40,250 nt of DNA from Longimicrobiales bacterium (GTDB lineage Bacteria; Gemmatimonadota; Gemmatimonadetes; Longimicrobiales; Gaopeijiaceae). The stretch covers positions 1-40,250 of the forward strand of contig CBDCKN010000007.1 of the NCBI GenBank assembly GCA_965218295.1, written 5' to 3'. Positions 1 to 40,250 of this stretch are shown here, in pieces (position 1 is the stretch's first letter; each line of letters opens with the position of its first letter). The notes below the pieces were generated by a model. It worked only from the letters and a program-made list of their open reading frames with translations, made no database searches and was not told where the DNA came from. A program made the position numbers and the translations under genes.

Positions 1-380
1 CCGGTGCCGTTGCCGATGCTTTCACACTCTTTGAGAAGCTCGAGGAGAAGCTGGAGCGCTTTCCGGCCAACCTGACGAGGGCGGTAGTGGAACTCGCCAA
101 GGACTGGCGGATGGATCGTTACCTTCGGAGGCTAGACGCGCTTCTCCTCGTAGCAGACTCGAGCCACCTCTTCCTCGTAAGCGGGGAGGGCGAGGTCATC
201 GAGCCCGACGACGGACTTTTGGCCATCGGGTCGGGAGGCTCGTACGCCCTGGCCGCGGCGCGAGCGCTGATGGCTCACTCCGATCTATCGGCGGCTGAAA
301 CGGTGCGCAGGGCCCTGGAGATCGCTGGGGAGATCTGCATCTACACGAACCTGGAAGTCACGGTTCTGGAGCTGGGCTAG
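1..380 (+). CDS. hslV: ATP-dependent protease peptidase subunit HslV (5' truncated by window edge)
   Basis: Frame from nt 3 reads [14 protein letters not shown]...[18 protein letters not shown]...[16 protein letters not shown]...ICIYTN, typical HslV; directly upstream of hslU. Confidence 0.96.
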
Positions 381-544
381 TGTCCCGTTGCCAAAGTGTC
401 TCGGCCAGTCGAGGGCACGGTGCATCCGTGGGCTCGGCGTTGGGACTCCTTACCGTAGCTTGCGCTACGCCGCGTCGTCCCGCCTTGATCCCACGGCGCC
501 CCGACCCTCTTGGTGGCTCGCGAACTTCGGCAACGGAACACTAG
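377..544. mobile_element. 168-bp palindromic MITE-like element, full copy 1
   Basis: CTAG at both ends; 21-bp terminal inverted repeats ctagtgtcccgttgccaaagt / acttcggcaacggaacactag (2 mismatches); 162/168 identical to 5558-5725; no transposase. Confidence 0.9.
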
Positions 545-2079
545 TGTCCTCCAAAGTGGAAAACACGACCGAAGCGAACCTCCCGGTGGCTGTGGACGAG
601 ACTCGCGACGTCGCGCCCGAGATGCCGGAAGACGCCTGGCTGGACGAGCTGACGCCACGTCAGATCGCGGGTGAGCTCGACAAGTACATCATAGGGCAGG
701 ACGACGCCAAGAAGGCAGTGGCCATCGCGCTACGGAATCGGTGGCGTCGCCAGCGCGTGGAGGACGAGCTCAGAGAGGAGATCGTTCCCAACAACCTGAT
801 CCTCATCGGCCCGACGGGCGTCGGGAAGACCGAGATCGCCCGGCGCCTGGCCCGTCTGGCCGGAGCACCCTTCGTGAAGGTCGAGGCATCGAAGTACACC
901 GAAGTCGGCTACGTGGGAAGGGACGTGGAGTCCATGATCCGGGATCTTGTGGACGTGGCGGTGAACATGGTCCGGGCGGAGCGTGAGGACGAGGTGCAGG
1001 AGGTGGCGGACGCTCGTGCCGAGGAGAAGCTCCTGGACCTCCTCTTTCCGCCTCCGCCGGTGGCGACGCCTCGGGTGGAGAGCGCGCCAACGGGCGACGG
1101 AGAGGAAGGACGGCCTCACGTCTTCGTCGTGGGCCCCGGGGGTGTCGAGGCCCGGGACAGCACCGACGAGCAGGATTCGGGGGAGTCCCGGCGTGAGCGC
1201 ACCAGGGACAAGCTCCGCGGGCTGCTCCAGGACGGAAAGCTCGAGGAGCGTGAGGTCGAGATCGAGGTGTCGCAGACGCCCTCGCTGGAAGGGATGGTCG
1301 TCCCCATGGGCGGTGGCATGGAGGGAATGGACCACGGCTTCACCGAGATGCTCCAGGACATGCTGCCCAAGCGGAAGAAGAATCGGACGGTCTCAGTCGC
1401 CGAGGCACGTAGGATTCTCGTCCAGGACGAGCTCGATCGCCTGATCGACATGGACGAGGTCATCAACGAGGCGCTGATCCGGGCTGAGGACATGGGGATA
1501 GTCTTCCTCGACGAGATCGACAAGATTGCGGGAGACCGCGGCGGTGCCGGGCCCGACGTGAGCAGGGAGGGCGTGCAGCGGGACATCCTCCCCATCGTTG
1601 AGGGCTCCACCGTCCATACGAAGTACGGGCTGGTGCGCACCGATCATGTCCTCTTCATCGCGGCCGGCGCCTTTCACGTCGCGAAGCCCAGCGATCTCAT
1701 TCCGGAGCTCCAGGGCCGCTTTCCCATCCGTGTCGAGCTCAAGAGCCTCGGCGAGGCCGAGTTCGTCCGCATCCTCCAGGAGCCGAAGAACGCCCTGGTT
1801 CACCAGTACCGGGCGCTGGTCGAGACCGAAGGCGCTACGTTGGAGTTCACGACGGACGGTGTGGAGGAGATAGCCAGGATCGCCGCCGTCCTGAACGATC
1901 AGATGGAGAACATCGGGGCCCGGCGGCTGCAGACCGTTCTTACGACGCTTCTGGAGACGGTCCTCTACGACCTTCCCGAAGAGGGAGGCGACCGGGAGCT
2001 GGTGGTGGACCGCCAATTCGTGACGGAGAACCTGAGTGCCATCGTCGACGACGCGGACCTGAGGCGGTACATCCTCTAG
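544..2079 (+). CDS. hslU: ATP-dependent protease ATPase subunit HslU
   Basis: [32 protein letters not shown], Walker [32 protein letters not shown]-terminal DLRRYIL. Start put at GTG 544 (alternatives GTG 556, ATG 622); the ORF-track extension to 388 is the repeat element. Confidence 0.95.
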
Positions 2080-2096
2080 GATGGTGTCCGAGTAGT
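2076..2096. repeat. Putative MITE terminal-repeat remnant (subtype B) at the hslU stop codon
   Basis: ctaggatggtgtccgagtagt is 17/21 identical to the element end at 20655-20675 and begins at the CTAG containing the hslU stop. Confidence 0.5.
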
Positions 2097-2306
2097 AATG
2101 GGGCGCGGCACCCCTCGAATTCGGTTCCGCCACCACCGGATCGCCCATGTTTTTCACGGCTTTTCGCGCTCACCCTGCCAGAATGGCCGAACGCCCTACC
2201 CCGGGGACATCCCCTGTGATACCTTGGTTTTCCGACTCATGAGTTACTCCGGGAGGCCCTCCGGGCCCTCCCGCGATTGATCCTCGAATTTCGATACCGA
2301 GAGAAC

Positions 2307-3416
2307 ATGGACGACACCTTGAAGCGGACTCCCCTCCACGCCGAGCACGTCGCGCTGGGCGGCAAGATGGTCCCCTTCGCCGGGTACGAAATGCCCGTCC
2401 AGTATCCGGCCGGCATTACGGCCGAACACGAGGCTGTGCGCACGACGGCAGGGCTCTTCGACGCCTCGCATATGGGGGAGTTTGTGGTGTGGGGTCCCCA
2501 GGCCCTGGATCTGATCCAAAAAGTCAGCGTCAACGACGCTTCACGCCTGGCGGTGGGCCAGTGCCAGTACACGGCCCTGTGTCTCGAAAGTGGCGGCATT
2601 CTCGACGACTTCCTCGTCTACCGCATGGCAGATCGGTACATGCTGGTGGTGAACGCGTCGCGCCGAGACGAGGACTGGGATTGGCTCACCCGCCACGCGG
2701 CCGACCTGGAGGTGGAGCTCGAGGACCGATCCGAGGAAACCGCCCTTCTCGCGCTCCAGGGCCCCAGGGCCCAGGAGGTCCTCGTCCCCCTGACTGACGC
2801 GAACCTGGATGAAGTCGGGTACTACCGGTTCACCGAGAGCTCGGTAGCGGGCTTCCCGGCCATCATCAGCCGCACTGGCTACACGGGTGAAGACGGCTTC
2901 GAGCTCTACGTCGCATCCGACGATGCCGCTGCACTGTGGCGAAGGCTCCTGGAAGACGGGCGAGGTGTGGGGCTGCGACCGGCCGGACTCGGCGCTCGCG
3001 ACTCCCTCCGCCTCGAGGTGGGATTCGCCCTGTACGGCAACGACCTCGATACGGAGCACACGCCGCTCGAGGCTCGCCTGTGCTGGCTCGTGAAGCTCGA
3101 CAAGGAAGATTTCGTCGGCCGCGACGTGCTGGTTCGGCAGAAGGAGGACGGCGTGCCCCGTCATCTGGTGGGGATCCGGCTCACGGAACGGGGCTTTCCG
3201 CGTCCGGGATATCCCATCGTGCACGAGGAGAACGACGTGGGAACGGTCACCAGTGGCACCGTGGGCCCCACATTGGGCTACGGCATCGCCATGGGCTACG
3301 TCCCCGGCGAGCTGTCGGCGCCGGACACGCCTCTCGGAGTCCGGGTGAGAGACAAAGTGATCCCCGGTGTCGTGCAGCGTCCCCCTTTCTATACGGAGGG
3401 CTCGGTCCGTAGCTGA
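2307..3416 (+). CDS. gcvT: Glycine cleavage system aminomethyltransferase T
   Basis: LKRTPLH...[51 protein letters not shown]; start placed at ATG 2307. Confidence 0.96.
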
Positions 3417-3435
3417 GCTGAGCGGGAGAATCGGC

Positions 3436-3936
3436 ATGCGGGTGGCGATCCTGACGGTGAGCGACGGCTGCTTCCGGGGCGAGCGGGAGGACCGGAGCGG
3501 CGATGTCATCGCCGAGTGGTGTGCCCGCCTCGACTACGAGCTGGCAGACCGTGTCGTCGTCCCCGACGAGAGCCAGGAGATCGTCCCCCGACTCGTGGGA
3601 TGGGCGGACTCCGGAGAGGTGGATGTGGTGCTGACAACCGGCGGCACCGGGTTCTCGCCCCGGGACGTGACCCCGGAGGCGACTCGGAGCGTGCTCGACA
3701 AAGAGGCGCCGGGCCTGGCGGAGGCCATGCGGCGTAAGGGTCTCCCCGAGACACCTAGCGCGGTGCTTTCCCGGGGGCTCGCGGGCTCGCGGGGCACGAC
3801 CTTCGTAGCGAACCTCCCTGGGAGTCCCGGGGGTGTTCGGGACGGGCTCGAAGTCCTGGAGGGGCTCCTGCCGCACGTGTTGGACCTCCTCCGGGGCGAG
3901 ACGGCGCACCATCCTCGATCGGCGAGCCAAGCATGA
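3436..3936 (+). CDS. MogA/MoaB family molybdenum cofactor biosynthesis protein
   Basis: [10 protein letters not shown]...[36 protein letters not shown] motifs. Confidence 0.92.
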
Positions 3937-5561
3937 GCGGCGATACCGAAGGCAGGGTGCTCGTCTCCACGCACGACCTGGAACGGGCCGGGGCACTTCG
4001 GACGGCCCTCCAGGGCGCCGGATATACGGTGGAGCTCGTCACCGCCGGTGAGGACGTGAGCGGCGACATGCCTATCCAGCTCTTGGTGATCACCGCCCAG
4101 GCGGACTCGCCGTCTGCCCATGACCTGCGTAACCAGGCGGGTGTCGCCTCCCAAGCACCCGCCTTCGCCATCGCAGACGATCCAGAGGCCGTGCCCCGCC
4201 TTTCGGTCGATTACTCCGAAGTCTTCACCCCGGGCACCCGTCCCGACGAGGTGGTGTTCGTGGCCCGCTCGCTGATCGAGCGCCGGCGTCTGCAGGCCAT
4301 GGCGGGCATCGTGGGCGAGACGGATGCCATCAAGGAGGCGTTGGAGCGAGTTGTCCAGTTCGCTCCCGTGAGCTCCACCGTCCTCGTCACGGGAGAGTCA
4401 GGCACGGGGAAGGAGCTCATCGCCCGAGGCATTCATCACCTCTCGCCCAGAAGGCACAGGCCCTTCATCGCCGTCAACGTGGCCGCCCTGGCCGAGACGC
4501 TGCTGGAAAGTGAGCTCTTCGGGCACGAGAAGGGCGCCTTCACCGGCGCTATCGACTCCAGGCGGGGTCTCTTCGAGCTTGCAGACAGAGGGACCATCTT
4601 CCTGGACGAGATCGGCGAGATGCCCCGGGCCACGCAGACCAAGCTCCTTCGCGTGCTTGAGCAGAAGGAGTTCCATCGGGTCGGTGGGGAAGCCGTGATC
4701 CGTGTCGACGTCCGCATCGTCGCTGCCACGAACCAGGATCTGAAGCAGTTGGTGGCCGTGGGCCAGTTCAGGCAGGACCTCTTCTACCGGTTGAACGTGC
4801 TCCACATCGAGCTCCCGCCGCTCCGCCACCGCCGAGAAGATATCCCCCTCCTGGTGGAGGCTTTCATCGAAGATGCAAGCGCCCGCCACGACCGGACGTT
4901 CGAGGGGATCTCGCCGGAGGCCATGAAGATCCTCCAGGAGCATTATTGGCCCGGCAACATTCGGGAGCTACACAACCTCGTCGAGAGCATGGTGGTTCTG
5001 GCTCCGGGTCGTGAGGTGCTGCCCAAAGACATTCCCAGGGAAGTTCAGGGCCTGGAGAAGGGCGTGGGTGCGCTGGTCCCGGTCGGGTCGGGGAGCGGCC
5101 AGCCCGGCGAGGCCGTCACCGGTCCGGGGCTCCGACCCGAGCTGGAGTTCATTTTCCGGACCCTCGTGGACCTTCGTATGGACGTGGACGACCTGAGGCA
5201 GGAGTTCGACGTCTATCGGGACGGGAGTGCGGCCATTCAGGCTTACCCGGTGGGCACCGAGAGGGTGGAGATCGGGGTGCGGCGTCGGGGGACGACGGTA
5301 GGGGACACGTGGGCAGTGGAGGAAGAGGTAGATCCGTTCCGGCCCGTCGAGGTGTCCTATGGGGCCGATCCCGTGGAGGTGGAGCAGCCGGGTACGGTCA
5401 TCTACCGCTCGGGGATGACCATGGAGGACCTGGAGCGCGAGGCTATCGCCGCAGCGCTGGCCGAGGTGCGAGGAAACCGTCGCAAGGCAGCGCAGCTACT
5501 CGCCATCGGCGAGCGCACGCTATACCGCAAGATCAAGAAATTCGGGCTCGACGAGGACTAG
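3933..5561 (+). CDS. Sigma-54-dependent transcriptional activator (bEBP; degenerate receiver-like N-terminus, AAA+, Fis-type HTH)
   Basis: [51 protein letters not shown]-terminal [26 protein letters not shown]. Confidence 0.95.
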
Positions 5562-5725
5562 AGTCCCGTTTCCGAAGTGTCTCGGCCAGTCGAGGGCACG
5601 GTGCATCCGTGGGCTCGGCGTTGGAACTCCTTACCGTAGCTTGCGTTACGCCGCGTCGTCCCGCCTTGATCCCACGGCGCCCCGACCCTCTTGGTGGCTC
5701 GCGAACTTCGGAAACGGAACACTAG
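5558..5725. mobile_element. 168-bp palindromic MITE-like element, full copy 2
   Basis: Same length and 162/168 identity to 377-544; each terminal CTAG supplies the stop codon of one of two convergent genes. Confidence 0.9.
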
Positions 5726-6348
5726 AGCGGACTTCCGATGCGGCCGCGAACGCGCGCCCGCTCCAGCTCGAGCCGCGTCACGATGCCCTCCCAGGACGTG
5801 TCCCTGGCGCCCTCGTACTCCACCGTCAACGTGATCTCTAGATCGATGGCCGGGTTGAAGGCATAGACCGCCATCTGGATTTCTTCTTGTCGGAGGCGCT
5901 GCTCGCCCCATCCGGGAGTGATGGCGCGGATGGCCTCGGGCCGGTAGCGGAGCCCGCCGTTCACAATGTGCAGGCTCTCCGGCTCGTAGCGCACCGTCGG
6001 GTCGCGGGTGAAGAACGAGACGAGGAAGAGGGAGGAGTCGGCGCCGGCCTGGGACCGGAGGACCGGGCGGCTCGACCGGGCTAGCCCCGCCAGTCTCTCG
6101 TAGGTGTCGGGAGCGGCAAGACGGATCACGGACTCCGCCAGGGGAGTCACCTTCACGCGCAACGCTCCACTCTCGAGCGTGAGGGTGAACTCGTCCTGGA
6201 TCATCGTCCCGTAGCCCGCGGGCACCAGGACCCGCTCGCTCGCGGGGCCGGCAGGCTGCCCAGCGCTCGCCGCAGTGCCCACTCCACCGCAGGCTGTGAT
6301 AGCAGCCAGGGTCAGCATCAGAGCGTAAGTGGGGAGTCGGGTCCTCAT
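5722..6348 (-). CDS. Hypothetical protein, probable lipoprotein
   Basis: MRTRLPTYALMLTLAAITAC-GG signal peptide with lipobox-like ITAC; start overlaps the engB stop (ATGA). Confidence 0.7.
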   Translation of the reverse strand: MRTRLPTYALMLTLAAITACGGVGTAASAGQPAGPASERVLVPAGYGTMIQDEFTLTLESGALRVKVTPLAESVIRLAAPDTYERLAGLARSSRPVLRSQAGADSSLFLVSFFTRDPTVRYEPESLHIVNGGLRYRPEAIRAITPGWGEQRLRQEEIQMAVYAFNPAIDLEITLTVEYEGARDTSWEGIVTRLELERARVRGRIGSPL

Positions 6349-6950
6349 ACGTCCAACTCCTCCGGGCCCACCAGGCTCTCCAGGGCCGCCAGGAGCTCCT
6401 CGCGTCCCTCACCCGTCTTTGCGGAGAACGCGAGCAGTTGCTCTTCTTCCAGGCCCAGATGATCCATGGCCGTCGTGACGGCACGCTCGCGCTGTGTCTT
6501 CTTCAGTTTGTCCATCTTGGTCAGAACCACCAACGTCGGCAGTCTTCTTGTGGCTAGAAATGCGACCATCTGCCGATCCGTGGGTGTGGGGTCGTGACGC
6601 GCGTCTACTAGGTGTACGATGCCTCGGAGCATCCGTTCCCCTTCGAGGTATTGCTCGATCAGGGCCTTCCACGAATCCCGGACTTTCGCCGAGACCTTCG
6701 CGTATCCGAATCCCGGGAGATCGACGAGGAAGAAGTGATCGTTGACCCGGTAGAAGTTCAGGGATTGGGTCTTCCCCGGTGCGGCTGAGACCCGGGCCAG
6801 CTTCTTTCGCGTTCGCCGGAGGAGAACGTTGATCAGCGACGACTTCCCGACGTTGGACCGCCCCGAGAAGGCGACGTGTGGGAGATCCCCGGGGGCGGGC
6901 TCACCGGGCACGTACACGCTCCCGGCGAACTCCACCGTCCTGACCTTCAT
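6345..6950 (-). CDS. engB: Ribosome biogenesis GTP-binding protein YihA/YsxC (EngB)
   Basis: GRSNVGKSSLIN, PGKTQ, DLPGFGYAKVS, TKMDKL; usual position downstream of lon. Confidence 0.95.
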   Translation of the reverse strand: MKVRTVEFAGSVYVPGEPAPGDLPHVAFSGRSNVGKSSLINVLLRRTRKKLARVSAAPGKTQSLNFYRVNDHFFLVDLPGFGYAKVSAKVRDSWKALIEQYLEGERMLRGIVHLVDARHDPTPTDRQMVAFLATRRLPTLVVLTKMDKLKKTQRERAVTTAMDHLGLEEEQLLAFSAKTGEGREELLAALESLVGPEELDV

Positions 6951-6951
6951 G

Positions 6952-9390
6952 CTACTGGGAAAGCTGAGTGCCCAGGTTCGCCCCGCCCTCCAGAACGCTC
7001 CTGCGCGGCTGGGGCAGCGCGAACAGGGCCTCGGTGAGGACCTCGTCCATCGTGCTTACGGCGACGAACTCGAGGCCTTGCACGATCTCCTCCGGGAGGA
7101 GCTCGAGCTGGGCGACGTTGGCGGTGGGCAGGATGACCTTGTGCAGGCCCTCACGCAGGGCGGCCACGACCTTCTCCTTGATGCCTCCCACGGCGAGGAT
7201 CCGTCCCCGCAGCGTGATCTCTCCGGTCATGGCGATGTCGCCACGAGAGGGAGTGCCGGTGAGGGCGGAGATCAGCGCGGTAGCGATGGTAATGCCTGCC
7301 GACGGCCCGTCTTTCGGCGTCGCCCCTTCGGGAATGTGGATGTGGATGTCCACGTCCTTGTGGAACTGGGGGTCGAGCCCGAGCCGGCTCGCCCTTGAGC
7401 GGGCGTAGGTGACGGCAGCGAAGGCGGACTCTTTCATGACGTCGCCCAGGGTTCCGGTGAGTTGGACCTGGCCGCTCCCGGGGACGACGGCCACCTCCAC
7501 GTCCAGCACCTCACCCCCGGCTTCGGTCCAGGCCAGGCCGTTGGCCATGCCGCAGCGCTCGGCCTCCTCCTGCTCCTGCTGCTGCTCCTCCTTGCTGCGA
7601 CCCAGATACCGGGGCGGTCCCAGGAGATCCTTCAGATCTTCGCTGCCCACCGCCAGGGGCCCCTCCGCAGCCTTGTCCCGCTCCGCCTGCCTGCGGGCGA
7701 CCTTCCGGGCGATACGAGAGATGCGACGATCCAGCTCCCGCACGCCCGCCTCGCGAGTGTACTGGCGAATGATCCCCTTGGCGGCCGCCTCGGTGAGGGC
7801 CACTTCTCCGGGGTCCAGGCTGTGACGTCGAGCCTGCTGGGGCCAGAGGAAGCGGAGACCGATGGCCAGCTTCTCCGTGTCCAGGTAGCCGGGCAGGCGG
7901 ATGATCTCCATGCGGTCGCGGAGCGGGTCCGGGATTCCGGCCAGGGTGTTGGCCGTCGTCACGAAGAACACGTCGGAGAGGTCGTATTCCAACTCGAGGT
8001 AGTGATCCGTGAATGACTTGTTCTGCTCCGGGTCCAGGACCTCGAGAAGGGCGGCTCCGGGATCGCCGTGGAAGTCGCGGGCGAGCTTGTCCACCTCGTC
8101 CAGGAGAAAGACCGGATTGACCGTTCCACTGCGTCGCATCCCCTGAAGCACGCGTCCGGGCAGGGCCCCCACGTAGGTACGCCGGTGTCCCCGGATCTCG
8201 GCCTCGTCGCGGATACCGCCCAAGCTCACCCTCACGAACTCCCGCCCCAGGGCATCGGCGACGCTCCGCCCCAGCGAAGTCTTGCCGACGCCGGGAGGGC
8301 CCACCAGGCACAGGATGGGCCCCTTCAGCTCACCGACCAGGGAGAGCACGGCGATGTGATCGAGGATGCGCTCCTTGACCTCATCGAGGCCATAGTGGGC
8401 CTCATCCAGGACCTCTGTCGCGTGCTCGATGTCGAGATTGTCTTCGCGTCGCTCCGTCCACGGAAGCCCTAGGATCCAGTCGAGGTACGTCCGGATCACG
8501 GCCGCTTCGGGAGCCACCGGGCTCAGCTTCTCCAGTCGGCCAAGCTCACGCTCGGCGCGCTCGCGCGCGTGCTCGGGCAGCGTCATCGACACAAACTTGG
8601 CGGCGAGGTCGGACCACTCCTCGCTGGGATCGGAGCCCAGCTCCTGGTGGATGGCCTTCAGCTGCTCCTGCAGGTACAGCTGCCGGCGATCCGAGTCCAT
8701 CTGCATGCGGATCTGGGCATCCAGCTTCTCCTCGATGCGGAGGATCTCCAGCTCGCGGACCAGGATCTCCCTGAGGAGTCCGAAGTAGGCCGGGACGGTG
8801 GGCGCCTCCAGGAGCTCCTGCTTCTCGTGGGGGAGGACGAGGAGGTGTCCTGAGATCAGATGCGCCAGGCGCAGCCGGTCTCCGTCCAGCGAAATCGACG
8901 CCAAAAGCTCGTCCGGCATCCGGTCGCTGAGCCGTACGTACTCGTTGAAGAGCCGTACTACGCCCTGGGCAAGGGCTTCATCCTCGTTGGACTCCGGAGA
9001 GGTGGCCGCCTCCTCGGGGACGAAGGGCTCGACGGACGCCCTGAACCCCGAGTCGGACGGCAGAAAGCGGCGAACCCGACCCCGACCGAGGCCCTCGAGG
9101 ACCACGCGCGCATTCCCGTCGGGAATCCTCGACACCTGGAGGATGCGGGCGACGGTGCCGACGCGACGGATGTCGTTCCGCCCGGGGTCCTCCACCTGAA
9201 CATCCTTCTGGGCCAACAGCAAAATGTAGCCGTCGCCCTCTTCGGCAGCCTCGAGGGCAGCCAGCGAAGGCGGACGGCCGATGAGGATAGGCAGGACCAT
9301 GTACGGGAAGAAGACCAGATCCCGGAGGGCCACTACGGGAAGTTGGTCTGGGATCTCGTATGTCTGATCGACCCGGATCAGCGTGGCCAT
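6952..9390 (-). CDS. lon: Endopeptidase La (Lon protease)
   Basis: LPVVALRDLVFFP N-domain, GPPGVGKTS, GHRRTYVGALPG, LLDEVDK, catalytic PKDGPSAG and GGIKEK. Confidence 0.97.
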   Translation of the reverse strand: MATLIRVDQTYEIPDQLPVVALRDLVFFPYMVLPILIGRPPSLAALEAAEEGDGYILLLAQKDVQVEDPGRNDIRRVGTVARILQVSRIPDGNARVVLEGLGRGRVRRFLPSDSGFRASVEPFVPEEAATSPESNEDEALAQGVVRLFNEYVRLSDRMPDELLASISLDGDRLRLAHLISGHLLVLPHEKQELLEAPTVPAYFGLLREILVRELEILRIEEKLDAQIRMQMDSDRRQLYLQEQLKAIHQELGSDPSEEWSDLAAKFVSMTLPEHARERAERELGRLEKLSPVAPEAAVIRTYLDWILGLPWTERREDNLDIEHATEVLDEAHYGLDEVKERILDHIAVLSLVGELKGPILCLVGPPGVGKTSLGRSVADALGREFVRVSLGGIRDEAEIRGHRRTYVGALPGRVLQGMRRSGTVNPVFLLDEVDKLARDFHGDPGAALLEVLDPEQNKSFTDHYLELEYDLSDVFFVTTANTLAGIPDPLRDRMEIIRLPGYLDTEKLAIGLRFLWPQQARRHSLDPGEVALTEAAAKGIIRQYTREAGVRELDRRISRIARKVARRQAERDKAAEGPLAVGSEDLKDLLGPPRYLGRSKEEQQQEQEEAERCGMANGLAWTEAGGEVLDVEVAVVPGSGQVQLTGTLGDVMKESAFAAVTYARSRASRLGLDPQFHKDVDIHIHIPEGATPKDGPSAGITIATALISALTGTPSRGDIAMTGEITLRGRILAVGGIKEKVVAALREGLHKVILPTANVAQLELLPEEIVQGLEFVAVSTMDEVLTEALFALPQPRRSVLEGGANLGTQLSQ

Positions 9391-9516
9391 TCGGCTCCTG
9401 GGAGCTGCGTCAGTTCGGTCGGACAGACCGCCGTTTCGGCGTCGCCGCGGACGCGCGCTATCCTACTCCGGGAAACAGATGTGGGGAAGGGCTGCCCGGA
9501 AGGCGCGTCGGGCCGG

Positions 9517-10749
9517 TCAGGCTTCCTTCTTCTGCTCCTCGGGGTGGAGCACGAGAAGGGGTGGGACCTCCTGATCGACGCACTCCGAGGTGACCACTAC
9601 CTCGCGGACGTCCGTGCGGGACGGGACCTCGAACATGAGGTCGCGCATGAAGTTCTCGATGACCGAGCGCAGGCCGCGCGCACCGGTTCCCCGATCCAGG
9701 GTCTTCTCGGCGATCCTGAGCAGCGCGTCCTTGTCGAACGTCAGCCCGATGCCCTCCAGCTCGAACATCTTGGTGTACTGCTTGACCAGGGCGTTCTTGG
9801 GCTCCGAGAGGATTCTCACGAGGGCGTCCAGGTCCAGGTCGTTGAGGTGCACCGTCACCGGAAGACGCCCCACGAGCTCGGGGATGAGCCCGAACCGCTG
9901 GAGGTCCTCGGGCTCCACAAAGCGGAGAAGCTCGTCCCGCTGCTCCTCGGAGGTCTTCTCTCCGAACCCAATGCGTCTCTTCCCGAGCCGGCCTTCTACG
10001 ATCTGCTCCAGGCCGTCGAAGGCACCCCCGCAGATGAAGAGGATATTCCGCGTGTCGAGCTGGATGTACTCCTGCTGCGGATGCTTCCGACCCCCCTGAG
10101 GCGGCACAGAGGCGACCGTGCCCTCCAGGATCTTGAGGAGCGCTTGCTGCACACCCTCACCCGAGACGTCCCGGGTAATGGACGGATTCTCCGACTTGCG
10201 GGCGATCTTGTCCATCTCGTCGATGTAGACGATCCCCCGCTCGCACTCGGCCACGTTGAAATCGGCGGCCTGCAGCAGCCGCACGAGGATGTTCTCCACG
10301 TCCTCGCCCACGTATCCGGCTTCGGTGAGGGTCGTGGCATCGGCGATGGTGAAGGGGACGTGGAGGATCCGGGCGAGGGTCTGGGCGAGGAGGGTCTTTC
10401 CGACTCCCGTCGGCCCGAGGAGGAGGATGTTCGCCTTGTCGATCTCGACTTCGTCGAGGACACCCTGGTTGTTGACCCGCTTGTAGTGGTTGAAGACGGC
10501 GACGGCAAGGGCACGCTTGGCGAGCTCCTGGCCGATCACGTACTGGTCAAGGACTTCCTTGATCTCCTGCGGCGTCGGACTGGGAACTATGGATTCTGCA
10601 GCTTCTCGCTCATCTTCCTCCGCGAGGATCTCGTTGCAGAGCGAGATGCACTCGTTACAGATGTAGACGGAGGGTCCGGAGATGAACTTCTTGACGCTCT
10701 CCTTGGACTTTCCGCAGAAGCTGCAGCGCAGGTGTTTGTCACTGGACAT
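9517..10749 (-). CDS. clpX: ATP-dependent Clp protease ATP-binding subunit ClpX
   Basis: CSFCGK...CNEC zinc-binding domain, [31 protein letters not shown] loop. Confidence 0.98.
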
Positions 10750-10779
10750 TTCGTGCGTCCTCGATAGTCTTCCGCTGTT

Positions 10780-11433
10780 CTACTCTTCGTCGTCCTCGTC
10801 GGACCCGTCAACCTTTTCGTGCGAGTCTTTCGGCTTCGAGCCGTTCGACAAGGGGCCCTCGAGAATCCGGTCGATCAGGCCGTACTCCACTGCCTCTTCC
10901 GGGCTCATGAAGCGATCTCGATCGACATCGTCCTGGATGCGCTCGAGGGGCTGCCCAGTGTGTTTGGACAGGATCTCGTTGAGCCGCTGTCTCGTGTAGA
11001 CGATCTCCTTGGCAGCGATCTCGATGTCGGCCGCCGTACCCTGGGATCCGCCGGAAGGCTGGTGGATCATGATCCGGGCATTGGGCAGAGCGCCCCGCTT
11101 ACCCTTTTCGCCGGCGGCCACGAGCACTGCGCCCATCGAGGCTGCGATGCCCACCGCGAACGTGGAAACCGGCGCGCGCATGTGCTGGATCGTGTCGTAG
11201 ATGGCCAATCCTGCGTAGACCCCACCCCCGGGCGAGTTCACGTAGAGATAGACGTCGCGCTCCGGATCCTCAGCGTCGAGGAACAAGAGCTGGGCGACGA
11301 TGATGTTGGCCACGTTGTCGTCGATGGGCGTGCCCAGAAAGATGATGCGGTCCATGAGGAGGCGGCTGAAGATGTCATAGCTCCGCTCGCCGCGACTCGT
11401 TCGCTCGATGACGTACGGTGGATAGATCGGCAT
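10780..11433 (-). CDS. clpP: ATP-dependent Clp protease proteolytic subunit
   Basis: [28 protein letters not shown] (Ser), MIHQP (His), DRDRFM (Asp). Confidence 0.97.
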
Positions 11434-11461
11434 TGGCTCAAGTTGCTCCGTTCTCGTCGGG

Positions 11462-12724
11462 TCAGTTCTCTACGATCTCCGACTGCTCTTTGAGAAATTC
11501 GAAGACCTTTCGTTCGGTGATCTCTCTCTCCAGTGCCTCTAATCTCTCGCTTTTCTGCAGATTGGCGTAGACCTTGGCCGGGCTCTCGCCACTCTTGTCG
11601 GCGATTTCCTCGACGCGGGAGTCGATCTCCTCCTCGGTCGCCTGGAGTCCCTGGCTCTCCGACACCTTGTCGATCACCAGGATCCGCTTGACCACCCGCT
11701 CGGCTTGGGGCGTGATCTGCTCTTTCGCCTCCTGCCACTTCTCCGGAGGCACTTCCTCCGGGCTCCCGAGAAGCGACTCCACATAACGGTCCACCATGGA
11801 CACCGGCACCGTGAAGGGATTCGCCTCGAGGATGGAGTCCAGAAGCTTGCTCCGGACGACGCCTTCCGCCTGATCCTCTGCTTCCCTCTGCAGATCCGAC
11901 CGGACCTTCCGCGAGAGATCCTCCATCCCCTCGAAGTCACCCAGGCTGCGAGCGAACTCCTCATTCAGCTCCGGAAGCTCCAGAGTCTGAATCGAGCTCA
12001 AGTGGATGCGGAGATGCTCTTCCCCGCCTCGCCGCTCTTCGTTCGGGAAATCGTCGGGAAAGCGGACTACGAACTCCCCGCCGGTTCCGATCTCCAGCGA
12101 TTTGATGGCTTCCTCGATGTCGGGGATGGCGTCCCCTCGGCCGAGCACGAACTCGTAGGGTTGCGTCACTCCCTCGGCTCCGTCCTCGAGTCGTTCGATC
12201 TCCACGCTGACCAGGTTGCCGTCCTCAGACCTGCCGCTGTCCAAGGCCCTCCACTTCCCGTTCTGTTCCCGGAGTTGCTTCAGGACCTGCTGCAGCTTCT
12301 CGTCCAGACCGTCGACGCCGGGGCGCTCGATCTTGAAGCCACCCGGCCGGGGAATCTCGATCTCGGGTCTGACGTCGAACGAGATGGAGAAGGTCAGGTC
12401 CTGCTCCGGTTCGTACTGGACGTTGCCGACCTCCCCTTCCGAGATGGGGCTCAGCTCGTTCTGGCTGAGCGCCTCCCGGTATGCCGCCCCGATGAGCTTG
12501 TCGAGCGCTTCCCGATTCAGGGCGGCTCCGTAACGCTTTTCCACCACGTCAGCCGGAACCCGTCCCTTACGGAAGCCCGGAAGCTTGAGACGTGACGCGA
12601 GCTCTCCCGTGATACGGCGCCGTTCGGACTGAACCATGCCCGCCGGCACGGTAACGCTCATTATACGGCGCCAGCGCTCGCCCTCCTCCACGGAGATCCG
12701 AAGCTGTGTTCCGTCAATAGCCAT
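11462..12724 (-). CDS. tig: Trigger factor
   Basis: [10 protein letters not shown] ribosome-binding signature; FKBP-like middle (VRFPDDF); tig-clpP-clpX-lon order. Confidence 0.93.
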
Positions 12725-12743
12725 CTACGCTCAATCCCTCACG

Positions 12744-12764
12744 AAAAGAATCGGCATCGATTCC
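12744..12764 (-). terminator. Weak hairpin with short U-tract between tRNA-Leu and tig
   Basis: Minus strand gaatcg-atgc-cgattc followed by tttt. Confidence 0.35.
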
Positions 12765-12775
12765 GAAAAGCTGAA

Positions 12776-12859
12776 TGCGAAAGGGGGGACTCGAACCCCC
12801 ACGGCATTAAAGCCACAGGATCCTAAATCCTGCGCGTCTACCAGTTCCGCCACTTTCGC
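12776..12859 (-). tRNA. tRNA-Leu (anticodon TAG)
   Basis: Minus strand GCGAAAG-TGGCGGAACTGGTAGACGCG-CAGGA-TTTAGGA-TCCTG, long variable arm, GGGGGTTCGAGTCCCCC, CTTTCGC-A; CCA not encoded. Confidence 0.96.
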
Positions 12860-12947
12860 CAGTAATCTCGCCGAAAATCGGGCATTATGCTGGATTAGAA
12901 GAAGATAACCGAGCCCGAAAACGCCATCAACAGATAGGGCTCTTGGG

Positions 12948-12982
12948 CAAAGGAAGGGCGCGCCACCCAAGGGCGACGCGCC
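12948..12982 (-). terminator. Probable intrinsic terminator downstream of htrA
   Basis: Minus strand stem ggcgcgtcgccc-tt-gggtggcgcgcc followed by cttcctttg. Confidence 0.55.
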
Positions 12983-13011
12983 TCTCTCATCCGAGTCCGT
13001 TACGGTCAGGG

Positions 13012-14559
13012 TTAGCCGGGAACCCGTACGTGGATCACCCGCTGCTGACCGTTGGCAGTCACCACACGGACAGTGACGATGTCCCCGCGGTCTACGTCGT
13101 CCATGATACGCCTTACGTCTGCGGCACTGCCGACCGGCCGCCGGTTGATCTCCAGCACTTTGTAGCCTTCCCTCAACCCCCTCCGAAAGGCGGGGCCGTT
13201 CACCTGGGCGTCGGTGATGACCGCACCGTCGACCTCGCGGAAGCCGTACTCCGAAGCGGACTCGCGCGTCATATTCTCGATGCGCAGGCCGAGCTTGTCG
13301 TCCATCCGCGCTTCGTCATGCACCGGTGCGGCGGCCATGGTGGCAGGCTCGCTGCTTAAGGGAGCTTCACCGAGGCGCACGTTGATCGTCAAGGGTCGAC
13401 GGTTGCGATAGACCGTCACGCCGATCCAATCGCCCGGATGCTTGCGTGCGATGCTCTGCTGCAGCTGACCGACCCGGCCGATGGGTTGATCGTCGATGGC
13501 CACGATGACGTCGTAGAGCTCGAGCCCGTACTCCTCCGCCGGACCACCTCGGGTGATCGTGGTCACCTCCACGCCGGAGACGATGCGCAGGCCGTAGCTC
13601 TCGGCCGAGATGGCGTCGACACCCGTCATGCCGATGCCCAGCAAGGCCCTGCGCACCTGCCCGTACTCGACCAGATCCTTCATAACCCGATAGGCCAGGT
13701 CGATGGGGATGGCGAAGCCGTAACCTTGATAATACCCCGTCCTGCTGGCGATGGCCGAGTTGATGCCTACCACCTGACCCCGGAGGTTCACCATCGGGCC
13801 GCCCGAATTACCCGGGTTGATCACGGCGTCCGTCTGGATGAAGTCCTCGATGGCGAATCCCTGGTTGCCGGCCGTCTCCTCATCCTGTGCCAGCTCGCGC
13901 TGAAGCAGCTGCAGAGGCCGGCCGAGAGCGCTGACGATGCCTACCGTTACCGTGTAGTCCAGGGGGCGGCTCGTGCCACCGAATCCCGGATTGCCGATGG
14001 CCACGATCCACTCGCCCACACGGAGCTCGTCGGAGCTTCCGAGACTCAGCTTGGTGAGGCCGTCCGCGTCGATCTTGATGACCGCCACGTCCGTAAACGG
14101 ATCCCGCCCCACCAGCGTGGCGGGGAAGGACCGTCTGTCCTGGAGGAACACGGTCAGGGTGCTGGCGTCGGCAACGACGTGGTTGTTGGTGAGGATGTAT
14201 CCGTCGTTCGAGACGATGAACCCGCTTCCACCCGACACTTGGTCGGGCCGATCCCGCTGATCCTGCTCGGGGAAGTTCCGGAACAGTCGGCTGGGCGGCT
14301 GTTGGGAGAGCTGGATCTGTCTCCGCGCCTCGATCCGCACCACCGCAGGGGTCACCATCTCGGCGACGTTGACGAATGCGTCGCTGAGGTCCATGGCGGG
14401 CTTGACGGCTTCCACCGGGATCTGTGACTGGGTATCGATGACCGGCATCGAATACATCACGCCCGTCCACCCGAGTCCAGAGGCGATGCCCAGCCCGAAC
14501 AGGGAGGCCACCGCCGAGTAGAATACGATCTTCATCTTTGCACGAAGAGGATCATACAT
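13012..14559 (-). CDS. htrA: HtrA/DegP/DegQ-family serine protease with two PDZ domains
   Basis: N-terminal hydrophobic segment, GSGFIV, ILTNNHVV, TDVAVIK, IQTDAVINPGNSGGPMVN, two PDZ-like C-terminal domains. Confidence 0.93.
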   Translation of the reverse strand: MYDPLRAKMKIVFYSAVASLFGLGIASGLGWTGVMYSMPVIDTQSQIPVEAVKPAMDLSDAFVNVAEMVTPAVVRIEARRQIQLSQQPPSRLFRNFPEQDQRDRPDQVSGGSGFIVSNDGYILTNNHVVADASTLTVFLQDRRSFPATLVGRDPFTDVAVIKIDADGLTKLSLGSSDELRVGEWIVAIGNPGFGGTSRPLDYTVTVGIVSALGRPLQLLQRELAQDEETAGNQGFAIEDFIQTDAVINPGNSGGPMVNLRGQVVGINSAIASRTGYYQGYGFAIPIDLAYRVMKDLVEYGQVRRALLGIGMTGVDAISAESYGLRIVSGVEVTTITRGGPAEEYGLELYDVIVAIDDQPIGRVGQLQQSIARKHPGDWIGVTVYRNRRPLTINVRLGEAPLSSEPATMAAAPVHDEARMDDKLGLRIENMTRESASEYGFREVDGAVITDAQVNGPAFRRGLREGYKVLEINRRPVGSAADVRRIMDDVDRGDIVTVRVVTANGQQRVIHVRVPG

Positions 14560-14649
14560 GTCCGGTATTTCCTCACTTCCGGTATCGATTGCCTGCCGCC
14601 TACCAACACGCCGGCTCGTACTACCCTGGACACGGACACGACGATCCGC

Positions 14650-14708
14650 CTAGTGTCCCGTTACCAAAGTGTCTCGTCCTGTCGAGGGCACGGTGCATCC
14701 GTGGGCTC
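14650..14708. mobile_element. MITE-like element, left-half copy (consensus positions 1-59)
   Basis: 56/59 identical to 377-435, starts with CTAG, then diverges abruptly. Confidence 0.88.
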
Positions 14709-14752
14709 CTTCTACACTTTCTCGGACGCGAAGCCGGTCGGCCACGGTTGCA

Positions 14753-14845
14753 CGGCCGGGGAGGGTCGGCACCCCCGGAGGCGCCGCTGCGCTACTGCCG
14801 CTTCGCGGCAGACGCGCCTCCGTGCGTACCGACCCTCCCCGGCCG
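14753..14845. repeat. Nested GC-rich palindrome (second structured element)
   Basis: Perfect 17-bp arms cggccggggagggtcgg (14753-14769) / ccgaccctccccggccg (14829-14845); inner ggaggcgc/gcgcctcc and ctgccgc-ttc-gcggcag stems. Confidence 0.8.
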
Positions 14846-14924
14846 ACTCCCCCGAGGCTTTTTCGAAGCGAAGGAACGCAGGTCGGTCTCACCACGCCTA
14901 CCTGAGATGTGAGCCGTCGGCGGT

Positions 14925-14950
14925 CACGACGGTTCAAGCTGACCGTCGTG
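14925..14950. terminator. Hairpin downstream of dnaK (possible terminator or stabiliser)
   Basis: cacgacggt-N8-accgtcgtg about 30 nt past the dnaK stop; no clear U-tract. Confidence 0.4.
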
Positions 14951-14979
14951 CCATTCGCTCGCCTAGCACCCCGCGATTC

Positions 14980-16896
14980 CTATCCTTCGTCGACGATCTC
15001 GTAGTCGGCCTCGACTACCTCTTCCTCCGCCTCGGCGCTCTCGGCCTCGGTCGCGTCGCCCTCGCCTTCATCGTCGGGCTGGGCTTCGGCGGCCTGGGAC
15101 TGGTACATCTCCTGCCCGGCGACGCTGAAGGCCTGCATCAGCTCGTCCCGGGCCGAGTTGAACGTCGCTGCGTCGTCGCCCTTGAGGGCTTCCTTGCCGG
15201 CTTCCACGGCCTGATCGAGCCGCTCTTTCGTGCCCTCGGAGACCTGATCGCCCCACTCCTCGGAGTCCTTCTCCACCTGGTAGACCAGGGAGTCGAGCTG
15301 GTTGCGGGCCTCGACCGTCCCTCGCCGCTCCTCGTCTTCGTCCGCGTGCGCCTCGGCGTCCTTCATCATCTTGTCGATTTCAGTGTCGCTGAGTCCGCTG
15401 GACGCTTCGATGCGGATCTTCTGCTCCTTGCCCGTGGCGTGGTCCTTGGCCGAAACGTGAAGGATTCCGTTCGCGTCGATGTCGAAGGTGACCTCCACCT
15501 GGGGCATGCCCCGAGGAGCCGGCGGAATGCCGGTGAGCTGGAACTTGCCGATGGTCTTGTTGTCGACGGCCATCTTGCGCTCGCCCTGGAGCACATGGAT
15601 CTCCACGGTGGTCTGATTGTCCTCCGCCGTGGAGAAGATCTCGGCCTTCTCGGTAGGGATGGTCGTGTTCCGGCTGATCAGAGGGGTCATGACGCCGCCG
15701 AGCGTCTCGATCCCCAGTGACAGCGGCGTCACGTCCAGCAGCAGCACGTCCGTCACGTCGCCGGCCAGAACGCCTCCCTGGATGGAGGCTCCCACGCCCA
15801 CGACCTCGTCGGGGTTTACGCCCCTGTGGGGGTCCTTCCCGAAGAACTCGGTGACGATTTCCTGGATCTTCGGGATCCGGGTAGAGCCACCCACCAAGAT
15901 GATCTCGTCGATCTCGGACGGGTCGAGCCCTGCATCCTCGAGAGCCTGTTTCATGGGCGGGATGGTGCGCTCGACGAGATCGTCCACGAGCTGCTCCAGC
16001 TTGGCCCGGGTCAGCGCGTAGTTCAGGTGCTTGGGGCCCTCCTGTGTGGCCGTGATGAACGGGAGGTTGATGTCGGTCTGGTGCGTCGAGGAGAGCTCCA
16101 TCTTGGCCTTCTCGGACGCCTCCTTGAGGCGCTGGAGAGCCATGGCGTCCTTGGAGAGGTCGATCCCCTGGTCCTTCTTGAACTCGGCGACGAGCCAGTT
16201 GATGATCTTCTGGTCGAAGTCGTCACCACCCAGGTGGGTGTCACCGTTGGTGGACTTCACCTCGAAGACGCCGTCCCCCAACTCGAGGACGGAGATGTCG
16301 TACGTCCCGCCTCCGAGATCGAACACGGCGATCTTCTCGTCGCCCTTCTTGTCCAGCCCGTACGCCAGAGCGGCGGCGGTGGGCTCGTTGATGATGCGAA
16401 GTACGTCTAGGCCGGCGATCTTCCCGGCGTCCTTCGTGGCCTGCCGCTGGGCGTCATTGAAGTAGGCCGGCACCGTGATCACGGCCTGCTCGACCTTCGT
16501 CCCCAGGTAATCCTCGGCGGTCTGCCTCATCTTCTGCAGGATCATGGCCGAGATCTCGGGGGGTGTGAACGTCTTGTCTGCGTTCGGGACCTTCACCTGA
16601 ACGCGGCCCTTAGCGTCGGTCTCCACGGCATAGGGGACCAGCTTCTGCTCTTCGGTCACCTCGGTGCCCTTGCGGCCCATGAACCGCTTGATGGAGAAGA
16701 TGGTGTTCTCCGGATTGGTGATGGCCTGTCGTCGTGCCACCTGACCTACGAGACGCTCACCATCCTTCGTGAAGGCCACCACGGACGGCGTGGTGCGTCC
16801 ACCCTCCGAGTTGGGAATGACGACGGGCTCGCCCCCCTCCATGACGGCGACTACCGAGTTGGTGGTCCCCAGGTCGATGCCGATTACCTTTCCCAT
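14980..16896 (-). CDS. dnaK: Molecular chaperone DnaK (Hsp70)
   Basis: [67 protein letters not shown] before ATG 16896. Confidence 0.98.
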
Positions 16897-16963
16897 GTCT
16901 GCTCCTTTACGGGCCTGACGAGTATGTGATGGGCCCCAATTTGGGGTCCTCCGTGTATTCTCC

Positions 16964-16979
16964 TGGCACGGCATGTGCA
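16964..16979 (+). promoter_or_regulatory. Sigma-54 -24/-12 motif facing the rhomboid pseudogene and nupC
   Basis: TGGCACGGCATGTGCA versus consensus TGGCACG-N4-TTGCW; GG-N10-GC spacing exact. Confidence 0.6.
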
Positions 16980-16991
16980 ATGATCATGCCC
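16976..16991 (-). promoter_or_regulatory. Sigma-54 -24/-12 motif facing dnaK
   Basis: Minus strand GGGCATGATCATTGCA; GG-N10-GC spacing exact; about 80 nt upstream of the dnaK ATG. Confidence 0.65.
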
Positions 16992-17010
16992 AGTGCGAGG
17001 CTCAAAAAGC

Positions 17011-17053
17011 CGCCAAACTGGCGCCTTTCCGGCAGTATCCTGCCAAAATGGCA
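17011..17053. promoter_or_regulatory. Paired palindromic sites (candidate activator binding sites)
   Basis: CGCCA-AAC-TGGCG (17011-17023) and TGCCA-AAA-TGGCA (17041-17053), 30 bp apart. Confidence 0.55.
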
Positions 17054-17069
17054 TATTGCGGAGGAGCTC

Positions 17070-17270
17070 GTGTTTCCCATCTACGACGACAACCCCACGG
17101 AGATCTTCCCGATCTTCACCCTGGGCCTCATCGCTGCCACGGTCTTCGTCTGAGTCTACGTGCAGGGAGCGGGGTTGTCTCCGGGATCCCTCGACGCCTC
17201 GATCTGCGCGTTGGGGATGATCCCGGGTTCCTGTGGATCTTCGGGAACAACGTGGAGGACTCCATGGCAC
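17070..17270 (+). pseudogene. Rhomboid-family intramembrane serine protease remnant
   Basis: RBS GGAGGAG; GTG-FPIYDDNPTEIFPIFTLGLIAATVFV-stop(TGA 17151)-VYVQGAGLSPGSLDASICALGMIP; then frame-shifted FLWIFGNNVEDSM (17228-17266), a conserved rhomboid motif; catalytic half absent. Confidence 0.8.
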
Positions 17271-17277
17271 CCGGCTG

Positions 17278-17358
17278 GCTACGCCGCGTCGCCCCGCCTT
17301 GATCCCACGGCGCCCCGACCCTCTTGGTGGCTCGCGAACTTTGGCAACGGAACACTGG
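17278..17358. mobile_element. MITE-like element, right-half copy (consensus positions 88-168)
   Basis: 78/81 identical to 464-544; terminal CTAG changed to CTGG. Confidence 0.88.
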
Positions 17359-17428
17359 ATCGTTACCGTTGGGGCCGCTCGACGGCCATGTGGTGGCGCA
17401 ACTCACAAGACGAACAGGAGCCGAGGCG

Positions 17429-18949
17429 ATGAAGCGGCCCTCCGGGGGCATCCTCTTCTTGTGGACTGCTGCGGCCATGCTCCTCTTGACCGGGGCTACG
17501 ATGGCCGGCCATTCGGACATCGATGCCAATGAGGCGGCGGGTGCCGCACGTGCCGCCATCGTACCCGTCTCCGCCCCTGGAACCGCGGTCCCCGCCCCAC
17601 TGCAGATCTCGCCTATCGGCCGTGACCTGGACACTCCGCTGGCGGACCGGGCCAGGTCTCTGCTGGGACTGCTCGTTCTCGGGCTCATCGCCTGGCTGCT
17701 CAGCGTCGACCGTAAGACCGTTCACTGGAGGGTGGTGATCTGGGGCATGGCGCTCCAGCTGCTCTTCGCGGTCTTCATCCTCAAGACTCCAGTGGGGGGG
17801 CTCGTCTTCGACGGCCTCAATCGGATGGTGATGGCCCTCCTCGGCTTCACTGTGGACGGCGCCAGCTTCATCTTCGGGAATCTGGTCTGGGACAACGTGC
17901 CCGTCGGTCAGGGTCCCGCCGGTCCGGCGGGGCAGGGGGTGTTCCAGCCGGCCCAGGGACAGGTGGCCAACACCGGGGCGCTCTTCGCCTTCAACGTGCT
18001 TCCCACCATCATCTTCTTTTCATCCCTCATGACCGTGCTCTACCACCTCGGGATCATGCAGGTGGTGGTGAAGGGCTTCGCGTGGGTCATGCAGCGGACC
18101 ATGCGCACGTCGGGAGCCGAGACGCTGTCCGCGGCGGGGAACATCTTCGTGGGCCAGACCGAGGCGCCCCTTCTCATCAAGCCCTTCCTCGACCGGATGA
18201 CCCGCTCGGAGATCATGGCGGTGATGACCGGTGGGTTCGCGACGGTGGCGGGGGGAGTTCTGGCCGCCTACGTGGGGATGCTGGTCGCCTTCTTCCCCGA
18301 CATCGCGGGGCATCTCATGGCGGCATCCGTCATGTCTGCGCCGGCGGCCCTCGTAGTGGCGAAGCTCATGTATCCGGAGACGGAAGAGCCCGAGACGTCG
18401 GGGACTCTGGAGTTGAAGGTGGAACGTTCGGACCCGAACGTCATCGGCGCCGCCGCCCGGGGTGCATCCGAAGGGCTCCATCTGGCCCTCAACGTAGGGG
18501 CCATGCTGCTGGCTTTCGTCGCCCTCGTTTTCATGATCGACGGCATTCTCGGGCTGCTCGGTGGCCTGGTGGGGGTGGAGGGTCTGTCCCTCCAGGCCAT
18601 CCTCGGGTGGTTATTTTCACCCATCGCTTGGCTCATGGGCGTCGCCTGGGTGGACGCCGCCGAGGTGGGGGCTCTCCTCGGCATGAAGACCGCTCTGAAC
18701 GAGTTCTTTGCCTACCTTCAGTTGGCCTCCACCCTGGGACAGGGCAACCTCCAGCCGAGATCGATCATCATCGCCGCGTACGCACTGTCCGGATTCGCCA
18801 ACTTCTCGTCCATCGCCATCCAGATCGGGGGGATCGGAGGGATCGCCCCGTCCCGCAAGGACGATCTTGCCCGAATCGGGCTCCGCGCCATGATCGGCGG
18901 CACCATAGCCGCGTTCATGACGGCTACGGTGGCGGGGATGCTGATTTGA
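17429..18949 (+). CDS. nupC: Concentrative nucleoside transporter, NupC/CNT family
   Basis: FAFNVLPTIIFFSSL, NIFVGQTEAPLLIKP, GFATVAGGV, GFANFSSIAIQIGG; RBS AGGAG before ATG 17429. Confidence 0.92.
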   Translation: MKRPSGGILFLWTAAAMLLLTGATMAGHSDIDANEAAGAARAAIVPVSAPGTAVPAPLQISPIGRDLDTPLADRARSLLGLLVLGLIAWLLSVDRKTVHWRVVIWGMALQLLFAVFILKTPVGGLVFDGLNRMVMALLGFTVDGASFIFGNLVWDNVPVGQGPAGPAGQGVFQPAQGQVANTGALFAFNVLPTIIFFSSLMTVLYHLGIMQVVVKGFAWVMQRTMRTSGAETLSAAGNIFVGQTEAPLLIKPFLDRMTRSEIMAVMTGGFATVAGGVLAAYVGMLVAFFPDIAGHLMAASVMSAPAALVVAKLMYPETEEPETSGTLELKVERSDPNVIGAAARGASEGLHLALNVGAMLLAFVALVFMIDGILGLLGGLVGVEGLSLQAILGWLFSPIAWLMGVAWVDAAEVGALLGMKTALNEFFAYLQLASTLGQGNLQPRSIIIAAYALSGFANFSSIAIQIGGIGGIAPSRKDDLARIGLRAMIGGTIAAFMTATVAGMLI

Positions 18950-19785
18950 GCACGGCCACTGAACCCGGACCCTTGAGCATCCCCCGGGCGGCTGAGGCGC
19001 TCCGGGCACGCATCGACGGGGAGCCCGAGGTTCTCGTGGTACTTGGCTCCGGGCTCGCCGGCCTCGTGGTTGTCCTCGAGGACCCGGTGACCATGGAGTT
19101 CAGCGAGGTGCCGGGTTATCCCGCCACCGGGGTAGCCGGGCACGCCGGCCGGTACGTCTGCGGCCGCCTCGACGGGAAGCGTACACTGGTGCAGGTCGGG
19201 CGCTTCCACGCCTACGAGGGTCACGCGATGGACGTGGTGGTGGCTCCCATACGCATCGCCGCCTCGCTGGGCATCGGCACGGTGGTCGTCACCAACGCCG
19301 CCGGAGGAGTCGACCCCAACCTGGCGTCTGGAAGCCTGGTTCTCCTGGACGACCACATCAACTTCATGTACAGGAGTCCCTTGGCGGGTCCGGTCCGTGA
19401 TGGCGAGGGACGCTTTCCGGACATGAGCCGGCCCTACGACGCCAGGCTGCAGGAGCTGGCCCTCAAGGCAGCACACGAGCTCGGCATCCCTCTTCCTCGC
19501 GGGACGTATGCCGGGATGCTGGGACCCAGCTACGAGACGCCGGCTGAGGTACGCATGCTTGCCTCTCTGGGCGCTGACATGGTCGGGATGTCCACCGTCC
19601 CCGAGGTGATCACCGCACGGGCGCTGGGTCTACGGGTCCTGGGCTTCTCGGTCGTCACGAATCCCGCAGCCGGAATGTCCGGCGGGGACGAAGCCCTCAC
19701 CCACGCCGACGTGTTGGAGATGGGCGGGAGGACGACCGATCGTCTCGCTGCTATCCTGAGGGGCGTCTTTCGGGCGCTTGACTGA
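18946..19785 (+). CDS. punA: Purine-nucleoside phosphorylase (trimeric, PunA/XapA type)
   Basis: VVLGSGL, GHAG, GRFHAYEG, TNAAGG, GPSYETPAE, VGMSTVPEV; TTG start overlaps nupC stop. Confidence 0.9.
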   Translation: MSTATEPGPLSIPRAAEALRARIDGEPEVLVVLGSGLAGLVVVLEDPVTMEFSEVPGYPATGVAGHAGRYVCGRLDGKRTLVQVGRFHAYEGHAMDVVVAPIRIAASLGIGTVVVTNAAGGVDPNLASGSLVLLDDHINFMYRSPLAGPVRDGEGRFPDMSRPYDARLQELALKAAHELGIPLPRGTYAGMLGPSYETPAEVRMLASLGADMVGMSTVPEVITARALGLRVLGFSVVTNPAAGMSGGDEALTHADVLEMGGRTTDRLAAILRGVFRALD

Positions 19786-19791
19786 TCCGAC

Positions 19792-20598
19792 TCAGTCTTC
19801 CGAGAACGCCGGTACGAAGTGGTTGATGGGACCCTGCCCGGCTCCCAGGCCCGGTGCCGACGCGAGGGCACGGGCTACAAAGTCCACCGCAGCGTCGGTG
19901 GCGTCGACCAATGATCGCTCCAGTGCCAGGCCCGCGGCGAGGGCCGCCGACAGAGTGCAACCGGTGCCGTGACCGGCTCCCACGTGGAGACGGGGGCGAG
20001 ACCAGACGCGGTGACCCTCGCTGGTCAGCAGCAGGTCCACGGCGTCATCCCCCCGCAGGTGCCCGCCCTTTATGAGCGCCGCCCGCGCACCCATCCGGAG
20101 TAGCTCCCGACCTGCGGCCTCCAGGTCATCAGGCCCTTCCAGGGGTCGCTCGGTCAGGATCCGGGCCTCGTGGACGTTGGGTGTGACCACGGCGGCCAGC
20201 GGGATCAACTCCCCTCGGATGGCGTCAACCGCGTCCTCATCGAGGAGCCGATGGCCGGTGGTGGAGACCATCACCGGATCGAGGACGTAGTTGTCGAGGC
20301 GATGGTCTCGGATGCCCTCGGCCACCACGTGGACCAGCCCGGCCGTGGCGAGCATGCCGGTCTTCACGGCTACCGGTGCGAGGTCGCTGACCACGGCGTC
20401 GATCTGGGCTCGGACCACCCCCTCGGGGATGGCGTGCACGGCGTCCACGCCGAGGGTGTTTTGAGCGGTCACCGCGGTGACGGCGCTGCACCCGAAGACG
20501 CCGAACGCATGAAAGGTCTTGAGATCCGCTTGTATTCCCGCACCGCCTCCGCTGTCGCTTCCGGCGATTGTGAGGGCCACTGGAGGTGGGTTATCCAT
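19792..20598 (-). CDS. thiD: Hydroxymethylpyrimidine/phosphomethylpyrimidine kinase
   Basis: ALTIAGSDSGGGAGIQADLKTF, VTAQNT, KTGML, DPVM, TPN, KGGH, HGTGCTLSAA. Confidence 0.95.
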   Translation of the reverse strand: MDNPPPVALTIAGSDSGGGAGIQADLKTFHAFGVFGCSAVTAVTAQNTLGVDAVHAIPEGVVRAQIDAVVSDLAPVAVKTGMLATAGLVHVVAEGIRDHRLDNYVLDPVMVSTTGHRLLDEDAVDAIRGELIPLAAVVTPNVHEARILTERPLEGPDDLEAAGRELLRMGARAALIKGGHLRGDDAVDLLLTSEGHRVWSRPRLHVGAGHGTGCTLSAALAAGLALERSLVDATDAAVDFVARALASAPGLGAGQGPINHFVPAFSED

Positions 20599-20654
20599 TG
20601 AGTCGAAGGATGCGAGGGTCGGCCTTCGGTGTCTGATACCGGTCCGAGGCCAAT

Positions 20655-20694
20655 CTAGTGTGGTGTCCAAGAAGTTCGCGAGCCACCGAGAGAG
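20655..20694 (-). repeat. Truncated MITE right end (subtype B terminal repeat), reverse orientation
   Basis: 31/40 identical to the reverse complement of 505-544, including an exact 17-mer gaagttcgcgagccacc; starts at CTAG. Confidence 0.75.
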
Positions 20695-20699
20695 AGCCC

Positions 20700-21485
20700 A
20701 TGCCGAGCAAAAACAAGATATTGCTCATCGAGCGCCTGAAGACCCGCAAGGGCCGGCCCCGGGAGGGGCTCGTGTTGGTGGAGGGGGTGCGCTGCGTGCG
20801 GGAGGTGCTCGCCGCGGACGTGCAGGCCCGATTCGCGGTGCGGTCTCCACGACTACTCGGCACTGAGGCCGGTAGGGCCCTCGCGGCCGACATCTCGAAT
20901 CGGGGAGTGCCCGTGGACGAGATGGACGATGGCGACTTGGATAGCATTGCGGACACCGAGCATCCGCAAGGAGTCCTGCTTGTCTGTGAGGAGCCGAAGC
21001 GGCGACTCTTGCACCTTCCTCGCCTGGCCGGTGGACGAATTCTGCTCCTCGACGGAATCCAGGATCCCGGGAACCTCGGAACGCTCATCCGAGCGGCCAG
21101 GGCATTCGGAGCTTCGTCGGTTATGGCCCTGGACGGATCGGTGGATCCCTGGAACGCCAAGGCCGTAAGAGCCTCCGCCGGAGCCAGCTTTCACGTGGAC
21201 ATCGTGCGGGCCCTGTGGGCCGAGGTCGGGCCCTGGCTGGTGAGTCAGAGCGTGGAGGTTCTGGCCGCGGATCCCAGCGGACGCGATGTTAGCGAGGTAG
21301 AGCCGAGTCTGCCCTGGGCGCTGGCGGTGGGAAACGAGGGGGCTGGGCTCCGACCGGAGATCGTGGCCTGCGCTGCTCACAAAGTCGCGATCCCCATGGC
21401 GGCGGGCGTGGACTCCGTGAACGCTGGAGTGGCGGGCTCGATCCTTCTTTACGTCCTCACAGCGCATGGGAGTGACACTCCTTGA
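20700..21485 (+). CDS. TrmH/SpoU-family RNA methyltransferase
   Basis: LDGIQDPGNLGTLIRAA, KAVRASAG, VGNEGAGL, IPM...SVNAGVAGSILLY. Confidence 0.92.
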   Translation: MPSKNKILLIERLKTRKGRPREGLVLVEGVRCVREVLAADVQARFAVRSPRLLGTEAGRALAADISNRGVPVDEMDDGDLDSIADTEHPQGVLLVCEEPKRRLLHLPRLAGGRILLLDGIQDPGNLGTLIRAARAFGASSVMALDGSVDPWNAKAVRASAGASFHVDIVRALWAEVGPWLVSQSVEVLAADPSGRDVSEVEPSLPWALAVGNEGAGLRPEIVACAAHKVAIPMAAGVDSVNAGVAGSILLYVLTAHGSDTP

Positions 21486-22261
21486 TCGACCCCTGGATGG
21501 TTTCTGTGGTAGCCGGGGCCTTCGGGCTCGCGATCGGATCGTTCTTGAACGTGTGCACCCTCCGCTGGCCGCAGGACGAGTCGGTGATCTTCCCTGGCTC
21601 GCACTGCCCCTCGTGTGGCGCCGACATCCGCTGGTACGACAACGTGCCGGTCCTGAGTTACATCTTCCTCAGGGGACGCTGTCGGGCCTGTAAGGAGCGG
21701 ATCTCCCTCCAGTATCCGCTGGTGGAGCTCGCGACTGGCCTCGTGTGGGCCGGCGTTTTCACATATGGAGGACTCTCGGGGGAAGCGTTCCGCGGGGCGG
21801 TGTTCCTGACCATTCTCTTCGGGATCTCCCTGAGTGACGCCCGCTTCTACATCATCCCGGATCAGTTCTCACTGGGCGGCCTGGTTCTGGGGGGTGTTCT
21901 CTCGTTCCTCCCGAGCGGGCTGACCCCGCTTCAGGCTTTGCTCGGAGCCGTGCTGGGCTTCGCCCTGCTGAGGGGTGTCGCGGTGGCCGGGAAGTGGATG
22001 TTCAAGAAGGACGCCATGGGGGGTGGGGACGTAAAGATGATGTCGATGGTCGGGGCCTTTCTAGGGATGCCCGGGGTGCTCCTGACCATCTTTCTGGGGG
22101 CGCTCCTGGGCTCCGTGATCTTCGGGCCCATCTCATTCAAGACCGGCAAGCTCGTGCCGTTCGGGATCTTCCTGGCGGCGGGTGCCGCGGTGACCTACGG
22201 ATGGGGAGAGGCCATCATCGGGTGGTACGTCACATCCATCCTCCATATGCCTGCGCCGTAA
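21482..22261 (+). CDS. pilD: Type IV prepilin peptidase / N-methyltransferase (A24A)
   Basis: GSFLNVC, SHCPSC...WYDNVPVLSY..LRGRCRAC, YPLVEL, MGGGDVKM, VPFGIFL. Confidence 0.92.
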   Translation: MIDPWMVSVVAGAFGLAIGSFLNVCTLRWPQDESVIFPGSHCPSCGADIRWYDNVPVLSYIFLRGRCRACKERISLQYPLVELATGLVWAGVFTYGGLSGEAFRGAVFLTILFGISLSDARFYIIPDQFSLGGLVLGGVLSFLPSGLTPLQALLGAVLGFALLRGVAVAGKWMFKKDAMGGGDVKMMSMVGAFLGMPGVLLTIFLGALLGSVIFGPISFKTGKLVPFGIFLAAGAAVTYGWGEAIIGWYVTSILHMPAP

Positions 22262-22274
22262 GGGCTCGCGCGGG

Positions 22275-22904
22275 CTAGGGGTCCGAGCAGTCCCGCTGAT
22301 GGCCGCAAGCCAGGCAGACGATCTTGCCGTGACGCTCGAGCACGGGGCCTCCGCAAAGCTCGCAACAGGGGGCGTCGGCCTCTCCCATCCCCTGGTCCAG
22401 GTAGTTTCTGGACAGCTCGATGTAATGGCGCCCCCCTCGTGCGATCCAGGCGGCGGAGTCGTCGAGAGTCCGTTTGACGACTCCCGGGACTCCCGCCACC
22501 AGGCTGCGGTCGGGGATCTCGGTTCCCTCCAGGACGACGGCGTTGGCGCCGATCACGCACTCGATGCCGATGCGGGCCTTCTGGAGGATGACGGCATTCA
22601 TGCCCACCACGGTCCGATCGCCGATCTCGCAGCTCTCGAACTTGGCTCCGTGCCCCACGGTCACCTGTTCGCCGATGCGGGTGGGCGCCCAGCCGCCGAC
22701 GTGGACCACGCAGTTGTCCTGCACGCTGGTGCCCGCCCCGACGATGATCCCGTTCTCGGGGTGGTCTCCACGAAGCACCGCGCCGAACCAAATGCTGGCC
22801 TCTTCGCCGACGGTCACGTCTCCCACGAGGACGGCGTTGGGGGCAATGAAAGCGGTATCGGCGATGCGAGGCCGCTTCCCGTTGAAGGGCAGGATAATGG
22901 CCAT
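22275..22904 (-). CDS. Gamma-carbonic-anhydrase-like hexapeptide-repeat protein with C-terminal Cys-rich tail
   Basis: PRIADTAFIAPNAVLVGDVTVG, WFGAVLRGD, QDNCVVH, VGHGA; tail CCELCGG...CLACGHQRDCSDP. Confidence 0.88.
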   Translation of the reverse strand: MAIILPFNGKRPRIADTAFIAPNAVLVGDVTVGEEASIWFGAVLRGDHPENGIIVGAGTSVQDNCVVHVGGWAPTRIGEQVTVGHGAKFESCEIGDRTVVGMNAVILQKARIGIECVIGANAVVLEGTEIPDRSLVAGVPGVVKRTLDDSAAWIARGGRHYIELSRNYLDQGMGEADAPCCELCGGPVLERHGKIVCLACGHQRDCSDP

Positions 22905-22912
22905 CGAGACGG

Positions 22913-24169
22913 CTACGCGGTCTCGTCCCTGCCCGTCGTCGAGAGCTTGGTCAGGCGGGCACGGATCACGTGCGTGTCCGAGGCTTCCAGGACCTCGATC
23001 CGGACCCCGGCACAGTCGAGCGTCTCTTCGGCCTCGGGTACGTAGCCCAGCTCTTCGAGGATGAATCCGTTGAGGGAGCGATGCTCGAGCTGGGGGAGGG
23101 CCACGTTGAAGGCGTGGTTGATCTCCCGGACGTCCATGCCGCCCGGCGCTTCCACCTCGGTGCGGGACAGGCGGATCAGCGCCACCTCGTCCACGTCGGT
23201 CTCGTCGACGATCTCGCCCACCAGCTCCTCAAGGATGTCTTCCAGGGTCGCCAGCCCATCGGTTCCGCCGAACTCGTCGGCGACGATCCCCATGTGGATC
23301 CGACGCGCCTGGAACTGTCGGAGCAGCCGCGTCAGCGGCAGGGAGCCCGGCACGAAGAGCGGCTCCCGGGACAGCTGGGCAAGGGTCATGGAGGTGCGGC
23401 CGGCCACGTAGTTCTCGTAGGCCCCACGAACGTACAGGATGCCCGAGATGTCATCGGTCGTCTCCCGGTAGACCGGCACCCGGGAATACGGGACCGTCTT
23501 GAGCTCGCTCATGATCTCCTCGAGGGTAAGGGAGTCCCTCCAGGCGAAGATGTCGACCCTGGGAGTCATGACGTCCCACGCCGTCAGCTCGTCCAGGCGG
23601 AAGGCCCTTTCCACGAGAATGTGCTCTTCCACCCCCACCAACCCTTCCTCCTGTCCCAGCTCGGCGATCTCACGGACGGCCCGCTCCTCCTGGGTCGACC
23701 CCTCGTCTCCGTTCCGTCGCACCAGGAAGCCGGTGAGGCGCCCGAAGGGGGCCGTGGCCACTCCCACGGTCCTCTCGACGAACATGAGGAGGGGAGCGGC
23801 GCCGAGGGCCATGCGGAGGGGCCGGATGGTAGCTAGGAGCCGAGGGATGCTCTGCCCCATGACCAAGACGGCTCCGCCTCCGATGACAAGCCCGAGCACA
23901 CCACCGGTGGTCCCCCCGAGCAGCGTGCCCAGAATGACGGAGACGCCCACCGCGGCGGCGTTGAGCATGGTGGTCAGGATGAGCAGGGAGGCCCGCACCG
24001 CTTCGGGCCGGGCTCTCAGATCGGCCAGGGCTTCTGCCCCCTGGAATCCTTCTTCCTCCAGAGTCCGTAGCCGGGAGGAGCCGACAGCGAAAGCGGCTGC
24101 CTCCGCTGCGACAAGAGCCGCAGAGAGCAGGATCGGGACGACCGCTGCGGCCAACAGCAGCCAGATCAT
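22913..24169 (-). CDS. Hemolysin/CNNM (DUF21-CBS-CorC_HlyC) family protein
   Basis: Hydrophobic N-terminal domain, VMTPRVD, YSRVPVY, VADEFGGTDGLATLEDILEELVGEIVDE. Confidence 0.92.
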   Translation of the reverse strand: MIWLLLAAAVVPILLSAALVAAEAAAFAVGSSRLRTLEEEGFQGAEALADLRARPEAVRASLLILTTMLNAAAVGVSVILGTLLGGTTGGVLGLVIGGGAVLVMGQSIPRLLATIRPLRMALGAAPLLMFVERTVGVATAPFGRLTGFLVRRNGDEGSTQEERAVREIAELGQEEGLVGVEEHILVERAFRLDELTAWDVMTPRVDIFAWRDSLTLEEIMSELKTVPYSRVPVYRETTDDISGILYVRGAYENYVAGRTSMTLAQLSREPLFVPGSLPLTRLLRQFQARRIHMGIVADEFGGTDGLATLEDILEELVGEIVDETDVDEVALIRLSRTEVEAPGGMDVREINHAFNVALPQLEHRSLNGFILEELGYVPEAEETLDCAGVRIEVLEASDTHVIRARLTKLSTTGRDETA

Positions 24170-24218
24170 GTGATACCCCGGGTACTCGGCGGGCGATCGC
24201 CCGCCTCGCTACTTGGAC

Positions 24219-25238
24219 CTACGTCCATGCAACCGTTTCCTGCAGAAGCTCCGCAATCACGTCACGGGTTACCCGTCCATCCGCTTCGGCTTCGAAGTTG
24301 AGCACGATGCGGTGTGCCAGGACGGCGGGCGCGACTGCGATAACATCCTCGTACGACGGAATGGGATCGCCCCGGAAGGCCGCGCGGGCCTTCGCGCCGA
24401 GGACAAGGTACTGGGAAGCCCGAGGGCCGGCGCCCCAGCTCACGTAACGCTCCGATACCGGCGCCGTTTCCTCTAGGCCGGGTCGGGTAGAACGTGCGAG
24501 GTGCACCGCAAACGAGACGAGTGAGGGAGACGCCGGGACCCTGCGCACCAGATGTTGGAGCTCGATGAGCTCCTTCGAGGACACTACGGGTCGGATCTGA
24601 GGATCCTCCTCACCCGTCGTCCGCATGGCGATCTCCTCCTCTTCGTCCCTGGACGGATACCCGATGGGAAGCTCGAGCATGAAGCGGTCGAGCTGCGCCT
24701 CGGGCAGGGGATAGGTGCCCTCCTGCTCGATGGGGTTCTGGGTAGCCAGCACGAAGAACGGTGCCTCGAGATCATATGTCTGCCCGGCGGCGGTCACCTC
24801 CCGCTCCTGCATGGCCTGGAGCAAAGCGGCCTGGGTCTTCGGCGGGGTCCTGTTGATCTCGTCTGCTAGAACCACGTTGGCGAAGATGGGCCCTCGGACA
24901 AAGCGAAACCCCCTGCGTCCCGTAGAGCGATCTTCCTCGATGACCTCGGTTCCGGTGATGTCGGTGGGCATCAGGTCCGGGGTGAACTGAATGCGGCTGA
25001 AGTCCAGGTCCAGGGCCTCGGCCAGAGTCGAGATCAGCAGAGTCTTCGCCAGGCCCGGAACACCCACCAAGAGCGCGTGCCCGTTGGCCAGAAGGGCGGT
25101 GAGCAAGCCCTCCACCACCTCATGTTGGCCGACGATCTGTTTTTCGATCTCGCGTCTGAGCTCTTCGGCGACCCGAGCGACGCGCTCAAGGAGCTCCAGG
25201 TCCCGATCTCGGACAACCGTTTTCGTCGGTGACATCAT
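24219..25238 (-). CDS. MoxR-family AAA+ ATPase
   Basis: GVPGLAKT, RIQFTPDLMPTDITG, LADEINRTPPKTQAALL, ATQNPIEQEGTYPLPEAQLDRF; start ATG 25238 or 25235. Confidence 0.95.
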   Translation of the reverse strand: MMSPTKTVVRDRDLELLERVARVAEELRREIEKQIVGQHEVVEGLLTALLANGHALLVGVPGLAKTLLISTLAEALDLDFSRIQFTPDLMPTDITGTEVIEEDRSTGRRGFRFVRGPIFANVVLADEINRTPPKTQAALLQAMQEREVTAAGQTYDLEAPFFVLATQNPIEQEGTYPLPEAQLDRFMLELPIGYPSRDEEEEIAMRTTGEEDPQIRPVVSSKELIELQHLVRRVPASPSLVSFAVHLARSTRPGLEETAPVSERYVSWGAGPRASQYLVLGAKARAAFRGDPIPSYEDVIAVAPAVLAHRIVLNFEAEADGRVTRDVIAELLQETVAWT

Positions 25239-25487
25239 CAGATCGCTTCCGCGCCCTGCTGATAAGGTTTGGCCGCCCGGCGGGCGTGGCATGGTGTGAC
25301 GGCTACGCAGCGTACCCGCCACCTGCCGCCAGAGGTCCCGTGTTCGTATCTCTTGCGAGGGGCGTTCGACGACGCCGTCGGGCCGATTCGAGCCTGCCTA
25401 TCGCGTCGCGAAGTTGACTTCGGTGCCGTCCCCCGTCAAGCGTCGTGGATCCCCCGGAATCCCCTTTGAACAGGGGGAAAGTGGCGC

Positions 25488-25516
25488 TTGCGAAATTTTT
25501 CACAAGCTTCTAGATT
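25488..25516 (+). promoter_or_regulatory. Sigma-70-type atp promoter overlapped by a Rex-like operator
   Basis: TTGCGA-17 bp-TAGATT; TTGCGAA-ATTT-TTCACAA (25488-25505) is one mismatch from the Rex consensus TTGTGAA-N4-TTCACAA. Confidence 0.7.
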
Positions 25517-25552
25517 TTGCTGGCTTTGGGCTACCGACGGGAGTTCCAGCCA

Positions 25553-25822
25553 ATGCCAGGGTCAGGAGATCCGAGCGGAGATCGAGGGAGGGAGGTGGCC
25601 CGCGCATCCTCCCAGTTCCTGGGGCTCGGGATGGCCTTGGCAGCGTCGGTAGCGCTCTTCGGATGGGTCGGATCCGAGATCGGACAACGAGTCGGGTCCG
25701 AGGCGTTGTTCACGCTCCTCGGCATGTTCTTAGGGGGCGCGGCCGCTTTCTACAGTCTCTATGTGCAGTTGGTGGTACGTCCACGACAGGAGCACGACCG
25801 CGAGGAGAGCGAGAAGGATTGA
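25553..25822 (+). CDS. AtpZ/AtpI-family small membrane protein
   Basis: Two hydrophobic segments (LGLGMALAASVALFGWVG; LFTLLGMFLGGAAAFYSLY); first gene of atp operon. Confidence 0.8.
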   Translation: MPGSGDPSGDRGREVARASSQFLGLGMALAASVALFGWVGSEIGQRVGSEALFTLLGMFLGGAAAFYSLYVQLVVRPRQEHDREESEKD

Positions 25823-26196
25823 GTGCCCTTAGCCGTTACGCCTTGACCGCGCTTCTGGTAGTGGGCTTGGGAGCCGCGGCACTCTCGGTGTTTCTGGATG
25901 ACGCGGGAAGAAGAGGGATTCTCCTGGCGGCGCTGGTTGCTTACCCTGTCCAAGTCATCGCATTCGGGTTACTCCTACGCGCGCGAGGGGAGCCGACCCG
26001 CTTCATGGCGTGGTGGGGGGCCGGGATTGCGCTCCGGGTGGCGGTGGTCGTGGCGGTGGGGTTGGCGTCCTCGAGGCTCGAGTCGGTGGAGCCGGCAGCG
26101 CTTCTGCTGTCGCTGGTGGGGTTCTTCTTCGTCTTGTTGTTGATGGAACCGGCCTTTCTCAAGGTCGACAGTGAGGACGCACGGACGACGACATGA
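25819..26196 (+). CDS. ATP synthase I-like membrane protein
   Basis: About four hydrophobic segments; TTG start overlaps previous stop and its stop overlaps the atpB start. Confidence 0.7.
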   Translation: MSALSRYALTALLVVGLGAAALSVFLDDAGRRGILLAALVAYPVQVIAFGLLLRARGEPTRFMAWWGAGIALRVAVVVAVGLASSRLESVEPAALLLSLVGFFFVLLLMEPAFLKVDSEDARTTT

Positions 26197-27110
26197 GTCT
26201 ATTCGGAGCTCTGCATGAGCGTGCCGGGGAGGCAGCTCAAGAGGCAGGCCATGGCGCCGAGGCCGCCGATGGCCTTTCCATGGAGGGGCTGCCCGACTTC
26301 ATCTCGCACCACATCGGCGACGCCAAGGACATCGAGTTCGCCGGGGGGCACTGGAGCCTCGAGTCGCTGAGCATCGATCCCATCCACCTGGGGTCCATCG
26401 CCGTCGACCTGTCGCCGACCCGACAACTCGTGGTGATGATCCTCGTGGCGATTCTGCTCCCCCTGATCTTCATCCCCGTGGCCCGGGCCATCCGGTCGAA
26501 GGGCGTGGAAAAAGCGCCCAGCGGATTCGCAAACGCCATGGAGGCCATGATCATCTACTTCCGGGACGAGGTGGTGCGGACGAACATCGGACACGGTGCG
26601 GATGCCTATACCTCGTACATCCTCACGCTGTTCTTCTTCATTCTGGGCATGAACCTGATCGGGCTCACGCCCCTTGGGATCACGCCCACGGCGAACCTGT
26701 CCGTGACCGCCGCCCTGGCCGTCATCAGCTTCATCGTAGTTGAGGTTTCGGGATTCAGGGTCCTCGGGCCCGTCGGGTACGCCAAGACGATCTTGTTTCT
26801 GCCGCCGGGCGTTCCGGCGTTGATGAAGCCTTTCATGCTGGTCATCCTGACGGTGGTGGAGTTCCTGGGTAAGCTGGCCAAGCCGTTCGCGCTGGCGGTG
26901 CGTCTCCTCGCCAACATGACGGCCGGTCACACGCTGATCCTTGCCATCATGGGCATGATCTTCGTGCTCCAGAGCTACCTCATGGGCGTCGCTTCGGTGA
27001 CCATGGCCAGCATCCTCATGATCCTCGAGTTGTTCATCGCCTTCTTGCAGGCCTACATCTTCGCGATGCTCACGTCCGTCTTCATCGGGCTCATACGTCA
27101 CGCTCATTAG
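26193..27110 (+). CDS. atpB: F0 subunit a
   Basis: TPTANLSVT, KPFALAVRLLANMTAGH (essential Arg), LELFIAFLQAYIF. Confidence 0.95.
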   Translation: MSLFGALHERAGEAAQEAGHGAEAADGLSMEGLPDFISHHIGDAKDIEFAGGHWSLESLSIDPIHLGSIAVDLSPTRQLVVMILVAILLPLIFIPVARAIRSKGVEKAPSGFANAMEAMIIYFRDEVVRTNIGHGADAYTSYILTLFFFILGMNLIGLTPLGITPTANLSVTAALAVISFIVVEVSGFRVLGPVGYAKTILFLPPGVPALMKPFMLVILTVVEFLGKLAKPFALAVRLLANMTAGHTLILAIMGMIFVLQSYLMGVASVTMASILMILELFIAFLQAYIFAMLTSVFIGLIRHAH

Positions 27111-27132
27111 TCACCAGGACAAAGGACGAACG

Positions 27133-27387
27133 ATGCACTTCTTGCTTACCGCTGTTCAGGAAGCCGCTGGGAATGGCAGTGCCGGCCTCATCGGTGCCGG
27201 ACTGGCCATCGGCGGTGCCGTGATCGGTGCCGGGCTCGGAATCGGTCCCATCGGTGCCGCCGCGGCGTCGGGGATCGCCCGTCAGCCGGAAGTCAAGGCT
27301 GATATCCAGACGGCGGCGATCATCTTCGCGGCCCTCATCGAGGGCGTCGCGCTCTTCGGTCTCGGCCTCGCGTTCGTGATGTTCTAG
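27133..27387 (+). CDS. atpE: F0 subunit c
   Basis: GAGLGIG, ARQPE loop, ALIEGVALF carboxylate helix. Confidence 0.95.
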   Translation: MHFLLTAVQEAAGNGSAGLIGAGLAIGGAVIGAGLGIGPIGAAAASGIARQPEVKADIQTAAIIFAALIEGVALFGLGLAFVMF

Positions 27388-27485
27388 TTGCGGCTCCGCC
27401 TCTGCCCCGGCGGGAGGTCCCGTGTCGGGTGGATCAGGCATCCCATGAGAGCTTTGGAGAATTCGACGAGTCATAAGGAGGCGGC

Positions 27486-27989
27486 ATGTTCGACGTAAAC
27501 CTCGGACTCACCGTTTGGACGAGCTTCGTGTTCCTCGCGCTGCTCGGCATCCTGTGGAAGTACGCCTGGGGGCCGGTCCTCGCCGCCGTCGAGGCGCGGG
27601 AAAGCGGCATTCAGGACACGTTGGACCAGGCCGCCAACGAGAGGAAAGAGGCTGGCAAGCTCCTGGCGGAGCACAGGCAACAGATGGCCGACGCACGTCG
27701 ACAGGCCCAGCAGCTGATCGCCGAGAGTAGGGAAGCGGGTGAGAAGGTCCGGCAGGACATCGAAGAGAAGGCCAAGGTGGAGGGCCAGGCCCTCATCGAG
27801 CGCGCCCGCGAGTCCATCGAGCGTGAGAAGGATGCGGCCCTCGATGCGCTACGGAGAGAGTCCGTCGACCTGGCTCTAGCCGCCGCGGCCAAGCTCATGC
27901 ACGAGAGCCTCGATGAAGCCAAGGACCGGGAGCTGGTCATGGGCTACATCGATGATCTCAGCGCGCAGGGTGAGGGGGCCCAGGCGTGA
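27486..27989 (+). CDS. atpF: F0 subunit b
   Basis: N-terminal TM, KYAWGPV...RE..I, long charged coiled coil. Confidence 0.93.
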   Translation: MFDVNLGLTVWTSFVFLALLGILWKYAWGPVLAAVEARESGIQDTLDQAANERKEAGKLLAEHRQQMADARRQAQQLIAESREAGEKVRQDIEEKAKVEGQALIERARESIEREKDAALDALRRESVDLALAAAAKLMHESLDEAKDRELVMGYIDDLSAQGEGAQA

Positions 27990-28549
27990 GAGACGAAACG
28001 ATCGCGCGAAACTACGCCGAGACCCTTCTCGAGGTAGCGGAGCGGCACGAAGGGCTGGAGGCATTCGGGGACGGCATCGAAGTCGTCGCCCGCCTCGTCG
28101 ACGAGAACCCCAGCTTCCGGATCTTCCTGGAGACCCCGCGGATCGCGGCGAGTCAGAAGAAAGAGGTCATCCGGAGGGTCTTCACGGATACCCTGCCGGC
28201 GACTCTGATCAACTTCCTGCTCGTCACCATCGACAAGAGGAGACAGCGTCTTCTGGGGGAGATCGCGCAGGAGTACCACACCCTCGTGGACCAGCGTCTG
28301 GACCGCGTGCGGGTAGAGGTCACGCTGGCTCGCAGCATGGACGAAGCATCCATGGCCGAGCTTCAGGAGCGGCTGACGGCCCTCATCGGCCGCCAGGCTA
28401 TCCCCCAGGTGCGGGTGAAGCCGAGCATCCTCGGCGGCGTCGTCGTTCGGGCGGGTGACACGATTTACGATGGATCCCTGCGGCGCAGGCTGGACGGACT
28501 GCGTCGGAGGTTGCTTACGACCGACCTCCCCAAGGTAGGTGAGGCATGA
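27986..28549 (+). CDS. atpH: F1 subunit delta
   Basis: IARNYAETL, NFLL..IDKRR, PSILGGVVVRAGDTIYDGSL. Confidence 0.94.
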   Translation: MRDETIARNYAETLLEVAERHEGLEAFGDGIEVVARLVDENPSFRIFLETPRIAASQKKEVIRRVFTDTLPATLINFLLVTIDKRRQRLLGEIAQEYHTLVDQRLDRVRVEVTLARSMDEASMAELQERLTALIGRQAIPQVRVKPSILGGVVVRAGDTIYDGSLRRRLDGLRRRLLTTDLPKVGEA

Positions 28550-28608
28550 CGGTAGAGAGATCGGGCCGGCCCGAGCCGGCTTTCGTGACGGAATCACAGG
28601 ACTAGGCA

Positions 28609-30201
<1,593 letters not shown>

Positions 30202-30233
30202 GCCGGCACACGAGAGGCGAGGGAAGCTAGCCG

Positions 30234-31094
30234 ATGGCGGGCGCGCGCGACGTCAAGCGACGGATCAAGTCGGTCGAGAACACCCGGCAGATCACACGAA
30301 CGATGGAGCTGGTGGCCACGTCCAAGCTGAAGAAGGCCACGGACCGGGTCCGGGCGGCCCGACCGTACGCCGACTCGCTAGCGCAAATCGTCCGCAGTCT
30401 GTACGCACCGGAGCTCTCCGAGCGTTTCCCGCTCCTCCGTAGCCCCGAGCGCGTCCGGCGGGCGGCGGTGCTCCTGCTCACCGCCAACCGCGGGCTGGCG
30501 GGTGGCTTCAACGCCAACCTGATCAAGGAGGCGCGACTCCTCCTGGAGCGGCTCGAAAGCGAAAGCGTGGAGACAGACCTTCACATTGTGGGCAAAAAGG
30601 GGATCGCCTACTTCCGCTTCCGGGGGCGTGAGATCGCTTCGAGCAACATCGACATCGGCGACAGCCCGTCCATGGACGATGCCGAATCGGTCATCGGTGG
30701 ACTGCGGGACGACTTCGCGGCGGGTCGCGTCGATGCGGTCCACGTGGTGAGCTCCGAGTTCAGGTCGGCACTGTCGACGCCGCCCAGGGTGGTGGAGCTG
30801 CTGCCGATTCGACCTGCCGGCGAATCGACCTCCCTGGACAACTACCTCCTCAGTCCGAAGGCGGAGATCCTCCTCGAGCGGGTGCTGCCAGCGTACCTCC
30901 GCAATGCCACCTACCGGGCGTTGGTGGAGAACGCCGCTGCGGAGCAGGGTGCCCGGCGAACCGCCATGAAGAGCGCGACCGACAATGCGGGTGACGTGCT
31001 CGAGTACCTGACGCGCACATACAACCGGGCCCGACAGGCTCAGATCACTCAGGAGATCGCCGAGATCGTCGGTGGTGCGGCCGCCCTCGAGTAG
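30234..31094 (+). CDS. atpG: F1 subunit gamma
   Basis: RIKSVENTRQITRTMELVA, RGLAGGFN, AMKSATDNA, RQAQITQEIAEIVGGA. Confidence 0.97.
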   Translation: MAGARDVKRRIKSVENTRQITRTMELVATSKLKKATDRVRAARPYADSLAQIVRSLYAPELSERFPLLRSPERVRRAAVLLLTANRGLAGGFNANLIKEARLLLERLESESVETDLHIVGKKGIAYFRFRGREIASSNIDIGDSPSMDDAESVIGGLRDDFAAGRVDAVHVVSSEFRSALSTPPRVVELLPIRPAGESTSLDNYLLSPKAEILLERVLPAYLRNATYRALVENAAAEQGARRTAMKSATDNAGDVLEYLTRTYNRARQAQITQEIAEIVGGAAALE

Positions 31095-32557
<1,463 letters not shown>

Positions 32558-32558
<1 letters not shown>

Positions 32559-32890
32559 TGGCCGGCTTGAGCGTTCGAGTGGTCTCCCCGGAGATGCTCC
32601 TGTTCGAGGGCGCGGCGGCTTCTGTCGTGGCGCCGGCCTGGGACGGGAAGGTGGGGATACTCCGCGGGCATGCCCCCATGATCGCTCTGCTCGGGTCGGG
32701 AGAGTTGTCGATCGATCTGCCCGAGGGCGGGAGCGAGAGCTTCTTCGTGGCTGGAGGCGTTCTGAAGGTTGAGGGCTCGGAGCTCACGATACTGACGGAG
32801 TACGCGGGATCGGAGGCCCCGGAAGAGCTGCCCTCCGGTGCCAGGGTCGATGTGGGTGCCATCTTCGAGGCGATGGAGGGCAAAGCCTGA
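32558..32890 (+). CDS. atpC: F1 subunit epsilon (short form)
   Basis: VRVVSPE, GKVGILRGHAPMI, FFVAGGVLKV beta-sandwich. Confidence 0.9.
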
Positions 32891-32918
32891 CAACTCGCAC
32901 CCCACGCGGCAGGGATCG

Positions 32919-32971
32919 GACCCGGCGAGCGCTCCTTGAGTATGTAAGGGGTTCGCCGAGTCATTCTTTTT
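32919..32971 (+). terminator. Probable intrinsic terminator of the atp operon
   Basis: gacccggcgagc...gttcgccgagtc imperfect stem followed by attcttttt. Confidence 0.65.
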
Positions 32972-33061
32972 GATGGGTGGCGCCTCTCCGTCTTCTCGCA
33001 CTTCCGGACATCTCGATGGGCACTCCACGGCGTGGGTCGGACCCATGAGGCGCGTCAGAGG

Positions 33062-33880
33062 ATGAGGCTGGACCTCCACGTACACACGTCGGCGTCCGAC
33101 GGGGCGTGTAATCCCGGTGAGGTGGTGACCCTCGCCGGCGAAGCTGGTCTCGATGTCATATCCATCACGGATCACGACACTGTGGCCGGGCTTCCGCAGG
33201 CCATGGAGGCGGCTGCCGGACAGGGCGTGCATGTCGTCCCGGGAGTGGAGGTCAGCAGCACCCTCGAGGACAAGGAATACCACATCTTGGGCTACTTCGT
33301 GGATCCGGATGCGCCGTCTCTCAGGGCCCACCAGCGTAGGGCGGTGGAGGGGCGCGAGCGCAGGATGCTCCAGATGGTGGATCGGCTCCGACGTCAGGGG
33401 CTCCTGATCGAGTACCAAGACGTCCTGGAGGAAGCGGGTCCCGAGCGCTCGGCCGTCGGTCGGCCTCACCTGGCCCGGGCACTGGTGGCTGGGGGGTACG
33501 TGTCCTCGACGCCGGATGCGTTCGCCCGCCTTATCGGTGATGGCCATCCGGCTCACGTCCCGACCCGGCTGTCGACTCCGGGCGAAGCCATCCAGATCAT
33601 CCTGGACGCTGGGGGCATCCCCGTCTGGGCCCATCCCCACGCCGATCTCCTGCCCCGACGCCTTCCCGAGTTTGTGCAGGAGGGGCTCCGCGGCCTGGAG
33701 GTCTACCGGCCCCGATCGCGACCCAATCACATCCTCGAGCTCGAGCGAGCCGCCAAAGCTTCGAACCTGCTGATGACGGGTGGCTCCGACTGGCACACCG
33801 CCGACGCTGGAGCCGCGCTGGGGGACTTCTTCGTGACCGAGGAGGAGGTGGCAGGCCTTCTGGAAGCTGGAGGGATGTAG
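33062..33880 (+). CDS. PHP-domain metal-dependent phosphoesterase (TrpH/YciV-like)
   Basis: DLHVHTSASDG, ITDHD, GVEVS, HILGY, GRPHLA, WAHP, GGSDWH. Confidence 0.92.
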   Translation: MRLDLHVHTSASDGACNPGEVVTLAGEAGLDVISITDHDTVAGLPQAMEAAAGQGVHVVPGVEVSSTLEDKEYHILGYFVDPDAPSLRAHQRRAVEGRERRMLQMVDRLRRQGLLIEYQDVLEEAGPERSAVGRPHLARALVAGGYVSSTPDAFARLIGDGHPAHVPTRLSTPGEAIQIILDAGGIPVWAHPHADLLPRRLPEFVQEGLRGLEVYRPRSRPNHILELERAAKASNLLMTGGSDWHTADAGAALGDFFVTEEEVAGLLEAGGM

Positions 33881-33888
33881 ATGGGAGG

Positions 33889-34533
33889 TTACGCGTCGGA
33901 CCCAAAGGGCCTCAGGAGCCCCCGCACGGCCTCCCCCGGATCCGGGGCGCTCATGACTGCCCCGATGACCGCGATCCCTCGGGCCCCGACTCCGGCCACG
34001 TCGGCCGCTCGCTCCGGGGTGATGCCTCCGATTCCCACCACCGGGATCGACACGGCCTCCACGACACGCTGGAGCCCCGACAGGCCGATCACCTCTCCGG
34101 GGTCGGACTTGTTGGTCGTCGCATAGACCGTGCCGGAGCCGATGTAGTCGGCGCCGTCCGCCTCGGCTCTTGCGGCTTCTTGGGGATCGTCGGTGGAGTA
34201 TCCCACGATGAAGTCCCTGGGGACGGCGGACCGGACTTCCTTGACCGGCGGGTCGTCGGGCCCGAGATGGACTCCGTCGGCGCCGGTAGCGAGGGCGACG
34301 TCCAGCCGGTCGTTCACGAAGAAGAGGGCGCCTGCGGAGCGCACCATGGGAAGGAGTCTCCGAGCCATGGCCGTGACCTCTCGGGCGGTAGCGTCCTTGG
34401 CCCTCAGCTGGATAGCCGGCGCCCCCGCCTCCAGGGCCTGGCTGAGCACGTGCTCGAGTCCGAGGGGCCCGGCCAGGCGCTCATCCGTGATCACCACAAG
34501 GCGAAGCCGTCTGCCAAGCTGGGAGAGATTCAC
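33889..34533 (-). CDS. thiE: Thiamine-phosphate synthase
   Basis: QLRAK, VNDRLDVALATGADGVHLGPDD, YATTNK, VGIGGI; start GTG 34533 (or 34554). Confidence 0.93.
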   Translation of the reverse strand: MNLSQLGRRLRLVVITDERLAGPLGLEHVLSQALEAGAPAIQLRAKDATAREVTAMARRLLPMVRSAGALFFVNDRLDVALATGADGVHLGPDDPPVKEVRSAVPRDFIVGYSTDDPQEAARAEADGADYIGSGTVYATTNKSDPGEVIGLSGLQRVVEAVSIPVVGIGGITPERAADVAGVGARGIAVIGAVMSAPDPGEAVRGLLRPFGSDA

Positions 34534-34560
34534 CGGTGACCGTACTCCCTCCACAGGCCC

Positions 34561-35571
34561 CTAGGGACGATTCGACTCGTCCCACTCCCTGCGGGCGACT
34601 CCACGTGCCCGATTGTGCTCCTCGAGGCTGTTGGTGAAGAGGTGGCTACCATCCGGGCGCGCTACGAAGTAGAGGTAGGGCTCGTCCGAGGGATAGAGGG
34701 CGGCTTGCAGCGCGGCGTCGCCCGGCGCCCCGATGGGTCCTGGGGGAAGGCCGCTCCGGGTGTAGGTGTTGTAGGGACTGTCGGCTACGGAGTCGATGGC
34801 CGCGAACAACAGTCGTTCGCGACGGCCACCCAGAGCATACAGGACGGTCGGATCCGCCTGGAGGAGGTACCCCAGGCGGAGCCGATTGTGGTACACGCCC
34901 GAGATGGTGGGCATCTCCCAAACCTGCCGCACTTCGGCCTGGATGATGGAGGCCAGGGTAACGACCTCCGCTTCGCTCATCTCGAGCTCGTCGAGTCGCG
35001 CGACCCGCTGGGGCGTCCACATCGAGCGGTATTGGTCGATCATGGCCCCCACGACCACGTCGAGGCCGACGCCCCTGGCGAAGCGGTACGTATCGGGGAA
35101 AAGGTACCCTTCGAGGCCGGGACCCGGGACGTTCCAGCGCTGGTGGGCCAAGGGATCCGACAGGCCCGCCCGGACGCTGTCCGGGTGCTCTTCCGTGAGT
35201 TCGGCGATCCGATCGACCATGGCGGCAAGCGTAAAGCCTTCGGGGATCGTGATTTCCTCAGTGCTGACCCGACCCGTCGTGAGGAACTCGAGGATCTCGC
35301 TCCAAGCCCCGCCCGGGACCAGGTCGTAGTCCCCTGCTCGGATCTGGCGATCGGCGCCTTTCAGTCGAGCGTAGAGTCGGAATCGACGGGGCCCGATCAC
35401 GATACCACGCTCCACCAGCGTGTCCAGGACGGTCTCGAAGGTCACGCCCGGCGGAACGGTTACCCTCACCGGTTCGCCCGGCTCACCCGAACCGCAGGCG
35501 ACGTAGGCGAGGCACGCCATGAGGGTTTGTGCGAGGAGCAGTGTGGGCCTCCGGAGCCGGGCGGGTCTCAC
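34561..35571 (-). CDS. mltG: Endolytic transglycosylase MltG
   Basis: ITIPEG, LEGYLFPDTY, LASIIQAE, LQADPTVLY, SPYNTY..GLPPGPI, YLYFVA. Confidence 0.95.
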   Translation of the reverse strand: MRPARLRRPTLLLAQTLMACLAYVACGSGEPGEPVRVTVPPGVTFETVLDTLVERGIVIGPRRFRLYARLKGADRQIRAGDYDLVPGGAWSEILEFLTTGRVSTEEITIPEGFTLAAMVDRIAELTEEHPDSVRAGLSDPLAHQRWNVPGPGLEGYLFPDTYRFARGVGLDVVVGAMIDQYRSMWTPQRVARLDELEMSEAEVVTLASIIQAEVRQVWEMPTISGVYHNRLRLGYLLQADPTVLYALGGRRERLLFAAIDSVADSPYNTYTRSGLPPGPIGAPGDAALQAALYPSDEPYLYFVARPDGSHLFTNSLEEHNRARGVARREWDESNRP

Positions 35572-35993
35572 GAGCTTCTCTGTGTGTCCAGCCAGCTCTG
35601 AAGGATCAGCACGGCGGCAGCCGCATCCACCCGGTCCTTCTCCTCTCTCTTGCTCTTGGGGAGACCGAGGCTCCGGACCGCCCGCTCGGCGCGGGCCGAG
35701 GTGAACCGCTCATCTACGAGCTGGACCGGCAGCCCCGACCGCTCTTCCAGCTTGCCGGCGGCGTCCCGCACCGTGCGCGTCCAGTCCGTGTCGTCTCCCG
35801 AAAGGGCCAGAGGAAGTCCCACCACGATGACCTGGACCCCATACTCCTCAGCGAGCTCTTCGAGGGCTCGAAGGGGCATGTGCTTGCCTGCCCTCCGTCG
35901 AAGGGTGGGGAGTGGTTGGGCGATTACGCCGGTCGGGTCGCTAACCGCGACACCGACCCGCCGCTCACCGAAATCGATCCCCAGGGCGCGCAT
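35568..35993 (-). CDS. ruvX: Holliday junction resolvase-like / pre-16S rRNA nuclease RuvX (YqgF)
   Basis: LGIDFGERRVGVAVSD, VVGLP, VDERFTS, DAAAAVLILQSWL. Confidence 0.95.
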   Translation of the reverse strand: MRALGIDFGERRVGVAVSDPTGVIAQPLPTLRRRAGKHMPLRALEELAEEYGVQVIVVGLPLALSGDDTDWTRTVRDAAGKLEERSGLPVQLVDERFTSARAERAVRSLGLPKSKREEKDRVDAAAAVLILQSWLDTQRSS

Positions 35994-36128
35994 ATCCCCC
36001 TTACGAAAGGTTCGGATACATTAGTACATACGACCGGTGCTCAATATACACCCGGAGTGGCCCTTTCCGGCCGGTCCGGATGACGAAAGCGATAACTCGA
36101 AGCGGATGGGCCGGCGTCGGAGGCGACG

Positions 36129-36377
36129 ATGGAGTACGACCAGGACGCGAATGCCATGAACTTCGTATCCGGCTTCCTTCTAGGGGTCATCGTCGGAGCG
36201 GGCATCGCCCTGCTCACGGCTCCGGACGCCGGGAACCGGACTCGTCGAAAGATCCGTCGGGTGGCAGGAGGGCTGAAGGACTCTGCCACGGATCAGCTGG
36301 ACGATTTCGCGGAGGATGTGAAGGCGAGGGTGGACGATGCGGTCCGCGGGGCCCGCAAGCGCTTGATGACGAAGTGA
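36129..36377 (+). CDS. YtxH-domain protein
   Basis: GFLLGVIVGAGIALLTAP..G..TR pattern; RBS GGAGG. Confidence 0.8.
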   Translation: MEYDQDANAMNFVSGFLLGVIVGAGIALLTAPDAGNRTRRKIRRVAGGLKDSATDQLDDFAEDVKARVDDAVRGARKRLMTK

Positions 36378-36393
36378 AGAGGGCGAAACCTCG

Positions 36394-37725
36394 TTGATTC
36401 CCTCCCGCCTCATCGAGGAGAAACGGGACGGCCACGAGCTCGATCCTGAGGATCTCGAGGCCTTTCTGACGGCATACCTCGAGGACGAGCTGCCCCACTA
36501 TCAGATGTCCGCCTTCCTCATGGCGGTTCTCTTCCAGGGGCTCTCTCCCGGGGAGCTCGAGTGCCTCGTCGAGGTCATGCTCCATTCCGGCGACGTGCTG
36601 GAGCTGGACCACCTCCCCGGTTCGAAGATGGACAAGCACTCCACGGGTGGCGTGGGTGACAACGTCTCTCTGGTCCTTGCCCCTCTGGCCGCGGAGCTCG
36701 GCCTTTTCGTCCCAATGATGTCGGGCCGCGGCCTGGGGCATTCCGGCGGCACGCTCGACAAGCTCGAGGCCATCCCCGGCTTTCGCACCGATGTGAGCCT
36801 CTCCGAGTTCGGGGACATTCTCGAAAGCGTTGGGTGCGCCATGATCGGCCAGACCGCCGAGATCGCGCCTCTGGACAAGCGCCTCTACGAGCTGCGCAGC
36901 GTCACCGGGGCCGTTCCGTCCATCCCCTTGATCTCTGCCAGCATCATGAGCAAGAAGCTCGCGGAGGGGCTGGACGGGCTCGTTCTCGACGTGAAGACGG
37001 GCTCCGGGGCCTTTCTCCCGGATCTGGAGGACACACTGGAACTGGCCCGGACCATGGTGGACATCGGGAGTAGGCGGGACACCCTCACCGTGGCCCTCGT
37101 CACGGCCATGGACCGTCCCCTGGGACGAGCCATCGGAAACGCCTTGGAGGTGAGCGAGGCAGTCGAGTGCCTCCGGGGCGAAGGACCTTCCGATCTCAGG
37201 GACGTCGTGGTGGCATTGACCGGCGAGATGCTCGTGCTGGATGGGGCGGCCTCCGACGCGGCGGAAGCCGAGGACCGCTGCCGCGAGATCCTGGCATCGG
37301 GAGCGGCCTTGGAGCGGTTCCGTCGACTCGTCGATGCCCAGGGGGGAGACGCGTCGATCATCGAAGACCCGGACCGCCTGCCGCGTGCACCGGTGCAGCT
37401 GGAGGTCCGTGCCGAGACGGACGGGGTCGTCCAGGAAGTGACCCCGCGGCGCCTCGGCCATGCGGTGGTGGAGATGGGCGGAGGTCGCCGGGAACTCGGG
37501 GACACCATCGATCCCGGCGTCGGGTTCGTGGTGGCGGCTCGCCCGGGCGATCACCTGGTTTCCGGTGATCTGTTGGGCGAGGTGCACGCCACGGACGAGG
37601 CTTCTGCGGAGGTGGCGGTCCGTGCCTTCTGGGAGGCGGTTCGGATCGGCTTGGAGGCAGATCTGCCGGCTCAACCCCTGATCTCGCACCGCGTCACCCG
37701 GGACGGCGTAGAGGTGCTCGGCTAG
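36394..37725 (+). CDS. pdp: Pyrimidine-nucleoside / thymidine phosphorylase
   Basis: KRDG, DKHSTGGVGD, SGRGLGHSGGTLDKLEAIPG, ASIMSKKLAEG, LDVKTGSGAF. Confidence 0.93.
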   Translation: MIPSRLIEEKRDGHELDPEDLEAFLTAYLEDELPHYQMSAFLMAVLFQGLSPGELECLVEVMLHSGDVLELDHLPGSKMDKHSTGGVGDNVSLVLAPLAAELGLFVPMMSGRGLGHSGGTLDKLEAIPGFRTDVSLSEFGDILESVGCAMIGQTAEIAPLDKRLYELRSVTGAVPSIPLISASIMSKKLAEGLDGLVLDVKTGSGAFLPDLEDTLELARTMVDIGSRRDTLTVALVTAMDRPLGRAIGNALEVSEAVECLRGEGPSDLRDVVVALTGEMLVLDGAASDAAEAEDRCREILASGAALERFRRLVDAQGGDASIIEDPDRLPRAPVQLEVRAETDGVVQEVTPRRLGHAVVEMGGGRRELGDTIDPGVGFVVAARPGDHLVSGDLLGEVHATDEASAEVAVRAFWEAVRIGLEADLPAQPLISHRVTRDGVEVLG

Positions 37726-37729
37726 GAGC

Positions 37730-39865
37730 TCAGTTCCCCCTCCCGCCGATGTCCGCGGGGATCCGGAAGAGGCGGAAGTCGTCACGATCACAGTACTCGG
37801 TGGGCTCCGTCCCTGGCAGGAAGAGCTCCAGGATCTGGTCCTCCTGGGGGCACCACTGAGACGCCAGCTTCCCGGTGGTCTTGTCGATCAGCCGGGTGAC
37901 GAGGCCCTCGGGGATCGGCCACGGCTCCGAGATGGGCAGGACCGGCTCGCGCATCTCCTCGTCGAGGGCCTCCGGATCCCCGTAGTAGACGCGACGCATG
38001 AAGCTCCCCCACACGGGGGCGGCGTCGCCTCCACCGGTGGCGGAAGGTCGGATCTCCCGGGGCAGGTCCAACCCGAACCACACGGTGGCCATGAGGTTCG
38101 GCGTGACCCCGTTGAACCACACGTCGGTGCCGTCGTTGGTCGTGCCGGTCTTTCCCGCGGCCACCACTTCCCGATCGAGCCCAGCCACGATGCGGATGGC
38201 GATGTTCCCGGTACCCCCGTCCACCACGCCTTGCAGCATGGAGATCATGATCCGGGCCACCAGAGGATCCAGGACCTGTGTCCGCTCGGGCTCTGGATCC
38301 CAGATGATGCGGCCCTGGGCGTCTTCTACCCTCAGGATGGGGAAGGGACGCACCTTGGTGCCCTGGTTCGCGAACGTGGAGTAGGCCTCCGCCATCTCCA
38401 GGGGGATCACCTCGGCCGCCCCGATGGCGGTGGACGGGTAGCGCTCGATCTCACTCCTGATCCCCATCCGCTGGGCCGTCTGCGCAACGCTCTCGAGCCC
38501 CACCTCCAGGGCCAGCTTGATGGCGATGATGTTCTGCGACTTCATGAGGCCGGTGCGGATGGTCATGGGCCCTTCGAACCGGTTGGAGAAGTTAGCCGGC
38601 CTCCACTCGGTGCCGTCGACCTGCATGGTCACCACTGGCGCGTCCAGCACCACGAACGTCGGGGGAATGCGAGCGGCCACGGCCGCGGTGTAGACGAACG
38701 GCTTAAACCCGGAGCCGGCCTGCCGGAGCGCCTGGGTCGCCCGGTTGAACTTCGACACCTGGAAGTCCCGTCCACCGATCATGGCCCTGACGGAGCCAGT
38801 CCACGGATCGAGCGCCACGAAGAGCCCTTGCACGTAGAGAAGCTCGGAGACGTCGACTCGTGCGGCGACGGAGTCCTGGTAGGCCTCGTAGGTCAAGTGC
38901 TCGAAGCCGGGTCGGGCCTCGATGCGCGCCCACCCTTCTCGCATGGAGACCTCGGCGGCCCGCTGCATGCGGACGTCCAGCGTGGTGTAGACCCTCAATC
39001 CCGCCGTGTAGAGCTTGCTCCCGAAGCGGTCGTCCAGAATCTGGCGGACCCACTCCTCGAAGTACGGGGCGATGCTTCCACCCGCCACGGCCCGTTCGGT
39101 TGGGATGGCGGCGGCCGCGTACCGCTCCAGATCCTCGGGCGGGAGGAAGCCCTGCTCTACCATGCGCCGTAGCACCAGGTCACGGCGGCGCCGCGCGTTC
39201 TCGGGGCGGAGAAGGGGGCTGTAATAGGCGGGCAGGTTGGGGATGGCCGCCAGGAGTGCCGTCTCCGCAGGATTCAGCTCCGACGCGTTCTTGGCGAAGT
39301 AGTTCCGGGCGGCGGTCTGGATGCCCCACCAGCCGTGACCGTAGTTGATCTCGTTGATGTAGGCTTCGAGGATCTGGTCTTTCGTGTACGATCGCTCGAG
39401 GGCGAACGCCACCTGGAGCTCCTTCAGCTTCCGTACGATGCGTCGCTCGAACCCGATCTGACTCTCGAACATGTTCCGGGCGAGCTGCTGGGTGATGGTG
39501 CTGCCCCCTCCCAGATTACGCCCCGTCAGCACACCGATCAGCGCCCTGGCAACTCCGCGGATGTCCACGCCGTGGTGGTCGTAGAAGCGCTTGTCCTCCA
39601 CCGCTACGAACGCGTCCAGCACGTAGTCCGGGAGCGCGTTGATGGACACGGGAGTGCGACGCTCGATGCCGATCTCCGCGAGGAGCCTGCCGTCGTGGCT
39701 GTAAAGCTTGCTGGTCTGCTCGGGCTCGAAGGTGCGGATCTGGGCGACAGAAGGACAGTCGGAGCAGAGGTTCTGCCAAGATCCCCACGCCACCCCGGAC
39801 CCCACCCCGACCAGGAGGAAGACGGTGAGAAGCAACAGCCGGGGACGCCATAGCTTCTTGATCAC
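37730..39865 (-). CDS. Class A penicillin-binding protein (PBP1A family)
   Basis: N-terminal TM; transglycosylase EDKRFYDHHG and GGSTITQQLARN; transpeptidase SGFK, SQN, KTGT. Confidence 0.95.
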   Translation of the reverse strand: MIKKLWRPRLLLLTVFLLVGVGSGVAWGSWQNLCSDCPSVAQIRTFEPEQTSKLYSHDGRLLAEIGIERRTPVSINALPDYVLDAFVAVEDKRFYDHHGVDIRGVARALIGVLTGRNLGGGSTITQQLARNMFESQIGFERRIVRKLKELQVAFALERSYTKDQILEAYINEINYGHGWWGIQTAARNYFAKNASELNPAETALLAAIPNLPAYYSPLLRPENARRRRDLVLRRMVEQGFLPPEDLERYAAAAIPTERAVAGGSIAPYFEEWVRQILDDRFGSKLYTAGLRVYTTLDVRMQRAAEVSMREGWARIEARPGFEHLTYEAYQDSVAARVDVSELLYVQGLFVALDPWTGSVRAMIGGRDFQVSKFNRATQALRQAGSGFKPFVYTAAVAARIPPTFVVLDAPVVTMQVDGTEWRPANFSNRFEGPMTIRTGLMKSQNIIAIKLALEVGLESVAQTAQRMGIRSEIERYPSTAIGAAEVIPLEMAEAYSTFANQGTKVRPFPILRVEDAQGRIIWDPEPERTQVLDPLVARIMISMLQGVVDGGTGNIAIRIVAGLDREVVAAGKTGTTNDGTDVWFNGVTPNLMATVWFGLDLPREIRPSATGGGDAAPVWGSFMRRVYYGDPEALDEEMREPVLPISEPWPIPEGLVTRLIDKTTGKLASQWCPQEDQILELFLPGTEPTEYCDRDDFRLFRIPADIGGRGN

Positions 39866-40038
39866 AGATTCGTTCTCCGTCGGCTAATGTGCGGCTCGGA
39901 CCCCTTGCTGCGGCTCGAACCTCGTACTGTGGCTCGGGCCCCGTGCCGGAGCCCCCACACGGGGACGCTCTCGGACAATCTCGAAGTACCGGTCAGGGAG
40001 CACCAAGGTCCCTACCATCGCGGGCACTCCGACATGTG

Positions 40039-40054
40039 TGCAGCTTTCATGCCA
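40039..40054 (-). promoter_or_regulatory. Sigma-54 -24/-12 motif facing the PBP1A gene
   Basis: Minus strand TGGCATGAAAGCTGCA; GG-N10-GC spacing exact. Confidence 0.5.
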
Positions 40055-40128
40055 TGAACCGGGTGTCGTGACATTCGTCACCGGCCGGTGTAGACACCGA
40101 CGGCTCGTCCTTCGCCCCGGAGACGCAC

Positions 40129-40250
40129 ATGAAGCGGACCACTCTCAGATTCGCTATCCTGATCTCTGGCCCTGCTCTGGCGTGTGGTGGAGGTGGTGGA
40201 GCGGGCGGGCCCAGGGAGAGCGCCGCGCCACAGCCGGAGGGCGTGCTTGC
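40129..40250 (+). CDS. Probable lipoprotein, 5' end only (runs off window)
   Basis: GGAG RBS; MKRTTLRFAILISGPALAC-GGGGG signal peptide with lipobox-like ALAC. Confidence 0.55.
   Translation, partial: MKRTTLRFAILISGPALACGGGGGAGGPRESAAPQPEGVL

Follow-up and report, generated by a model that had tools for sequence, protein, structure and literature searches.

The window, the whole 40,250-nucleotide stretch analysed here, lies on contig C7 of a 3.57-Mb genome (G000; 65% GC, 17 contigs, 90.7% complete), which was compared with the genomes of two congeners, G001 and G002. It opens with hslV (3-380), followed in the gap before hslU by a short element with terminal inverted repeats. A second full copy lies between the gene of a sigma-54-type regulator (3933-5561) and a convergent minus-strand gene (5722-6348), and partial copies lie further downstream. 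The features are as follows:

377-544, plus strand: full subfamily-A copy 1, read as C-TA, the 162-bp element (380-541) and TA-G, in the hslV/hslU gap; the site is empty in G002 and in run X5.
378-380, plus strand: hslV stop codon TAG, made of the duplicated TA and the element's first G; the empty allele has the identical stop.
380-397, plus strand: left 18-bp terminal inverted repeat of copy 1, IS630-class.
438-485, minus strand: conserved central core of copy 1; minus is the strand predicted to fold, and tandem G-A mismatches lie beneath a 6-bp apical stem.
524-541, minus strand: right 18-bp terminal inverted repeat of copy 1, 16/18 identical to the left repeat.
5558-5725, plus strand: full subfamily-A copy 2, each end of which supplies the stop codon of one of two convergent genes.
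14650-14708, plus strand: left half, lineage-specific (absent in G001 and G002), lacking the right half and about 11 flanking bases, which were deleted.
17278-17358, plus strand: right half, predating the split from G001 and G002; its end carries an additional full copy in G001.
20655-20694, minus strand: subfamily-B end, what remains of a B copy that inserted at an A remnant and was later deleted.

The sequence-only reading had described two full copies, 162/168 identical, whose terminal CTAG serves as the stop of the neighbouring gene. Both points were reproduced: hslV ends on the TAG at 378-380 and the regulator on that at 5559-5561, while the CTAG at the right of copy 2 contains the end of the minus-strand gene. 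The two halves are likewise real (56/59 and 78/81 matching positions). So is the inverted end at 20655-20694, although it belongs to subfamily B and not to A (36/38 positions against a B end, 30/38 against copy 1). The unit had been taken to be 168 bp long and bounded by CTAG; the traces lie where they were placed, but what is duplicated is TA, and the element itself measures 162 bp (380-541). It had also been stated that no coding sequence is broken; the right half does adjoin a broken gene, but the damage is not due to the element. This remnant (17075-17270), which we take from our own reading of its G002 orthologue to be rhomboid-protease-like, carries a premature stop and deletions of about 144 and 430 bp, and is intact in G002. 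The longest frame within the element is 55 codons, and no transposase is encoded. Copy 1 matched elsewhere in the genome with BLAST E-values as low as 1e-81, its reversed sequence gave no matches, and its predicted RNA fold has a z-score of -6.1. At the copy 2 locus G001 and G002 have only remnant-like spacers of 19-37 bp.

Several other observations concern the window itself. An inverted repeat with 38-bp arms downstream of dnaK (14753-14845) occurs once in the genome and is absent from G001 and mostly from G002. The two halves flanking dnaK (from 14650 to 17358) might have been the ends of a composite transposon, but this was ruled out because the right half is common to G001 and G002 and the left half is not. 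Directly after copy 1, positions 545-549 read TGTCC, resembling the element's left end, where both congeners have AGGCC; this may be a remnant of, or a conversion from, an earlier copy.

BLAST combined with an end search of the whole genome yielded 140 merged traces (13.9 kb, 39 per Mb) on all 17 contigs, bearing out the high copy number predicted from the window. They comprise 201 ends, with 69 copies retaining both. Measured from TA to TA, subfamily A copies are 166, 184 or 91 bp long, while subfamily B, which has a different end, occurs as 165, 210, 277 or 304 bp. The 19 A copies of 166 bp are mutually distinct, each 1-10 changes off the majority sequence. A third end class (AGGCCTGTTGAAGAAGT type) accounts for 10 ends (C3:343834, C3:345627, C8:2166, C10:51264 and others) that accompany fragments of the same core and cassettes, and chimeras of this class with A or B bodies were found in the G001 hslU copy and at locus L262. 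The genome also holds several high-copy insertion sequences, such as one of 1,231 bp that has a 385-aa frame and about 19 copies.

Outside this genome the family is patchily distributed. Copy 1 was matched in 13 of 61 related genomes, its own included, and the core pattern is present in 12 of 301 genomes of the phylum. The same body occurs in genomes labelled Longimicrobiales (L118) and Gemmatimonadales (L144). Among 36 genomes with IS630-type ends one contains the exact core pattern, and a covariance model of the body found matches in four of 35 other genomes. The exact pattern had no match in viral contigs, nor did the element in plasmids. A search of Rfam returned no family: copy 1 hit MIR918 alone (E 1.1), and 16 diverse loci gave no matches. 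We found no description of the element family or its core in the full-text literature, where two 15-nt core strings occurred in none of the texts searched; the supplements of a large MITE census (PMC11602168) may list such sequences.

The flanks of the paired copies establish what is duplicated on insertion. The inner base next to TA is G in 195/200 ends and the outer base is C in 149/200, and the inferred target is CTAG in 28/59 cases compared with 4.5% of genomic N-TA-N. Left and right 4-mers are equal in 27 of the 69 paired copies, a level matched by shuffles (26.9), and among the 42 that have a non-CTAG end no copy shows matching 4-mers; TA is thus duplicated, leaving an element proper of 162 bp. 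Of the two behaviours initially considered, TA duplication as in IS630 therefore holds, whereas an IS5-type duplication of the CTAG tetramer is rejected for subfamilies A and B. Empty sites, also anticipated, were found by comparison with G002, of which 1.52 Mb of about 4.8 Mb was covered. Both flanks could be placed for 23/69 G000 copies and 19/28 G002 copies; 11 sites showed a 2-base gap, which was TA in 10, giving ten clean single-TA empty sites, and the rest were filled in both genomes or carried small deletions. Run X5 contains a 2,020-base contig that differs at 9 of 1,159 aligned bases and skips exactly 164 bases at hslV. Because this contig is near-identical and lacks the copy, the hslV site is polymorphic within the species. 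Empty alleles could be precise losses instead of pre-insertion states; at hslV a 9-base repeat makes precise loss plausible.

The placement at stop codons extends well beyond the window. With gene calls from our own codon-usage script, an end fell on a stop codon in 45/69 paired copies; the corresponding share among the remaining CTAGs of short intergenic gaps was 282/841 (odds ratio 3.7, p = 3e-7). Only 3/201 ends lay inside a called gene. All ten clean empty sites already have, on one side or both, an open frame that stops at the TA (the longer frame spans 57-761 codons). Since every end starts with G, landing in the TA of TAG or TAA leaves a TAG stop, and because TA plus this first G reads TAG the protein is unchanged. 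The excess at stop codons probably means, for the most part, that harmless insertions survive, and not that the element seeks out such sites. Relative to transcription the copies showed no bias in orientation (23:16 at stops, 24:21 in co-directional gaps). Convergent gene pairs harbour 19/69 copies, compared with about 15% of gene pairs; a similar enrichment is reported for RUP and IS elements in the relevant passages of PMC3049150.

We then considered which transposase could move the element. No IS630, IS1182 or Y1 transposase scored above cut-off in the 90.7% complete G000 assembly, and none of its multi-copy long repeats, as delimited by BLAST, starts with ends matching the element. IS630 is present in 28/121 genomes of the same bacterial family, from which loci were chosen by protein HMM; selection by end pattern was set aside as circular. 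Among the 30 IS630 loci returned, 18 carry paired ends of the TAGT type, some of them repeats of one element. Each of these 18 lies in the context C-TA...TA-G, and 13 use the last TA as stop. The nearest ends among these loci differ at 1/20 positions from the B end (L405) and at 3/20 from the A end (L389), and both congeners carry IS630 with ends 4-7 of 20 positions away. No IS630 with exactly matching ends was found in any genome searched. The transposase search proposed at the outset gave ends within 1-3 mismatches in the same bacterial family, no IS630 above cut-off in this genome and no exact partner. The end frames noted earlier, RTSATEH and DTLATGH before a stop, were confirmed, and IS630 transposases bounded by this class of end finish in RTLDTGH, RTSETGH or ETLATLH, in most cases right at the terminal TA(G).

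Copy number, empty sites and IS630 ends thus agree with the initial proposal of a non-autonomous MITE linked to IS630, and its movement in trans is what these sequence comparisons suggest: the G000 element is likely a MITE mobilised in trans by IS630. An IS630-family transposase would recognise the 18-bp ends and cut and paste the element in trans at C-TA-G. The two subfamilies, the exchange of variants at fixed sites and the one-strand fold of the interior go beyond that initial proposal. IS630 reportedly prefers CTAG, to go by the title of a 1991 study by Tenzen and Ohtsubo. The behaviour of these IS630 ends also agrees with ISY100, as far as the published account was consulted (PMC2170065). 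The interiors are another matter: 37 of them gave no BLAST match at E <= 0.01 to 13 IS630 loci, so the element is not a plain deletion derivative of those 13.

Orthologous sites suggest that the element is remodelled after insertion. One site can hold different variants in different genomes, 166 versus 91 bp (in both directions) or, at hslU, 166 versus 184 bp. The longer forms carry small cassettes that replace 4-6 bases and are better folded on the minus strand, many with GNA-type loops, which are very stable in DNA; short variants probably arose by in-place deletion within the hairpin. Two new CTAG-like targets remain after every insertion and attract further elements, as several MITE ends show: a half copy in G001 is occupied by a full copy, a B copy in G011 by an IS630, and the hslU copy of G001 by an IS1182. 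In the last genome hslV and hslU lie 194 kb apart (C1:2140041-2140420 and 2332540-2334261; L027 and L022), and IS1182, with about 45 copies of that type there, adjoins each break point; one of these copies sits on the left CTAG of the MITE.

The interior was analysed in a wider sample. A core-pattern scan of metagenomes returned at least 121 loci (86 distinct rows), 43 with clear TA-bounded ends; 37 of these 43, among the matches listed, are 162-167 bp long. The alignment comprised 37 non-redundant elements, all of the 162-167 bp class, derived from 38 by dropping L238, whose ends are doubtful, and by exchanging L232 for copy 1. Two-sided changes occurred at 36 of 50 pairs and 93% of cells pair, a result reached in 0/500 shuffles, although these 37 elements are related, not independent, which inflates the counts, and hairpin covariation can come from arm-to-arm repair without function. 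Mismatches between the arms, counted outside the ends and the searched core, are strongly one-sided: 288 read G-A, G-T, G-G or A-A on the minus strand and 62 the opposite, a skew found in 36/37 elements. The minus strand is predicted to be more stable in 37/37 elements as DNA and in 36/37 as RNA. Left arms are 59% identical at the median, and length nevertheless stays at 162-167 bp. Unpaired core bases are conserved beyond the positions of the search pattern and recur in another phylum.

This recurrence comes with different ends. In G380, a genome labelled Acidobacteria, the covariance model found 44 body matches, mostly 164 bp long with CAGCCCGTGG (CAGCCC-type) ends. Flanking 4-mers are equal in 11/24 copies there, compared with 4.4 in shuffles, and in 4/17 non-CTAG pairs; the G380 family has another class of end, and it likely duplicates 4 bases. 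A search of IS1182 for a parent of this family gave no element with such ends among the loci returned. CAGCCC-ended elements of 220-360 bp also occur in G334 and G122 (L460-L484), carrying two hairpin arms or an AT-rich insert made from the same core and cassettes, and the core is found within further ends (CAGTACTGCG...; TAAATCCC..., 140 bp) at L438 (G380:C74) and at L356 and L368.

Orientation relative to replication was inferred from local GC skew alone. In G000 the top strand of the element is the G-rich strand in 82/127 traces (p = 0.001) and 31/37 full copies (about 4e-5); in the fetched part of G002 the corresponding values, 32/63 and 14/21, are not significant. The G-rich strand is, as a rule, the lagging-strand template. 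If it is so here, the better-folding strand lies mostly off that template, as would be expected if folding at the fork made copies more prone to loss or movement. Replication-linked loss or movement of folded copies may therefore be considered, with one genome in support and one weak.

As a whole, these results are probably best explained by a TA-duplicating, CTAG-preferring MITE, likely moved in trans by IS630. Less surely, the interior would be a separate, fold-constrained body rather than an IS630 leftover; one of its strands would act in single-stranded form, probably where DNA is replicated at the fork, and it could be fitted with the ends of other transposase classes. A bolder version, which we put forward tentatively, makes the folded body and not the ends the true selfish unit. 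It would be a single-stranded DNA hairpin of fixed length that contains tandem G-A mismatches and is recognised, or copied, at the fork during replication. It would take its ends from whatever CTAG-targeting transposase is present, IS630 in this genome and a class duplicating 4 bp in an Acidobacterium, and exchange small hairpin cassettes in situ. It is also possible, though on the unlikely side, that this is an ordinary IS630 MITE whose interior has no role, its hairpin and covariation being products of arm-to-arm repair and descent and its end swaps products of recombination between nested elements. The sections consulted of PMC2170065 report that 30 bp of each ISY100 end are enough in vitro, chimeric mixed-end copies do exist (the G001 hslU copy and L262), and the G002 traces taken together have no replication bias (32:31). 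Yet repair would erase mismatches and not keep them one-sided (288:62), and a role-free interior sits poorly with a length held at 162-167 bp over such divergent left arms and with unpaired core bases conserved across phyla.

The location of copies at gene 3' ends, with more between convergent genes, and the better minus-strand fold as RNA would also suit a fold that acts as RNA, stabilising or terminating upstream mRNA and hence kept at gene ends; MITE transcripts are reported to affect mRNA stability in parts of PMC2229807 and PMC3733652. We regard this as improbable, because transcription orientation is unbiased even though one strand folds much better, copy 1 has neither an internal terminator-like site nor an Rfam match, and sites are polymorphic even within the species. 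A single-stranded element of the REP/REPIN kind, moved by an HUH (RAYT/IS200-type) enzyme and with incidental IS630-like ends, would account for the one-strand fold and for the small internal hairpin cassettes with GNA-type loops, and REP termini often provide TAG stops according to passages of PMC3733652; nevertheless, the TA duplication and the 18-bp IS630-class ends, together with the lack of a Y1_Tnp domain in all five genomes searched for it (G000, G001, G002, G034 and G005), make it very unlikely. The chances are slimmest for movement of subfamilies A and B by an IS5/IS1182-type enzyme duplicating CTAG. CTAG-flanked IS1182 elements are numerous in G001 and occur in G002 and G122 too, one sits on the element's end at hslU, and MITEPsy1 duplicates CTAG or YTAA in the portion of PMC3189936 consulted, but the 4-bp duplication is missing from all 42 informative copies, the IS1182 ends observed (GAGTCTGCG..., GAGGCCGTG...) are unlike those of the element, and this assembly has no IS1182 above cut-off.

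Among known systems the closest is RUP of Streptococcus pneumoniae with IS630-Spn1, which, in the excerpts consulted of PMC2229807 and PMC3049150, is likewise short, gene-less and present in about 100 or more copies, with a TA target, IS630-like ends, a tight fold and enrichment between convergent genes. By those same descriptions RUP is 107 bp long and is set apart from the present element, which is 162 bp, GC-rich, CTAG-preferring, positioned on stop codons and modular in size and, unlike RUP as described there, has an interior common to several lineages and end classes. IS630/ISY100 elements share the TA duplication, the imperfect ends of about 18-24 bp and the CTAG context (PMC2170065, in part), but the present element has no transposase and its interior is unmatched in the 13 IS630 loci. 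The Correia/NEMIS, ERIC and YPAL MITEs resemble it in their long stem-loop, size variants by internal block and gene-adjacent placement; in the same parts of PMC2229807 most such MITEs are A+T-rich and YPAL is without TA ends, unlike this GC-rich, TA-ended element. MITEPsy1 of Pseudomonas syringae inserts at CTAG or YTAA and has 18-nt ends, but it duplicates 4 bases and is IS5-linked, whereas A and B duplicate TA, so that the CAGCCC-ended G380 relatives are nearer to it here (PMC3189936, as far as consulted).

In its working, the folded body also resembles something of another kind. Integron attC sites are imperfect hairpins of conserved structure and loose sequence, with one favoured strand and an orientation tied to replication. 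The resemblance is in working only: the element has no integrase or cassette array, and it has terminal inverted repeats, TA duplication and dispersed copies.

By most comparisons, then, the element behaves like a RUP-type MITE mobilised by IS630, though none of the IS630s tested gave rise to it by deletion. It belongs to a familiar kind of selfish DNA, with one exception, the near-fixed-length interior with a predicted one-strand fold that is common to elements with unrelated ends. Taken as an ordinary MITE, it is a new family that reshapes gene ends, varies between strains and seeds insertion-sequence hot spots, one of which has left hslV and hslU 194 kb apart in a congener. The general view is that cut-and-paste transposases require ends only, and the route by which MITEs reach high copy number is unsettled. 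The interior offers a small, defined substrate with which to ask if MITEs amplify or survive because of a single-stranded fold; if the folded body is indeed the selfish unit, it would reveal an undescribed single-strand step in the amplification or persistence of MITEs in at least two phyla.
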